Part shown: one piece after another, positions 1 through 64,000 of the stretch | Numbering within the stretch: the first letter of the stretch is position 1 | Layout of the letters: each line of letters opens with the position of its first letter | Assembly: GCA_965279035.1 (NCBI GenBank) | Contig: OZ257142.1 | Location: forward strand, 4,032,001-4,096,000 | Direction: 5' to 3' | DNA from: Bacteroidia bacterium | Lineage (GTDB): Bacteria; Bacteroidota; Bacteroidia; M30B66 | Length of the DNA stretch: 64,000 nucleotides | The notes under the pieces: generated by a model | Databases searched by the model: none | The model's input: only the letters and a program-made list of their open reading frames with translations | What the model was told of the DNA's origin: nothing | Program-made: the position numbers and the translations under genes

Positions 1-3000
1 TGTGCTGGACAACCAACAACTGTAACTTATTCAGGAAGTGCAAATAGTAGCGCTACCTATAACTGGGATTTTGGAACCGCAACGGTTATTTCAGGTACTG
101 GACAAGGGCCTTATACTGTTTCTTGGCCTAATGCTGGAACCTACACAGTTTCATTGACAGTAACACGAAACGGCTGTACGTCTGCACCTTATACTCAACC
201 AGTAGTAGTGAATGCCATTCCGGCTGCCCCTTTTACTGTTGAATCGCCGGTATGTGTGGGCGAAGGCTCTACAATAGCCTATACAGGTTCACTTGGACAA
301 GGAACAACCTTTACTTGGGATTTCAGCAATGGACAAATATTGAGTGGCCTTGGTGCTGGTCCTTATGAAGTGTATTGGACAGTTCCAGGAACAAAACCAA
401 TCACCTTAAGCGTTACATCACCTCAAGGTTGTCCTTCTCAACCGCTAGTTATTCCTGTCGTTGTAAATCCAACGCCAAGCTCTGTTTTCACTGCCGAAAC
501 GCCCATTTGTTTAAACGAAAGTTCAACCATTGTGTACACAGGTTCGGGAAATCCGGGAGCACAATACACCTGGAATTTCAATGGAGGAAGTGTGCTTTCA
601 GGCGGTGGACAAGGTCCTTACGAAATTCAATGGGGAACACCTGGAATTAAAACCATTACCGTTGCAGTTCAAGAAAATGGATGCGTATCTCCTCCAACAA
701 CGCAACAAGTAAACGTTCTTCCTCTTCCTACAGGATATTTCACAGCAGCATCGCCTGTTTGTGCAATGAGTACAACGAATATTGTGTATTCTGGAAATGC
801 ATCTCCCGGATCATTCTTTAATTGGGATTTTGATAATGGAGTAATCGTTTCAGGAAGCGGTCCCGGCCCTATTCAAGTGTATTGGGATACGCCTGGACCA
901 AAAACCGTTCGACTTACCGTTCAGGAAAATGGCTGTACTTCGTATGAAGAAAGCAATATCGTGATGGTAAATCCCATTCCTACGAATAGCTTTTCAGCAA
1001 CATCGCCGGTGTGTATAGGTGAACCATCTATCGTTTCATATACAGGCAATGCACTTTCGAATGCCAATTTTGTTTGGGATTTTGGAGATGGAACCGTTCA
1101 ATCGGGCGCTGGTAATGGACCGTTCGAGATCACTTGGACAAGTGCAGGAATGCATGATATCACACTGAATTTAAGTCAGTTTGGCTGTCCTGCTCCGGAA
1201 GTTACCAATCAAGTTCAAGTAAATCCACTTCCAAATTCTCCTTTTGTTGTGGATGATCAAGTGTGTGTTGGATCAACTTCAACCATTACATATACTGGAA
1301 CTGCTTCTACACTAGGAAACTACAATTGGAGTTTTGATGGTGGAATCATACTTTCCGGCTCCGGACAAGGTCCTTTCGAAGTGTATTGGAATACGCCCGG
1401 AGTGAAACATATTTCGTTGAGTGTGGTCGATAATGGATGTCCATCGCCTTCAACTCCAGCTATTGTCAATGTGATTCCATATCCAACTTCCGACTTCACC
1501 GCGAATCCGCTTACTTGTCAAGGATATGCGACTGTTGTAACTTTCACAGGAATTGCTTTGCCAGATGCCAATTTCAATTGGGATTTTAACGGAGGAACCA
1601 TTATCAGTGGCTCAGGTGCTGGTCCATATCAAATAACTTGGTCAACAACGGGCGATAAAACCATTACGCTTACTGTCAATCAACGTGGATGCGAATCCGA
1701 CCCAAGTGAAGTAATCTTAAACGTTGCTCCTACTCCAACTGCCGATGCTGGGAACGATTTGATACTTTGTCCGGGTGATACTTCTCAGATTGGAATTCTT
1801 CCAGTGAATGGGTACGCGTATTCTTGGTCACCTGCAACAGGATTAGATAATCCAAGTTCTGGAAATCCCTCGGTAGTTCTCGAAAATTTTAGCAATGTGA
1901 TGCAAGCCAATCAATACATTCTAACGACAACGTTGGGCAATTGTGTCGATTTAGATACGGTGATGGTGCTTGTTCGACCTTTGCCTCAAATTTACTGGCA
2001 ATCGCCCGATGGACAATGTATTCAGGATAATAGCTTTGACTTCAACTTGGCTGGAAATTTCACTTCTTCAGCCAATTTCACCTGGAATTTTGGACAGTTT
2101 GCGAATCCTACAACATCCAACCTAACCAATCCACAAGACATTAGTTTCTTAACATCTGGAGTACATGTCATTACCGTTTCGATGAGCGATTGGGGATGTA
2201 ATAGTCCAGTTTATACCGATTCCATTGAGATATACGCCATGCCAGTTGCCAATTTTACTGGAACTAATTTGGAAGGTTGTCCTCCTTTAAGCGCTACATT
2301 CACAAACCTTTCCTCCGATTTTGGGAATCCAACATACACCTGGAATATGGGTGATGGTTTTGAGTTGAATGGATTTACTCCTAATCATTCCTACGAAACA
2401 TCGGGAGCTTATACTGTGAATCTTACCGTTGTAACTGAGAATGGCTGCTCGAGTGAATATTCAGTGCAGTCGATGATTAATGTGTATCCTGAACCGCATG
2501 CCGGTTTCCGTGTAAATCCTGAAATTTTATCTACCGAACATCCCTTGGCGAATATCATCGATGAATCTTCAGGAGCGATAAGTTGGACGTATACAACGGG
2601 TGATGGAGAAACGATGTATGATCGAAATTTCAGTCATAACTACTATACGCCTGGTGATTATACCTTATCACAACGAGTTATCAACCAATGGGGATGCGAA
2701 GATGTGGCAGTTTATCAATTGAAAGTGGAGCCAATCATGACCTTCTATATTCCCAATGCATTTACACCGGATGCAAATGGTACGAATGAGGTTTTCAAAT
2801 GCTACGGTTTAAATATCGAGGATTTCAGAATGGAAATTTACACCCGCTGGGGAGAACTTGTATTCGAATCGAATGATATTGATGTTGGTTGGAATGGAAA
2901 GAAATTCAATGAAAAGGAACGCGAAGTATCGCAAATGGATGTGTATGCCGTTGTTGTTTATGTTCGCGACAACAAAGATTTACCTCCACGAAGAATCGAT

Positions 3001-3024
3001 GCTCGAGTTACTTTAGTGAGATAA
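1..3024 (+). CDS. Large PKD/Ig-repeat surface protein with T9SS type-B (gliding motility-associated, CHU_C) C-terminal domain; 5'-truncated by window edge
   Basis: Frame is open from base 1 (CAGQPTTVTYSG...). Seven ~84-aa repeats (SPVC..TIxYTG..FxWDF.GG..SG.G.GPY...W.TPG.KTITLTV.ENGC), PKD domains, and C-terminal FYIPNAFTPDANGTNE..IYTRWGE..GWNG..VTLVR. Confidence 0.9.
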   Translation, partial: CAGQPTTVTYSGSANSSATYNWDFGTATVISGTGQGPYTVSWPNAGTYTVSLTVTRNGCTSAPYTQPVVVNAIPAAPFTVESPVCVGEGSTIAYTGSLGQGTTFTWDFSNGQILSGLGAGPYEVYWTVPGTKPITLSVTSPQGCPSQPLVIPVVVNPTPSSVFTAETPICLNESSTIVYTGSGNPGAQYTWNFNGGSVLSGGGQGPYEIQWGTPGIKTITVAVQENGCVSPPTTQQVNVLPLPTGYFTAASPVCAMSTTNIVYSGNASPGSFFNWDFDNGVIVSGSGPGPIQVYWDTPGPKTVRLTVQENGCTSYEESNIVMVNPIPTNSFSATSPVCIGEPSIVSYTGNALSNANFVWDFGDGTVQSGAGNGPFEITWTSAGMHDITLNLSQFGCPAPEVTNQVQVNPLPNSPFVVDDQVCVGSTSTITYTGTASTLGNYNWSFDGGIILSGSGQGPFEVYWNTPGVKHISLSVVDNGCPSPSTPAIVNVIPYPTSDFTANPLTCQGYATVVTFTGIALPDANFNWDFNGGTIISGSGAGPYQITWSTTGDKTITLTVNQRGCESDPSEVILNVAPTPTADAGNDLILCPGDTSQIGILPVNGYAYSWSPATGLDNPSSGNPSVVLENFSNVMQANQYILTTTLGNCVDLDTVMVLVRPLPQIYWQSPDGQCIQDNSFDFNLAGNFTSSANFTWNFGQFANPTTSNLTNPQDISFLTSGVHVITVSMSDWGCNSPVYTDSIEIYAMPVANFTGTNLEGCPPLSATFTNLSSDFGNPTYTWNMGDGFELNGFTPNHSYETSGAYTVNLTVVTENGCSSEYSVQSMINVYPEPHAGFRVNPEILSTEHPLANIIDESSGAISWTYTTGDGETMYDRNFSHNYYTPGDYTLSQRVINQWGCEDVAVYQLKVEPIMTFYIPNAFTPDANGTNEVFKCYGLNIEDFRMEIYTRWGELVFESNDIDVGWNGKKFNEKEREVSQMDVYAVVVYVRDNKDLPPRRIDARVTLVR

Positions 3025-3640
3025 CTTTCAAGTCTTTAACAAAGACGAGATAACAATTCTCATCTGGTCGGATTTGAGCAAGTTCGAACTCCCAAACTTC
3101 ATTTTCCAAGAGTAATTTTCCGTTAAATGAATGTGCATTTTTCGGATTGATGGAAGATATGATGAGTTGTGTTGAAAAAATAAGATTTTTCTTCCCATAA
3201 GCCTTATACATGGCTTCTTTCGCTCCCCAAAAATTTTGTAATAAGTCTTGTTTTTCGGTAGAATTATGGAGCATTTCCAATTCGCTAGAATGAAGAATAC
3301 GATTGGCTACTTGGTTTAATTGAGGACGAATTTCTTCCACATCAATTCCTTGATTCGTATGGGGATGAAAGGAAAAAGCAACATGGCTTCTGGAATGACT
3401 TAAGGAAATATGTCCTTTTCCATCTGAGGGCCAGGGCTTTCCATATTCATCACTCTTCCATTCAAACTGATTTCCCAAAACACGTTTAACGAGTCGAGTT
3501 AAGTCGGCTTTATCTTGGTGTTTTCGTGTAGCTACACTTATTTTTTCTTCAATAGGACTTACACATTCATAAGCAACAATTCCTTGTCCATCAGCATTTT
3601 CAAATACAAAAAAACCATCTTGCTCATCGAATTGAATCAT
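3008..3640 (-). CDS. 4'-phosphopantetheinyl transferase superfamily protein
   Basis: GKP, ISLSHS, GIDVEE and FWGAKEAMYKA motifs. Confidence 0.85.
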   Translation of the reverse strand: MIQFDEQDGFFVFENADGQGIVAYECVSPIEEKISVATRKHQDKADLTRLVKRVLGNQFEWKSDEYGKPWPSDGKGHISLSHSRSHVAFSFHPHTNQGIDVEEIRPQLNQVANRILHSSELEMLHNSTEKQDLLQNFWGAKEAMYKAYGKKNLIFSTQLIISSINPKNAHSFNGKLLLENEVWEFELAQIRPDENCYLVFVKDLKVISLK

Positions 3641-3686
3641 CCTCTTTTTTTATTGCTATAGCTATTAAAGCTGTAAAATTAATGCT

Positions 3687-3694
3687 TACTTTTG
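3687..3694 (+). promoter_or_regulatory. Bacteroidota sigma70 -7 box (TACTTTTG)
   Basis: Matches TAnnTTTG; implies the true start is ATG 3715 rather than 3682. Confidence 0.55.
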
Positions 3695-3714
3695 AAGGAC
3701 TGCCAATTCTGCCT

Positions 3715-6700
3715 ATGAAACTACCGCTACACTCAACCGGCAAACATCTATTTATCCTGCTTTTACTCACTATTGGCTTCTCTATGAAAGGGAAGGCTCA
3801 ATATGCAGTTGATACAACCTTAACTCCAGTTCAATACATCAATAACCTTGTAGGCTTAGGTGTTTCTTTTGGAAACATACAGTACCAAGGAGATGGGCAG
3901 GCTATTGGTTCTTTTACAGGAGCGAATGGTTCTTTAGGTTTCAGTAGCGGAGTTATTCTTTCCACTGGATTAGCTGCGAGTTCAGATGATGTTTCATCTA
4001 GTTTTGCAGGAGGCTTTAACACATATGGCTTAACGAATATTCCTGAATTAGCACCCAATGTTCCAGGTTGCTTAGGTGTTACGAATGATGGTTTGATTCT
4101 TCAATTCGATTTTGTACCTCAATCGACACCGGTTTCATTTCGATACATATTTGCCTCAGAAGAATATGCTGATTTTGTATGTTCTCAATTTAATGATGCT
4201 TTTGCATTTCTAATTTCTGGTCCTGGTATCGTTGGAGAACAAAACTTAGCTTTAGTTCCCGGATCAGGAGATCCAATTACAATTAACACAATCAACAATG
4301 GTACAGTTGGTACATTTGGAAGTATCACCAATGATCCATGTATCACAACAAATTCTCAATACTATAATTCAAGTCCACCAAATAATATTGTTTATGATGG
4401 ATATACGGATGTAATGACTGCTGTAGCAGATGTTATTCCTTGCCAAACATACACCTTACGATTAATCCTTGCTGATGGATGTGATAGTGGTTATGATTCT
4501 GCTGTATTCCTTGAAGCCAATAGTTTTGGTGCTGCACCAGTAGCCATTTCACAAACAACTTTAAATGGCGATTCAACTACGTTCGAAGGATGCGCACCTG
4601 CAACATTGATTTTCTCTCGTCAAAATGCAGATCCATTTGATTATGTTTTCCCATTCACTTTAACCGGAACTGCAACCAGTGGTGTTGACTACAATCCAGT
4701 TCCATCATCAATCACAATTCCTGCTGGTCAAACTTCTGTTCAACTTGCTATTACCGCAATTGAAGACGGTATTGTTGAAGGAACAGAGACAATCGAATTG
4801 AATTACCAAACTATTTGTGGTACAATTTCTACCATCGTTTACATCACCGAAAAACCGGCAGTTGTTGTTACTCCCGATCCGGCTCCTTCCCTATGCGGTG
4901 GTCAAGGTCCTGTAACTGTTTCGGGTTCTGCAACAGGTGGCGTTCCTCCATTCACCTATTCATGGTCGGGTGGTTTAGGTACAGGTACTTCTATCAGCGT
5001 TAATCCTTTAGCAACAACAACTTACACCCTTACAGCCACCGATTTTTGCGGAACATCTTCATCCGTTGCTATTACTGTTCCTGTAGGAACAACTCCAATT
5101 GTTCCTGTTATTGGACTACCTGTAAACGCCATTTGTGAAGGTGAGCAACTCTTACTGAATGCATCAACGACAACGGCTGGTGCTACCTTAGTTTGGACTG
5201 GTCCAAATAGCTATTATGCTCAAACCACAACTGTCAATATCCCCAACACAACGATTGCAAACTCAGGCCAATATCAAGTGTATGCAACACTCAATGGATG
5301 TGATAGTCAACCAGCATTGATTGATGCACTTGTAAAACCTAGACCTACTGTTCCAGTGCTTGGTTCAAATTCACCAGCATGCGAAGGAAATGCGTTAAAC
5401 CTAACGGCAAATGTAGTTCCTGCAAATTCGGTTGTTACTTGGACAGGTCCGAATTCTTTTGCAGCAGTTGGATCAGCACCTTCAATAGCACAATCAACTA
5501 TGGCAGATGGTGGATTGTACGCAGCAACAGCCGAACTCAATGGTTGTGTTGCTACAGCTGGAAGTGCCATTCAAGTAGTTGTAAACGACACTCCCGATGC
5601 TCCTCCTGCTTCATCTAATTCTCCTGTTTGTGCAGGATTTTCATTGGATTTAACTACTACTTCTGTTGCTGATTCTTATTTATGGTCTGGACCACAAGCT
5701 TGGAGTGCAGTTACACAATCGGCCTCTCGTCCTACTATGACAGCTGTGAATGCCGGTATTTATGCTTTGTCTATCACAATTAACAATTGTACAAGTCCGC
5801 CAACTCCTCTTCAAGTGGATGTGATTGATGCTAGTTTTATTCCTGCAATAACAACTAATTCTCCTGTATGCGAAGGCAGTAATTTGGATTTTAGCACTCC
5901 AGCAGTGAACAATGCAAATTATTTCTGGTCGGGACCAAATGGCTTTAGTGCAAATAATAGAAGCAATCAAATACCAGTAACAGTAGAAGCTAACGAAGGG
6001 CTTTATTCAGTTTACTTAGTTATTGGAGCTTGTACAACAGCAACCAACCAAAGCAATATAATCATCAATCCTATTCCTGTTGCTGATGCTGGACTACCTA
6101 TTCAAATTTGCTCTATGCAACCCGGTCAACTTGGAGCCGCTCCAGTTGCAGGTTACAGCTATTCTTGGAGCCCAGTTGAAGGTTTAAACTTTAGCACTAT
6201 TTCTAACCCAACTCTTCAACTTGGAAGTATTGGTGGACCTATTCAACAACATACATTCACTTTGACAGTTACTGCCGATGGTTGTCAAAACCAAAGTACA
6301 GTTGATGCTGAAATTATACCTCAACCTGTTGCTTCATTTGTTGCTCCCAATCCTACTTGTTTCGAAAATAACTCTTTCGATTTTCAAGCCGACGGCATAT
6401 TCAATTCTACAGATCCTCGTTATGTTTGGGATTTTGGTCCTTGGGCAACACCCGATTCATCGTTAGAAAGAAGTCCGCAGGATGTTCATTTTGAAGCTAC
6501 AGGAATCCATTTAGTTCGACTAGTTGTAATTGATTTAGGATGTCCAAGTAATACGTACATCGCACCAGTCAATGTGTTGAAAATGCCAGTGGCAAACTTT
6601 GCTAGCGATAAAATTGAAACATGTAGTCCTAGTCTCGTTCAATTTGAAAATCTATCCGAAAACGAAGGAGATCCTTTTACTAATCAGTGGTTGTTTGGTA

Positions 6701-7362
6701 ATGGAAATAATTCAATTGAAGAAAGCCCAACTGTACTTTATAGCACTAGTGGAAATTATCAGGTTTCACTTCAAGTTACTGGTATAAATGGATGTAGTAA
6801 TACGTATACTATTTCATCTGCAGTTCAAGTTCATCCTTCACCAACATCACAATTCAATGTGAGCCCAACTGTAACTACGATTTTTGATCCTGAAGTTGAA
6901 ATCTCCGACCTTTCAACTATGGCAACAGAATGTATGTATTTGATGGGAAATGGAGATACAATCGCTGAGTTCAACACACATTATACATATGCAGATACAG
7001 GCTCTTATGTAATTACTCAAGTGCTAAATAATGAATTTGGTTGTACCGATACTTCTCAAATGAATGTACGAATCGATTTAGGATTTAAAGTATTTATCCC
7101 AACTGCTTTTACTCCTAACGATGATGGGAAAAATGATCGATTCAGAGTTTATGGTGAAGATGTACGCGATTTCTCCATCAATATATTTAACCGTTGGGGA
7201 CAAATGATTTATTCTTCCTATGACATTGAAAATGGCTGGGATGGAAGAACCTTACTTAACAATACGATTGTCCCAGGTGGTTTGTATATCTATGCAATTA
7301 AAGTGAAGGATCGCTACGGTTTAGATTATACCTACAAAGGAGAAGTAACCGTATTACGTTAA
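3715..7362 (+). CDS. Choice-of-anchor L / Calx-beta-like / Ig / PKD surface protein with T9SS type-B CTD
   Basis: Signal peptide; GVILSTG, FDFVP, YIFASEEY, FNDAFAFLISGPG, YDSAVFL motifs; TLTGTATSGVDY..DGIVEGTE; C-terminal FIPTAFTPNDDGKND..IFNRWGQ..GWDG. ORF track starts at 3682. Confidence 0.88.
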   Translation: MKLPLHSTGKHLFILLLLTIGFSMKGKAQYAVDTTLTPVQYINNLVGLGVSFGNIQYQGDGQAIGSFTGANGSLGFSSGVILSTGLAASSDDVSSSFAGGFNTYGLTNIPELAPNVPGCLGVTNDGLILQFDFVPQSTPVSFRYIFASEEYADFVCSQFNDAFAFLISGPGIVGEQNLALVPGSGDPITINTINNGTVGTFGSITNDPCITTNSQYYNSSPPNNIVYDGYTDVMTAVADVIPCQTYTLRLILADGCDSGYDSAVFLEANSFGAAPVAISQTTLNGDSTTFEGCAPATLIFSRQNADPFDYVFPFTLTGTATSGVDYNPVPSSITIPAGQTSVQLAITAIEDGIVEGTETIELNYQTICGTISTIVYITEKPAVVVTPDPAPSLCGGQGPVTVSGSATGGVPPFTYSWSGGLGTGTSISVNPLATTTYTLTATDFCGTSSSVAITVPVGTTPIVPVIGLPVNAICEGEQLLLNASTTTAGATLVWTGPNSYYAQTTTVNIPNTTIANSGQYQVYATLNGCDSQPALIDALVKPRPTVPVLGSNSPACEGNALNLTANVVPANSVVTWTGPNSFAAVGSAPSIAQSTMADGGLYAATAELNGCVATAGSAIQVVVNDTPDAPPASSNSPVCAGFSLDLTTTSVADSYLWSGPQAWSAVTQSASRPTMTAVNAGIYALSITINNCTSPPTPLQVDVIDASFIPAITTNSPVCEGSNLDFSTPAVNNANYFWSGPNGFSANNRSNQIPVTVEANEGLYSVYLVIGACTTATNQSNIIINPIPVADAGLPIQICSMQPGQLGAAPVAGYSYSWSPVEGLNFSTISNPTLQLGSIGGPIQQHTFTLTVTADGCQNQSTVDAEIIPQPVASFVAPNPTCFENNSFDFQADGIFNSTDPRYVWDFGPWATPDSSLERSPQDVHFEATGIHLVRLVVIDLGCPSNTYIAPVNVLKMPVANFASDKIETCSPSLVQFENLSENEGDPFTNQWLFGNGNNSIEESPTVLYSTSGNYQVSLQVTGINGCSNTYTISSAVQVHPSPTSQFNVSPTVTTIFDPEVEISDLSTMATECMYLMGNGDTIAEFNTHYTYADTGSYVITQVLNNEFGCTDTSQMNVRIDLGFKVFIPTAFTPNDDGKNDRFRVYGEDVRDFSINIFNRWGQMIYSSYDIENGWDGRTLLNNTIVPGGLYIYAIKVKDRYGLDYTYKGEVTVLR

Positions 7363-8162
7363 TCTGTTTCTTCTAGATCATCATAAAATCCATCATTACT
7401 CTGAATCGGAGGAATGATGGATGCTTCTCTGAGAAATGCTTTTAAATCTTTCACTGTTTCTTCTTCTTTGAGGAAAAAGTGGGCAGATACAATTCCATCA
7501 ATACCCGTTTCAGTAAATAATTCAGCGAAATCTTCTTTCTTCTGTACTCCTACAGAAGCTAAAACAGGTACTCTTGAACCTGCTGTTACCGATTTCAAAA
7601 CTGCATTAATAATAGTATGATCAGTATATCCTCGAGCTACGGTAGAAATTAATAATTCTCCTGCTCCACGTAATTGACACATCTCAATCCAATTCAATAA
7701 GTCAATTTCGGTTCTTGATTTTCCTCCGTTTAAGTATACTTTCCAATGACCAAAAGTCAATCGTGTATCAATTGCTACAAGCAAAGAATTGCTTCCATGC
7801 GTTTTGGTTATTTTATTAATTAATTCTGGATTACGAACTGCTGCCGAATTAACATAAATCCGTTGAATGCCTGTCTTAAGCATGTCTTCAACATCGTTAA
7901 TTGTATGAACTCCACCTCCAAAAACAAAAGGAATTTTCATTGTTTTAGAAAGATCCTTTAAAAAACGTGGGAGATTTCGACGGCGTTCAGTGACTGTTGT
8001 TACATCCATAATTACCAACTCATCAGCCCCCTCTGATTCATATTTGAGAGCAAGCTCTAATGCTTCAGTGTAGCTAAGAATATGGCTTGATTCCGTTAAA
8101 GCAAATTGTCCATCGCTGGTGTAAATGCTTGGAATAATCCGTTTTATTGAATGATCATGCAT
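7359..8162 (-). CDS. HisF-like (imidazole glycerol phosphate synthase cyclase subunit) TIM-barrel paralog with degenerate active site
   Basis: KRIIP, GADELV.MD, IPF..GGG, NSAAV.NPELI, VAID, RGAGEL motifs. The catalytic Asp11 position is Tyr and the DRDGT/SGG motifs are altered. Start at 8162 or 8204. Confidence 0.75.
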   Translation of the reverse strand: MHDHSIKRIIPSIYTSDGQFALTESSHILSYTEALELALKYESEGADELVIMDVTTVTERRRNLPRFLKDLSKTMKIPFVFGGGVHTINDVEDMLKTGIQRIYVNSAAVRNPELINKITKTHGSNSLLVAIDTRLTFGHWKVYLNGGKSRTEIDLLNWIEMCQLRGAGELLISTVARGYTDHTIINAVLKSVTAGSRVPVLASVGVQKKEDFAELFTETGIDGIVSAHFFLKEEETVKDLKAFLREASIIPPIQSNDGFYDDLEETD

Positions 8163-8265
8163 AAGCGAAGGCAAATTTAATCGAATATGCTTCGCTTGAT
8201 ACATTCGTTGATGCTCTTGTTTTGTAGACTATTATATTACTTTAGCAAAATTAACCCGATAATCT

Positions 8266-9969
8266 ATGAGCAAAACCGCTAAACATCCTACCGGACTTTA
8301 CTTCCTCTTTTTCACAGAGATGTGGGAACGATTTGGTTATTATTTAATGCTGGGGATCTTCTCCCTTTACATGCTCGATAGCGCAGCAAATGGTGGAATG
8401 GGATTTTCACCCGCACAAAAATCAGATGTTTATGGTACGTATATAGGACTCGTTTACCTAACTCCATTTCTTGGAGGATTACTTGCAGATAGGATCTTAG
8501 GTTATCGAAGATCAATTCTCATTGGAGGATTGATGATGGCTGCTGGATACATTGGCTTGGCATTACCCGGTATCACCATGTTTTATGTTTCCTTGTTATT
8601 AATCATTGTTGGAAATGGGTTCTTTAAGCCAAACATCTCCACTTTAGTAGGAAACTTATATAACAACGATCAATATCGAATAAATAAAGATGCTGGGTTC
8701 AACATCTTTTATATGGGTATTAACGTTGGAGCATTTATCTGCAATTTCGTAGCTGCTTTTATGCGAATCAATTACGGTTGGGGCTATGCATTTGCTGCAG
8801 CCGGTGTTGGAATGCTCATCGGTTTGGTCATTTTCTTTTCTGGAACAAAGCACATCAAAGAAGCCGATGTTATTAAACCTCTTCATGAAGGAGATTTATC
8901 AACTGGTAAAATCTTAGCTACCGTTCTATTACCCATGTTCATCTTTGGTGTATTAGGCTACTTAATTCCAGGTAATATTTTTGGAACCGACACAAACGAT
9001 GCATTCCTGTTTGGTTGTCTACCTGTAATTTCATTCTTCATTTACTTGTTTGTCAAAGCCAATAAAGATGACAAAGGACCAATAGGAGCCTTACTTGCCG
9101 TTTATGCATGTATCGTAATTTTCTGGGCAGTATTTCACCAAAATGGAGATGCACTAACTGTTTGGGCTGAACAATACACAAATCGCGAAATGCCTGCTTC
9201 TGTTGGAACAGCTGCCGATAAAGTTGGAATGGCTCAGCTTGTTGTTCACTCCGATGCCGTTGATTTTGAAGAAGCGCGTTTCAAAACTTATATCGATAGT
9301 TTAGTTGTTCAAAAAGATTCACTCTCCAAATTAAAAGACATGGCTGGAGTGAAGAAAGTTGCTGAAACTATTGCTCTGGAAGAACATTCACGTAAGTATT
9401 TTGCAAACCTTCCTGTTTCACAAATACCACCAAACGGACAAAACCTAAAACTCTTTTCAGCAGAACTTTACCAATCTATCAACCCCTTTTGGGTGGTGTT
9501 ATTAACTCCTATTGTAGTTGGTTTTTGGGGATTATTAAGAAACAAGAAACGAGAACCATCTACTCCAACAAAAATTGCAATCGGACTTGTAATAACAGCA
9601 CTTTCAGCACTTGTTATGGTTGCTGCTGTTAAAACAACCGATATCGGAGCTGATAAAGCATCTAGTTTTTGGTTAATCGCAACGTATGGAGTTATCACTA
9701 TTGGTGAACTTTGTTTATCACCTATGGGACTTTCCCTTGTGTCGAAACTTTCTCCTCCGAGAATCACGGCACTCATGATGGGAGGATTTTTCCTTTCTAC
9801 TTCAGTCGGAAATAAACTTTCGGGTGTGATGTCGGGATTATGGGAGAAGTATGATGATAAATCCAACTTCTTCTTAACCAATTTCTTCTTAGTAATGTGT
9901 GCTGCCGTTGTGATGTTTATTTTACTTCGCTGGCTTAACCGTGTAATGCGCGAGAAGAATTTGTTTTAG
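8266..9969 (+). CDS. POT/PTR family proton-dependent oligopeptide transporter
   Basis: EMWERFGYY (ExxER), GGLLADRILG, GNGFFKPNIS, FYMGINVGA, GELCLSP. Confidence 0.93.
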   Translation: MSKTAKHPTGLYFLFFTEMWERFGYYLMLGIFSLYMLDSAANGGMGFSPAQKSDVYGTYIGLVYLTPFLGGLLADRILGYRRSILIGGLMMAAGYIGLALPGITMFYVSLLLIIVGNGFFKPNISTLVGNLYNNDQYRINKDAGFNIFYMGINVGAFICNFVAAFMRINYGWGYAFAAAGVGMLIGLVIFFSGTKHIKEADVIKPLHEGDLSTGKILATVLLPMFIFGVLGYLIPGNIFGTDTNDAFLFGCLPVISFFIYLFVKANKDDKGPIGALLAVYACIVIFWAVFHQNGDALTVWAEQYTNREMPASVGTAADKVGMAQLVVHSDAVDFEEARFKTYIDSLVVQKDSLSKLKDMAGVKKVAETIALEEHSRKYFANLPVSQIPPNGQNLKLFSAELYQSINPFWVVLLTPIVVGFWGLLRNKKREPSTPTKIAIGLVITALSALVMVAAVKTTDIGADKASSFWLIATYGVITIGELCLSPMGLSLVSKLSPPRITALMMGGFFLSTSVGNKLSGVMSGLWEKYDDKSNFFLTNFFLVMCAAVVMFILLRWLNRVMREKNLF

Positions 9970-10011
9970 TCTATTTTCATCCCAACCCAAAAAATTTAAA
10001 TTCAATAAACG

Positions 10012-11538
10012 ATGAGTACATTACTCGACGAGAACGAAATTCAATTGCCGAAAGAAGGGCCTGAAAATGCCGAACTAGCTGCCATCCGAAATTTCAAAGG
10101 ACAGTATCCTAAACAGCTTTGGTATCTGTTTTTTTCCGAAATGTGGGAACGTTTCTGTTTCTATGGAATGCGCGGAATGCTTACGGTATTCATGATCGAT
10201 AAGATTGTGGGATTAGGTATGGCCGAAGATGTTGCCAATCTCCAATATGGTGCAACCCAAGCTTTCGTATATGCTTTCACCTTTATAGGAGGTTTGTTTG
10301 CAGATAAAATATTAGGATTCCGCAAATCGCTTTTCTGGGGTGGATTACTCATGATTACTGGAAGTCTCATTTTGGCCTTCGATCCACAACACTTATTCTT
10401 TGTTGGAATTAGCTTTACCATAGTTGGAACAGGATTCTTCAAGCCGAATATCTCCACTATGGTAGGTGCATTATACCATTCCAACGATAGTCGAAGGGAT
10501 GCCGGATTCTCGCTCTTTTATGCTGGAATCAATATCGGAGCACTTTTGGGAGGATATGCTTGCGTTACCATCGCGAAAACCTATTCCTGGAACCTTGCTT
10601 TCGGTTTAGCTGCAATTGTGATGACGATCAGCTTGCTCACCTTCCTATTTACCCAAAAAAGCCTTGGACCAATTGGATTAAGTCCGATCAAACAATCGGG
10701 TAAAAAATGGTTCGAATATGCAACATACATTGGATCATTACTGGTGATACCGCTTATCATGGTTATGGTTGCAAAAACCGAATACACCGATTATTTCATG
10801 TACACCATTGGTCCTTGTACCTTGATTTATTTGTTTTATGAAATGTCGAAATACAGTGTTGAAGAACGTAAAAAGCTCTTTGCTGCTTTAATTTTCATCA
10901 TTTTCTCTATCCTATTTTGGGCATTCTTCGAACAAAGCGGTGGATCTTTAAACATCTTCGCGACCAACAATTTACATGGTGAACTTTTCGGATTCAAAGT
11001 CGATCCGAATGGAATTAACAATTCGGCCAATTCATTCTTCGTCATTGCTTTTGCGGCCCTTGTTGGACTACTTTGGGTTGGCTTAAGCAAAAGAGGGAAA
11101 GAACCCAATACCGTTGTAAAATTTGGACTAGGCTTTCTGTTCCTCGGGCTTGCATTCTTTGTCTTTTATGCAACACGCTTCTTTGCTGGTAGTGATGGAA
11201 AAACATCTCTTGAAGTATTTACGCTCGCTTATTTCATCATCACATTTGGTGAACTTTGCTTATCTCCAATTGGCTTGTCAATCATGACCAAACTATCACC
11301 TCAACCACTTCAAGGTGTGATGATGGGAATGTGGTTCTTAGCAAGTGCTTATGGACAATATGTAGCAGGTTTATTAGGTGCCGGAATGACAGCACCTGGA
11401 GAAAATGCAACAGCACTTGAGAAGTTAACATCGTACACAGGAGGATACCAACAACTGGCTATCTATGCTGTTATTTGTGGAGTGTTATTAATTGTGATTT
11501 CACCTCTCGTTAAGAAATTGATGGGTACAGTGAAATAA
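10012..11538 (+). CDS. POT/PTR family proton-dependent oligopeptide transporter
   Basis: EMWERFCFYG, GGLFADKILG, GTGFFKPNIS, FYAGINIGA, GELCLSP. Confidence 0.93.
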   Translation: MSTLLDENEIQLPKEGPENAELAAIRNFKGQYPKQLWYLFFSEMWERFCFYGMRGMLTVFMIDKIVGLGMAEDVANLQYGATQAFVYAFTFIGGLFADKILGFRKSLFWGGLLMITGSLILAFDPQHLFFVGISFTIVGTGFFKPNISTMVGALYHSNDSRRDAGFSLFYAGINIGALLGGYACVTIAKTYSWNLAFGLAAIVMTISLLTFLFTQKSLGPIGLSPIKQSGKKWFEYATYIGSLLVIPLIMVMVAKTEYTDYFMYTIGPCTLIYLFYEMSKYSVEERKKLFAALIFIIFSILFWAFFEQSGGSLNIFATNNLHGELFGFKVDPNGINNSANSFFVIAFAALVGLLWVGLSKRGKEPNTVVKFGLGFLFLGLAFFVFYATRFFAGSDGKTSLEVFTLAYFIITFGELCLSPIGLSIMTKLSPQPLQGVMMGMWFLASAYGQYVAGLLGAGMTAPGENATALEKLTSYTGGYQQLAIYAVICGVLLIVISPLVKKLMGTVK

Positions 11539-11558
11539 TAAGGAATTAGACCTTCAAG

Positions 11559-11596
11559 AATGCCGGCTTACATCTGTTTGTCGGCATTTTTATTTT
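11559..11596 (+). terminator. Intrinsic terminator after POT operon
   Basis: AATGCCGGC...GTCGGCATT stem followed by T-tract. Confidence 0.7.
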
Positions 11597-11654
11597 ATTC
11601 AAATCCTTCGTTTCGACCTTTTTCCAATGTACTTTTAACTCTTCAATTGATTGT

Positions 11655-12176
11655 ATGAGGACACTACTATTCATTCTTTTCTTCCTTCCCAATTTGCTTC
11701 CTGCTCAAACAGAAAGCATTCATTGGATGAGTTTTACTGAAGCCATGGCAAAACGTCAAATGGCACCGAAGAAAATATTCATTGATATGTATACCGATTG
11801 GTGTGGCTGGTGTAAACGCATGGATGCAAATACATTTTCACATCCCGAAGTGATAAAATACATGAATCAACATTTCTATGCAGTCAAATTCAATACAGAG
11901 AAAGAAGGTCCAATAGCCGTTGGGGATACAACGTATAAACTCAATCCTCAATATGGCCGAAACGGTACACACGAACTTGCCGTTGAATTGCTCCAAGGTA
12001 AACTTTCCTATCCCACTTTTGTATTCTTAGATGAACGATTTAATTTGTTAAGCCCTTTACCAGGATATCAAACTCCTGATCAAATTGAGCCCGTTTTGCG
12101 CTTCTTCGCCGAAGGAATTTACCTAACAACTTCCTGGGCAGATTATCAGAAAAAGTTTGTGCCCTCTTGGAAATAA
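11655..12176 (+). CDS. Exported thioredoxin-fold protein (DUF255/DsbD-like thioredoxin family)
   Basis: Signal peptide; KKIFIDMYTDWCGWCKRMD CxxC motif; SYPTFVFLD cis-Pro loop. Confidence 0.85.
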   Translation: MRTLLFILFFLPNLLPAQTESIHWMSFTEAMAKRQMAPKKIFIDMYTDWCGWCKRMDANTFSHPEVIKYMNQHFYAVKFNTEKEGPIAVGDTTYKLNPQYGRNGTHELAVELLQGKLSYPTFVFLDERFNLLSPLPGYQTPDQIEPVLRFFAEGIYLTTSWADYQKKFVPSWK

Positions 12177-12200
12177 GGAACAATTCTGAACCAACATAGA

Positions 12201-13187
12201 ATGAATGTAGACCTGAATTTGAATAAAACTCCAAGATCACTTCTCATATTTTATGTTCTGGTTTTATATGTTGTTTTTCAATTCTGTTGGTGGTATTACT
12301 TGCTTTTTCACCTCAACAATCAAATTTTCGATTTAAAAGCCAGTCTTACAGGGCTTATTCAAAAAGATGCAGGCAGCATAATTCAACTAAAATCGAAGCT
12401 CAGCCAGAAACAACGAATGATTTTTGGAGAAGGATTAGTATTTCTCCTTCTATTACTTCTTGGTATGTTGCAAACTAGGAAATCCTTTCGTAGAGAAAAT
12501 AGAGTTGCTCGTTTACAAAAAAACTTCTTGCTCTCAGTCACCCATGAATTAAAATCACCCATTGCATCTGTTAAACTTTACCTTCAAACGCTCGAGAAAA
12601 GAGATCTTGATCGATCAAAACAACTTGATCTAGTAAAGAAAGCCATTCAGGACACAAATAGACTCGATCTGTTGGTTGAGAATATTTTACTCGCTGCACA
12701 AATCGATAATCGAGTCCTAAAAATTCAACAGGAAACAATCAATCTCACAGAGTTTATTGAGAACTTCATTCATGAGTTTGAAGAGAAAAATGAAATCAAT
12801 ATTGAAGGTCAAAGAGAGGAAAACGTTCAGATAAAAGCCGATTCGCTCGCCTTACATTCTATCTTATTGAATATAACAGAAAACAGCTTAAAGTATGGAG
12901 GCTTAAGTCCAAAAATAGCTATTGAATTAAGGACTCAATTTGATCAAATTATCTTAAGAATATCGGACGAAGGAATTGGAATTAAAGAAGATGAAAGGGA
13001 ACGGGTTTTTGAAAAATTCTTCCGTTCTGGAAATGAAGAAACGCGACAAAGCAAAGGAACCGGTCTAGGACTTTATATTGTGAAATACTTAGTAAATCAA
13101 CAAAAGGGTTCAATTTCCGTTCTTCATAACACACCAAAAGGGAGTATTTTTGAACTCCGATTTAAAATAGTCGAATCTAATGATTGA
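12201..13187 (+). CDS. Two-TM sensor histidine kinase
   Basis: THELKSP H-box, NITENSLKY N-box, DEGIGI, FEKFFR, GTGLGL. Confidence 0.92.
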   Translation: MNVDLNLNKTPRSLLIFYVLVLYVVFQFCWWYYLLFHLNNQIFDLKASLTGLIQKDAGSIIQLKSKLSQKQRMIFGEGLVFLLLLLLGMLQTRKSFRRENRVARLQKNFLLSVTHELKSPIASVKLYLQTLEKRDLDRSKQLDLVKKAIQDTNRLDLLVENILLAAQIDNRVLKIQQETINLTEFIENFIHEFEEKNEINIEGQREENVQIKADSLALHSILLNITENSLKYGGLSPKIAIELRTQFDQIILRISDEGIGIKEDERERVFEKFFRSGNEETRQSKGTGLGLYIVKYLVNQQKGSISVLHNTPKGSIFELRFKIVESND

Positions 13188-14688
13188 GAAAAAAGTTGCC
13201 TTGCTAATTTTAGATGGTTGGGGTTTAGGAAATGGGACTCATTCGGATGCAATTGCGAATGCTTCAACGCCCGTTATGAGCCGATTATACCGAACAAATC
13301 CTTGGTCTAAACTGCGCACCGATGGACTAAACGTTGGATTACCTGAAGGACAAATGGGGAATTCGGAGGTTGGACACTTGAATATTGGTGCTGGTCGAGT
13401 TGTTTTTCAAGAGTTGGTTCGAATTAATAAAGCAATCGAAGAAAAAGCGATTGATCAAAATCCTGTTTTAATTGAATCCTTTCGTATTGCTCGAGAAGAT
13501 AATAAAACACTTCACTTCTTCGGTTTAGTGTCGGATGGCTGTATTCATTCTTCCGATAAACACCTTCATCACCTCATCGCATTGGCAGAGAAAAGCGGAG
13601 TAAAAAGATTTTACGTTCATGCCTTTACCGACGGAAGAGATACGGATCCTAAAAGTGGTTTTGGATTCTTGAAAACGCTTGAAAATAAATTAGAAGGGAC
13701 TCACGGTAAGTTGGCAACAATTGTAGGAAGGTATTATGCCATGGATCGTGATAAACGTTGGGATAGAGTGAAAATCGCTTACGATATGTTGGTTCATGGT
13801 ACTGCCGAACAATCCAGCGACTTGCTTCAAACATTGAACAATCGATACGATTCAGGTGAAACAGATGAGTTTATTAAACCGATCATATTGCAAGGTGAAA
13901 AGTGTACAATTCAACCAGGTGATGTAGTGATTAGTTTTAATTACCGAACCGATCGTTGTCGTGAAATCACGGAAGTGTTAACTCAAACGAATATGCCAGA
14001 AGCGGGTATGAGCACACTTCCATTGCATTATGTTACAATGACTAATTACGATGAATCATACAATGGAATTCAAGTTATTTTCCATAAAGATGATTTGTCG
14101 AATACCCTGGGAGAAGTCATTTCCAAGGCGAATAAAACGCAATTGCGAATTGCTGAGACAGAGAAATATCCGCATGTCACATTTTTCTTTTCTGGTGGAA
14201 GAGAATCTGCTTTCCAAGGAGAATCTAGAATTATGATTCCTTCTCCCAAAGTGGCTACCTACGATTTGCAACCCGAAATGAGTGCACCAGGAATTCGTGA
14301 TGCCATCATTGCTGATGTGGAAACCAATCAACCTGATTTTATCTGTCTCAATTTTGCCAATGCTGATATGGTTGGTCACACAGGTGTTTATTCAGCCATC
14401 ATAAAAGCAGTCGAAACAGTAGATTCATGTTTAGGTGATGTATTAAGTTGCCTCCACGATTATCATTATTCGGTCATTATTATTGCTGATCATGGCAATG
14501 CCGATTTTGTAGAAAATAACGATGGATCACCCAATACAGCTCATACAACCAATCCGGTTCCATGTATCTTAATTGATCCCGATAACAAGGAAATTAAAGA
14601 TGGTAAACTGGCTGATATTGCACCTACGATTTTAACCTTGATGAACATTCCAATTCCTGAAATCATGGATGGGAATGTGTTGATTTAA
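13180..14688 (+). CDS. gpmI: 2,3-bisphosphoglycerate-independent phosphoglycerate mutase
   Basis: LILDGWG, GQMGNSEVGHLNIGAGR, GRYYAMDRD, AETEKYPHVTFF, ADMVGHTG. Confidence 0.97.
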   Translation: MIEKKVALLILDGWGLGNGTHSDAIANASTPVMSRLYRTNPWSKLRTDGLNVGLPEGQMGNSEVGHLNIGAGRVVFQELVRINKAIEEKAIDQNPVLIESFRIAREDNKTLHFFGLVSDGCIHSSDKHLHHLIALAEKSGVKRFYVHAFTDGRDTDPKSGFGFLKTLENKLEGTHGKLATIVGRYYAMDRDKRWDRVKIAYDMLVHGTAEQSSDLLQTLNNRYDSGETDEFIKPIILQGEKCTIQPGDVVISFNYRTDRCREITEVLTQTNMPEAGMSTLPLHYVTMTNYDESYNGIQVIFHKDDLSNTLGEVISKANKTQLRIAETEKYPHVTFFFSGGRESAFQGESRIMIPSPKVATYDLQPEMSAPGIRDAIIADVETNQPDFICLNFANADMVGHTGVYSAIIKAVETVDSCLGDVLSCLHDYHYSVIIIADHGNADFVENNDGSPNTAHTTNPVPCILIDPDNKEIKDGKLADIAPTILTLMNIPIPEIMDGNVLI

Positions 14689-14707
14689 TCTATTAATTCA
14701 TAATAAT

Positions 14708-14743
14708 AAAAAGCCTCATAAATTCAATTTTATGGGGTTTTTT
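14708..14743 (+). terminator. Intrinsic terminator after gpmI
   Basis: AAAAAGCCTCATAAA...TTTATGGGGTTTTTT hairpin with T-tract. Confidence 0.7.
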
Positions 14744-15061
14744 ATTGATAGATTGAAAACTCCACTATGAAACACATGTGCTTTTATTTATATAAACTCA
14801 ATGCCGAATAGTCATTTTAGCTATTTCAATTGCAAATGATATTTCAATTGTAATTGAATACTATTTGAATTCTATATAATACTGCTAGTTCAATAAAATT
14901 AATGGAGTCAAACAATGATCATTAACAAAAAACGAATAGTTTCTGAAAGTTGTTTTTATTCATTAAAGGTTGATTTACAAAATGTAGCAATTCCAAAATG
15001 GTGATTTTTCATTAGATTTATCATACTGTTTTGAGCTTACCCAACAATTAAAAACCTAATC

Positions 15062-16474
15062 ATGAAATGCACTTTACTTTATTTCACCTTTTCAATTTTA
15101 TTGATAATAGGAACATCTAATCTTGTAGCACAAGTATATGTTGACCAAATTACTGTTACAAATACAGGAACAGATGGATATACATCTTGTTGTGGTTTAA
15201 ATCCAACAACGGATGATTTTTCGGCAAGCAAACGAATTACTTCAAGAGCACTTGGAGTTCCTCAAGCTTCTGATGCTGCTACACCAATAGCATCATATAA
15301 CTTTTACTCGATGGGATTTGGAGGAGAAGTTATTGTTAGAATGGGAAATGGATTCAATAATATAGCTGGCGAGGACCTTCAAATTCATGAAACATCTTTC
15401 GGCGCAATCTCAGCATGTTCTGGACTAAATCCCGATATGGTAAGGGTTTGGGTTTCTCAAGACAACTGCAATTATATACTTATAGGTGATTTCTGTGAGC
15501 AAGGTCCTAATCCAATCCTCATTAGCTTACCAGCTTATTTACCATGGGCTAGATTTGTGAAATTAAAAGATATAACCACTAACTTTAATACGATAGCAAC
15601 TGCAGGTCAAGATGGCTTCGACCTTGATGGATTAAAAGGCCTTTCAGCTAGATCTACAGCTCCTTCTTCCGGAAGTTCAATATATGGGGCAGCAGTAATT
15701 AGCTTTACTCAAGGATTGAATAAAAATGGAAGTGCTGTTGCTCTTTCATACAGTGATCCATCACGTGCTTTAGGAGCACCTCAACTAAGTGACTTGGCAG
15801 GAGCCCCAGTAAATTATGTGAGTCTAGGATTCGGAGGTTCTATTACTTTGGAAATGGACAGACTTGTTTTTAAACGAGCAACTGGTGGAGAAATTCAAAT
15901 TGCAGAAACAAGTACAGGAAGTCCAAGTTGTGCTTCCAATCCAGAACAAGCCAAAATATATACTTCGCTCAATGGAACTTCGTGGGTAACAATTGGAACT
16001 ATTTGTAGCGATGGACAATTAAGTATTCCAGCATCTTCCGGACTTTTGACAACTACGGGGCAGTATGCATTTAGATTCATTAAAATTACAGATGTTTCAA
16101 ATTCAGCATCGTTTAGTAGCAGCACGGCGAATGGGTTCGACTTGGATGGTGTTGTTGGACAAACATGCTCAACATCTGCAAAGCTTGCTGATTCTTCAGA
16201 GGAATTTGAATCAGAACAAATCCAATTGGAAAATGAGGGTATTGCATTATTCCCCAATCCATCGAATGGTTTATTTACAATAAAAACTAATTCTATAAAT
16301 GCTAATGGTGTGATTCGAGTATATACTACTTCAGGTGCACTAATAATAGAAAAACGTCTCACTGGAATTGAGGAAAATATTCAATTATCAATTCAAGATT
16401 TTCCGGTTGGACTATATCTAGTTTCTTATCAAAATGGCGAAAAACAATTTATTAGTCGTTTAATAAAAAATTAG
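15062..16474 (+). CDS. T9SS type-A sorted protein with two tandem copies of a beta-rich domain
   Basis: Signal peptide; duplicated ALGxPQ..S(M/L)GFGG..ETS..RF(V/I)K..GFDLDG unit; C-terminal LFPNPS..GLYLV..RLIKN CTD. Confidence 0.82.
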   Translation: MKCTLLYFTFSILLIIGTSNLVAQVYVDQITVTNTGTDGYTSCCGLNPTTDDFSASKRITSRALGVPQASDAATPIASYNFYSMGFGGEVIVRMGNGFNNIAGEDLQIHETSFGAISACSGLNPDMVRVWVSQDNCNYILIGDFCEQGPNPILISLPAYLPWARFVKLKDITTNFNTIATAGQDGFDLDGLKGLSARSTAPSSGSSIYGAAVISFTQGLNKNGSAVALSYSDPSRALGAPQLSDLAGAPVNYVSLGFGGSITLEMDRLVFKRATGGEIQIAETSTGSPSCASNPEQAKIYTSLNGTSWVTIGTICSDGQLSIPASSGLLTTTGQYAFRFIKITDVSNSASFSSSTANGFDLDGVVGQTCSTSAKLADSSEEFESEQIQLENEGIALFPNPSNGLFTIKTNSINANGVIRVYTTSGALIIEKRLTGIEENIQLSIQDFPVGLYLVSYQNGEKQFISRLIKN

Positions 16475-16564
16475 TTTTTCCATTAGAAAATAGTTGAATT
16501 GCATTTTATAAAAACAAACCAGAATGCATATTTCTTAAAGACTTTCCTTAAAGAAAATACAATG

Positions 16565-16601
16565 AAAAACCCCCGTAAAGAATAACTCTACGGGGGTTTT
16601 T
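16565..16601. terminator. Bidirectional intrinsic terminator between convergent T9SS genes
   Basis: AAAAACCCCCGTA...TACGGGGGTTTTT perfect inverted repeat with A/T tracts. Confidence 0.85.
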
Positions 16602-16621
16602 ATTATAGTTAAACAAGATAT

Positions 16622-19600
16622 TTATCGAAGCAGTACAACAGTTCCTTCGTAATTGGTCTTTATGCCACTTCGTTGAGTTGCATCAATTTTATAAATGTAA
16701 ACTCCACCATCACAAACATTGTCTTTTAGCAAGGTTCTTCCATCCCAACCATTTTCCATATCGTACGAAGAATATAACAATTGACCCCAACGATTGTAAA
16801 TAAGCATTTGGAATTCAGTTACATCTTCACCATAAACACGGAAGAAATCATTGTAACCATCGTTGTTTGGTGTGAAAGCAGTTGGAACATATACTTTATA
16901 TCCAAGTTCAACTATGGCTTGTTTCGTTAATGAATCGCGACAACCAAATGTTGTAGTAACTACTTGACGAATATCATAAATTCCAGAATCAGGGAAAGTG
17001 TATCGTGTGTCGGCTTGGTATATATAAGCAGTATCATCAACAACGTAAAAAACTTCATCACCACCTTGAGAAAGATCAATGAAATCCATTTCTGGTTTGG
17101 TTATGTATACGATTTCAGGATTAAGAGCAAAATCGGCATTAGGAGTTGGATAAATACGAATCATTTCATTGATAAGATAAGTATTTGAACAACCTTTCTC
17201 GGAAGTAATAGTTAAAGAAACATCATAAACTCCTGGATCATTATAGAGAACCGTTGGATTATCTATTTCTGCACCTCGTCCATTTCCAAATGACCAAACT
17301 CGTGTCTTAATTGGATCATCTGATTCACTTAGATTGGTAAAATTGATCACTTTAGGATCGCAACCAACAAAAAAGTCAGAAATGAAATTGGCAACAGGCA
17401 TTTTATAAACCATTACTGGAGCCTGATACAAATTACTTTCACAACCGCGGTCGGTAATGGTTAAACGAACAATTTGTAAACCAGTTGAGTTATAAATAAT
17501 GTCTTGAGGACTTTCTAATGTTGAAGTTGCATTATTTGCCCAAGGACCAAATTCCCATGCAAAAGTTGCATTGGCTGAATAATATCCATCTGCATCAAAA
17601 TTAAACGAATTCCCTTCAAAACATGCAGGATTTGGAGCTATAAATGAGGCAATTGGTTGAGGATTGACTGTGATAACAACTGTGTCTTTTGTTGAACAAA
17701 TCTGGTCGGTAGTAGTCACTATGTATGTGTAATCGGTTGGTTGACCAGACATGTTTGAAATAGTAGCTGTAGGGTTAGAAATTGTTGAAAAATCTAAACC
17801 TCCTATAGGGGACCAAGAATAAGTATAACCTGCAACTGGAGGAGCTCCAATTGCAGCAGGTTCAAGTGAACAAACAATCAAATCAGATCCAGCATTTGAA
17901 ACAGGTAATGCAATAACTACTGGAGTGATAGAACCAATTGCCGAAGAACAACCATGCTCTGTAATTACAAGTGAATATTGTCCAGCATCAGTTAATTGAG
18001 CATTGGTAATTGAAATATTTTGAGTTGCTGCACTAAAACTTCCAGGACCAGTCCAAGCATAGGTTGTTCCTACAATTGGAAGCGGTGCAGGCCCTGTAAT
18101 AGTTAGGGTTGTATTTTCACATACAGGTGAATTCGAAATTAAAACTGGAGTTGTTGGAATTGGATAAATATTGACTGTAGTTGAACCAGCTAAACTCCAA
18201 CATCCATTAACCTGAACACGTAATGTATACACACCTGACATAGAAGATGTAACGGCATTCACTGTTGCATTTTGATTGGAAGATATAACCGTTCCAATTG
18301 GATTCTTCCATTCATAAGTTGCTCCAGCAATAGCTGGAACATTCAATTGAAGATTATCGCCATCGCATAATGGACCATTATTCGTTGGAACAGGTGTAGT
18401 TGGATATGGATTGATAACAGCTGTAGTTGAACCAGGTAAACTTGGACAGGAGTTTACACTTACAATACAAGAATAATTTCCATTTGCGGCATTGGCAGCA
18501 GCTGCAATTGATGGATTTTGCAAGGAAGATGTAAATGAATTGGGACCAGACCAGCTGAAAGTACCTCCAGCATAGTTGTTACTTGTAAAGTTCAAGGGTG
18601 TTCCTTCGCAAACAGGGCCGCTATTGGAAAGAGTCGGAGTTGCAGGTGTCGCAAAAACAAACACATTCACCGAACTGATACTTGAACAGTTATTAATTGG
18701 ATTAAGCGCAGTTACCTGATAAACTCCAGCCATAGCAGGCGTTACATTAGTCAGTACCGGGTTTTGAAGGTTTGATGCAAATCCATTAGGGCCAATCCAA
18801 GTATATTGACCATTATCAACATTACTTGCTGTTAAAGAAACATTTTGTCCTTCGCATGCAGGACCAGATACTCCCGCCTGAACAGGGCACTGAGAACAAG
18901 AAGCTGGTGCATTATAATTTCCAATCGCTGCGCAGGTATTATCATCAGAAAATACGACAGTTAATTGTTCCGCATTTCCGTTTGATGATAGATTGGTGAA
19001 ATTGTAATTTACGGAAGTCGCAAATGGTGCATTAAAACTGAGGAATCCACCAGATGAATTTGTAATTGTTAATGAACCAGTAGAAGGTGGATTTGTAAAA
19101 TTGATTGTACCGGCTAAAATATAAGTATTGGTTGTTGGATCACAAACAGTTGGAGCTGGTGTAGCATCTACACTACAAAAAATACTACAGTCGGTTGAGC
19201 CTGTTCCTCCATTTTGTTGAAAATTAATATTCGTTGCTAGATTCGAAAAATTTGTAAGAAGTAAAACATAATATTCTCCAGCTTGAGCATTCGCAATTGA
19301 ACAATTTTCAGTAGCTGAAGCAGAGTAGCTACAATCAATTACGTTAGTAGCATTTGCTGCCCATACAGGATCTAATACTTGAGTACAAACACCATTGGTC
19401 CATTGTGTTTGAGAAAACGGTCCCCAACAAATAAAGTCGACATCAAAACCTGAAGTGATTTGTAAGTCAATTGGTCCTGTATTCTGAACCTTCATAAAAT
19501 ACCAAGCTGGATTTGGAGTAGAACCTAGGCAACTAATACCTCCTCCAAATTCTGATTGTGTTCCTGTAGCTGCAGGAAAGGTAATACCCCCAGCTACATC

Positions 19601-20830
19601 TGTACAAAATGGTTGTGCGTCATCGCAAAATCCAGTAGGTAAAATTACAGGTGCCTGACAAGTTCCGCAGGATAATGTTGCCGAAAATCCAGTGGAAGTT
19701 ACAGATCCGTTAGAAGTAAATACTAAAGTCAAACATCCTCCAGAATTGGTAGAACTGGCAACAGGTAGTGGAACTGAAAATCCAGAAAAAACACCTAATA
19801 AATCAGCTCCAGTATTGGGCCCATCATATACAGATAGTCGATCGAACGTTGCTTCTGTATTGAAACTTGTAAAGTTGAGTGCAACACATTGACCAGGAGT
19901 TCCCGAACAAATTGTTTGTGTAACACTTTGATTATTACCATAATTACCTAAAGCTCCAGGATCAACAAGAGTTCCACCACACGTGGTGATTGTATTTCCT
20001 CCAACACCAAGTATCATATTAGGAGTTTGACAAACTCCACATGCAACATTCGCTTGAAAGCCAGTACTATTAACAGATCCATTGGAAGTAAACTGAAGAG
20101 TCATGCAACCTCCAGAATTTGTTGAAGTAGACACCGGAGCTGGAATGGATGTACCTGAAAACACTCCTATTAAACCAGAGCTTGTGTTAGGTCCATCATA
20201 AATTGTTAGAAGATCAGCATCAGCTTCTGTATTGAAACTTGTAAACGTAAGTGAAACACATTGACCAACAACATCCGAACAAAATGTTTGAGTAATGGAT
20301 TCATTGTCTGAATAATTACCTGGACCACCTGCATCCATTAAAATTCCACTGCAACCAGAAATGGAAGCTCCACCTTGACCTAAAGTAATTGCAGGTGGAC
20401 ATGTAACGCAAGATATTGCAGCATTGAAACCTGTGTATGTTACTGAACCATCTGAAACAAATGAAAGAGTAATACAACCACCAGAAGCTCCTGTTGATGT
20501 TACAACGCCCGGACTAGTTGTTCCTGCATAAGTTCCTAAAACTGCAGCTAGTGTGCTGTTTCCGTCATAAATTGTTAATGGATCACAACAAGATTCAGTT
20601 TCAAATGCACCAAATGAAAGTTGTACACATTGTCCCGTACCAGAACAAATCGTTTGAGTTGTATTTAAACCATTGGTATAAGCTCCAAACCCACCTGGAT
20701 TTTCAAGTGTTCCACCACAATCAGTAATGGTTGTTCCTGTAGCGCCCATAATGTATGTTTGGGCGTTTGTTTTAACACCCCAACAGAGCATTAGAAGCAA
20801 CAAGCATCCTATATAACTGAAATTTTTCAT
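16622..20830 (-). CDS. Triple-CUB-domain / Ig / PKD surface protein with T9SS type-B CTD
   Basis: Three CUB-like repeats (CGG.L.D.G..GNY..TQTIC..F.TE...D.L.IYDG..GGC.TL.F.S.GS...GF.A); TPNPAWY/DVDFICWGPF module; C-terminal VYVPTAFTPNNDGYND..IYNRWGQ..GWDG. Confidence 0.9.
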   Translation of the reverse strand: MKNFSYIGCLLLLMLCWGVKTNAQTYIMGATGTTITDCGGTLENPGGFGAYTNGLNTTQTICSGTGQCVQLSFGAFETESCCDPLTIYDGNSTLAAVLGTYAGTTSPGVVTSTGASGGCITLSFVSDGSVTYTGFNAAISCVTCPPAITLGQGGASISGCSGILMDAGGPGNYSDNESITQTFCSDVVGQCVSLTFTSFNTEADADLLTIYDGPNTSSGLIGVFSGTSIPAPVSTSTNSGGCMTLQFTSNGSVNSTGFQANVACGVCQTPNMILGVGGNTITTCGGTLVDPGALGNYGNNQSVTQTICSGTPGQCVALNFTSFNTEATFDRLSVYDGPNTGADLLGVFSGFSVPLPVASSTNSGGCLTLVFTSNGSVTSTGFSATLSCGTCQAPVILPTGFCDDAQPFCTDVAGGITFPAATGTQSEFGGGISCLGSTPNPAWYFMKVQNTGPIDLQITSGFDVDFICWGPFSQTQWTNGVCTQVLDPVWAANATNVIDCSYSASATENCSIANAQAGEYYVLLLTNFSNLATNINFQQNGGTGSTDCSIFCSVDATPAPTVCDPTTNTYILAGTINFTNPPSTGSLTITNSSGGFLSFNAPFATSVNYNFTNLSSNGNAEQLTVVFSDDNTCAAIGNYNAPASCSQCPVQAGVSGPACEGQNVSLTASNVDNGQYTWIGPNGFASNLQNPVLTNVTPAMAGVYQVTALNPINNCSSISSVNVFVFATPATPTLSNSGPVCEGTPLNFTSNNYAGGTFSWSGPNSFTSSLQNPSIAAAANAANGNYSCIVSVNSCPSLPGSTTAVINPYPTTPVPTNNGPLCDGDNLQLNVPAIAGATYEWKNPIGTVISSNQNATVNAVTSSMSGVYTLRVQVNGCWSLAGSTTVNIYPIPTTPVLISNSPVCENTTLTITGPAPLPIVGTTYAWTGPGSFSAATQNISITNAQLTDAGQYSLVITEHGCSSAIGSITPVVIALPVSNAGSDLIVCSLEPAAIGAPPVAGYTYSWSPIGGLDFSTISNPTATISNMSGQPTDYTYIVTTTDQICSTKDTVVITVNPQPIASFIAPNPACFEGNSFNFDADGYYSANATFAWEFGPWANNATSTLESPQDIIYNSTGLQIVRLTITDRGCESNLYQAPVMVYKMPVANFISDFFVGCDPKVINFTNLSESDDPIKTRVWSFGNGRGAEIDNPTVLYNDPGVYDVSLTITSEKGCSNTYLINEMIRIYPTPNADFALNPEIVYITKPEMDFIDLSQGGDEVFYVVDDTAYIYQADTRYTFPDSGIYDIRQVVTTTFGCRDSLTKQAIVELGYKVYVPTAFTPNNDGYNDFFRVYGEDVTEFQMLIYNRWGQLLYSSYDMENGWDGRTLLKDNVCDGGVYIYKIDATQRSGIKTNYEGTVVLLR

Positions 20831-20832
20831 GG

Positions 20833-21222
20833 TCAGTTTTGTGATGAATTAGTATTCATTTCGTTTTTAATCCGTTCTAATTCTATATCCAATTCTTGAT
20901 AGGATAAAATATCAATCGGATTTCCCGGCACTGTTAAATACACGCGCTTACGCGTTTTTGCTTCTCTAATGTATTGATTGACATCAAAACTGTTGATATC
21001 AATAGCAGGACAATCAGGGCAAGGTTTCATTGTATTCACAACCCAAGAATTCCGAAAGATGAAATTCAATTGAGCAATCTTCAAAGCATCCATTTGAGAG
21101 ATCTGTTCTGCAGAATAATAACGGGATGCACGAGAATCCAATGTAGGGTTTGTGCTAGAAATTTGCTGAGCAAATAATGCACTTCCGGCAAACAGGGCAA
21201 GAAAAAGCAACGTGTGTTTCAC
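20833..21222 (-). CDS. Exported hypothetical protein with CxxC (PCPDCP), co-transcribed with the CUB protein
   Basis: GTG start, signal peptide, 2-nt gap to downstream gene, TATATTTG box at 21242-21249. Confidence 0.7.
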   Translation of the reverse strand: MKHTLLFLALFAGSALFAQQISSTNPTLDSRASRYYSAEQISQMDALKIAQLNFIFRNSWVVNTMKPCPDCPAIDINSFDVNQYIREAKTRKRVYLTVPGNPIDILSYQELDIELERIKNEMNTNSSQN

Positions 21223-21305
21223 AGGGTTTGTGTTGGGAATACAAATATATCAAAATATCAATTCGAAAAGCATGTATGTTGACTAACACCTTATTAGCAG
21301 ATGTA

Positions 21306-23483
21306 TCAAAGGTTTTCGAGAAGATAATCCGTCATTTTAGTGTATAAATGCAAACGAGTATTGCCACCATAAATTCCATGATTTTTATCTGGGTAGAAAA
21401 ATAAATCAAACTGCTTATTGGCTTTCACCAAGGCGGTTACCATTTCAACCGAATTTTGGAAATGAACATTATCATCACCCGTTCCATGTATCAATAAATA
21501 CTTGCCTTTCAAGCGTGCCACATGATTAATTGGAGAATTATCGTCATATCCTGATTCATTTTCCTCAGGTGTTTGCATGAAACGCTCTGTGTAAATGGAA
21601 TCGTAAAAACGCCAGTTCGTTACCGGAGCAACTGCAATAGCCATTTTGAATACATCTGCTCCCTTGGTAATACATAAAGAACTCATATATCCACCATAAC
21701 TCCAGCCTTGAATTCCAATACGAGAAGCATCTACATACGACTGAGCAGCCATGTATTTTGCAGCTTCAATTTGATCTTCCGTTTCGAGCTTTCCCAATTG
21801 CTTATAGGTCGATTTCTTAAACGCTTCTCCCCTATTTCCTGTACCTCGATTATCCACCGAAACTACGATGTAGCCTTTTTGTGCCAAATATTGATACCAC
21901 ATGTAGTTAGAACCTTCCCATTGATTCTCCACGGTGTTGTGTCCTGGACCACCATAAACTGTCATGAAAACCGGATATTTTTTACTTGCATCGAAGTTGG
22001 AAGGCTTAATCATCCAACCATTCAAGGCATTACCAGTGCTCGTTGTAAAACTGAAAAATTCCTTTTTAGATAAACGATAAGTAGCAAGCTTATCACGCAA
22101 CACCTTATTCGTTTCCAAAGATCGAATTAACTTTCCTTCTCCAGAATATAAACTGTAATCAGCCGGTGCATTTGCACTACTCTGATTCAACACGAAATAG
22201 CTGAAGTTACTGCTAAACTCAGGATTCTGATGTCCGTTTACTGGCAATAAATTCTTTTGGCCTTTACCGGTAAGTTTCACCGTAAACAGGCTTCTATCCA
22301 TAGGCGTTGGAGCTGCCGCTTGAAAATACAACGTGCCTGTTTTTTCATTGATACCATAAAACTCCGTGATATCGAAGTTGCCACTGCTCAATGCGTTAAT
22401 CTTCTTTCCATCCATTCCATAGAGATACAAATGGTTAAATCCTCCTAATTCAGATGACCAGATAAAACGCTTTCCATCAGCCAAAAAGCGAAGATTATCG
22501 TGAATGTCAATATAGGTTTCAGACTTCTCTTCCAATAAAGTACGAATACTACCGGAAGCTGGATTGGCTAATAAAAGTTCTAGGTGGTTTTGATGACGAT
22601 TCATGCGTGTAACACATAATTCAGAACCATTCGAAGTCCACTGTACACGTGGAATGTATTGATTTTTATCATCTCCAGTTAGCATTTTCACCGAACTGTT
22701 TCCAGCCAAGGAATACACAAAAACATTCACTAAAGAATTGTCTTCACCTGCTTTTGGATATTTGAATGTGTACAAACCTGGATATAAACTACCATAGGTT
22801 TGCATGTTATATTCTTTCACTTCGTGTTCATCGAACCGTAAATAGGCGATTTTAGATCCATCAGGTGACCAGAAAAAGCCTTGACTTAGGGCAAATTCTT
22901 CTTCATACACCCAATCGGTAGCACCATTGATGATTTCATTTTGCTTACCATCTTTTGTCACAGCTGTTTCTTTACCTGAACTTAAGTCCTTAACAAACAA
23001 ATTATTGTCGCGCACAAAAGCAACGTTTTTCCCATCGGGTGAAAAATCAGCGTATTGCTGTTTGCCCGTACTCAGGTAATTGGCAGTTTTCTTTTCTAAA
23101 TCAATTACAACAAAAGCACTTCGGCTCGAATAGCGATAAATTGGCTCCGACTCCGTTGGTACTAAAAGTTTTTTCTCATCCTTGCTAAACGTGTAAGAAT
23201 CAAATTGAATGGTTTTATTTCCGGGAAGTGTGATGCTCGCTGGTGAATAAATATCTCCTACTTTCAAGCCGGTTGAATAAGCGTACTTCTCAATACTAAC
23301 GCCTGATTCATCAATTTTTAGTGTGCTATAATGTTGTCCGTCCTGCATCGGTGAAACGCCCATAACCATGGAAGGTCTAAACATTGGACTTGCCCAAATT
23401 TCTTGAAGGGAAAGATCTTTCAGAGGCTGAGCAAATAGGCCAGCATGCATTACTACAGCTAAGAGAATCAGCAATTTACGCAT
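21306..23483 (-). CDS. S9B family dipeptidyl peptidase IV
   Basis: DWVYEEE, YPKAG, GIQGWSYGGY nucleophile, HGTGDDNVHFQNS, NHGI. Start MRKLLILL at 23483 (ORF track 23570). Confidence 0.95.
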   Translation of the reverse strand: MRKLLILLAVVMHAGLFAQPLKDLSLQEIWASPMFRPSMVMGVSPMQDGQHYSTLKIDESGVSIEKYAYSTGLKVGDIYSPASITLPGNKTIQFDSYTFSKDEKKLLVPTESEPIYRYSSRSAFVVIDLEKKTANYLSTGKQQYADFSPDGKNVAFVRDNNLFVKDLSSGKETAVTKDGKQNEIINGATDWVYEEEFALSQGFFWSPDGSKIAYLRFDEHEVKEYNMQTYGSLYPGLYTFKYPKAGEDNSLVNVFVYSLAGNSSVKMLTGDDKNQYIPRVQWTSNGSELCVTRMNRHQNHLELLLANPASGSIRTLLEEKSETYIDIHDNLRFLADGKRFIWSSELGGFNHLYLYGMDGKKINALSSGNFDITEFYGINEKTGTLYFQAAAPTPMDRSLFTVKLTGKGQKNLLPVNGHQNPEFSSNFSYFVLNQSSANAPADYSLYSGEGKLIRSLETNKVLRDKLATYRLSKKEFFSFTTSTGNALNGWMIKPSNFDASKKYPVFMTVYGGPGHNTVENQWEGSNYMWYQYLAQKGYIVVSVDNRGTGNRGEAFKKSTYKQLGKLETEDQIEAAKYMAAQSYVDASRIGIQGWSYGGYMSSLCITKGADVFKMAIAVAPVTNWRFYDSIYTERFMQTPEENESGYDDNSPINHVARLKGKYLLIHGTGDDNVHFQNSVEMVTALVKANKQFDLFFYPDKNHGIYGGNTRLHLYTKMTDYLLENL

Positions 23484-23646
23484 AGGTATTTTTTTTAAGA
23501 CCGTAAAAGTAACAGAATCAAACCGAACACACATGCTTACAGGTAAAATCGGTGTTATTAGAAGAATCATTCACATTCGGGTATGGACAACTCCTTACAG
23601 AAATAGAATACCGACAGCAGGTTTCGAATACTTTTGAATCCAATAC

Positions 23647-24678
23647 ATGAAAATCAGCTACAGGAATTTCGAGATCCCTTTTCAATACCCGTTTTCCATT
23701 TCGGGAGGAAGAACTAAAACGCATCAGCCCAGCTTGGTTGTATGCATCGAACATCAAGGTTTGAAAGGATTTGGAGAAGCTCCGGCAATCCTTTACTACA
23801 ACATTTCTGTAGATAAAATGATTGCTGATTTAAACGATCGATTGAACGAATTAGAAAACTTCGACTTTCAACATCCTGAAGCATTTGGGGCATTTGCATT
23901 TTCCCTGTTCCCAGAAAACTCTTTCCTAGTCTGTGCGCTTGATATGGCTGCTTGGGACTTGTATGGAAAAAAGCAACAAAAACCATTATATCAACTCTGG
24001 AGTACAGAATGGAAAAACCTTCCCTTGAGTGATTACACCCTTGGAATAGATGAAATTACTGTGATGTTGCGCAAAATGGACGAGCATCCTTGGCCTATTT
24101 ACAAAGTGAAATTGGGAAGCGAAAAGGACATTGAAATCATTGAGGCATTACGATCTCATACTTCCGTTCCTTTAAGAATAGATGTAAATGGAGGTTGGAC
24201 TTTACAGGAAGCAATTGAAAAAATCGAACAATTAAGAAGCTTTGGAATTGAACTCATTGAGCAGCCTCTTTCAAAAGCAGAGCGACACTTAATGCCACAA
24301 CTAAAAGCTCATTCCAGCATTCCTCTTATAGCCGATGAAAGCTGTGTACACGAAAAAGATGTAGAAAATTGCGCAGAAGGATTTCATGGTATTAACATCA
24401 AACTCACCAAATGCGGAGGAATTTCACCTTCCTTACGCATGATTAAAACCGCTCGAAAATTGGGTTTAAAAGTCATGATGGGCAACATGAATGAATCGAG
24501 TATTGGGACTTCCGCCATTGCCCACTTTTTACCTCAACTCGATTTTGTGGATATGGATGGACCGCTCTTGTTAGTTGGAGATCTAGCTTCCGGATTAGAA
24601 CTGCAAAACGGCATGGCCAAACTTTCTAATCAGCCCGGTTTGGGTATTATTCCCACCTTTGAAATGACGATTGCTTAA
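23647..24678 (+). CDS. Dipeptide epimerase (L-Ala-D/L-Glu epimerase, enolase superfamily)
   Basis: GFGEA, YKVKLG (KxK), DVNGGW, EQP, ADES, NIKLTKCGG, DMDG (DxD). Confidence 0.9.
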   Translation: MKISYRNFEIPFQYPFSISGGRTKTHQPSLVVCIEHQGLKGFGEAPAILYYNISVDKMIADLNDRLNELENFDFQHPEAFGAFAFSLFPENSFLVCALDMAAWDLYGKKQQKPLYQLWSTEWKNLPLSDYTLGIDEITVMLRKMDEHPWPIYKVKLGSEKDIEIIEALRSHTSVPLRIDVNGGWTLQEAIEKIEQLRSFGIELIEQPLSKAERHLMPQLKAHSSIPLIADESCVHEKDVENCAEGFHGINIKLTKCGGISPSLRMIKTARKLGLKVMMGNMNESSIGTSAIAHFLPQLDFVDMDGPLLLVGDLASGLELQNGMAKLSNQPGLGIIPTFEMTIA

Positions 24679-24689
24679 CCTCTTGACCA

Positions 24690-26096
24690 ATGTCAAAGTC
24701 AACTATACAAACTGCCGATTTAACCTTTTTCAGCGAAGTTCTTGGTAAGGAATTCGTGCTGTTCGACCCGGAAAACCTGCAAACTCATTCGCACGACGAA
24801 ACCGAAGATTTGCGCTACTTACCCGAAGTAGTGCTTCGACCCGAAACACCGGAGCAAATCAGTCAGATTCTAAAACACTGTAATAGCCGAGGAATTCCGG
24901 TAACGACTCGAGGTGGTGGAACAGGACTTAGTGGTGGAGCTCTTCCAATTCATGGTGGTGTGGTGTTGTCGATGAGTCGTTTTAACCGCATACTCGAAAT
25001 AGATGAACGCAACCTTCAGGCAACAGTCGAACCGGGCGTTATTACACAAGTTTTCCAGGAAGCAGTAATTGAAAAAGGTTTGTTTTATCCACCCGATCCA
25101 TCCAGCCGTGGAACCTGTTTTATTGGAGGTAATTTAGCCCATTGCTCGGGTGGACCACGTGCGGTGAAATATGGCGTAACGCGCGATTATGTGCTTGATT
25201 TAGAAGTAGTGTTAGCTTCCGGAGAAATTATTCATACGGGCGCTAAAGTCCTTAAAAACTCCACTGGTTACAACCTCACGCAATTGATGGTGGGCAGCGA
25301 AGGAACACTGGGCGTGATTACCAAAGTAGTGTTCAAACTCCTACCCTATCCGCGCATGAATAAGGTTTTGTTAGCACCATTTCGTTCACCTTTAGATGCA
25401 TGTGCTGCGGTTTCGGCCATCTTCCGAGAAGGCATTATTCCATCGGCCTTGGAATTTATGGAACGCGATGCCATCGATTGGACCTTGCATTTCCGCACCG
25501 ACATCAACATCCAAATTGGAGATGAAGAACAAGCGCATTTGCTCATCGAGGTAGATGGTAACGATGAAGAAACAATCCTCAAAGACATTGAACGCATTGT
25601 GCCGGTGCTCGAAGCGCATCACTGCATGGAAATATTGTTTGCTGAATCAGAAGCTCAAAAAACCGATCTCTGGAAACTCCGCCGCAGTGTTGCCGAAGCG
25701 GTGAAATCGAATTCCACCTATAAAGAAGAAGATACTGTTGTCCCACGCGCCGAATTGCCTGTTTTGCTTTCAGGAGTAAAAGAAATCGGGGCGAAATACG
25801 GCTTCAAATCGGTGTGTTACGGACATGCCGGCGATGGAAATTTGCACGTCAACATCATCAAAGGCGATATGAGCGAGGCCCAATGGAAAGAAGACGTAAC
25901 TAAAGGAATTCGTGAAATTTTCACTTTAGTAGTTTCTCTTGGTGGAACATTGAGCGGCGAACATGGAATTGGCTTGGTTCAACAACCTTACATGCCCATC
26001 GCTTTTTCGGAAGTTCAATTAGAACTCATGCGTGGAATCAAAAACGTATTCGACCCAAAAGGCATTCTCAATCCAGGAAAGATTTTCAACGTGTGA
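24690..26096 (+). CDS. FAD-linked oxidase, GlcD/D-2-hydroxyacid (D-lactate) dehydrogenase family
   Basis: RGGGTGLSGG, YPPDPSS, GSEGTLG, GHAGDGNLH, SGEHGIG, FDPKGILNPGK. Confidence 0.92.
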   Translation: MSKSTIQTADLTFFSEVLGKEFVLFDPENLQTHSHDETEDLRYLPEVVLRPETPEQISQILKHCNSRGIPVTTRGGGTGLSGGALPIHGGVVLSMSRFNRILEIDERNLQATVEPGVITQVFQEAVIEKGLFYPPDPSSRGTCFIGGNLAHCSGGPRAVKYGVTRDYVLDLEVVLASGEIIHTGAKVLKNSTGYNLTQLMVGSEGTLGVITKVVFKLLPYPRMNKVLLAPFRSPLDACAAVSAIFREGIIPSALEFMERDAIDWTLHFRTDINIQIGDEEQAHLLIEVDGNDEETILKDIERIVPVLEAHHCMEILFAESEAQKTDLWKLRRSVAEAVKSNSTYKEEDTVVPRAELPVLLSGVKEIGAKYGFKSVCYGHAGDGNLHVNIIKGDMSEAQWKEDVTKGIREIFTLVVSLGGTLSGEHGIGLVQQPYMPIAFSEVQLELMRGIKNVFDPKGILNPGKIFNV

Positions 26097-26101
26097 TGCA
26101 T

Positions 26102-26233
26102 TTGGGCGTGCCCTTTTTGCCTTCACGCAAATGCCTTCGCACTCAAGGTCGCGCTTTCCGCTATACTCCACATCGCCAGCCTTCGCTTTTAGCTACGGCA
26201 GGCGATGCGGGGTGTCGCTGCAATCGCTCACGC
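26102..26233 (+). repeat. Structured intergenic repeat / candidate ncRNA, copy 1
   Basis: TTGGGCGTG...CGCTCACGC termini; internal CATCGCC..GGCGATG hairpin containing CCTTCGCTTTTAGCTACGGC; homologous to 36996-37112 and 37334-37485. Confidence 0.7.
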
Positions 26234-26273
26234 GGGGTTCGGAATAATCATGCATCATCCCGTCGCATGTTAA

Positions 26274-26464
26274 CCCCGGATTGAAATCCAGAGCTACTGG
26301 CAACTAACACAATCATTCTTCAAGCACCCCCGGATTTCAATCCGGGGATTCCAACCTACGACGAGGAATCTTAATTCGATTATCTTGCATCCCCGGATTG
26401 AAATCCGGGGCTACCGGCAACGATCACAATCATTCAACTAGCACCCCCGGATTTCAATCCGGGG
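26274..26464. repeat. GTAG-family REP cluster (BIME-like): four CCCCGGATTTCAATCCGGGG-type palindromes as two inverted doublets
   Basis: Copies at 26274-26297(-), 26328-26347(+), 26391-26414(-), 26445-26464(+). Minus copies carry a 5' GTAG; unit period is 117 bp. Confidence 0.85.
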
Positions 26465-26482
26465 ACCTTACACCTCCACCCT

Positions 26483-26848
26483 ATGCAAAACAACATCCTC
26501 TGGCACGATCTCACCGTTGACGATGCCGCGAAAGTCAGCGAGTTTTACGAAAAAGTAGCAGGCTGGGAACGCCAAAGCTTCGACATGGGTGGATATAACG
26601 ATTATGTAATGTCGCCCGAAGAGGGAGAAGATCCCATTGCAGGTATTTGTTATGCACGCGGCAGCAATAAAGACATACCGCCACAATGGCTCATGTATGT
26701 GAATGTGGAAAATCTCGACAAAAGCCTTGAAGCGGTTACACGTTTGGGAGGAAAAGTCTTAGGAGACAAACGCAAAATGGGCGACGATGGCAAATTCTAT
26801 TGCCTCATACAAGATCCTGCAGGAGCGTATATGATGTTATGTGGTTAG
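26483..26848 (+). CDS. VOC (glyoxalase/bleomycin-resistance) family protein
   Basis: WHDLTVDD..FYEKV.GW, PPQWLMYVNV, GGKVL, CLIQDPAGA. Confidence 0.88.
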   Translation: MQNNILWHDLTVDDAAKVSEFYEKVAGWERQSFDMGGYNDYVMSPEEGEDPIAGICYARGSNKDIPPQWLMYVNVENLDKSLEAVTRLGGKVLGDKRKMGDDGKFYCLIQDPAGAYMMLCG

Positions 26849-28671
26849 TGTGTGATGAATATTTTGGCAGCACCCTTTCCTGATGCGCTTTGAATTCGCA
26901 ACAAATACATTCCTTGGGGAATTTCTGTAACTGAGATCGTTTGCATTCCTTGTTGCAAATGTTGAATACGAATTAATCTACCAGCTAAATCATAAATTTC
27001 AAGCATTCCTTCTTCTTTAAGTTTAATTGAGATTTGATCATTCACTGGGTTTGGATATAGCTTAAAAGGAATTTGTTCTAATACTTCAAAACCAGAAGGA
27101 ATAAATTGAATTGTATCTGAAAATAAATAGCAGCCATTTGTGTAATCAATATAAACAGCATAGCTGCCTGCTTCTGTTAATGTTAATTGTGGTTGAATTA
27201 CCTGTTGAAATAAAGAATCTATCACCCAATAACCTATGTACATTCCTTCGGGCACATCAAAACTGAGAGTGGAAGTTAGTGTATCAAAATGCAAAATAAT
27301 TGGATCTGGTTGTGGAAATGTATTCACTACAAATTCGACCGAATCAGCTGAACCACATTGGTCAGATACATAAATGCGATAAAGTGTTGTATCAACTGGA
27401 CTAACCGAAATGCCAGAATACGTGCTTTCATTATTTAACCAGGCGTATGTAAATGGTGGAATACCTTGTATAACTTCTACATACAAATTAATTGGCCCTT
27501 GTCCCGAACAAATAGCATGAACTGAACTTGAAGCTAATTCTAAAATTGGTTGATCATCTAGTTGAAATTCAGAAACGATTTCACCACAAAAAGAAGGATA
27601 TGTAAAAATGAGTGTTTCAATCCCTTCTGTTTGGTTGTCTTGATAAATACTTAGTGATAAGTTCGTCGAATCTTGTCCAGACGGAATTATCAATGAATCG
27701 GGTAAAAAAGTATAATCTATTCCATTGCTAGCAGAACCACTTATTGAATAATGAAAAATATATTCTCCTATTACAGAATCGGGTTTTGAAAATGTTAGAT
27801 CTAAGGTAGTGCAATCTTCGTATGCTGAAGGCGTATGCAAATCAAGACGAGAGACGATTATAGGCCCTTGAGAAGGTTGACTCTGAGCCGCAAGAAAAAC
27901 GGCAGAATCATAACCGCTATCACAACCATCTGCAATCATGATTCTAAGTGTGTAGGTTTGACAAGGAATCACCGCTTTTTTAGCAACTAAAACAATTGTT
28001 GAACCGTCATAAACAATATTTGTAGGAGGATTTGAATTAAAATACTGAGCATTTGTTAGAATACATTGATCATTTATAGTACTACCATAAATACCTGTAG
28101 AACCATTATTGATCGTACTGATTGTAATCGGATCGTTTGTTCCTGGAACTACTGCTATATTTTGTTCGCCACTAATACCTGGTCCAGAAATAATAATTGC
28201 TAAAGCATCATTAGTCGAGGAACATACGAAATCGTTGTATTCTTCTGATTCATAAATGAATTTAAGTGAAATACTATCGTTTTGCGGAATGAAATCGAAT
28301 TGTAATATAATTCCATCATACGTATTTCCATAAACACTACAATTTGGAACATAGGCTGCTAATTCGGGTATATCAACTAAGCCTTGATTAATAAATTCGC
28401 TTGCAAAACCAACTATTGTATCATCTGAAACCGCTGCTTTTCCGGTACTAAGAATTAATCCACTGTTTATTCCTAATTGCCCACTTGAGTCTGTAAAATA
28501 CCCAATTGCTTGCCTATCGCCTAATAGTTGAGCATTACTAAATGCGATTCCCGGACCTAATAATTTTTCTACATATTGATTTACTGTTAGGCTTGTATCC
28601 ACCGTATACTGTGCGTTTACTAGCGTTGGATTAGTTAAAATAACAAATAATAATAGGATAAGCCTTTTCAT
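26845..28671 (-). CDS. Choice-of-anchor L / Calx-beta-like protein with T9SS type-A CTD
   Basis: N-terminal region paralogous to 3715-7362 (QYTVDTSLT..GLILSTG..LQFDF..ESEEY..ADGCDSGYDSAVFL); LYPNPVND..GMYLL CTD. Confidence 0.87.
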   Translation of the reverse strand: MKRLILLLFVILTNPTLVNAQYTVDTSLTVNQYVEKLLGPGIAFSNAQLLGDRQAIGYFTDSSGQLGINSGLILSTGKAAVSDDTIVGFASEFINQGLVDIPELAAYVPNCSVYGNTYDGIILQFDFIPQNDSISLKFIYESEEYNDFVCSSTNDALAIIISGPGISGEQNIAVVPGTNDPITISTINNGSTGIYGSTINDQCILTNAQYFNSNPPTNIVYDGSTIVLVAKKAVIPCQTYTLRIMIADGCDSGYDSAVFLAAQSQPSQGPIIVSRLDLHTPSAYEDCTTLDLTFSKPDSVIGEYIFHYSISGSASNGIDYTFLPDSLIIPSGQDSTNLSLSIYQDNQTEGIETLIFTYPSFCGEIVSEFQLDDQPILELASSSVHAICSGQGPINLYVEVIQGIPPFTYAWLNNESTYSGISVSPVDTTLYRIYVSDQCGSADSVEFVVNTFPQPDPIILHFDTLTSTLSFDVPEGMYIGYWVIDSLFQQVIQPQLTLTEAGSYAVYIDYTNGCYLFSDTIQFIPSGFEVLEQIPFKLYPNPVNDQISIKLKEEGMLEIYDLAGRLIRIQHLQQGMQTISVTEIPQGMYLLRIQSASGKGAAKIFITH

Positions 28672-28682
28672 ATTTTAATGAA

Positions 28683-31592
28683 TTAATTATGCTCTACAAT
28701 TACCTTTGCTATTAGCAAACCCGAATTTGATCGGAACTGAAAAAGATAAATTCCCTCAGCTAAATCATCAACATAAATAAAGTGAATTCCTGATTGTACT
28801 ATCTTTTCTTTAATCAATTTCCCAGCTAAATCGAACACATTTAAAACACCTGATTCTGGAACTGAAACTTGAATGAAATCGCTTGCTGGGTTGGGCTGTA
28901 ATGCTAATCTAGCAATGGATAATTCAGGGATTCCAGTTGGATCAAAAAAGTAATTTTGAGAAGATTTCGAACAACCAAACTCATTGGTCACAACGACTTT
29001 ATAATACCCTGGAAATTGAAGTTTGAGTGTATCGAATGTTTGTCCAGGAATTAGTTCATCACCAAAAAACCCATCACTAAAAAACCATTGATAATTTCCA
29101 CTTGCTTGAAATGCATGTAAAGAATTAGACAATGGATCAAAAAATAAAGTTGGAATTACTGGAGAAGGATTAACGATTACTGCTTCTTCAATAGATGTAT
29201 TAATGCAACCTGAAATATTAATACTGCAGCTATAATTTCCTTGATCCTGAATTGATATTGGTATAAATTCCAAGGAAGAACTAGTGTTATAGAAATTGCC
29301 AGATTGATACCAAGTATATTCAGCTCCCGGATACTGTGTCACATCCAAAACCAACGTATCCCCAGCACATGCAAGTACATTTCCAATTATCGTAACATCA
29401 TCAGGAAATTGATGAATAAAAACATTTACAGAAGCTATACTGTGACAGCTATCCACTGGATTAAAAACGTCCAAATGATACACTCCGCTCATGGATAATT
29501 GAGCATCCTGCAAAATCGGATTTTGTTCGGTAGATGTAAACCCATTTGGGCCCGTCCAAGAATATTCTGCACTGATTATTTCAGAAGCTTGCAATTGAAA
29601 TGGATGCCCTGTGCAAGTAACTGAATCGATCAAGGATGCAGAAACAGCGCAAGAATTACATGCTAAAGGAGCAGTATATTCAAAGGAATTCGAGCAATAA
29701 GGTTGATCCGAGAAAGACACTACAATGGTATGTTGTTGTCCATCGGAAGCAAGTTGATTAAAACTAAAATTTAATGAATCAGGAAATGGAGCTTCGAAAT
29801 TCAAGATTCCTCCTGAAGAATTGATAATTTCCACATTTCCAGATAGGGGCGGATGAGGTATATAAAGTGTGCTATTTATTGAAAATGAATTGTTGGTGGA
29901 ATCGCATTCAGAAACGAATGTATTTACCGTGTGATCACAGATTGAACTACAATCCGTTGTACCGGTGCCCCCGTTTTGTTGAATGTTTATTAATGTAGCT
30001 TGATTGGAGAAATTTGAAATGAGGAGCATATAATACTCTCCCGATTGAGCATTGGAAAGATTACAATTTTCAGTTGCAGAACCTGAATAGCTGCAATCAA
30101 TTACGTTAGTAGCATCTGCTGCCCAAACAGGATCTAATACAAAAGAACAAACTCCACTATCCCATTGCGTTTGACTAAAAGGTCCCCAGCAAATATAATC
30201 TACATCAAAACCAGAATTGATTTGTAAGTCAATTGGTCCTGTATTCTGAACCTTTATAAAATACCAAGCTGGATTTGGAGTAGAACCTAGGCAACTAATA
30301 CCTCCCCCAAATTCTGATTGTGTTCCTGTTGATGCTGAAAAGGTAATTCCCCCAGCTACATCTGTACAAAATGGTAGAGCTTCATCGCAAAATCCAGTAG
30401 GTAAAATTAATGGATCATGACAAGTTCCGCATGATAATGTAGCTGAAAATCCAGAGGACGTAACAGATCCATTTGTAGTAAATACTAAAGTTAAACATCC
30501 TCCTGAATTAGTGGAACTAGCAACAGGAAGAGGAACTGAAGTTCCTGAAAAAACACCTAATAAATCAGCCCCAGTATTGGGTCCATCGTATACTGAAAGT
30601 CGATCGAATGTTGCTTCCGTATTGAAACTTGAAAAATTGAGTGAAACACATTGCCCAGGAGTTCCCGAACAAATTGTTTGTGTAACGCTTTGATTATTAT
30701 CATAATTACCTAAAACTCCAGGATCAACAAAAGTTCCACCACACGTGGTGATTGTATCTCCTCCAACACCAAGTATTATATTAGGAGTTTGACAAACTCC
30801 ACAGGCAACATTCGCTTGAAATCCGGTATGAGTATCAGATCCATTTGAAGTAAATTGAAGAGTCATGCAACCTCCAGAATTTGTAGAAGTAGATAACGGA
30901 GCTGGAATTGTTGTACCTGAAAACACTCCTATTAAACCAGAGCTTGTATTTGGTCCATCATAAATTGTTAGAAGATCTGCGTCAGCTTCCGTATTGAAAC
31001 TAGTAAACGTAAGAGAAACACATTGTCCAACTACATCCGAACAAAATGTTTGAGTGATGTCCTCATTGTTTGAATAATTACCAGGACCACCTGCATCCAT
31101 TAAAATTCCACTGCATCCAGATATCATTGATCCGCCTTGACCCAACGTTATGGCTATTGGACATGATATGCATGAAATGTTAGCATTGAAACCTGTGTAA
31201 GTTACAGAACCATCTGAAACAAATGAAAGAGTAATACAACCACCAGAAGCACCTGTTGATGTTACAACGCCCGGACTAGTTGTTCCTGCATAAGTACCTA
31301 GAACCGCAGCTAAGGTGCTATTCCCATCATAAATTACTAAAGGATCACAGCATGATTCGGTTTCAAATGCACCAAATGATAATTGAATACATTGCCCATT
31401 CCCTGAACAAATGGTTTGTGTTACATTCAATCCATTAGCATATGAACCATAACCACCAGGATTTTCAATGGTGCCACCACAATCTGTAATTGTAGTTCCT
31501 GTTGCTCCCATGATATAGGTTTGGCCATAGGTTGTAAAGGATAAAAACAGAAAAAAAACTCCAATTAAATAAACAGATAAATGTTTCTGCAT
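28683..31592 (-). CDS. Triple-CUB-domain protein with T9SS type-A CTD
   Basis: N-terminal ~550 aa nearly identical to 16622-20830; C-terminal QPNPASD..GIYLF CTD. Confidence 0.88.
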   Translation of the reverse strand: MQKHLSVYLIGVFFLFLSFTTYGQTYIMGATGTTITDCGGTIENPGGYGSYANGLNVTQTICSGNGQCIQLSFGAFETESCCDPLVIYDGNSTLAAVLGTYAGTTSPGVVTSTGASGGCITLSFVSDGSVTYTGFNANISCISCPIAITLGQGGSMISGCSGILMDAGGPGNYSNNEDITQTFCSDVVGQCVSLTFTSFNTEADADLLTIYDGPNTSSGLIGVFSGTTIPAPLSTSTNSGGCMTLQFTSNGSDTHTGFQANVACGVCQTPNIILGVGGDTITTCGGTFVDPGVLGNYDNNQSVTQTICSGTPGQCVSLNFSSFNTEATFDRLSVYDGPNTGADLLGVFSGTSVPLPVASSTNSGGCLTLVFTTNGSVTSSGFSATLSCGTCHDPLILPTGFCDEALPFCTDVAGGITFSASTGTQSEFGGGISCLGSTPNPAWYFIKVQNTGPIDLQINSGFDVDYICWGPFSQTQWDSGVCSFVLDPVWAADATNVIDCSYSGSATENCNLSNAQSGEYYMLLISNFSNQATLINIQQNGGTGTTDCSSICDHTVNTFVSECDSTNNSFSINSTLYIPHPPLSGNVEIINSSGGILNFEAPFPDSLNFSFNQLASDGQQHTIVVSFSDQPYCSNSFEYTAPLACNSCAVSASLIDSVTCTGHPFQLQASEIISAEYSWTGPNGFTSTEQNPILQDAQLSMSGVYHLDVFNPVDSCHSIASVNVFIHQFPDDVTIIGNVLACAGDTLVLDVTQYPGAEYTWYQSGNFYNTSSSLEFIPISIQDQGNYSCSINISGCINTSIEEAVIVNPSPVIPTLFFDPLSNSLHAFQASGNYQWFFSDGFFGDELIPGQTFDTLKLQFPGYYKVVVTNEFGCSKSSQNYFFDPTGIPELSIARLALQPNPASDFIQVSVPESGVLNVFDLAGKLIKEKIVQSGIHFIYVDDLAEGIYLFQFRSNSGLLIAKVIVEHN

Positions 31593-31776
31593 AAAGTATA
31601 TATTTTATAAAACACCATTTTCAAAAGAATAAATCTAACTAATAAATAATCAGCTATGCCTATCCTACACAATACTAATAAAATCAATAAGGCAATTCAG
31701 CGACAGTTTATACGATTTGTCGCAAAATAATCAACTAGCTATCACAATAGTTAAAATCAAAAATGAGGGAGCAATG

Positions 31777-33516
31777 CTATAAACCCGTTAATTGCAAACG
31801 GGCAGTCCAGACTGATTTATTCGAATAAAACTTAAGCAAATAAATACCCGCTGCACGTTGTTCACTGCTTAAAATATGCTTGCCTTTTTGCAATTTGAAC
31901 GAACCCTTTAGCGAGCCCGCAGCATTCCAAATTTCAAGTGTTCCATCATCAGGTAACTCAACAAAAAATTCGCTTGTTGCTGGATTAGGACCAATATCTA
32001 ATGCTAATGTTTTTACACTAGAAATGCCTGTTGGATCATACACGTAAGGAAGTGATGTATTGGAACATCCATTCGCATACGTGCAAGTGAGCGTATATGA
32101 ACCACCTATTTCTCCCAAATTATAAATTTGATTTGTCGCGCCAGCAATGGGATTGCCATCCAAATTCCAAACATAAGAAACCGCATTGGCATTGGTTCCT
32201 AGACTATTGCTGACTGAGAAAAAGTTGATATTCGGAACAGGTGCAATTCCAAATGTGTAATCCAAAGGCAAACTCGTTTCACTATAATTGGGACAGGTAG
32301 CAGTATAAGCTGTAACTGTGTATGTTCCATTGGCTGTGACGGTATACGAACTTCCAGATTGACCTTCGATCAAAGATCCATTCTTAAACCAAGAAATGGA
32401 ATTCGTAAATGGACTACCAACTGTTAAAATAACCATATCGCCTTCGCACAATGTTTCTCCATTTGGAAATTCCGAAATCACGAAAATGGGTAAGAAAACC
32501 CAACCATCCACCAAAACCGAAGGAGACATTTCGGCACAACCATTTACAGTTGTTTCAACGCTGTATTGCGCGCCGGCTGCAGAAAATGCATCAACTACTA
32601 AAAAAGAATCGGTCGCGCCGCTTAATGCTACACCTTCGCGATACCATTGATACGAATCGGCCGCTTGAGTAAAAAGTGTATCTGAACTATTCGGACAAAG
32701 CACCAAATCTCCAGGAATTACAATAGGATCTTGCGTGCATTCCTGAACAAATGCGGTGTAATCATAAGGTGCAGAAAAACGAGAACAGGCTGTAGAAAAA
32801 ATAGCTTCAACAGTAATTTGTCCATTCGCTTGAGGCAAATAACTCGAACCTGTTGCATTCGCAATGGGATTTCCATCTAAAAACCATTGATACGAACCGG
32901 CTGTTGTGCTAGTACTTAAAACCAATGTTCCAGTATTAAACTGTATAACGGGAGTTTGAGAAGCAGTAAAATTAAATACTGTAGCTGCACTCGTTTGACT
33001 AAACAAAGGACATTGATCCGTATAAGCAATCACTGTGTATGAACCCGATTGACTTAATGAAAGTGTGTCGTTGGTTTGTCCGCTAAGTTGAACTCCATTC
33101 CGAAACCAGCGAATATTCACGTTATACGGATCATTTACGATTAACTGACGTGGTTCTCCTTCACAACCTGTAAGAGGAAGATTTTCACCAACCGATAAAG
33201 CAATTGATGGAGCGTTATACAAACTAACACTTGCGCTTGGAGATGCTTCGGTGCAGCCATTAATTGTAGAAGCAACAATGAAACTCTGACCTGCATCCGT
33301 TGCCGAATTAACAACCAAATAGGGATGGTTCGAATTAGCAACCGGATTTCCTCCACGATACCATTGATACGATGTTGCCGGCTCGGTCCATAAGGTGTCG
33401 GAGCTATTCGGACAAAGTTGCAAACTTGAAGGCGTAATGGTTGGATTAAATGGACATTGCCCTATCAATGCGGCCAAAAAACCCAAGTTGAAAAGCCAAA
33501 AAAGAAGCGTTTTCAT
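31777..33516 (-). CDS. Ig-like repeat protein with T9SS type-A CTD
   Basis: Internal duplication (LCPNSSDTL.T....YQWYR..YT..CP..S.TS, twice); GPNPATS..GIYLL CTD. Confidence 0.83.
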   Translation of the reverse strand: MKTLLFWLFNLGFLAALIGQCPFNPTITPSSLQLCPNSSDTLWTEPATSYQWYRGGNPVANSNHPYLVVNSATDAGQSFIVASTINGCTEASPSASVSLYNAPSIALSVGENLPLTGCEGEPRQLIVNDPYNVNIRWFRNGVQLSGQTNDTLSLSQSGSYTVIAYTDQCPLFSQTSAATVFNFTASQTPVIQFNTGTLVLSTSTTAGSYQWFLDGNPIANATGSSYLPQANGQITVEAIFSTACSRFSAPYDYTAFVQECTQDPIVIPGDLVLCPNSSDTLFTQAADSYQWYREGVALSGATDSFLVVDAFSAAGAQYSVETTVNGCAEMSPSVLVDGWVFLPIFVISEFPNGETLCEGDMVILTVGSPFTNSISWFKNGSLIEGQSGSSYTVTANGTYTVTAYTATCPNYSETSLPLDYTFGIAPVPNINFFSVSNSLGTNANAVSYVWNLDGNPIAGATNQIYNLGEIGGSYTLTCTYANGCSNTSLPYVYDPTGISSVKTLALDIGPNPATSEFFVELPDDGTLEIWNAAGSLKGSFKLQKGKHILSSEQRAAGIYLLKFYSNKSVWTARLQLTGL

Positions 33517-33589
33517 GGCGATAGATTTTGTAAAAATGGTTGAAGAGGTGAAGTTACTAAATATTAGCAGCTTTCATCTTCAAATGAAA

Positions 33590-34369
33590 TCAATCTTCAT
33601 TCTGACCAATTCGTTGACGAACTACCTCATAAACCACGAGTGCAGTTGCCACTGAAACATTGAGTGAACCTGTTTTTCCAAACATGGGAATCTTTACTCG
33701 TTCATCACAACGTTTGAGGTATTCAGGGCTGATTCCATCTTCTTCTGACCCCATAATAATTCCCAATGGCCCTTCGAGTTTGGTTGCGTAAAGTGGACTT
33801 TCGGTTTTCTCTGTACATCCAACCAAACGAATACCTGAATTTTTGAGGTAGTCGAGCGTGTCTTTTAAGTTAGTAGAACGACAAACAGGTAAATTCATCA
33901 ACGCGCCAGCAGAGGTTTTCATTGCATCTCCACCCACACGCGCACTTCCGCGAGAAGGAATGATTACGGCATCAATTCCAGCACATTCGGCAGTTCGACA
34001 AATTGCACCAAAATTTCGCACATCGGTTACCCGATCGAGAATGAGTAAAAATGGATCACGCCCAGACTCATAAACGCGTTGAAGTACTTCTTCGATGGGC
34101 TGAAACGTAACAGGAGAAATAAATCCAATCACACCTTGATGATTAGCGCGTGTCATGCGATCGAGCTTTTCGCGTGGCACCAACTGAAGCGGAATTTCCA
34201 ACTCATCCAACAATTCACGTAACTCATGCAATTGAGGAGAACGTAATCCCGTTTGCATGATCACTTTATCGACATCGGCCGAACTTCGGAGCGCCTCCAA
34301 CACGGGAAACATTCCGAAAATCATTTCCGAAGAGTCTTGTGCAGGCTTATGGTGAAAAGGTTTATTCAT
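33590..34369 (-). CDS. rlmB: 23S rRNA (guanosine-2251-2'-O)-methyltransferase
   Basis: NHQGV, LDRVTDVRNFGAICRTA, KTSAGA, MGSEEDG, SLNVSVA. Start MNKPF at 34369 overlaps the upstream stop (ORF track 34471). Confidence 0.93.
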   Translation of the reverse strand: MNKPFHHKPAQDSSEMIFGMFPVLEALRSSADVDKVIMQTGLRSPQLHELRELLDELEIPLQLVPREKLDRMTRANHQGVIGFISPVTFQPIEEVLQRVYESGRDPFLLILDRVTDVRNFGAICRTAECAGIDAVIIPSRGSARVGGDAMKTSAGALMNLPVCRSTNLKDTLDYLKNSGIRLVGCTEKTESPLYATKLEGPLGIIMGSEEDGISPEYLKRCDERVKIPMFGKTGSLNVSVATALVVYEVVRQRIGQNED

Positions 34370-35597
34370 AGCTAAATGCATTTCCATTCCTCCAGCTTTC
34401 AACAGCTTTATACCAAACTGTGGCATAACTAGCTCTTCGTTCAAGACGGTAATCATCTTGTGAAAAAGCATTGCTACTGCGTTCGAACCGAAAATTGAGT
34501 GGAACTAAACTCGATTGAGGTGTGTAATTCCATTCTTCTGCTCGACCATTGTTAAATACGCTAGAAGGAGGGCCAAAGATCGTATAAATCATCCCCCGGT
34601 CGGTTCTCCAACCTGAAGTATACGTTGTGAAAAGAAAGTTTGCTTGTCGAATTCGCTCCAGCCAAGCTTTTTCAACTGCTTCTGAATGAACCCGATCGTG
34701 ACCAAGAAGCTTCCACAAATGAAAATCTTCTACGCCTGAATTTTGCTTGATTTCCTCTTTTTGCATCAAATACACCAAGCTTCTAAATCGCTCCGCATCA
34801 CTACTCAAACTAGGAAAGTTCTTTCCAACTACGATCAGTCCAATGCCCGATTGCGGATACTTTTCACTGCATATTTTCAAAAATTCAAGCTTTTCAAACC
34901 GGAATTCGAGCAAATCATCTTTGCTAATTTTTTCTTTCAAAAAGGGAGAAGGAAAAGGTTTCTGCTCACTCGAAACAGCAAATGGTGGTGCTGGCAAAGG
35001 AAATTCTGCTGAATAATGTTCTATAATAAATTGATCTTCTGATGAATTTATGTAGCTAATAGAACACGGAACGCCCTGTTTCAACCAAGGATGTATGCTT
35101 GGATTTCCCTTTTCTATCACATGAAAATCAAGTGCTGAACCAACTTCTAATCGACTCAAATTTTGATACAGAATATGGGAACGATTCTTCTGTAAATCGC
35201 GAACATCAATGACCAAAAGTCCTTCTGTGCCTTGCATCATAGGCAAATGCAACTCTGCTCCTAAAAACGTTGATGTATCTGCAATGCCCGATTCTAAAAC
35301 CAGTGGGGGACTCCAAACGGGCTTTTTCTTTTTAAATTCTGGATAAAATGTAGCACGAATGAGTAAACGCCGGCGTGGCTCAAGTCCAGCAGCATCGGGC
35401 ATCAAACCCAATTCGGAACTTAAAAAGCGTAAGCGGATGGCAACACTATCTTGCGAAAAAGACCAGTATTGCATTTCCATTGCTGGACTTGGTAATGGAA
35501 ATCGGTAGTTGACATACCGGTTTTGAACAAACGGATTTTTTAGTACTGAACAGCCTGTCAGGATTACCAATAGTAAAATGCTACTCTTCTTCCCCAT
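34362..35597 (-). CDS. GWxTD domain-containing lipoprotein
   Basis: Lipobox LTGC after MGKK; AN..F...SGWRTDRGMIYTIFGPP..EEWNY motif. Confidence 0.85.
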   Translation of the reverse strand: MGKKSSILLLVILTGCSVLKNPFVQNRYVNYRFPLPSPAMEMQYWSFSQDSVAIRLRFLSSELGLMPDAAGLEPRRRLLIRATFYPEFKKKKPVWSPPLVLESGIADTSTFLGAELHLPMMQGTEGLLVIDVRDLQKNRSHILYQNLSRLEVGSALDFHVIEKGNPSIHPWLKQGVPCSISYINSSEDQFIIEHYSAEFPLPAPPFAVSSEQKPFPSPFLKEKISKDDLLEFRFEKLEFLKICSEKYPQSGIGLIVVGKNFPSLSSDAERFRSLVYLMQKEEIKQNSGVEDFHLWKLLGHDRVHSEAVEKAWLERIRQANFLFTTYTSGWRTDRGMIYTIFGPPSSVFNNGRAEEWNYTPQSSLVPLNFRFERSSNAFSQDDYRLERRASYATVWYKAVESWRNGNAFSYE

Positions 35598-36918
35598 CCG
35601 GATCAGCACGATTAAGCAATGCACTTGGTAAACCCTTCGATGAACGTGCTCCCAATTTCTTCAATTTCTCGACGCGCGTAATTAGATTACCACTTCCATC
35701 AGTGAGTTTCTTCATCGACTCTTCATAGGTCTTTTTCGCCGTGTCCATTTGATTTCCCAGTTTGATCAAATCTTCACTAAATGCGACAAACTTGTCGTAT
35801 AATTTACCACCCTGATCGGCAATTTCCTGTGCATTCTGATTTTGGTATTCTTGTCGCCAAATACTAGCAATGGTGCGCAACGTAGCTAACAAAGTTGTTG
35901 GGCTCACAACGACAATGTTTTTGTCGAATGCTTCATTAAATAATGCGGGATCTAATTGCACTGCTGCAGCAAATGCGGGTTCAATAGGCACAAAAAGCAA
36001 AACAAAATCGAGACTTTTCAAGGAATGCAATTGTTGGTAGTTCTTTTCCGACAAGCCTTTAATATGTGCCCGAAGCGAAGCCAAATGCTCTTTCTCGGCA
36101 ATGTGTCGCTGAGTTTCCTCTTCGGCACTCACCATTTTCTCGTAACCAACCAAAGAAACTTTCGAATCAATTACGATCGATTTTCCTTCAGGCAAACGGA
36201 TAATCACATCGGGCTGAAAGCGTCGTCCTTCCTCATCATTATGACTTTCTTGCACCACATATTCCCGTCCTTTCGTTAGACCAGACTTTTCTAAAACCGA
36301 TTCCAAAATAAACTCACCCCAATTTCCTTGGGTTTTGGTTTCGCCTTTCAGCGCTTTGGTGAGGTTTATCGCGTCTTTACTCATTTGCTGGTTAAGTTCT
36401 TTCAAACTTCCAATCTGCTCGCGCAATGCTGAAAAATCTTGTAAGGAAGCTTTATGCGTGGTATCGACCGTCTTTTCGAATTCGGCAATTTTTTCTTTGA
36501 GCGGTTTCAAGATGAGATCGATATTTTCTTTGTTGGTTTCTGTAAAACGTTTGGATTTGTCTTCGAGCAACTCGTTGGCAATGTTGCGAAACTCCAAGTT
36601 GAAGCGTTCGCGTAATTGCTCCACCTCTTGCTTTTGCTCGTCCATTCGTTCTTTTAACGAATCGTGACTACTTTTCCATTGCACCGCTTGAGCACTCGAT
36701 TGCATGAATTGCTCTCGTATAGAATCAGCATCTTTTCGAATGCGGAGCAATTCTTCCTCTTTACTAATCAATAGCTGTTGTGCCGATGCTAAATCCGATT
36801 GTGTTTTAATAGACTCTTGCAAATTAGTCTGCTGACTTTGAGCTAATTGCGACTTCGCCCACAGAAAAACAATCAAAGATCCTACAGCCAAGCCAGCAAG
36901 TAAAAAAACAACCTCCAT
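35581..36918 (-). CDS. rmuC: DNA recombination protein RmuC
   Basis: N-terminal TM plus coiled coil; QGNWGE, PDVIIRLP, IDSKVSL, DFVLLFVPIE, VVSPTTL. Confidence 0.95.
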   Translation of the reverse strand: MEVVFLLAGLAVGSLIVFLWAKSQLAQSQQTNLQESIKTQSDLASAQQLLISKEEELLRIRKDADSIREQFMQSSAQAVQWKSSHDSLKERMDEQKQEVEQLRERFNLEFRNIANELLEDKSKRFTETNKENIDLILKPLKEKIAEFEKTVDTTHKASLQDFSALREQIGSLKELNQQMSKDAINLTKALKGETKTQGNWGEFILESVLEKSGLTKGREYVVQESHNDEEGRRFQPDVIIRLPEGKSIVIDSKVSLVGYEKMVSAEEETQRHIAEKEHLASLRAHIKGLSEKNYQQLHSLKSLDFVLLFVPIEPAFAAAVQLDPALFNEAFDKNIVVVSPTTLLATLRTIASIWRQEYQNQNAQEIADQGGKLYDKFVAFSEDLIKLGNQMDTAKKTYEESMKKLTDGSGNLITRVEKLKKLGARSSKGLPSALLNRADPDGEEE

Positions 36919-36995
36919 GTGGAATATTAAGTAGCTGCAAATTACACGATTCTATTACCGGAATTCTAGATTTATCAATTTAAGTATTGGTGTTT

Positions 36996-37112
36996 TTGGG
37001 CGTGTCCTTCGGTAGCGTTTTTCGTTACATTCCGATAATTATCGGAACCTCGTTTATGCCTTCGCTAAGGCGATGGCATAAACTCCGGGCTTTCCACTAC
37101 AACCGCTCACGC
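36996..37112 (+). repeat. Structured intergenic repeat / candidate ncRNA, copy 2
   Basis: TTGGGCGTG...CGCTCACGC termini; 18-bp palindrome TTCCGATAATTATCGGAA (37030-37047); GCCTTCGCTAAGGCGATGGC hairpin. Confidence 0.7.
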
Positions 37113-37333
37113 ATCTCAGGACAATTGAATCATCTGGAAAAACTTATCAACTATATTGTTCAAAAACAGCCGTTTATAAACGTTTACTATACGACTTACC
37201 TCAATAGGATTCCTTAACTTTAAGTTGGTGGGTGGTTAGTGGTCGGCCCCGCGTGTACGCGAGATTAATACGCATATTTTCAATACGTTACAAATTACTT
37301 TTCGGGGTTTTCTTGTGTAAAAACGCTTTTTCT

Positions 37334-37485
37334 GCGCGAGTGGTTGAGGCGGTTAGCCCACAGCGTTTGCCGCAGCTTTAGCGAAGGTAAAAAGCGAGGT
37401 TCCGATAATTATCGGAATAAGCCGAAAACACGGCCCTTAACGAAATGCTTCTTTCTACGCGTGTATTTAAAAAGGGCAAGCCCAA
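37334..37485 (-). repeat. Structured intergenic repeat / candidate ncRNA, copy 3 (inverted relative to copy 2)
   Basis: Reverse complement reads TTGGGCTTGCCCTTT...CACTCGCGC; same palindrome at 37400-37417; CCTTCGCTAAAGCTGCGGC hairpin; starts right after the TamA-like stop. Confidence 0.7.
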
Positions 37486-37486
37486 T

Positions 37487-39226
37487 TTAAAATAAGCTTG
37501 TTATCCCGAAATGCACTTTAGCCGATTTGAATGCAATGGGATTATCGAATTGTTTACCTAATGCATAGGAAATGGAGAAAATACCCGCTTTGGTTTCGAA
37601 ACTCATGCCTGCCCCAAATCCAAATGGACGATCTACAACATCGCGGTTAACGGCTTTGTTCTCATAATAAGCACCATTCCAAAATGCAAAAAGAAAGGAA
37701 TTTTCTTCCAACAAATATCGGTATTCCAAATTCAAAATCGAATACGCCGAAGCAAAAATGGATTCCTCGTTAAAGCCACGTAAAGTATTATTTCCACCAA
37801 TACGCGAAAGCTCATTTTCGAATACATTGGCTCCATTAATCACACTCGCCAAAACTCCAATATTAAAAGTGGAACGATTACGAATGGGTATGAAAAAGTC
37901 AGCATCAACATGTCCATTGTATTGCACCGAACGCAATGTGAGCTTGTCGTATAATTCCTGTTTAAGCGCTGGATTTTTTTGAATTGTACGTGTTCCTGTC
38001 CCAAATCTTGCAATCAATCGATACCCTTTTCGTGGATTTAAGCGATAATCGAGTCGAGTGAGATTGACTTCAATTCCATACAAATTGGCGTGAATATCGG
38101 CATAATCGGGAAGCGTTAAAATATTCTCAAGTCCACGTGTGGAAAGCAAATTAGAACTTCTGTTTTCAAAAAAAGCTTTGAGGTAATCGGTTCCTTTCAT
38201 GAGGTATTGCAAACCGATATTTTGCTGAACATTGATAAAACTGGTATCGCGCTTATACAAACCAAAAGCACCTTCAACACCAATGCGTGTATTGAATAAA
38301 AAAGGCCAGCCGAGTTTGATATTCAAGCTTTGGGTTCCTTGTTGCAATCGCCGCCATTCGGCATCAATCAATTCGCCACGTCCCAAACTATTTTTGAGTT
38401 TGAGGTTGACTTCACCGGTAAGTAATAGCTTTCCATTATTAGAAGTATTAGGCAAAATACCTACAATACCATTGAAACTACTAGCTTTTCGATCGTTCAA
38501 ATACAAACGAACAAGTGTTGAATTCTCTAACAAAAACACATCGGCTGGACGCGTTTCAGTTAAAAAGGGCAGTTCTTTTAAACGTATGGATATCTGCCTC
38601 ATGACAGCCTCATTATAAACATCGCCCGGACGAATTCCGATGTAGTTATAGAGATAACGTGATGTTATTCGAGCGGTTCCACGGATGGTCACACTATCAA
38701 TATGAAATAGTTCACCCTTTTCGACGCGCAAACCAGCTTCGATCATGGGTGAGTTGGTTTTCAAACTATCAAACCTCAAGCTGACAAATGGATACCCATT
38801 ATTTTCGTAATAGGTGATGATTTTTCGCATCATCCGTCGCGTTTGATTGTAACGAAAGGGACGATTTCGATATATCTTTTCTCTGAATCCACTGTTGCTT
38901 AACGCTCCTTCATCCACGTTGATCGAATGCAAGCGCGACCATCGATAGGCTTCTCCTCGATAAATAAAAACATGCAAGGAATCTGTCTTTGCAATTGAAT
39001 CGATTTTATGTTCAATACGATCTACACCGGCAGTTAAAAACCCTTCTTCTTGCAATGATAGAACGAGATCATTCACTGCTTTTTGTCTTAATTCTGGTGA
39101 AGAAAAGGAGGATTTTGGACTTGGATGAAATGGTTTATTTTCATGCAGATCGGTTGCGATTAGGCGATACGATTGCGCATAAGTACTTAATGAAATAAAG
39201 GATAAAAGAAAAATCCGGATGAGCAT
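37487..39226 (-). CDS. Omp85/BamA-TamA family outer-membrane protein with POTRA domain
   Basis: YENNGYPF POTRA signature, RIGG..TLRGF (L6 loop), C-terminal aromatic strand. Confidence 0.85.
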   Translation of the reverse strand: MLIRIFLLSFISLSTYAQSYRLIATDLHENKPFHPSPKSSFSSPELRQKAVNDLVLSLQEEGFLTAGVDRIEHKIDSIAKTDSLHVFIYRGEAYRWSRLHSINVDEGALSNSGFREKIYRNRPFRYNQTRRMMRKIITYYENNGYPFVSLRFDSLKTNSPMIEAGLRVEKGELFHIDSVTIRGTARITSRYLYNYIGIRPGDVYNEAVMRQISIRLKELPFLTETRPADVFLLENSTLVRLYLNDRKASSFNGIVGILPNTSNNGKLLLTGEVNLKLKNSLGRGELIDAEWRRLQQGTQSLNIKLGWPFLFNTRIGVEGAFGLYKRDTSFINVQQNIGLQYLMKGTDYLKAFFENRSSNLLSTRGLENILTLPDYADIHANLYGIEVNLTRLDYRLNPRKGYRLIARFGTGTRTIQKNPALKQELYDKLTLRSVQYNGHVDADFFIPIRNRSTFNIGVLASVINGANVFENELSRIGGNNTLRGFNEESIFASAYSILNLEYRYLLEENSFLFAFWNGAYYENKAVNRDVVDRPFGFGAGMSFETKAGIFSISYALGKQFDNPIAFKSAKVHFGITSLF

Positions 39227-39227
39227 G

Positions 39228-39914
39228 TTAAGGAAGGCTCCAATCGATTGGTGTTAGTCCTTGATCGAGCAAAATCTTATTGGTATAACTAAAATGACGA
39301 CAACCAAAAAATCCATTATACGCTGATAAAGGCGATGGATGAGCGGCTTTTAGTACAAAATGTTTGTTTGTATCGATGAGTTTTTCTTTGAGTTGAGCTG
39401 GCCTTCCCCATAAAAGAAACACAAGACCTTTTCGTTTTTCAGAAAGCAAACGAATGACTTGATCGGTAAATTGTTCCCAGCCTTTTCCTTGATGAGAAGC
39501 GGGAGATGCAGCACGAACAGTTAATGTAGCATTGAGAAGCAAAACTCCTTGATTTGCCCAACGTGTTAAATCACCTTCGCGACCAACTTCTGACTGCAAA
39601 TCCTGCCGAATTTCTTTAAAAATATTGACCAATGAAGGTGGTATTTTTACTTCAGGACTAACAGAGAAGCACATTCCATTGGCCTGTCCGGGACCATGAT
39701 ACGGATCTTGCCCCATGATCACTACTTTCACTTTATCAAATGGGATATGATTAAAAGCGGCAAATATTTGTCCTCCTGGAGGATAGATGGTCGCTTCAGC
39801 ACGTTCTTTAATAAGAAACTCTTTCAATAAAGCGAAATAAGGCTTTTGAAATTCGTCGCCAAGTGCTTCTTTCCAGCTTTGCTCAATTTTCGGCTGGATA
39901 ACCAAACTTTCCAT
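39228..39914 (-). CDS. ung: Uracil-DNA glycosylase
   Basis: [29 protein letters not shown]; TATGTTTG box at 39930-39937 supports start 39914. Confidence 0.96.
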
Positions 39915-40042
39915 GTGATTTCTTTCCTGCAAACATACGGATTCGAATATCCTCAACGTTTGCTGTTCATAACCTTTCGATTTTCATCCCGTATCGTTGA
40001 GAAATATCCTTTTCGGGATAAAATTGACCTTTTAAAAAAAAT

Positions 40043-40174
40043 ATGCTGTCTACAAAAAAAATATTCGTCCTTGGTTCTGCATTGATTCTATTGATGTCCA
40101 TAGGCTGTAAGTCGCATGTTGACTGTCCTGCATACAGTAAATCGAACAACCAACACAAAAAGTCGGGCGCTTAA
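40043..40174 (+). CDS. Small lipoprotein A (43 aa) with HVDCPAY motif, not in ORF track
   Basis: Hand translation MLSTKKIFVLGSALILLMSIGCKSHVDCPAYSKSNNQHKKSGA*: basic N-terminus, hydrophobic core, lipobox SIGC; paralog immediately downstream. Confidence 0.75.
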   Translation: MLSTKKIFVLGSALILLMSIGCKSHVDCPAYSKSNNQHKKSGA

Positions 40175-40210
40175 AGTTAATTGCTTATTTTTGCGCTGAA
40201 TAAAAGAGAG

Positions 40211-40348
40211 ATGAACCGACCGAAAGTTGTTTTAATTGCCGTCCTTTTTCTAGGAACTACCTTGATGATGTCTTGCAGATCAAGAAAACATGTTGACTGT
40301 CCTGCATACGGCAAAAACACAGAGCAATCTGCAACAAAACATTCATAG
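40211..40348 (+). CDS. Small lipoprotein B (45 aa) with HVDCPAY motif, not in ORF track
   Basis: Hand translation MNRPKVVLIAVLFLGTTLMMSCRSRKHVDCPAYGKNTEQSATKHS*: lipobox MMSC; TATTTTTG box at 40186-40193; stop is 4 nt before the ytxJ ATG. Confidence 0.78.
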   Translation: MNRPKVVLIAVLFLGTTLMMSCRSRKHVDCPAYGKNTEQSATKHS

Positions 40349-40352
40349 TAAA

Positions 40353-40694
40353 ATGCTAAACTGGATCCCTCTGGCAACAGAGCGACAGTTAGACGAACTT
40401 GTTCAACTTTCCTTTACCGAAGGAGTTGATGCTGTTGCCATTTTCAAACATAGTACGCGCTGTTCAATTAGTTCAATGGTCAAAAATCGTTTAGAGCGCG
40501 TTTGGAATGTAGGTACTAAAAATATTCCTGTTTATTACCTTGATCTTATTGCGTTCCGTTCATTGAGCAACGAAATAGCAAACCGTTTCGGCATTGAACA
40601 CGAATCCCCTCAATTGCTTTTCATTCAAAAAGGCAAAGTTGTTTCTCACGCTTCCCATTCTGCGATTGAGGCAGAAATGATTGAAACGCTTTAG
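40353..40694 (+). CDS. ytxJ: Bacillithiol system redox-active protein YtxJ (monothiol thioredoxin fold)
   Basis: IFKHSTRCSIS, YYLDL..R.LSN.IA, HESPQ; start ATG 40353 (ORF track 40290). Confidence 0.9.
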   Translation: MLNWIPLATERQLDELVQLSFTEGVDAVAIFKHSTRCSISSMVKNRLERVWNVGTKNIPVYYLDLIAFRSLSNEIANRFGIEHESPQLLFIQKGKVVSHASHSAIEAEMIETL

Positions 40695-41101
40695 ATTCCA
40701 AAGTCAAATGTGATTTCCTGTTCAATATCAGGATGAAGACTTAAAGCAACAGGACAAGTTCTGGCTGCTCGTTCTAATAATGTGCGTTGATGCTCATTTA
40801 ATGTAGAATCAAATCCATAAATCCGAATGGCGATTTTGGAAATTTTACGTGGTGATGCCGCCATGAATTTATCAACATCTGCTTCAATTCCTGAAAATGG
40901 AATCTGATGCGTTCTAGCCGCAATGCCCATAATAGTAAACATACAAGCTGACAAAGCCGCACATACCGAATCGGTTGGTGAGAAAGATTCACCTTTACCT
41001 TGATTGTCGAGTGGAGCATCTGTAATCAAGACTGATCCGGAAGAAACGTGTGTTTGTTCTGTTCGAAGATCTCCCAAATAGCGTGAATGAATAGTCGGCA
41101 T
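40691..41101 (-). CDS. OsmC family protein
   Basis: YLGDLRT, TDAP.DN.GKGE.FSPTD, LSAC, AARTCPVALSL. Confidence 0.9.
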   Translation of the reverse strand: MPTIHSRYLGDLRTEQTHVSSGSVLITDAPLDNQGKGESFSPTDSVCAALSACMFTIMGIAARTHQIPFSGIEADVDKFMAASPRKISKIAIRIYGFDSTLNEHQRTLLERAARTCPVALSLHPDIEQEITFDFGI

Positions 41102-41143
41102 GGTATATCGATGGTTAAATTGAATCTGTTGTATCTTTGCTTA

Positions 41144-41944
41144 ATGCTCCAAACATACCGTTTTTCACTTTGCATACCCGCGTTCTTTTCAAGAATGTGG
41201 CTTGTTTGGATGCTTGTGATTCTTGGAATTAACTCTAAAATAACTGCTCAAGTTGTTGCTTCTGTTGATGAAACTGGGATTCTTTATTCCAAAGTTCGGC
41301 ATTCAGGCTTAACACTTCACAGTAATGGTTTAGGAATAAATTACCGAAGAGGTAAACACTTAACAGGATACAGTTTTCTTCTTGCTGATTTTTCATTAGT
41401 CACCATGAAACACCCGAAAGAAACCAAACAGGTGAATCAGTTTAGCGATAATAATGGTGGTTTTATTTATGGAAAGCTAAATTCATTGCTTATCCTAAGA
41501 ACTGGAATTGGAAAACAGAAATCGATTAATCAACGTGGTGATAGAGGAGGTGTCGATGTTTCCTATGGTATATATGGTGGGATTTCATGGGGAATTGCCA
41601 AACCTATTTACCTCAGTGTTTTTAAGTTTGATGATCAAAATGGAGTAACCGAATCAATCGAACGATACAATCCCGACAAGCATTTTCCAGATAATATTTC
41701 GGGCAGAGCATCCTACTTTAAAGGTTTTGGAGAATCTAAAATTCATCCCGGACTTTACGGAAGTTTTTTACTCAATTTTGAGTTCGGTCGTGAACAAGAT
41801 CGACTTAGAATGGTTGAAACAGGGTTTACAGTGGATGCCTTTGCTAAGCCGATTCCTATCATGGCTTTCAATAAAAACAGCAATTTCTTTTTCACCTTTT
41901 TTATCCGGTTGCTAATCGGAAAACAATGGAATTACGATGAGTGA
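41144..41944 (+). CDS. Exported hypothetical protein, probable outer-membrane beta-barrel
   Basis: Signal-like N-terminus, alternating beta strands, KHPKE and FIYGKLN motifs; overlaps lipA start; TATCTTTG box at 41132-41139. Confidence 0.65.
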
Positions 41945-42812
41945 GCAAAATGATATCGAACCTTTATTAAAGCGGAAAAAGAAACCCGATTGGCTTCGAG
42001 TTAAACTTCCTACAGGTCCTGAATATGCTCAGGTGCGTAAGTTGGTTGATGAGCATAAACTTCACACCATTTGCGAAAGTGGAAATTGCCCTAACATGGG
42101 TGAATGCTGGGGAGCTGGTACAGCAACCTTCATGATTCTGGGGAATATTTGCACCCGTTCCTGTGGATTTTGTGCTGTTGCTACTGGAATGCCTAGCGCG
42201 GTCGATTGGCAAGAACCTGCTCGTGTAGCTAGTTCTGTAAAATTAATGGGCGTGAAACATGCCGTTATCACCTCGGTCGATCGGGATGATTTAAAAGATG
42301 GAGGATCTATTATTTGGGCAGAAACCATTGAAGCCATTCGCAAAGCAAGTCCTGGAACAACTTTAGAAACACTCATTCCTGATTTTATGGGAAAATGGGA
42401 AAACCTTCAACGCATCATCGATGTTCGCCCTGAGATTGTTTCTCATAATTTAGAAACCGTCCGACGATTAACACGTCAAGTGCGCATTCAAGCTCAATTT
42501 GATCGAAGTTTAGAAGTCCTTCTTCGCTTGAAAAAAGGGGGCTGCAAAACGAAATCGGGTGTTATGCTTGGTTTGGGTGAAACTGAAAATGAAGTGTTAG
42601 AAACAATTGATGAATTGGCAGCAAACCAAGTCGATATTCTCACGCTTGGCCAATACCTTCAACCTACTCCGAAACACTTGCCCGTTGCAGAATTTATCAC
42701 ACCTGAACAATTTGCTTTCTATAAAGAATATGCATTGAATAAAGGATTTCGGTATGTAGAAAGTGGTCCTTTGGTTCGATCTTCTTATCATGCCGAAAAG
42801 CATTTATTCTAA
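41937..42812 (+). CDS. lipA: Lipoyl synthase
   Basis: [12 protein letters not shown] (CX4CX5C), CTRSCGFC radical SAM motif, VRSSYHA. Confidence 0.97.
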
Positions 42813-42939
42813 ATCTTCTCAATTAACAAAAGAAGAATAAAAGAGGATTCCGTTGATATAATTCCAAATGAACTGGCTTTGTTAATAAAAATTTAACAAG
42901 CAAAACGCTTAATTATTTGCATACTTAATTTTCAAAGTG

Positions 42940-42947
42940 TACATTTG
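42940..42947 (+). promoter_or_regulatory. -7 promoter box (TACATTTG) for gap
   Basis: TAnnTTTG consensus 30 nt upstream of ATG. Confidence 0.6.
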
Positions 42948-42977
42948 ACACTCAATTAAGATTTAAAACCATCCATC

Positions 42978-44021
42978 ATGAGTAAAATCAGAGTAGCAAT
43001 AAACGGATTCGGACGAATAGGACGTATCAGTTTTCGCGCTATCCTTAATAAATCGAATATTGAAGTTGTTGCCATCAACGACTTAACGAACGTTCATACA
43101 CTGGCTCATTTATTAAAATATGATTCAGTACATGGTAGACTTCCCGTTGCATTAACTGTAAATGAAAATACCATTGAAGCAGGTGGTCATTCGATGAAGG
43201 TATTTGCTGAAAAAGATCCTGCAAATCTTCCTTGGAAAGAATTAAATGTGGATGTTGTTATTGAATCGACTGGGTTTTTCCTTGATAAAGAATCTGCAGG
43301 AAAACATTTAACAGCCGGAGCAAAGCGCGTTATTATTTCTGCGCCGGCTAAAGGAGATGTTGAAACCATTGTATTGGGAGTGAATGATCATATTCTTTCA
43401 AAAAATGAATCTATTCTTTCGAATGCTTCGTGCACAACCAATTGTGCAGCTCCGATGGTGAAAGTATTAGATGATGCCTTTGGTGTTGAAGCCGGATTAC
43501 TTACTACTATTCATGCATACACTGGCGATCAACGTTTGGTAGATGCTCCACACAGTGATTTACGTCGCTCACGTTCGGCTGCTTTGTCGATTATACCTAC
43601 AAGCACAGGTGCAGCAAAAGCCATCGCTTTAATTCTTCCACATTTAAAAGGTAAGTTAGATGGTTTGGCTATGCGTGTTCCTGTACCAGCAGGTTCAATG
43701 ACCGATTTGACAGTAAAATTGAAAAGAGAAGCCAGCGTTGCCGAAATCAATGCTGTATTTAAAAATGCTGCTGAAAATGGAATGAAAGGAATTCTGGAAT
43801 ACACAGAAGACCCAATTGTTTCAGCAGATATCGTTGGAAATCCTCATTCATGTATCATTGACTCTGGCCTCACTATGGTGATGGGACAAACTGTGAAAGT
43901 GGTTGGATGGTACGACAATGAAACCGGTTATTCGAACCGGATTGCTGATCTGATTGAGAAGATGGCGTCTTTGCCTACATTCTCTCAGAATGGCCTTAAC
44001 CAAGAACCTGTAACTGCATAA
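42978..44021 (+). CDS. gap: Type I glyceraldehyde-3-phosphate dehydrogenase
   Basis: INGFGRIGR, SNASCTTNC, IIPTSTGAAKA, WYDNE. Confidence 0.97.
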   Translation: MSKIRVAINGFGRIGRISFRAILNKSNIEVVAINDLTNVHTLAHLLKYDSVHGRLPVALTVNENTIEAGGHSMKVFAEKDPANLPWKELNVDVVIESTGFFLDKESAGKHLTAGAKRVIISAPAKGDVETIVLGVNDHILSKNESILSNASCTTNCAAPMVKVLDDAFGVEAGLLTTIHAYTGDQRLVDAPHSDLRRSRSAALSIIPTSTGAAKAIALILPHLKGKLDGLAMRVPVPAGSMTDLTVKLKREASVAEINAVFKNAAENGMKGILEYTEDPIVSADIVGNPHSCIIDSGLTMVMGQTVKVVGWYDNETGYSNRIADLIEKMASLPTFSQNGLNQEPVTA

Positions 44022-44051
44022 TATAGGTTAGTTTGATTTTGGGAAACGGAG

Positions 44052-44081
44052 ATCCCGGTAGCTTTGCTAACCGGGATTTTC
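44052..44081 (+). terminator. Intrinsic terminator after gap
   Basis: ATCCCGGTAGC-TTT-GCTAACCGGGAT followed by TTT. Confidence 0.75.
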
Positions 44082-44136
44082 AATTTTATGTCGCTGAGTA
44101 AAACTAAAAGCTGCTTTCTACTAACTTCGTGCTTCC

Positions 44137-45165
44137 ATGACAACACTTACTTCTGTAGAAAAAATAGATGCTGCCAACATTGGATTAATGTTGATATCAT
44201 GCGTTCTCGCTTTTATTTTACCCTTTGAATTATTCCTTTTCTCCTATGCCGTGCTTGGTCCACTTCATTATCTGACTGAGATTGGTTGGCTACATAAAAA
44301 GGGATATTACACTACGGGGAAATACGATTATTTATTTCTAGGAATCCTAAGTGTATTAATTACTCTTGGCTTTCTCGGTTTAAATGATGCCTTAAGTGAC
44401 TTAGCTACTGGCTTGGTTTATCTCGCATTTTTAATGGCTTTTGTCATGGTGCTCATTAAAGACAATACTTTGAAGATCATATGCGGTGTACTCATTTTAT
44501 TTTCTACAATCCTATTTAATAAATACAATTTTTTTGAACTCTTTTTTGCGGTCTACCTTCCTACAATCATTCATGTTTATTGCTTCACAGGACTTTTTAT
44601 TCTGTATGGTGCTTTAAAGAATAAAAGTAAAATTGGATTTTTATCCTTGCTTGTATTTGTCGGTTGTACTCTCAGTTTCTTTTTATTTCCACTTGATTAT
44701 AATTCACTTGTTCCGATCAATAAAATTCAAGAAAGTATTGTTGGATTTGTTGAATTAAACCGTCAACTGATAAATTTCTTTGGATTTGATGATTTACAAG
44801 AATTTAGCAGACAGACATTGGGAGAGAATTCGCAAGTAATTTTCTTTTCACATTCAGGCTACATTGTGATGCGTTTTATTGCATTTGCTTATACTTACCA
44901 CTACTTAAATTGGTTTTCCAAAACATCAGTCATTCAATGGCATAAAGTCCCTAAAAAGACACTCTATATTGTATTAGCTGTTTGGGCAATTTCTGTATCG
45001 CTCTATGCATACAATTATATGGTTGGCTTGAAATGGTTATTCTTGATAAGCTTTTTACATGTCTTGCTTGAATTCCCACTAAACTTTCGAAGTTTTATTG
45101 GAATAGGTCAAGAACTGAAAGCATTGGTATCAGGAAAACAATTAACCAAAGTCCCCCAAAAATAA
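44137..45165 (+). CDS. Polytopic membrane protein of unknown function with intramembrane His motifs
   Basis: About 9-10 TM segments; GPLHYLTE, PTIIHVY, AYTYHYLNWFSKT, FLHVLLEFPLN. Confidence 0.75.
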   Translation: MTTLTSVEKIDAANIGLMLISCVLAFILPFELFLFSYAVLGPLHYLTEIGWLHKKGYYTTGKYDYLFLGILSVLITLGFLGLNDALSDLATGLVYLAFLMAFVMVLIKDNTLKIICGVLILFSTILFNKYNFFELFFAVYLPTIIHVYCFTGLFILYGALKNKSKIGFLSLLVFVGCTLSFFLFPLDYNSLVPINKIQESIVGFVELNRQLINFFGFDDLQEFSRQTLGENSQVIFFSHSGYIVMRFIAFAYTYHYLNWFSKTSVIQWHKVPKKTLYIVLAVWAISVSLYAYNYMVGLKWLFLISFLHVLLEFPLNFRSFIGIGQELKALVSGKQLTKVPQK

Positions 45166-45166
45166 C

Positions 45167-46117
45167 ATGCGTATCATTTTTCTTGGGACACCCGATTTTG
45201 CAGTCCCAACAATGGAGGCTATACTTCAGGCTGGCTATCAAGTTGTTGCCGTTGTTACAGCCCCAGACCGACCTGCAGGTAGAGGTTTGCAAATGAAGTC
45301 TTCACCTGTGAAAGAATGTGCATTGCGCCATTCCATTCCAGTTTTGCAGCCTGAGAAACTCAAAGATTCTTTATTTATAGAAGAATTGCGTTCGTACAAA
45401 GCAGATCTTCAAGTAGTAGTTGCTTTTAGAATGCTCCCTGAAATTGTATGGAACATGCCTCGACTAGGCACTTGGAATCTACATGCATCGCTTTTGCCAA
45501 ATTATCGAGGAGCTGCTCCTATAAATCACGCAATCATCCAAGGTGAACATGAAACTGGACTTAGCACCTTCAAATTAGTGCATGCGATTGATCAAGGTGC
45601 GATTGCTTTACAAGAAAAACTTTCCATTGGCCCGAATGAAACAGCGGGCGAACTTCATGATCGGATGATGATGATTGGAGCGAAACTAATGACAAAGACG
45701 CTCAATCTCATTGATACCGATTCGGTTCAATTGATAGAACAACAAAGTATCTCTCAGCTCAAAATTCATGAAGCACCCAAACTTTCTTCTGCCTTTTGTC
45801 AAATTCTATTTAATCGCTCAGCAATAGAAGTGCATAATCACATTCGAGGATTAAGTCCATTTCCTGGAGCACATTGTACTTTATTAAATGGGGAAGAAAG
45901 GGTTGCGATAAAACTTTTCAGAACGCTTGTTTCTGATTTAACATTAGAAAATCACCCCTCTGGTTCGGTTTATATTCGATCTGATTCTACTATATATGTA
46001 CGTTGCGAAGACGCTTGGTTGGAGATTTTAGAGCTTCAAGTAGCTGGAAAACGACGAATTTCAGCTTCAGAGTTCCTAAAAGGCTTTCGAAAAGCAGGAA
46101 ATATTGCCTTGGAATGA
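45167..46117 (+). CDS. fmt: Methionyl-tRNA formyltransferase
   Basis: FLGTPDFAV, VTAPDRPAGRG, NLHASLLPNYRGAAPIN, IRGLSPFPGA. Confidence 0.96.
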   Translation: MRIIFLGTPDFAVPTMEAILQAGYQVVAVVTAPDRPAGRGLQMKSSPVKECALRHSIPVLQPEKLKDSLFIEELRSYKADLQVVVAFRMLPEIVWNMPRLGTWNLHASLLPNYRGAAPINHAIIQGEHETGLSTFKLVHAIDQGAIALQEKLSIGPNETAGELHDRMMMIGAKLMTKTLNLIDTDSVQLIEQQSISQLKIHEAPKLSSAFCQILFNRSAIEVHNHIRGLSPFPGAHCTLLNGEERVAIKLFRTLVSDLTLENHPSGSVYIRSDSTIYVRCEDAWLEILELQVAGKRRISASEFLKGFRKAGNIALE

Positions 46118-46264
46118 ATTAAAAATCAGCGTTTTCTTACATAAATATTACACAAACCCGCGTAAACAGGCTGTTTCAGGGCGGAGTTATTAACAAAACA
46201 CTGCATTTATCAACAAAATCAAGGGTTTCAGGGGTTTGCCTATTGGTTGGGAATGAAATTCCAA

Positions 46265-46272
46265 TAAATTTG
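46265..46272 (+). promoter_or_regulatory. -7 promoter box (TAAATTTG) for HU gene
   Basis: TAnnTTTG consensus about 50 nt upstream of ATG. Confidence 0.55.
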
Positions 46273-46321
46273 CTTTAAGAGAACAAAAAAATATTTGTAA
46301 AACCCTCAAAACCAAAACATC

Positions 46322-46594
46322 ATGAACAAAGCAGAACTTATCGATGCAATCGCATCAAACGCAGAACTTTCTAAAGTAGATGCAAAAAAAGCATTAGATG
46401 CATTTATTACAGCTACAACAGGTGCTCTTAAAAAAGGTGACCGTGTTGCTCTAGTTGGATTCGGTTCTTTCTCAGTTTCTTCACGTGCAGCTCGTAAAGG
46501 CCGTAACCCACAAACTGGAAAAGAAATCAAAATCTCCGCTAAAAAAGTGGTGAAATTCAAAGCTGGTAGCGAGCTTTCTGGGAAAGTAAAATAA
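46322..46594 (+). CDS. hup: DNA-binding protein HU
   Basis: [28 protein letters not shown]. Confidence 0.96.
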
Positions 46595-46614
46595 TTCATT
46601 CCTAAACGCTTTTT

Positions 46615-46641
46615 AAAACCCTCCCCCGTGGAGGGTTTTTT
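46615..46641 (+). terminator. Intrinsic terminator after HU
   Basis: AAAACCCTCC..GGAGGGTTTTTT; its T-tract runs into a TATTTTTG -7 box (46641-46648) for the next gene. Confidence 0.8.
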
Positions 46642-46664
46642 ATTTTTGTGCATTTCCCACTTCC

Positions 46665-47723
46665 ATGACTAAAGCAGAAAAAATTGCCCAGTTCAATCCA
46701 AATGGTCCAGGCCAAATAGGTAGTAACTTGTTTGGTTTACCATTCAATCTTGAAGAATCTGATATTGTCATCGTTCCAGTCCCTTGGGAGGTTACTGTGA
46801 GCTATATGGGCGGAACTGCGCAAGGTCCAGAAGCCATTTTGAATGCCAGTTTACAAGTTGATTTATACGATCCCGATGCTCCTGAAGCGTGGAAATCGGG
46901 AATATTTCTATTAGAAGAAGATGATTCTATAAAAGAGGAAAGTGCTGTATTACGCGATCGTGCAGAAATTCACATTGATTCTCTTGCCAATGGTACATCA
47001 CAAGAACATGGTGATGAATTACTCTCAATTATCAGCTCTGCTTGCGAACAAATGAATGCTAAGGTGAAGTCCATTACTTCTGATTTACTTGATTCAGGTA
47101 AAATCGTTGGACTTCTAGGTGGCGATCATAGTACTCCTTTAGGTTTTATGCAGGCACTTGCTCAAAAACATCCTGAATTTGGTATCCTTCAAATTGATGC
47201 TCACATGGATTTACGAATCGCATACGAAGGCTTTACATACTCGCATGCATCTATCATGTATAATGCTCTAAAAATTCCACAAGTAAAAAAACTTGTTCAA
47301 GTGGGTATTCGTGATTTCTGTGAAGAAGAAATTCATGTCATGCAAAATCACAAAGACAAAGTCAAAACGTATTTTGATGATCAATTAAAATTCAACGCCT
47401 ATCAAGGAATTACATGGAAAGAACAAGTCACCGAAATCATTGCTCAACTTCCACACTATGTTTATGTTAGTTTTGATATTGATGGACTTGATCCTAAATT
47501 ATGTCCTAATACAGGAACTCCAGTTGCCGGAGGTTTAGAATATCATCAAGCAATCTATTTACTAAGCGAGCTATCAAAAAGTGGAAAGAAAATCATTGGG
47601 TTTGACCTAAATGAAGTTGCTCCAGGTGATGATGAATGGGATGCCAATGTTGGTGCTCGTTTACTCTTGAAACTCTGTGTTTTTACAGGAATTTCACAAG
47701 GACTTTTCTCTTCTGCACGTTAA
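46665..47723 (+). CDS. Agmatinase/ureohydrolase family protein
   Basis: GGDHS, DAHMD, SFDIDGLDP, TGTPV.GG. Confidence 0.9.
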   Translation: MTKAEKIAQFNPNGPGQIGSNLFGLPFNLEESDIVIVPVPWEVTVSYMGGTAQGPEAILNASLQVDLYDPDAPEAWKSGIFLLEEDDSIKEESAVLRDRAEIHIDSLANGTSQEHGDELLSIISSACEQMNAKVKSITSDLLDSGKIVGLLGGDHSTPLGFMQALAQKHPEFGILQIDAHMDLRIAYEGFTYSHASIMYNALKIPQVKKLVQVGIRDFCEEEIHVMQNHKDKVKTYFDDQLKFNAYQGITWKEQVTEIIAQLPHYVYVSFDIDGLDPKLCPNTGTPVAGGLEYHQAIYLLSELSKSGKKIIGFDLNEVAPGDDEWDANVGARLLLKLCVFTGISQGLFSSAR

Positions 47724-47724
47724 A

Positions 47725-48366
47725 TCAAGGTGCAATTCTGAATCGTTCCCAGATGTGGTTCTTAACTGAATAGCATATTCGATCATGCATCCGATTTTGT
47801 CGCCCTTGCCAAAATTCTACATAATCTGGCTCCAATTGATAACCTCCCCAATGTGGTGGACGAGGAACTTCGATCCCTTCAAATTGCTGAATAAATTTCC
47901 GTTCGTTTTCTTCCAATTCATCACGAGATAAAATACGTTTACTCTGTGGAGATGCCCATGCACCAATCTGACTACCACGTGGTCGAATTGCGAAATATTC
48001 ATCGGAAGTCTTGGCTGGAACCTTTGATAATTTTCCTTCAAATCGAATTTGCCGCTCAAGCTCGGGCCAGAAAAATGTGGCACATCCGTATTCATGCACC
48101 TGTATTTCTACCCCTTTACGACTTTCATAATTCGTATAAAATGTAATTCCATCATCCGTGATGTCTTTTAATAAGACGATTCTGGCCGATGGTCTACCTG
48201 ATTCGTTTACCGTTGCAACCATCATGGCGTTGGGTTCAATCAATTTTACATCAAGTGCTTCATTAAACCAATTTCGAAATTGATCTATTGGGTTAATGGC
48301 CGTTTTCGACTCATCTAAGGCTTCTTTGATGTATTCTTTTCGAAGTTCTTTAATCCGGTCTTGCAT
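47725..48366 (-). CDS. pdxH: Pyridoxamine 5'-phosphate oxidase
   Basis: PSARIVLLK, FYTNYESRKG, SQIGAWAS, EFWQGR..RMHDR. Start MQDRI at 48366 (ORF track 48429). Confidence 0.95.
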   Translation of the reverse strand: MQDRIKELRKEYIKEALDESKTAINPIDQFRNWFNEALDVKLIEPNAMMVATVNESGRPSARIVLLKDITDDGITFYTNYESRKGVEIQVHEYGCATFFWPELERQIRFEGKLSKVPAKTSDEYFAIRPRGSQIGAWASPQSKRILSRDELEENERKFIQQFEGIEVPRPPHWGGYQLEPDYVEFWQGRQNRMHDRICYSVKNHIWERFRIAP

Positions 48367-48553
48367 ACGAATCCTATTATTTCTGCGAATTTGATGATTT
48401 TGTCCTAAATGGAAACTGATCGATATCATCTAATCTAATCCCATTCAAAAAACGGATATTTTCTGACAAGCAACATAATATGTTCCCGAATGTTGAAGGG
48501 GCATTCAGTAACTTTTATTCTTCATCATCGTTTCATCCTATAAAATCAATCCC

Positions 48554-49114
48554 ATGAAAATGAATCTGCTCCCTCCTGATAAAGGCAGAATTCTGCTCTC
48601 AGAGCCTTTTCTGCATGATTCCTTCTTTAAAAGAGCGGTTATTTTATTGGCCGAAAACTCAGAAAAAGGTTCAATGGGTTTTATCTTAAATAAACCTGTT
48701 GGCTATCAAATACACGAACTCATTAGTGAATTTCCCGAATTTGAAAGTCCTGTTTATTTTGGAGGACCTGTAGAAAGCAACTCGCTATTCTTTATCCATA
48801 CTATCCCACATTTGATCGATAGTGCTTTTGAAATTGGTGATGGAATTCATTATGGTGGTAGTTATGAAAAACTAAAAAACATGGCTGCCCTTGGCATGAT
48901 TCAACCGGATCAGGTTCGCTTTTTCGCTGGATATTCTGGTTGGGAAACAGGCCAACTTGATTTTGAAATGGAAGAAGATTCGTGGTTAGTTTTTGAACGA
49001 CCTAAAACTTTACTCAATATGCGTCCCGAATCACTTTGGAGCGAGTTGTTGAAACAAAGTCATAGTGAAATGGCTATCTGGTCAAATTACCCCGAAGATC
49101 CAACATTGAATTAA
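48554..49114 (+). CDS. YqgE/AlgH family protein
   Basis: GFILNKP, YFGGPVE, RFFAGYSGW..GQL..E, DPTLN. Confidence 0.92.
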   Translation: MKMNLLPPDKGRILLSEPFLHDSFFKRAVILLAENSEKGSMGFILNKPVGYQIHELISEFPEFESPVYFGGPVESNSLFFIHTIPHLIDSAFEIGDGIHYGGSYEKLKNMAALGMIQPDQVRFFAGYSGWETGQLDFEMEEDSWLVFERPKTLLNMRPESLWSELLKQSHSEMAIWSNYPEDPTLN

Positions 49115-49116
49115 TT

Positions 49117-49959
49117 TCAAACAGCAACGCGCGAATTCAACGCTTCGACTACACTTCGTGAAAACGCACTAAAATATCGTCTTTCCCTGAATCCAATTAC
49201 CCAACGAATTCCTTGAATTGTATTACATAGAAATACTTCTTCTGCAATATAAAAATCCTCTGTTAATAAAATTGCCTCCTCTACCTGATAGTTGTTTTCA
49301 CGAAACCAACGAATCAGGTTTTTTCGCATGATGCCAGGAAGAATTCCTTCTGCAACAGGCGGTGTAAGTATCCTTTTATCGGGCAGAATTAAAAATAAAT
49401 TCGAAGAAGTTGCTTCACAAATTCTACCATATTCATTCAACAAAATGGAATCATCCCAACCATTGTCGCGCGCGTAACGAGCAGCCAATACATATAAAAG
49501 TGCATTGGAAGATTTTATGCCCGACAAACTATTGACAGGTTTTCTGATTTCGGAATACAAACCCAAACGAAGTCCTTTTTCATTGATCGTATATATAGGA
49601 TTTTCTAATGGATCTGCCGAAATGATATAACTACATAAATCGGTTGATGGTCGATAATTTCCTCCTTCATTTCGGAATAATGCGATGCGGATTCGAGCAC
49701 TTGTTAATTCCATGCGCGAACAAAGTTCAAGCATCTCGTTACACAACTGAATTGGATTTAAGAAGGTAGTATCTAAACCCAGCGTGTACATTCCACTCAC
49801 CATTCGTTCAAAGTGATCGTCAACAAAAAATAGTTGGCCAGCTTGCATACGAATACTTTCGAAAATGCCATCACCATATCGAAAGCTTCGATTTGACGAA
49901 CCCATTTTCCATTCATTTTCGGGTAAAAAAGTACCGTTAAAACAAATCAGTTTATTCAT
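49117..49959 (-). CDS. Aminotransferase class IV (PabC/IlvE-like)
   Basis: NRSFRYGDGIFES, IKS PLP lysine, EATSSNLF, GILPGIMR. Start 49959 or 49971. Confidence 0.88.
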   Translation of the reverse strand: MNKLICFNGTFLPENEWKMGSSNRSFRYGDGIFESIRMQAGQLFFVDDHFERMVSGMYTLGLDTTFLNPIQLCNEMLELCSRMELTSARIRIALFRNEGGNYRPSTDLCSYIISADPLENPIYTINEKGLRLGLYSEIRKPVNSLSGIKSSNALLYVLAARYARDNGWDDSILLNEYGRICEATSSNLFLILPDKRILTPPVAEGILPGIMRKNLIRWFRENNYQVEEAILLTEDFYIAEEVFLCNTIQGIRWVIGFRERRYFSAFSRSVVEALNSRVAV

Positions 49960-50441
49960 GATTCTAGGCATTCTAGTAATTGTTCTAATGTAGGATTGGG
50001 AGGTACTAAAAAGCCTCTTACTCCAGCACCATGAGCGGCATCAACATCTCGTTGCTTATCTCCAATCATGAGACATTTTTCTGGATCGAGTTCAAATCGA
50101 GCAATTGCTTTTTCGAGAAGCAAGCTTTTGGGTTTACGACACAAACATTCTCCAAAATCAGGATGATGCGGACAATAATATATTTCATCGATAGCAAGTC
50201 CATGCCCTTCTAATTCTTCTTTCAAAAAAGCATGACAGGCATCTACAAGCCGATGATCATAAAGCCCTTTAGCAATTCCGGCTTGGTTTGTAATGATGAT
50301 AACCTTGTAACCCAAACGTTTCACTTCGTATAAAAAAGGAATAAGCTCAGGAAGAACTTCAAACTCTTCGTATCGAAGAATATAGTCGCCAAGTTCTTTG
50401 TTAACGACTCCATCGCGATCTAAAAAAACGGCTTTGTTCAT
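49956..50441 (-). CDS. HAD-IIIA phosphatase, GmhB/histidinol-phosphatase-like
   Basis: FLDRDGVVN, TNQAGI, CPHHP..C.CRKP, MIGDKQRD. Confidence 0.9.
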   Translation of the reverse strand: MNKAVFLDRDGVVNKELGDYILRYEEFEVLPELIPFLYEVKRLGYKVIIITNQAGIAKGLYDHRLVDACHAFLKEELEGHGLAIDEIYYCPHHPDFGECLCRKPKSLLLEKAIARFELDPEKCLMIGDKQRDVDAAHGAGVRGFLVPPNPTLEQLLECLES

Positions 50442-51061
50442 CGTTGAAAAAATTCTGCTATCTGACTAATAAAATTACGCGCTATATCAGGACTCAAAAT
50501 AAGTGTGAACAACAATCCATAAAATCCTCCCCATAAATGTGCGTCATGATTTATGTTGTCGTTTGCTCTATTTCCCATATACATGCTATATCCAACGTAA
50601 ATCGCAGCCCACAAAATAGCAGGCAAAGGCAAAATACCATACAGGTAAATTTTCATAAACGGTCCAAAAACAATACTTGAAAACATCACTGCCGAAACTG
50701 CACCTGATGCACCAACTGCATTGTACCAATGATCTTCTTTGTGTTTGCGGTAAGTGCTAATGGAAGAAATGATGATTGCTCCAAAATAAAGTAGTAGATA
50801 AATCAAAGGCGCTAGTTCTCCAAAATGAAATGCTAGGTTGTTTTCTACAAATTGTCCAAATGAATAAAGGACAAGCATATTGACAATCAAATGCATCCAA
50901 TCGGCATGTAAAAATGCATGAGTAATAAACCGATACCACTGATTGCGGTGGTTGATCATATATGCATTGAACTGATAGCGAGCCATCAACTCTGTTTTAT
51001 TAAATGCAATAATGGATACTACAGCAGTAATGGCAATAATGGGTAGGGTAAGGAAAACCAT
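50438..51061 (-). CDS. Rhomboid family intramembrane serine protease
   Basis: YRFITHAFLHADWMHL..NM, GASGA, HDAHLWG. Confidence 0.93.
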   Translation of the reverse strand: MVFLTLPIIAITAVVSIIAFNKTELMARYQFNAYMINHRNQWYRFITHAFLHADWMHLIVNMLVLYSFGQFVENNLAFHFGELAPLIYLLLYFGAIIISSISTYRKHKEDHWYNAVGASGAVSAVMFSSIVFGPFMKIYLYGILPLPAILWAAIYVGYSMYMGNRANDNINHDAHLWGGFYGLLFTLILSPDIARNFISQIAEFFQR

Positions 51062-51136
51062 GCTGCAAAGATAGACAGCTCAGGAAGGCATTTCTGGAAA
51101 AAAAACAGGGAAAATGAAAATTCTCTTTATGTTATC

Positions 51137-52135
51137 TTAAGGCTTTACACCTAAACGTAATAGTCCCGAACGTGCATCTTCATAGCGAGGATCTAATGTT
51201 AAAGTTTTACGGAAATCTGAAATAGCGGCTTCTTTTTTCCCTAATTTTTCATTGCAAACTGCTTGCATATATACAGCTGCAGGATAGTTCCCATTGGCGT
51301 TTGCTGCTTTTTCAAACAAAGGAAGTGCTTGTTTATAGTCCTTTTTAAATTCAAATAATATGAATCCCATATTGTAATAGCCATTTGCAAAAGATTTATC
51401 AATCGTAATCAACTCTTGATAGGTTTCCATGGCTTTATCTATTTGCTCGGATTCTTGGTAGAACATTCCAAGATTATAGCGTGTTAATGAGTTTTTAGGA
51501 TCCAAACGAAGAGCAGATTGGTAATAATCAATAGCCCTTGGATTCCCTGCACTCGCGTAAATGAGTCCAATTTGTTCAAATGCCAACACATTTTTTGGAT
51601 CTTGTTCAATGGTGGTCATAAAACTAGAAACTGCTAAACTCGTATCGCCCGATTCTTTATAAATAACTCCTTTGAGGTAATATGCTTTGGGATTGTTTAT
51701 TTCGAGTTTTAAAACTTCATTTATTTCGTTGATCGCTTCTTGGCGCATTTCTACATAGAGAAACAGTTCTGCCAATTTCATATGAGCGTCTTTGTTGTTT
51801 TTATCGAGTCGAATGGCTTTTTCGAGTGCTTGTCGCGTGTATCGCGTCTGATTTATCATCAAGTAAATATCACCCAACGTAACAAAGTATGCAGAAACAG
51901 AGGAATCGCGCAGAATCGCTTTTCTCATATCGACTAAAGCAGAATCCGGACGATTGCGTGTGATGTATATGCGAGCTCGAGCGTGAAGTGCTTCTGGATT
52001 GCTTGAATCTTTTGCCAAAGCAGCTTCTATACCCGCAGGAGTAGATAAGTCGGTTGTTGCTCCACCTCCACAGGATGACAGGGAAATGATCGAAATAAAA
52101 ACTAAAAAGATTGGAAGTAATATGCGTGACTTCAT
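51137..52135 (-). CDS. Tetratricopeptide repeat lipoprotein
   Basis: Lipobox LSSC; multiple TPR units (AY..LG..Y...A...F..AI.LD). Confidence 0.88.
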   Translation of the reverse strand: MKSRILLPIFLVFISIISLSSCGGGATTDLSTPAGIEAALAKDSSNPEALHARARIYITRNRPDSALVDMRKAILRDSSVSAYFVTLGDIYLMINQTRYTRQALEKAIRLDKNNKDAHMKLAELFLYVEMRQEAINEINEVLKLEINNPKAYYLKGVIYKESGDTSLAVSSFMTTIEQDPKNVLAFEQIGLIYASAGNPRAIDYYQSALRLDPKNSLTRYNLGMFYQESEQIDKAMETYQELITIDKSFANGYYNMGFILFEFKKDYKQALPLFEKAANANGNYPAAVYMQAVCNEKLGKKEAAISDFRKTLTLDPRYEDARSGLLRLGVKP

Positions 52136-52193
52136 GACACAAAGAAACAGAAAGAACCGCCTTAAAGAAGGAACATTTTTAAGATGATCTCAT

Positions 52194-52227
52194 AAAAAAA
52201 CCCGTTAGCTTCGAACTAACGGGTTTT
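52194..52227 (-). terminator. Intrinsic terminator after recA
   Basis: AAAAAAACCCGTTAG..CTAACGGGTTTT. Confidence 0.82.
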
Positions 52228-52245
52228 AAAGAGATTCAAATTGAA

Positions 52246-53256
52246 CTAAACTGCAACTGGACCCGCAATAGCTTCGCGGATACGGCTTTCAATTTCTTCC
52301 ATCAATTCAGGATTATCACCTAAAATGGTTTTAACGGCATCACGCCCTTGACCTAATTTAGTGTCTTCATAGCTAAACCAAGAACCACTTTTCTTAATGA
52401 TGTTGTTGTCAACACCCAAATCGATCACTTCACCAACACGAGAAATTCCTTCTCCATATATGATGTCGAATTCAGCCGTACGGAATGGTGGAGCCACCTT
52501 ATTCTTTACAACTTTAACGCGGGTACGATTTCCAACGACAGCTTCTCCGTCTTTAATCTGACCAATTCGACGGATATCTAGTCGGATGGATGCATAAAAC
52601 TTCAAGGCATTACCACCTGTTGTTGTTTCAGGATTCCCGAACATAACACCAATCTTTTCACGTAACTGATTGATAAAGATGCAAGTACTACCAGTACGAG
52701 AGATGTTTGCAGTCAATTTCCGAAGAGCTTGTGACATCAAACGGGCTTGAAGTCCCATTTTGGAATCTCCCATTTCCCCCTCGATTTCGCTTTTAGGAGT
52801 AAGAGCAGCAACGGAGTCAATCACAATAATATCAATAGCACCCGAACGAATAAGGTTGTCGGCAATTTCCAATGCTTGCTCACCATTATCTGGTTGAGAG
52901 ATTAAAAGATTCTCTACATCCACACCCAATTTCTCTGCATAATAACGATCAAATGCATGTTCCGCATCGATGATAGCAGCTATTCCTCCAGCTTTCTGAG
53001 ATTGAGCAATAGCGTGGATTGCAAGTGTTGTTTTACCGGAAGATTCCGGACCGTAAATCTCAATGATTCTTCCTTTAGGGAAACCTTGAACACCTAATGC
53101 AAGATCCAAGGAAATTGAACCTGTATGGATGACTTCCATGGCTTCGATAGGAGAATCTCCCATCTTCATTATAGTGCCTTTCCCGTAGGTTTTATCAATT
53201 TTATCAATGATTACCTGTAAGGCTTTTAGTTTATCAGATTGAATGTCTTTGCTCAT
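52246..53256 (-). CDS. recA: Recombinase RecA
   Basis: [40 protein letters not shown]. Confidence 0.99.
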
Positions 53257-53392
53257 GTGAACTGATTTGACGGTTAGTTTGCCACAAAATACGTCAAAAG
53301 AGAGACGCGCTCCTGCATTTTTTTAAAATATTTCCTCAAATGTTATGAGCAATGCTGTTGAAAAACTCTCCAATCCCTATTATATCAAGGCT

Positions 53393-53842
53393 TTAAAGAA
53401 TTTGAGATGCGTGATTTTTTGTATCAACTTTATCGATCACTTTGCCAAGAGTTCCGTCAGCTTCTATGACAAACGTTGTTCGATTCACTCCCATGTACTC
53501 TTTTCCCATGAATTTTTTCAGTCCCCAAACACCATATGCTTCCGCAACTTTTTTATCGGTATCGGCAATCAAACGAAATGGTAAATTGTATTTTTCGATG
53601 AACTTCAGGTGTTTTTTTCCATCATCAGGACTAACACCAATCACATCAAAACCTTGAGAAAGGAGTGAATCGTAATTATCTCTTAAGTTACATGCTTCGG
53701 CAGTGCAGCCTGGAGTATCATCTTTGGGATAAAAATAAAGAATGACTTTTTTCCCTTTATAATCATTCAGAGAAACTGAATTTCCATGTTGGTCATTTGC
53801 TTGAATTGCGGGAGCTATATCTCCTACTTTTAATGATGTCAT
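53393..53842 (-). CDS. bcp: Thioredoxin-dependent thiol peroxidase Bcp
   Basis: YFYPKDDTPGCTAEAC, GVSPD, RTTFVI. Confidence 0.95.
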   Translation of the reverse strand: MTSLKVGDIAPAIQANDQHGNSVSLNDYKGKKVILYFYPKDDTPGCTAEACNLRDNYDSLLSQGFDVIGVSPDDGKKHLKFIEKYNLPFRLIADTDKKVAEAYGVWGLKKFMGKEYMGVNRTTFVIEADGTLGKVIDKVDTKNHASQIL

Positions 53843-53852
53843 ATACGTTTTC

Positions 53853-54566
53853 TTATTTGGGAGGATTAAACAGGCTTTTCCTTTTTTTGTTTAGCGTTTT
53901 TTCAGCGATCGGCTTTAACAATACCGATTTTTGATTCTTTTTAAAAAATATGCAAATCGAAGTTAAACCACATTCGGTGCATTTCGGATTTCGCGCCAAA
54001 CAGATATAACGGCCATGCAGAATAAGCCAATGATGTGCTTTGGGAATGATAGCATCGGGTAAATAGCTTACTAATTGCTTTTCAGCTTGAGTCGGATTTT
54101 TCGCCCCTTTTGTCAAACCTAATCGAGCCGAGACCCTAAAAACATGGGTATCTACGGCCATTGCAGGCAAATTAAACACGACTGATGCTATCACATTGGC
54201 TGTTTTTCGCCCAACACCGGGGAGTTTCACGAGTTCGTTGACATCCGAAGGAACTTGATTTTTAAATTCTCCAGAAAGCATTTTTGCCATGCCTACTAGA
54301 TGTTTCGCTTTGTTATTGGGATAGGAAATAGATCGTATGTAAGAAAAAACTTCATCTGATGATGATTCAGCCAGTGTTTCAGCATCCGGATAGCGTTCAA
54401 AAAACTTAGGTGTTGTGAGATTCACCCGTTTATCGGTACACTGAGCCGAAAGTATTACCGCAACAAGCAATTCATAGGGATTTCCATATACAAGTTCCGT
54501 CTCTGCTTGTGGGCGATGTTCGGAAAAATAATCAATGACATATTGAAAGCGTTCGGGTTGAGTCAT
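53853..54566 (-). CDS. nth: Endonuclease III
   Basis: VILSAQCTD, HhH LPGVGRKTANV, VDTHV, CLARNPKCTECGLTSIC Fe-S cluster motif; start 54566. Confidence 0.96.
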   Translation of the reverse strand: MTQPERFQYVIDYFSEHRPQAETELVYGNPYELLVAVILSAQCTDKRVNLTTPKFFERYPDAETLAESSSDEVFSYIRSISYPNNKAKHLVGMAKMLSGEFKNQVPSDVNELVKLPGVGRKTANVIASVVFNLPAMAVDTHVFRVSARLGLTKGAKNPTQAEKQLVSYLPDAIIPKAHHWLILHGRYICLARNPKCTECGLTSICIFFKKNQKSVLLKPIAEKTLNKKRKSLFNPPK

Positions 54567-54580
54567 ACAGCAAAAAAACA

Positions 54581-54612
54581 AAAATCCCGGCAGGACTTAA
54601 CCAACCGGGATT
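54581..54612 (-). terminator. Probable terminator after the 89-aa hypothetical gene
   Basis: AATCCCGG...CCGGGATT stem preceded on + by an A-tract. Confidence 0.55.
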
Positions 54613-54630
54613 CACTGAAATGAAACCAAA

Positions 54631-54900
54631 CTAATTGAACACCACTTCCAGCGACATATTTCTGGAAGGTATTTTAGTGATTTGCAAAGCTGCAGAATAG
54701 GATAATATTGATTGAATAACACCAGCCTGAGGTTGTTCTACTGAATCATCAAGAAGTGATTGTGTGAATTGAATCATTTCAAGCTCTTCACTCATTTCGG
54801 GACAATCAACTAATTCTGCACTAAAATCGGCCGCTTCCTCTGGTTGCATTTCATTGTAAGCGAAGCGGATAATGTCTTTCGATGTAAAAAGTTTATGCAT
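54631..54900 (-). CDS. Small acidic hypothetical protein, anti-sigma-like N-terminus
   Basis: FT..DIIRFAYNE....E...L and P...VIQSILSYS helices. Confidence 0.65.
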   Translation of the reverse strand: MHKLFTSKDIIRFAYNEMQPEEAADFSAELVDCPEMSEELEMIQFTQSLLDDSVEQPQAGVIQSILSYSAALQITKIPSRNMSLEVVFN

Positions 54901-55066
54901 AGGCTGTTTTAAGAATCGAGATAAAAACGAGATGTGATTTAGTTTATTGTAAACGATTTCTAAAATATCTCATTAATCTTCTCTGAGGGCTGATATACAT
55001 GTAAGTACGAATGAATAAAAGGTTGACTGAGAAATTGCAATCTTTCTAACTTGCAGTCCTATCTCC

Positions 55067-58000
55067 ATGAAGAAATTATCAGCATACCTCATATTTCAAT
55101 TGCTTCTCCTCCTGATTCTTGCTCCGGCATCTCAGGCTCAAACACAGCAATTAACTTTTGAAAGAGTTCCTAGTCAGAAGTGGCTTTACCAACGGAATAT
55201 CACATGCCTAACTCAGGATCGTGATGGGTATCTGTGGTTTGGAACTAACAATGGTTTGTATCGCTTTGATGGTTATTCGGTGACTGAATATCGGCATGAT
55301 GCACACAATACAAATAGCCTCACACACAACAATGTTAATTGTATTTATGCTGATAAAAGTGGTGTTCTCTGGGTTGGAACTTGGGGAGGTTTAACTCGCA
55401 TCGATCCAATTAGCTTATCCTTTACTCGCTATAAGCATGATCCTCGGAACTTTAAAACCTTATCTAATAATGACGTTCGGGCAATTGAAGAAGATCCTAC
55501 TGGCAATTTGTGGATTGGAACTTTTGGAGGTGGTGTAAATCGTTTTAATAAATTGAGTGGTGAATTTTCGGTTTACCAGTATTCTTCCCGAAACGCAAGT
55601 AGCATTTCAAGTAATTATATCAATGTTATTACTCGCGATCGAAATGGAGATTTATGGATAGGAACGCGTCGAGGAATCAATAAACTTGAACCAGAAAATG
55701 CACGTTTCACTTCCTTTCAAAGCTTAGAGCCAACTGCTGGAGATCAACAATGGGCAAATGTTTCAAGTATTTTAGAAGATAGTAAAGGACTTATTTGGTT
55801 TGGAACATTTGGTGGTGGACTGATTCAACTCGATCGAAGAAGTGGCAAAATGCTCAATTATCAGCATGATGCTAAAAATCCAAAGTCATTAAGCAATAAT
55901 ACGGTTAACGATTTAACCGAAGAAGACGGAGGGAATATTTGGATTGCTACTTCCGAAGGAATTAATATTCTAAATCCTGTTTCAGGAGAGATGCAATTGA
56001 TTCAAAACAACCCTGATAATCCAACGAGTTTATTGAATAATGATGTTCACCGTTTGTACCGCGATCGTGCTGGTGTGATCTCTATCATTACTGCCGAAGG
56101 AATTAACATCTATAGTAAACTAAGCGGTCGTTTCAGGAAGTTTCAAAAAAACCCAAATGAGTCGCAAAGTTTATCGAGTAATGCCATCAATTGTTTTGTC
56201 GAAAGTAGTGATGGATCAATTTGGATTGGAACTCGAGATGGGTTAAATCGTTTTGATCGTTTGAGTCGCAGTTTTCAAACTTATCAAATGGAACCTTCTG
56301 AAAAAGGTGAATTAGTAAGTAATGAAATTAAATCAATGCTTATTGATCAAAAAGGTCGCTTCTGGATTGGTACTGTAAATGGCTTGAATTTATTCGATCC
56401 TAGAACTTCTAAAGTGAAAGTTTACCGATACGATCGATTTAATCCCAATAGTTTAAATAATGAAATCCACACATTAACAGAAACTCGTAATGGTGTTTTA
56501 TGGGCTGGTATAAGAAAAGGCTTGGTTCAATTTGATCCCGATTCTGGATCTTTTACTTTATTCCGTCCAGATCCAACTGTTTCTGAAAACCAGATAACAA
56601 ATAGTGTGTATTCCATTTTAGAAGATCGCTATGGGAAATTTTGGGTTGGAACCTTGGGTGGTGGTTTAAGTGAATTTGATCGAAAAACCAATAAATTCAA
56701 ACCATTCCGTAATAACCCCAATGATTCATTAAGCCTTTCGCACAATTCAGTGATATCGCTTCATGAAGATCAATTTGGATTTTTCTGGGTAGGTACATTT
56801 GGTGGTGGATTGAATAGAATGGATCGTAAAACAGGGAAATTCATCAATTATACTGCGCAAAGCGGCTTGCCCGATGATATGATTTACAGCATCCTCGAAG
56901 ATGCAAAAGGAAATTTATGGATGAGCACCAATACCGGTTTGGTGAAATTCGACACGAAATCAAAGACTTTCCGAAACTACGATGCCTTGGATGGTCTTCA
57001 AAGTAATGAATTCAGCATTGGCGCTGCTTTACATTCGAGAGAAGGTGAATTAATTTTTGGAGGAATAGCTGGTTTTAATTTGTTTTATCCTGATAGCATC
57101 ATTGAGAATAATTACATCCCTCCTACTGTTATTACTGGATTTAAAGTTCTAAATAAGCCTTTTATTTTATCGGGAGAACAAGTAAAACTTGAGTATAATC
57201 AGAACTTCTTCACGTTTGAATTTTCATCCTTGAGTTATGCTTTAAGCGATAAAAATCAGTTTGCATACAAGCTTGATGGATTTGATGAAGATTGGATTTA
57301 TTGCGGATCTCGTCGATTTGCTTCCTATTCTAATCTCGATCCGGGCGAATATATTTTCCATGTTAAAAGTTCGAATAGCGATGGTCTGTGGAATGAAAAA
57401 GGAACAACAGTAACACTCATCATAGCTCGTCCTTTTTGGCGTACATGGTGGTTTGTTTTGATTGGAGTTATTTTAGGAACGGGAGTTCTTTATGTTGGGT
57501 TCAGATTAAGAACACGAAGCATCAATAATCGAAATCAATTACTTGAGGAAAAAGTTCGTCAACGTACAGCTGAACTCGAAAAAGCAACCGAAGAAGCTAA
57601 AGCAGCTAAAGAAGCAGCCGAAAAAGCAAGTAGATCTAAATCTGGATTTCTTGCGAACATGAGCCATGAAATTCGAACGCCACTCAATGGAATTTTAGGT
57701 TTTACCGATTTATTAATTCGGAATAATAAAAATGTTGAAGACACGAAATACTTAGAACTTATTCGTTCTTCGGGTGATACGCTCTTGAATTTATTGAGTG
57801 ATATCTTAGACTTAAACAAAATTGAGCAAGGAAAACTAACGATAGAAAACATTCGATTTAATTTTATCGAAACCATTAAACAAACACTCATTCCGTATCA
57901 ATACAGAGCGAATGAAAAAGGTTTGCAATTCATGATGAGTTTTGATACACGGATTCCTGAAAATATTCAAGGAGATCCAACTCGAATAAAACAACTCGTA

Positions 58001-58780
58001 ATTAACCTCGTTTCTAATTCACTCAAATTCACCGAAACGGGAGGTGTGTCGATTAGTTTTGAGGCAGAAACAGATCCAAGAGGAACGGAAGATTTCTTTT
58101 ATATATCGGGAGAAGTAACCGACACTGGAATTGGTGTTGCAAAAGAAAAGCAGAGTTTAATTTTTGAAAGTTTCACTCAAGCCGATGGTTCATTTACGCG
58201 TAAATATGGAGGAAGTGGCTTAGGACTTTCTATCGTTAAACAATTATTGAGATTAATGAAAGGCTCAATAGAGTTAAGTAGTCCTGCATTAAACAAACCA
58301 TTTGCAACAGAAACACCTGGGGCTACATTTAAATTTAGATTCAAGGTAAAAGCCGAAAAATCGGATGATCATTCAAAATCAGCTCCTGTAGCTCCTCAAG
58401 CACAAACATTTCGATTTACTGAGAAATACAGTATTTTATTGGTTGAGGATAATAAAATAAATCAATTATTAGCAAGTACGATTTTAGAGAATTTTGGATT
58501 AGAGGTAATGACTGCCGATGATGGTCAGCAAGGTGTTGAAAAAATTAAAGAAAGCGATTTTGATTTAGTGCTGATGGACGTACAAATGCCAGTAATGAAT
58601 GGATATGAAAGCACTGCTGCAATGAGGGCTATGGGTATGAATTTGCCAATTATTGGATTGACTGCGAATGTATACAAAGAAGATATTGAGAAATGTTTAG
58701 AATCAGGAATGAATGCTCATTTGGGCAAACCATTTACCGAAGCTGATTTATTTGGTATGCTCAAACGCTGGTTGGTTTAA
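55067..58780 (+). CDS. Hybrid sensor histidine kinase/response regulator with beta-propeller and Y_Y_Y sensor
   Basis: About 14 Reg_prop repeats (D..G.LWIGT.GG), YKLDGFD.DW..Y.NL.PG.Y, TM helix, FLANMSHEIRTP, DTGIG, GGSGLGL, C-terminal REC (LMDVQMP); no AraC HTH. Confidence 0.93.
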   Translation: MKKLSAYLIFQLLLLLILAPASQAQTQQLTFERVPSQKWLYQRNITCLTQDRDGYLWFGTNNGLYRFDGYSVTEYRHDAHNTNSLTHNNVNCIYADKSGVLWVGTWGGLTRIDPISLSFTRYKHDPRNFKTLSNNDVRAIEEDPTGNLWIGTFGGGVNRFNKLSGEFSVYQYSSRNASSISSNYINVITRDRNGDLWIGTRRGINKLEPENARFTSFQSLEPTAGDQQWANVSSILEDSKGLIWFGTFGGGLIQLDRRSGKMLNYQHDAKNPKSLSNNTVNDLTEEDGGNIWIATSEGINILNPVSGEMQLIQNNPDNPTSLLNNDVHRLYRDRAGVISIITAEGINIYSKLSGRFRKFQKNPNESQSLSSNAINCFVESSDGSIWIGTRDGLNRFDRLSRSFQTYQMEPSEKGELVSNEIKSMLIDQKGRFWIGTVNGLNLFDPRTSKVKVYRYDRFNPNSLNNEIHTLTETRNGVLWAGIRKGLVQFDPDSGSFTLFRPDPTVSENQITNSVYSILEDRYGKFWVGTLGGGLSEFDRKTNKFKPFRNNPNDSLSLSHNSVISLHEDQFGFFWVGTFGGGLNRMDRKTGKFINYTAQSGLPDDMIYSILEDAKGNLWMSTNTGLVKFDTKSKTFRNYDALDGLQSNEFSIGAALHSREGELIFGGIAGFNLFYPDSIIENNYIPPTVITGFKVLNKPFILSGEQVKLEYNQNFFTFEFSSLSYALSDKNQFAYKLDGFDEDWIYCGSRRFASYSNLDPGEYIFHVKSSNSDGLWNEKGTTVTLIIARPFWRTWWFVLIGVILGTGVLYVGFRLRTRSINNRNQLLEEKVRQRTAELEKATEEAKAAKEAAEKASRSKSGFLANMSHEIRTPLNGILGFTDLLIRNNKNVEDTKYLELIRSSGDTLLNLLSDILDLNKIEQGKLTIENIRFNFIETIKQTLIPYQYRANEKGLQFMMSFDTRIPENIQGDPTRIKQLVINLVSNSLKFTETGGVSISFEAETDPRGTEDFFYISGEVTDTGIGVAKEKQSLIFESFTQADGSFTRKYGGSGLGLSIVKQLLRLMKGSIELSSPALNKPFATETPGATFKFRFKVKAEKSDDHSKSAPVAPQAQTFRFTEKYSILLVEDNKINQLLASTILENFGLEVMTADDGQQGVEKIKESDFDLVLMDVQMPVMNGYESTAAMRAMGMNLPIIGLTANVYKEDIEKCLESGMNAHLGKPFTEADLFGMLKRWLV

Positions 58781-59001
58781 TTGAGAAAATCATTTGAAAA
58801 AAATTGCATTCTTCTATAAAACGGAGGAATAGTAGTGATTCCCATTTTGAGATATCCTGTTTTATGTAGTCATTCTATACTATATACAAGTTGAAGGATT
58901 TAATAAATTGAAAAGCAGAAAAGGCTATTTGATTTGTAAGGTCTATTTTACAAGCCCAATTAATTTATCAATCATCAAAACACCTTATAATAAAAAATTT
59001 A

Positions 59002-60327
59002 ATGGCTTCCAATAGTTTAAAAGGGGCATTTTCTTCGTTGAATAAATCACCCAATTTTTCTGAAGAATCCAATAATTTATTGGTTCAAAAGGGAAATCAA
59101 TTGCATGCTATGATTCTTGCAGTTGTTAGCGTGATAACTATTGGATATGTATCGTTTGACTTGCTAAACAGCAATTTTACTCAAGCATTAATTAGCTCTA
59201 CATTACTGCCTTCTTTAGCATTCTCTTATTGGTTATTTAAATACAATAGAACTGAATTTTCTAAGATTTGGAACTTATTTCATGTTTCAATAATAATAGG
59301 AATTCAATTCTTTTTTCAACCACCAAACTCGCTATGCCTCACTTTATATTTACCCGTATTATTAAGTACACTCATTGTTTTTCAAGGAAAAGATAGAAAA
59401 CTTGGATATGTTTTAGCCTCTTTAGTTTTTATTTTAGCAATCATTCTATACAATTGCAAACCTCTTTTCGATTATTATTCTCGTTTCCCACATGAATCAA
59501 TTGATACATTAAGGACGATTAACATTTCTGGTGCGATCAGTGTTACCATTTTAGAAGTTATTTTTCTATTACAACTTAATAATTCAATTCAACATATTCT
59601 TATAGAGAAAAGCTCCGACCTTAATAAGAACAATGATTTTCTAGCAGCTAACATTCAAACAAGAGAGAAAATGCTCTCTATTTTATCACATGATTTGAGA
59701 AGTCCGCTTATTATTATTGACTCTGGAATTGAAGCAATTTTATCAGATGATTTCCCACCAGAAGGTAAAAAGAGATTGGGTGAGGAATTAAGAAAACGAT
59801 CAAAATCGACTTTGAATTTAATTGATAATTTATTGCTCTGGTCGCGTAGCCAAACAGATCAGATTAACTTCAATCCAAAACCAATAGAAATCTCTGAAAT
59901 TGAAAAGATAATTAAAGAAAATACATTGACCCACGGTGGGGAAAAAGACATTCAAATCAACTACTCGATTCCTGAAAAAGGAGGAATAAATGCTGATAAA
60001 GACATGTTGGAAGGAATGTTTCGGAATCTCATCTCGAATTCAATAAAATTCACTCCCAATGGAGGGAATATCAATGTATTGGTAGAACCTTCAGGTAAAA
60101 AATGGAGAATTACAATAAGTGATTCTGGTATAGGAATGACTCCAGAATTGATTGAAAAATTAAGGAACGGAGATATTCATTCCAGCTATGGAACTAACAA
60201 AGAAAAAGGTCATGGACTAGGGCTTCAACTAGTAAGAGACTTTTTGCAAAAACATGGATCTGAATTAAAAATTCAATCGGAATTAGGTAAAGGAACATCA
60301 TTCTCCTTTGAGTTAGAATCTGCTTAA
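59002..60327 (+). CDS. Multi-TM sensor histidine kinase
   Basis: About 6 TM N-terminus; LSHDLRSP, NLL.WS, RNLISNSIKFT, DSGIGM, GT..EKG.GLGL. Confidence 0.9.
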   Translation: MASNSLKGAFSSLNKSPNFSEESNNLLVQKGNQLHAMILAVVSVITIGYVSFDLLNSNFTQALISSTLLPSLAFSYWLFKYNRTEFSKIWNLFHVSIIIGIQFFFQPPNSLCLTLYLPVLLSTLIVFQGKDRKLGYVLASLVFILAIILYNCKPLFDYYSRFPHESIDTLRTINISGAISVTILEVIFLLQLNNSIQHILIEKSSDLNKNNDFLAANIQTREKMLSILSHDLRSPLIIIDSGIEAILSDDFPPEGKKRLGEELRKRSKSTLNLIDNLLLWSRSQTDQINFNPKPIEISEIEKIIKENTLTHGGEKDIQINYSIPEKGGINADKDMLEGMFRNLISNSIKFTPNGGNINVLVEPSGKKWRITISDSGIGMTPELIEKLRNGDIHSSYGTNKEKGHGLGLQLVRDFLQKHGSELKIQSELGKGTSFSFELESA

Positions 60328-60340
60328 TCAAAACCTTGGT

Positions 60341-60348
60341 TATCTTTG
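60341..60348 (+). promoter_or_regulatory. -7 promoter box (TATCTTTG) for tRNA-Arg
   Basis: TAnnTTTG consensus about 30 nt upstream of the tRNA. Confidence 0.65.
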
Positions 60349-60380
60349 CCCGCCTTTCATGGAAATCTGAAAGGTAAATA

Positions 60381-60452
60381 GGCACCGTAGTTCAATGGAT
60401 AGAATAGGAGTTTCCTAAACTCTAGATTTGGGTTCGATTCCCAACGGAGCCA
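60381..60452 (+). tRNA. tRNA-Arg (anticodon CCT)
   Basis: Cloverleaf: GGCACCG/CGGAGCC acceptor, GTTC/GAAT D-stem with A20, GGAGT-TTCCTAA-ACTCT anticodon arm, TTGGG-TTCGATT-CCCAA T-arm; CCA not encoded. Confidence 0.93.
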
Positions 60453-60453
60453 C

Positions 60454-60489
60454 AAAAAAGGCCCCGCAGAAACTTCTACGAGGCCTTTT
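60454..60489. terminator. Bidirectional terminator between tRNA and convergent T9SS gene
   Basis: AAAAAAGGCCCCGCAGAA..TTCTACGAGGCCTTTT imperfect hairpin with A/T tracts. Confidence 0.7.
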
Positions 60490-60506
60490 GCATTTAACCT
60501 AAACCA

Positions 60507-62390
60507 CTACTCTTTTACAATTCGGCGAATAAATGCCTGATTGCCCGATTCTATTTTCAATAAATATATTCCCGTTGGAAATTGACTTAAATCGATTTGT
60601 TGGCTGAATTTACGACCAACTTGTGTATTTAAAGTATTTCGACTCACAACTTGCCCTACAGTACTGAAAAGTGTAAGCGTGCATTTATCTGCATTTGCTG
60701 GAAAAGAAATACTCAATAAATCATGAGTTGGGTTAGGCATTACGATCATTGATTGCCCATCAATTGTAGCAATTCCATCAGGAAGTAAAACAGTAATAAA
60801 CTGTGTGGTTGTATCTGTACCACAAGGTCCATAAGAAATTAACTGAACCGAAGTTGCTCCTGTATCGCTGAATGTATAAATAGGATTACGATTAAAGCTT
60901 CCGTTTCCATCACCAAAAATCCATAGAGATGCTGTATCGCCGACGGAAGTATTATTGAATAAATAGGTAGTTCCATTCGCAACAAAATCAAATCCCGAAA
61001 CCATTTGTGGAACTACGGTCGCTGTAATACTATCGGTTTTAGAACATCCTGCATTATTTGTAACTGTACAATAATAGGTAGTGTTTATTTGAGGATGATC
61101 GTAAAAACTACTCGTTGTTTGTCCACTTGCCCATAGGTAAGTATTTCCTCCTCCTGGCCCGCCTCCTTGAACACTAGCTCTAATACGTGTGCTATCGCCA
61201 AGGCAAACAGTTGATGGTGTTGCGCTCATTGTAAAATTTGGAGCTGTACCAACTGTCACATTGATTGTTAAAGATCCTTGACAACCTAAGGCATCAGTCC
61301 CTACTATTGTGTACGGTGTACTTACTGTTGGTGAGGCTAAAACCGTTTCTCCACTTGTAGTATTTAATCCTGTAGCTGGACTCCAAACATAGGAATCTGC
61401 TCCCGAAACGGTGATGGATGTTGGCTCTGTAGCTCCAGAACAATAGCTTGCCGTTTGTGGTGTTGTAGCCAAAACTGGTGTTGGATTAGAACTAACAACA
61501 ATGGTTTTTAAAGACGAAGTATCAGCATTGGATGAAAATGAACAACCAGCAACAACACGGTAGTAAGTGGTTTGGCTAATGTTTCCTGTGTTGAATGTTG
61601 TTGCACCTGTTCCAACATCCATCCATGCTCCAGTTGTGTCATTGGTAGATTGCCACTGTAGTGATAATCCATCAAAACCAGTTGTTTGACCACTAAGGCT
61701 CAGTGTTGTTGTTCCGCCACCATTACAAATAGTCGATAGAACCGAGCTGAGTGTTCCTGCACTTTGAGTTCCATCGCATTGATTGGGGAAAGAAGTCCAG
61801 CTAACATCGTCGATGTACATGCTGTTTCCTTGTGTACTGTAACCTTTTAGAAGAAAATAATTGGTAGAAGAAGTATATCCTTGTGGTGCTAGAAATGTGT
61901 ATTCGTACCAACCGCTAACCGAATGTGTATCGGGAATTGCGATAAGGGATGAACGAGCAATTGTTCCTAATGCAATAGCACCGCTCAATGAAGGTGTTGT
62001 ATTGAAAAGAATTTGCAAACTATCGTAATTCGTTGCCAATGCCGCATCGCGATAAATCCAAAAACTAAATGGAGCATCAGCTGAACCACGGCTTGAGTAA
62101 TCAATTGCTGGAGAAACTATGGTTTGTGTTGTATCGGCTGGTGCTGTGTGGCTGTTGAAACGAGCCGTTGCTGTTCCTGTATGCGGCGAACAAGTTGGAA
62201 ATGTAAAGTTACTTGACTTGCGTGTCCAGAAATTATAGGTTGATATTCCCGTCCAACCAGTTGGAAGAAATTGTTGGTTTTCGAATCCTTGGGTAGAAAT
62301 AACTTGAGCGTTAATAGTTCCGAAAAGAGCCGAAAATGCAAGTGCAATAATGAGTGTTGCCCTTTTTAAAAGTGCGAAATTGTGTTTCAT
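60507..62390 (-). CDS. T9SS type-A sorted protein (adhesin-like beta-sandwich, Ig and PKD domains)
   Basis: QGFE..F.PTGW, IVSPAID, MYIDDV N-domain; WSPATGL; WIFGDG PKD; MPNPTHD..GIYLLK..RIVKE CTD. Start 62390 (ORF track 62453). Confidence 0.85.
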   Translation of the reverse strand: MKHNFALLKRATLIIALAFSALFGTINAQVISTQGFENQQFLPTGWTGISTYNFWTRKSSNFTFPTCSPHTGTATARFNSHTAPADTTQTIVSPAIDYSSRGSADAPFSFWIYRDAALATNYDSLQILFNTTPSLSGAIALGTIARSSLIAIPDTHSVSGWYEYTFLAPQGYTSSTNYFLLKGYSTQGNSMYIDDVSWTSFPNQCDGTQSAGTLSSVLSTICNGGGTTTLSLSGQTTGFDGLSLQWQSTNDTTGAWMDVGTGATTFNTGNISQTTYYRVVAGCSFSSNADTSSLKTIVVSSNPTPVLATTPQTASYCSGATEPTSITVSGADSYVWSPATGLNTTSGETVLASPTVSTPYTIVGTDALGCQGSLTINVTVGTAPNFTMSATPSTVCLGDSTRIRASVQGGGPGGGNTYLWASGQTTSSFYDHPQINTTYYCTVTNNAGCSKTDSITATVVPQMVSGFDFVANGTTYLFNNTSVGDTASLWIFGDGNGSFNRNPIYTFSDTGATSVQLISYGPCGTDTTTQFITVLLPDGIATIDGQSMIVMPNPTHDLLSISFPANADKCTLTLFSTVGQVVSRNTLNTQVGRKFSQQIDLSQFPTGIYLLKIESGNQAFIRRIVKE

Positions 62391-62657
62391 GTTGGATGGT
62401 TTATGGGTGTGAAATTGTGCAATCAAAAAAGGATGACGAATATTTTTTAGCAAGGGTTGTATTGGACTATATTTTCTTCGGCATTTATTTTAAGAAAGCG
62501 GACATACCGAGATTATTTTATAGAATTGGTTTAATGCGGAATGAAGATTTAATAAATCTGAATTTCAGCCTTTTAAAAATTTCTATTCAAATTGAAATTG
62601 CTAAAATGTCGATTTTAAATCCTTGATTTGCATTCTATTTCCTTCCATCACGAGGTT

Positions 62658-64000
62658 ATGAAAAAACTATTCTTCTTTCTTTTTCTTTTTCATTGTTTGG
62701 ATTTTTTGGAAGCTCAAGTTTTACAAGACTTGATTCCTCCGCAAATGATTGCATACAATCCAGAAAATAATGGTTTACTGAGCAATCCTGATTTTCCATT
62801 TCAAATCACATTTGATGAACCTGTTTTAAAAGTTGCTGGAACAATATCGGTTTTTCAAAACTCTGTGCTCATTCAACAAATAGACATCAATGCACCTGAA
62901 GTGATAGTAGATGTTGCTAATGTTCGATTTACATTAACAGGTATTCTTTCGGAATCCAATCTTCGTATCGAGATTCCGAGTGGCGTTATTAGCGATTTAA
63001 GTGGGAATGCTTGGGCCGGAACTGGAATTCCTTCTGATTGGAATTGTAATACTACTTGTTTTCAGATAGCGTGTTTTAGCTCTATTTTTCCAACAAATCA
63101 AACTACTAATTTTAGGTTACCCGATAGTCATGCTTTTCAGGTAATTGTTCAAAAAGGTGCTCCGTATACCAATGGAGGTGTCTTTCCTGATAATTTCGAT
63201 TTTACAGGATATGTTGCAACAGATGGAAGCAGCAGAAATGGAAAAATATCATTAAATCATGAAACGACTCCTGTTGCTGCTGTTACCATTATGGATGTGA
63301 ACTATTCGCCAACTACTCAGTTGTGGGAAGTTTTGAATTCAAGTCCAATTGATTTTTCTGCTGTAGTAAAAACACAACGCAATTGTTCCGGTGGATTAAC
63401 TCCTTGGGGAACGGTCTTGATTGGTGAAGAAATGAAAATAATTGGAGATACAAACCTCGATGGATATGATGATGTAGGCTGGTTTGTTGAAATAGATCCC
63501 CTGTTGAGACAAGTGAAAGATTATGGTAACGGACAACAGAAACTATGGCCAATGGGAAGAATGAGGCACGAAAATGCCGCTGTTTCTTATGCCGATAGTA
63601 GAACAGTTTATTTTGGCGAAGATGATACTACAGGCTGTTTATACAAATTCATAGCGAACGAAGCTGAAAATCTATCCCAAGGTTTGCTTTATGTGTTGAA
63701 AATGGATAGTCCATTGAATTCGGGAAATCCTCAAAGTGCGACTGGAGTTTGGATGCTAGTTCCAAATGGAAGTATTACTGAGAGAAATTCAACGTATTTG
63801 TTGGCAAGCCAACTAGCTGCAACTATTTTTAATGGTATTGAAGATGTGGAAATTGGTCCCGATGGGATGATTTATTTTACGTCCAAAGCTCATGGGAGAA
63901 TTTATCGTTTTACCGACAATGGAAATTCGGTAAGTGGATTTGAAACGTTTGTTGGTGGACGTAGTTATGATATTGATATTAACGGCACTCCAATTACTGA
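62658..64000 (+). CDS. PhoX-family (DUF839) alkaline phosphatase with N-terminal Ig-like domain; 3'-truncated, not in ORF track
   Basis: Hand translation MKKLFFFLFLFHCLDFLEAQ..ITFDEPV..SDLSGNAW..DFTGYV..LNHE..RNCSGGLTPWGTVLIGEE..GRMRHENA..YFGED; appears open to the window end. Confidence 0.85.
   Translation, partial: MKKLFFFLFLFHCLDFLEAQVLQDLIPPQMIAYNPENNGLLSNPDFPFQITFDEPVLKVAGTISVFQNSVLIQQIDINAPEVIVDVANVRFTLTGILSESNLRIEIPSGVISDLSGNAWAGTGIPSDWNCNTTCFQIACFSSIFPTNQTTNFRLPDSHAFQVIVQKGAPYTNGGVFPDNFDFTGYVATDGSSRNGKISLNHETTPVAAVTIMDVNYSPTTQLWEVLNSSPIDFSAVVKTQRNCSGGLTPWGTVLIGEEMKIIGDTNLDGYDDVGWFVEIDPLLRQVKDYGNGQQKLWPMGRMRHENAAVSYADSRTVYFGEDDTTGCLYKFIANEAENLSQGLLYVLKMDSPLNSGNPQSATGVWMLVPNGSITERNSTYLLASQLAATIFNGIEDVEIGPDGMIYFTSKAHGRIYRFTDNGNSVSGFETFVGGRSYDIDINGTPIT

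What the first reader, a model, noticed from the sequence alone, without database searches (positions are those of the whole stretch)
40043..41101. Two unannotated tandem micro-lipoproteins with an identical HVDCPAY motif, next to thiol-redox genes ytxJ and osmC
Seen in sequence: two ORFs below the ORF-track cutoff (40043-40174, 43 aa; 40211-40348, 45 aa). Each has a basic N-terminus, hydrophobic stretch and lipobox Cys, followed by an identical 21-nt block CATGTTGACTGTCCTGCATAC encoding HVDCPAY. Signal peptides and tails have otherwise diverged. ORF B has its own TAnnTTTG box and stops 4 nt before the ytxJ ATG; osmC converges on ytxJ. Established: YtxJ is a monothiol thioredoxin-fold protein of bacillithiol systems, and OsmC-family proteins include Cys-based peroxidases. 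Inference: after lipidation the mature products are ~22-24-aa membrane-tethered peptides with one free Cys and an adjacent His/Asp. They could be an envelope thiol/metal-binding or disulfide-crosslinking peptide family, or lipopeptide precursors. This is my best candidate for an undescribed system in the window.
Basis: partly seen in the sequence, partly recalled or inferred. Interest (0 to 1): 0.78.

Follow-up and report, generated by a model that had tools for sequence, protein, structure and literature searches.

The report
Conserved CPAY micro-lipoprotein family of Bacteroidota
The two tiny genes are real members of a large, unnamed Bacteroidota family that should yield lipid-anchored peptides of about 22 residues with one invariant free cysteine; their role in the cell envelope is unknown, and their position beside ytxJ is incidental.

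Summary
ORF A (40043-40174) and ORF B (40211-40348) exist, share an identical 21-mer, and lie between ung and ytxJ/osmC.

They are genuine protein-coding genes. The same small ORFs occur in 24 of 24 genomes of the relatives' order and in 192 of 400 genomes of their class. The family has 1095 representative clusters at 50% identity and no Pfam or NCBIfam model.

The invariant Cys-Pro-Ala-Tyr codons vary freely at third positions, and pN/pS is 0.15-0.54. This excludes a DNA-level repeat. The perfect 21-mer is peculiar to this genome: the 22 other tandem pairs differ at 3-10 of 21 bases.

The products look like signal-peptidase-II lipoproteins. The mature peptide has a median of 22 residues, a conserved head (C-x5-7-C-P-A-Y-[GS]-K) and a tail of fixed length.

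The ytxJ link is weak: ytxJ follows in 9 of 59 loci. ung (41 of 59) and the osmC-like gene (34 of 59) are the steadier neighbours, and all three lack export signals.

Function is untested. My best guess is a docking lipopeptide that uses its single free thiol on an envelope partner. A heme or metal ligand is the main rival.

The parts
40019..40026 (+). Candidate -7 promoter box for ORF A (TAAAATTG, one mismatch to TAnnTTTG), 16 nt before the ATG
   Evidence: Read. The position matches the family-wide pile-up of TAnnTTTG boxes 10-29 nt before the start codon. Inferred; the consensus is recalled.
40043..40174 (+). ORF A, 43-aa micro-lipoprotein precursor. Signal peptide is residues 1-21, the lipobox Cys22 codon is 40106-40108, and the mature peptide is 22 aa (CKSHVDCPAYSK... 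type, 6 residues from the lipid Cys to the CP Cys).
   Evidence: Orthologues are present in L001-L004. pN/pS is 0.30-0.48.
40115..40135 (+). First copy of the 21-mer, encoding HVDCPAY of ORF A
40186..40193 (+). TAnnTTTG-type -7 box (TATTTTTG) for ORF B, inside a stretch nearly invariant in four genomes
   Evidence: alignment A5.
40211..40348 (+). ORF B, 45-aa micro-lipoprotein precursor. Signal peptide is residues 1-21, the lipobox Cys22 codon is 40274-40276, and the mature peptide is 24 aa (CRSRKHVDCPAYGK... type, spacing 8).
   Evidence: pN/pS is 0.15-0.54. One 180-nt contig of an RNA library lies over 40217-40369; this is only a weak hint.
40289..40309 (+). Second copy of the 21-mer, encoding HVDCPAY of ORF B
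39228..39914 (-). ung (uracil-DNA glycosylase), the divergent neighbour. It is the most constant neighbour of the family but is not proposed as a functional partner.
   Evidence: NF003589 E 3.6e-99. Divergent within 700 nt in 41 of 59 loci.
40353..40694 (+). ytxJ/brxC (monothiol bacilliredoxin family), 4 nt downstream of ORF B. A facultative neighbour.
   Evidence: Directly downstream in 9 of 59 loci.
40691..41101 (-). OsmC-like gene, convergent. A frequent neighbour of the family.
   Evidence: PF02566. Convergent within 800 nt in 34 of 59 loci.

Best explanation
ORF A and ORF B are two paralogous members of a large, unnamed Bacteroidota family of micro-lipoproteins.

Shown by computation:
- The genes are under protein-level purifying selection.
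- They are widespread and almost always free-standing.
- Most family members carry their own promoter-like box.

Inferred from sequence rules and established knowledge of the Lgt/LspA pathway: the roughly 21-residue signal peptide is removed by signal peptidase II. This leaves a peptide of 22-24 residues whose N-terminal Cys carries the lipid anchor, on the periplasmic side of a membrane.

The working part is the head next to the anchor: lipid-Cys, 5-7 mostly basic or polar residues, then the invariant Cys-Pro-Ala-Tyr-[Gly/Ser]-Lys. A poorly conserved hydrophilic tail of fixed length (12-13 residues) follows and ends in [K/R]-x-[S/A/V].

Most likely mechanism (inference, about 0.3-0.35 on its own): the peptide is disordered alone. 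It docks through the conserved head onto an envelope protein or complex, as the small lipoprotein LptM does on LptD in enterobacteria. Its single free thiol then forms a mixed disulfide or a buried contact.

It acts independently of the cytoplasmic neighbours ytxJ, osmC and ung. Their adjacency reflects an old, conserved gene order. The identical 21-mer in this genome is best read as local gene conversion between the two paralogues, or as chance.
For: Real genes under protein-level selection:
- Both ORFs are present and open, in the same order, in 4 of 4 related loci.
- The profile hits 24 of 24 genomes of that order. By my reading, 14 have a tandem pair, 9 have a single copy and 1 is doubtful.
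- It hits 192 of 400 genomes of the class. All 78 loci I inspected held the motif in an open frame.
- 871 predicted proteins and 1095 representatives at 50% identity match. All of those listed are short.
- Third-position codon use at the invariant residues is free: TGT 70 / TGC 50; CCT 58 / CCG 29 / CCA 23 / CCC 9; GCT 55 / GCA 37 / GCC 19 / GCG 8; TAC 68 / TAT 51.
- pN/pS is 0.15-0.54 in 12 orthologue pairs.

Lipoprotein:
- 102 of 120 members pass a strict lipobox rule. The rule is recalled from PROSITE PS51257.
- 11 of 109 members give sub-threshold hits to the Pfam lipid-attachment model LPAM_1.
- LspA was found in 4 of 5 relatives' genomes.
- AlphaFold2 gives a helix for residues 4-27 and an unstructured mature part with pLDDT 47-59.

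Own transcription unit:
- A TAnnTTTG box lies within 120 nt upstream in 83 of 118 genes, against 8.9% of shuffles.
- The A-B spacer holding ORF B's box is nearly invariant in four genomes.

Head-and-ruler anatomy:
- 116 of 120 mature peptides have exactly two Cys.
- The tail after CPAY is 12 residues in 65 of 120 and 13 in 25 of 120.
- K/R is at -3 in 67 of 120, and a small last residue occurs in 102 of 120.
- The head also occurs once at the N-terminus of a 214-aa lipoprotein (L107), as a module would.

Independence from ytxJ: (9 of 59).

LptM precedent: passages of the preprint 10.64898/2026.10.03.756453.
Against: - There is no evidence of translation or lipidation. The only RNA trace is one low-depth contig from a metatranscriptome, which may contain DNA.
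- No partner is identified.
- Neighbours outside the conserved block are heterogeneous.
- The nearby outer-membrane barrel gene is only loosely co-distributed. It is present in 175 of 192 genomes with the small gene and in 158 of 208 without. I made this cross-tabulation by hand, and phylogeny is not corrected.
- In the passages I read of the Bacteroidota LPS-translocon preprint, the LptM-equivalent site is filled by the N-terminus of LptP, and no micro-lipopeptide subunit is mentioned.
- The family was not detected in 208 of 400 genomes of the class, so it is not a universal core part. Incomplete genomes and the loose first-look filter make 192 a lower bound.
- Strict invariance of Cys-Pro fits a ligand role as well as a docking role.
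Confidence: 0.45

Rival explanations
1. Heme- or metal-binding lipopeptide. The invariant Cys-Pro is a CP-type heme-regulatory motif. The thiolate, helped by His at -3 and Tyr at +3, transiently ligates heme (or Cu/Fe) at the membrane surface for buffering, hand-over or sensing.
For: - Cys-Pro is invariant (120 of 120). Tyr within +4 occurs in 119 of 120, and His within -4 together with Tyr in 82 of 120.
- CP motifs use the Cys as axial heme ligand with Pro stabilising it (passage of PMC11442138).
- Nearby His/Tyr and hydrophobic residues favour binding (passages of PMC6356037).
- A bacterial lipoprotein with a Cys-Pro heme motif is on record: LipL41 (abstract and passages of PMC3861479).
- A variant subfamily has C-D-C-P-[ST]-[WF] (L092, L120, L122), which adds a second thiol two residues away.
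Against: - The same peptide studies say that a CP dipeptide alone does not bind heme, that a negative net charge inhibits binding, and that a positive one favours it.
- In this family the 9-mer net charge is +1 in only 22 of 120 members, 0 in 63, and negative in 35. ORF A's 9-mer is -1 and ORF B's is 0.
- His at -3 is missing in about a third of members.
- Invariance of Ala-Tyr-Gly/Ser-Lys and the fixed tail length are not needed for a simple ligand.
- A lone periplasmic thiol may be oxidised.
- There is no consistent linkage to heme or copper genes: one COX1 neighbour (L051) and one hemE neighbour (L109) among the loci scanned.
Confidence: 0.2
2. One reading: an envelope thiol/disulfide peptide that works with the neighbouring thiol-redox genes ytxJ and osmC as one system.
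For: - In the window ORF B ends 4 nt before ytxJ, and osmC converges on ytxJ.
- All three products have a conserved reactive-looking Cys.
- The OsmC-like gene is a frequent neighbour, in 34 of 59 loci.
Against: - ytxJ follows in only 9 of 59 loci and 2 of 16.
- osmC is convergent, so it is not co-transcribed.
- YtxJ and the OsmC-like protein show no signal peptide by inspection, so they sit across the inner membrane from the mature peptide.
- The block also holds ung, lipA and gap in the same order. That points to conserved gene order rather than a functional unit.
Confidence: 0.05
3. Membrane-active pair of the entericidin or colicin-lysis-protein kind: small lipopeptides that perturb the envelope, with A and B acting as toxin and antidote.
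For: - Same size class and tandem arrangement in this window.
- 6 of 109 members give sub-threshold hits to Pfam Lysis_col, best E 0.02.
- The mature peptides are basic, with a median net charge of +2.
Against: - Most genomes carry a single copy. Only 6 of 59 class-level loci have two, and 9 of 24 genomes in the order have one.
- The gene sits in a stable housekeeping neighbourhood and looks vertically inherited.
- No Pfam match reaches a cut-off. The weak hits cover the signal/lipobox part.
- The mature peptide has no amphipathic helix in the model.
Confidence: 0.07
4. Precursors of a modified lipopeptide (a RiPP-lipoprotein hybrid like the DAG-RiPPs), with the Cys-Pro-Ala motif as the site of enzymatic modification.
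For: - DAG-RiPP precursors of other Bacteroidota are small peptides with an SPII signal and a conserved CPxCGxG (mostly CPACGMG) motif (PMC13056109, abstract and passages).
- The family motif C-P-A-Y-G-K resembles the first three and the fifth positions of that motif.
Against: - The second Cys that the enzyme cross-links is a Tyr here in 119 of 120 members.
- The motif lies 12-13 residues from the C-terminus, not at it.
- The MNIO family PF05114 was found in 0 of 5 relatives' genomes (these are incomplete MAGs).
- No modifying enzyme lies among the 23 ORFs scanned within 24.7-58.8 kb of the window or among the neighbours in other genomes.
Confidence: 0.05
5. Not genes: a regulatory direct repeat or chance ORFs in the ung-ytxJ spacer.
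For: - The two 21-mers are identical at the DNA level in this window.
- No translation data exist.
Against: - In 22 other tandem pairs the same 21 positions differ at 3-10 bases while the peptide is kept.
- Frames are open in all inspected relatives.
- pN/pS is below 0.55 in all 12 pairs.
- No Rfam family matches 39800-40800 at E up to 1.
Confidence: 0.02

Closest known systems
LptM (YifL), the small lipoprotein subunit of the enterobacterial LptDE translocon
   Same: - A very small lipoprotein whose conserved part is the short peptide next to the lipidated Cys.
- The rest is poorly conserved and disordered.
- It acts by docking that lipidated N-terminus into an outer-membrane protein (passages of 10.64898/2026.10.03.756453; search listing of the LptM papers).
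   Different: - No sequence relation. Neither window ORF hits any Pfam model at E up to 1, and the LptM model is not among the 25 families most often hit by the 109 members.
- The motif, the phylum and the invariant free Cys all differ.
- In Bacteroidota the LptM site of LptD is reported to be filled by LptP.
DAG-RiPPs (DybA-type RiPP-lipoprotein hybrids of Bacteroidota; PMC13056109)
   Same: - Small Bacteroidota peptides with a signal-peptidase-II signal.
- A conserved Cys-Pro-Ala-containing motif.
- The product is a membrane-bound lipopeptide of unknown function.
   Different: - Their motif is CPxCGxG at the C-terminus with two Cys, and it is modified by an adjacent MNIO enzyme.
- Here there is one Cys, the motif is near the N-terminus of the mature peptide, and no MNIO was found.
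CP-type heme-regulatory motifs (for example Irr, and the lipoprotein LipL41)
   Same: A surface-exposed Cys-Pro with nearby His/Tyr in a flexible stretch.
   Different: - Net charge around the Cys is mostly 0 or negative.
- The conserved stretch is longer than a heme-regulatory motif needs.
- The location is periplasmic.
- Heme binding is untested.
Entericidin A/B and colicin lysis proteins (tandem or plasmid-borne micro-lipoproteins of Proteobacteria)
   Same: Precursors of 40-50 aa, mature lipopeptides of 20-35 aa, and tandem paralogues in the case of entericidin (recalled knowledge).
   Different: - No Pfam match above cut-off.
- Those families have no conserved free Cys.
- The family here is mostly single-copy in a housekeeping block.

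Membership tests
Bacterial SPII (Lgt/LspA) lipoproteins | N-terminal signal with basic n-region, hydrophobic h-region and a lipobox ending in Cys at position 15-35 | tested here: met
   ORF A and ORF B both fit, and 102 of 120 family members pass the strict pattern. The pattern is recalled from PROSITE PS51257. The 18 failures are mostly a Cys or Tyr in the h-region or a wrongly chosen start. SignalP was not available.
Bacterial SPII (Lgt/LspA) lipoproteins | The organism has signal peptidase II | tested here: met
   PF01252 is over its cut-off in 4 of 5 relatives' genomes. No whole genome is held for the window itself.
Bacterial SPII (Lgt/LspA) lipoproteins | The product is actually lipidated and cleaved | not testable with these tools
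   This needs globomycin sensitivity, lipid labelling or mass spectrometry.
LptM / YifL (Pfam LptM_cons) | Match to the family's conserved lipidated N-terminal motif | tested here: not met
   ORF A and ORF B give no such hit at E up to 1. The model is not among the 25 families listed for the 109 members (34 families matched in all, and 9 were not shown).
LptM / YifL (Pfam LptM_cons) | Subunit of the LptDE translocon | not testable with these tools
   The passages read of 10.64898/2026.10.03.756453 assign the equivalent site in two Bacteroidota to LptP. That preprint's supplements were not seen.
DAG-RiPP precursors (DybA-like) | CPxCGxG motif at the C-terminal end | tested here: not met
   The family motif is C-P-A-Y-[GS]-K, followed by 12-13 more residues in 90 of 120 members.
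DAG-RiPP precursors (DybA-like) | Adjacent ChrH/DybH-type MNIO enzyme (PF05114) | tested here: not met
   Found in 0 of 5 relatives' genomes. None lies among the 23 window ORFs scanned or among the neighbours scanned.
CP-type heme-regulatory motif | Cys-Pro dipeptide on an exposed, flexible stretch | tested here: met
   120 of 120 members have it. The mature part is unstructured in the model.
CP-type heme-regulatory motif | Favourable context: positive net charge of the 9-mer and extra His/Tyr | tested here: inconclusive
   His plus Tyr occurs in 82 of 120, but net charge is +1 in only 22 of 120 and 0 or lower in 98.
CP-type heme-regulatory motif | Measured heme binding | not testable with these tools
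   This needs a UV/Vis titration of the synthetic peptide.
Entericidin / colicin lysis micro-lipoproteins | Match to the family models | tested here: not met
   Lysis_col gives sub-threshold hits in 6 of 109 members, best E 0.02. Entericidin is not listed. The window ORFs give none.
   9 of 59 loci and 2 of 16.

The most novel reading that the evidence does not exclude
The CPAY lipopeptide is a hitherto unseen small subunit or cofactor-carrier of a core Bacteroidota envelope machine. It would be tethered by its lipid and joined to its partner through its single cysteine (a disulfide or a shared metal/heme site). Its two ends, held 12-13 residues apart, would act as a molecular ruler.

If so, a 22-residue peptide encoded beside ung in about half of the sampled genomes would be a missing part in structures and genetic screens of the Bacteroidota outer membrane.
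Probability: 0.25. Interest if true: 0.8.

Novelty: new variant of a known kind. Interest (0 to 1): 0.6.

Why it matters
Small proteins are routinely missed in annotation and in genetic screens. Here a family with more than a thousand sequence clusters has no curated model or name and no paper in the searches I ran (searches found nothing on it). It has an invariant six-residue head and a fixed length.

The Bacteroidota envelope machines are only now being solved and keep yielding new subunits. A conserved lipopeptide with one free thiol is a concrete, cheap target for that field. A synthetic peptide, one deletion and two point mutants in any cultured carrier would tell whether it is a subunit, a ligand carrier or dispensable.

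The finding also corrects the tempting reading that the neighbouring thiol-redox genes explain it.

Tried and rejected
1. Complex prediction of the mature-plus-six-residue peptide (ORF B residues 16-45, alignment A3) with the neighbouring outer-membrane barrel (alignment A4). The verdict was 'no answer', score 0.00, and the controls were not run. I do not count this for or against binding.

2. Co-distribution with the barrel gene. The barrel is in 333 of 400 genomes. By my hand comparison, it is in 175 of 192 genomes with the small gene and in 158 of 208 without. This is a weak association, uncorrected for phylogeny or completeness, and I rejected it as evidence of partnership.

3. Co-distribution with heme-copper oxidase (PF00115). 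It is in 381 of 400 genomes, so it is uninformative. Only 4 carriers of the small gene lack it (G057, G131, G236, G310).

4. RNA evidence. One run on record as RNA held 6% of the sampled words. One 180-nt contig of depth 2.7, with 6 other letters, lies over 40217-40369. The tool warns that DNA can be present in such a library, so I do not count this as expression.

5. A single-sequence protein search found only one relative. The family became visible only with a profile.

6. A search for longer, fused forms gave 14 proteins of 87-116 aa. The comparably long ORFs I could inspect in fetched loci (L119, L120, L123, L124) carried the family match at their C-terminal end behind an upstream extension, so I read these as the short gene with an upstream-called start. 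Only one true fusion was seen (L107, 214 aa), and its extra domain has no Pfam match.

7. Three long proteins listed in the same 90% clusters (P0126, P0139, P0142) share nothing visible with the family. I set them aside as clustering artefacts.

8. The ESM Atlas returned only unnamed clusters, at a score of 0.90.

9. Earlier findings of the scan: nothing by sequence or place bears on this.

10. Own-genome search: no genome is held for the window.

11. An LptM-like role specifically in LptD is made less likely.
Full report
**What is in the window.** Searches confirm two small + strand ORFs between ung (39228-39914, - strand) and ytxJ (40353-40694, + strand).
- ORF A is 40043-40174 (43 aa). ORF B is 40211-40348 (45 aa).
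- Each starts with a basic n-region and a hydrophobic stretch, and has a Cys at residue 22 preceded by small residues.
No further match appears at up to three mismatches, and none is expected in shuffles. It encodes HVDCPAY in frame in both ORFs.
- ORF B stops 4 nt before the ytxJ ATG.
- An OsmC-like gene (40691-41101, - strand) converges on ytxJ.
- The neighbour identities rest: uracil-DNA glycosylase E 3.6e-99; TIGR04019 YtxJ E 6.5e-35 and PF11009 BrxC; PF02566 OsmC E 8.5e-13.
- Neither small ORF matches any NCBIfam or Pfam model near a cut-off.

**Are they genes?** A single-sequence search found one relative at 80% identity.
- A scan of one genome per species with the pattern [KS]HVDCPAY found 9 stretches. 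Five were confirmed, in 4 loci.
- All four loci carry both ORFs, open, in the same order, inside the same gene order: Omp85-like gene, ung, A, B, ytxJ, osmC-like, a 250-285-aa unknown, lipA, gap.
- A profile of these ten sequences (A2) hit 24 of 24 genomes of that order at E up to 0.01. One of them, G011, matched only weakly and with stops.
- Reading the loci, I count 14 genomes with a tandem pair, 9 with one copy (one of these lies at a contig end) and 1 doubtful.
- In the class to which these genomes belong, 192 of 400 sampled genomes had a match. The tool does not name the class. Record titles and source names say Flavobacteriales, Chitinophaga, Bacteroidia or Bacteroidota.
- I inspected the best 18 loci. 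I also inspected the next 60 in E-value order, leaving out the unpublished G116 and loci already held. All 78 carry the motif in an open frame. Matches weaker than about E 1e-5 were not inspected.
- The tally includes two unpublished genomes, G116 and G199, both positive. None of their sequence was used.
- A profile of 109 sequences (A3) found 871 predicted proteins at E up to 0.001 among 2070 candidates. Every name given by a source among the 120 listed was 'hypothetical protein'.
- The same profile found 1095 representatives of 50%-identity clusters, 85 of them at E up to 1e-10. All 150 listed are 38-97 aa.

**Protein-level, not DNA-level, conservation.** Across 120 distinct family members the invariant C, P, A and Y use all their synonymous codons:
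- Cys: TGT 70, TGC 50.
- Pro: CCT 58, CCG 29, CCA 23, CCC 9.
- Ala: GCT 55, GCA 37, GCC 19, GCG 8.
- Tyr: TAC 68, TAT 51.

In 22 other genomes with tandem copies, the 21 positions corresponding to the window's repeat differ at 3-10 bases between the two copies. Only the window has 0 differences. The perfect repeat is therefore a local peculiarity, most simply a short gene-conversion tract or chance, and not the conserved feature. Nei-Gojobori pN/pS for 12 orthologue pairs among the window and L001-L003 is 0.15-0.54, with pS of 0.10-0.81. No Rfam family matches 39800-40800 at E up to 1.

**Anatomy of the family.**
- Precursors have a median of 43 aa (range 36-57). Mature peptides have a median of 22 aa (range 16-29).
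- 102 of 120 pass a strict lipobox pattern that I recalled from PROSITE PS51257. The rest fail on a Cys or Tyr in the h-region or on my choice of start.
- The common form is ...[LF]-[ST]-S-C-[KR]-[ST]-H-E-[RK]-C-P-A-Y-[GS]-K.
- The distance from the lipobox Cys to the second Cys is 6 residues in 92 members, 7 in 22 and 8 in 4.
- The window's order has its own signature with Asp before the Cys: A type C-K-S-H-[VI]-D-C and B type C-R-x-(R)-K-[KH]-V-D-C.
- 116 of 120 mature peptides contain exactly two Cys, so one remains after lipidation.
- The tail after CPAY is 12 residues in 65 members and 13 in 25. It is hydrophilic and poorly conserved.
- The tail ends with K/R at -3 (67 of 120) and a small last residue S/A/V/G (102 of 120). 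Median net charge is +2.
- AlphaFold2 on A3 gives a helix for residues 4-27 (the signal peptide) and no structure for the mature part, with pLDDT 47-59.
- LspA is present in 4 of 5 relatives' genomes.
- Eleven of 109 members give sub-threshold hits to the Pfam lipid-attachment model. No member reaches any cut-off.

**Expression signals.**
In 42 genes it ends 10-29 nt before the start codon.
- In the window, ORF B has TATTTTTG at 40186-40193. ORF A has TAAAATTG (one mismatch) at 40019-40026.
- The spacer between A and B is almost invariant among the window and L001-L003, while third codon positions inside the ORFs vary.
- One freshwater metatranscriptome run holds a 180-nt contig over 40217-40369, at depth 2.7 with 6 other letters. 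The tool warns that DNA may be present in such libraries, so I do not count it.

**Context.** In the 59 short-form loci of the class-level sample:
- ung is divergent within 700 nt in 41.
- The OsmC-like gene is convergent within 800 nt in 34.
- The unknown 250-285-aa gene and lipA follow in 34 each.
- ytxJ lies directly downstream in only 9.
- In 10 loci none of the block genes lies within the fetched 4 kb.

In the 16 distinct best loci scanned with Pfam, ung is adjacent in 12, OsmC in 7 and BrxC/YtxJ in 2. The 10 loci outside the block have mixed neighbours, with several outer-membrane proteins: OmpA-family proteins in L098 and L109 (also L057), small beta-barrels in L069 and L076 (also L053), and TonB-dependent receptors and PorP.

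The block mixes DNA repair, lipoate synthesis and glycolysis, so I read it as conserved gene order, not an operon. By inspection, YtxJ and the OsmC-like protein have no signal peptide, whereas the mature peptide is extracytoplasmic. The proposed thiol-redox partnership with ytxJ/osmC is therefore weakly founded.

**Looking for a partner or a known kind.**
- The unknown neighbour (41195-41941 from its likely start) folds with mean pLDDT 88 into an all-beta barrel. Its best Foldseek matches are the OmpA transmembrane domain, Ail, NspA and OmpX. It is a small outer-membrane barrel without a Pfam model.
- It is more widespread than the micro-lipoprotein (333 of 400). The hand-made cross-tabulation gives 175 of 192 against 158 of 208, which is only loosely associated.
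- A complex prediction with it gave no verdict (listed under tried and rejected).
- Fused forms are rare. The 'longer' search gave only 14 proteins of 87-116 aa.
- One locus (L107) encodes a 214-aa lipoprotein that begins with the same head. This suggests the head is a self-contained N-terminal module. Its extra domain has no Pfam match.
- Variants with C-D-C-P-[ST]-[WF]-[GS]-K exist (L092, L120, L122).
- A short-tailed upstream paralogue ending ...CPAY[AS]-[IL]-E-x-[IK]-V(-K) recurs in several genomes.

**Comparison with what is known.**
- *LptM.* In enterobacteria this is a very small lipoprotein whose lipidated N-terminal peptide docks at the LptD lateral gate. In two Bacteroidota the same site is reported to be filled by the N-terminus of a larger lipoprotein, LptP, and up to eight extra subunits are described, none of them a micro-lipopeptide. 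I saw only passages of preprint 10.64898/2026.10.03.756453, not its supplements. The family works like LptM only by analogy of anatomy. It is not a member, and LptD is an unlikely host.
- *DAG-RiPPs.* These are small SPII-signal peptides of Bacteroidota with a C-terminal CPxCGxG motif, cross-linked by an adjacent MNIO enzyme (PMC13056109, abstract and passages). The family lacks the second Cys and the C-terminal position. PF05114 was found in 0 of 5 relatives' genomes, and no modifying enzyme lies among the 23 window ORFs scanned.
- *CP-type heme-regulatory motifs.* These need Cys-Pro in a favourable context. Cys-Pro, Tyr and mostly His are present, but the 9-mer net charge is positive in only 22 of 120 members. 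This remains the main rival.
- *Entericidins and colicin lysis proteins.* They share the size class only.
- *Print search.* Searches for the motif and for small lipoproteins or small ORFs of Bacteroidota found no description of this family.

**Verdict.**
They belong to a large undescribed family.
- The functional reading through ytxJ/osmC is not supported.
- The mechanism is open. I commit to a docking lipopeptide that uses its single free thiol on an envelope partner (about 0.3-0.35).
- A heme or metal thiolate ligand comes next (about 0.2).

Noticed in passing
window 41087-41944 (likely start 41195), + strand: An unannotated-looking gene of about 250 aa with no Pfam or NCBIfam hit. It folds (pLDDT 88) as a small outer-membrane beta-barrel, with best matches OmpA-TM, Ail, NspA and OmpX. 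It is conserved just upstream of lipA and was found in 333 of 400 genomes of the class.
   Followed up: partly
L107:3464-4105 (- strand): A 214-aa lipoprotein that begins with the family's head (C-K-T-E-M-D-C-P-A-Y-S-K) and continues into a roughly 190-aa domain without any Pfam match. It is the only true fusion seen.
   Followed up: partly
L092, L120, L122 (family hits): A variant subfamily with an extra Cys and Trp/Phe in place of Tyr: C-D-C-P-[ST]-[WF]-[GS]-K.
   Followed up: no
L047, L065, L066, L067, L085, L091, L105 (upstream copy of tandem pairs): A second kind of paralogue sits directly upstream of the canonical gene. It has a very short tail after CPAY ending in hydrophobic residues (...CPAY[AS]-[IL]-E-x-[IK]-V(-K)). 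This duplication is independent of the window's A/B pair.
   Followed up: no
L118:1986-2432: One copy of the gene reads on into about 100 residues of T-P-G-A-S-rich repeats (149-aa frame), while a normal 42-aa copy exists elsewhere in the same genome (L121). This may be a lost stop.
   Followed up: no
window 37487-39226, - strand: A 579-aa Omp85-type protein with a POTRA domain and an SPase-I-like signal, directly downstream of ung. It is kept in that position in 17 of 59 loci within the fetched flank.
   Followed up: no
window 39925-39940 and alignment A5 columns 20-46: A stretch of the ung-side spacer (CTTTCCTGCAAACATACGGATTCG) is nearly invariant in four genomes. On the - strand it contains TATGTTTG, a TAnnTTTG box for ung.
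   Followed up: no
window 40280-40306 versus run X1 record 1: The first 27 letters of the single RNA-library contig fit 40280-40306, while its remainder fits 40217-40369. This may be an assembly loop through the repeated motif region.
   Followed up: no
window 44137-45162, + strand: A 342-aa ORF downstream of gap with no Pfam hit at E up to 1e-5. It is conserved in the same place in L003 and L004.
   Followed up: no
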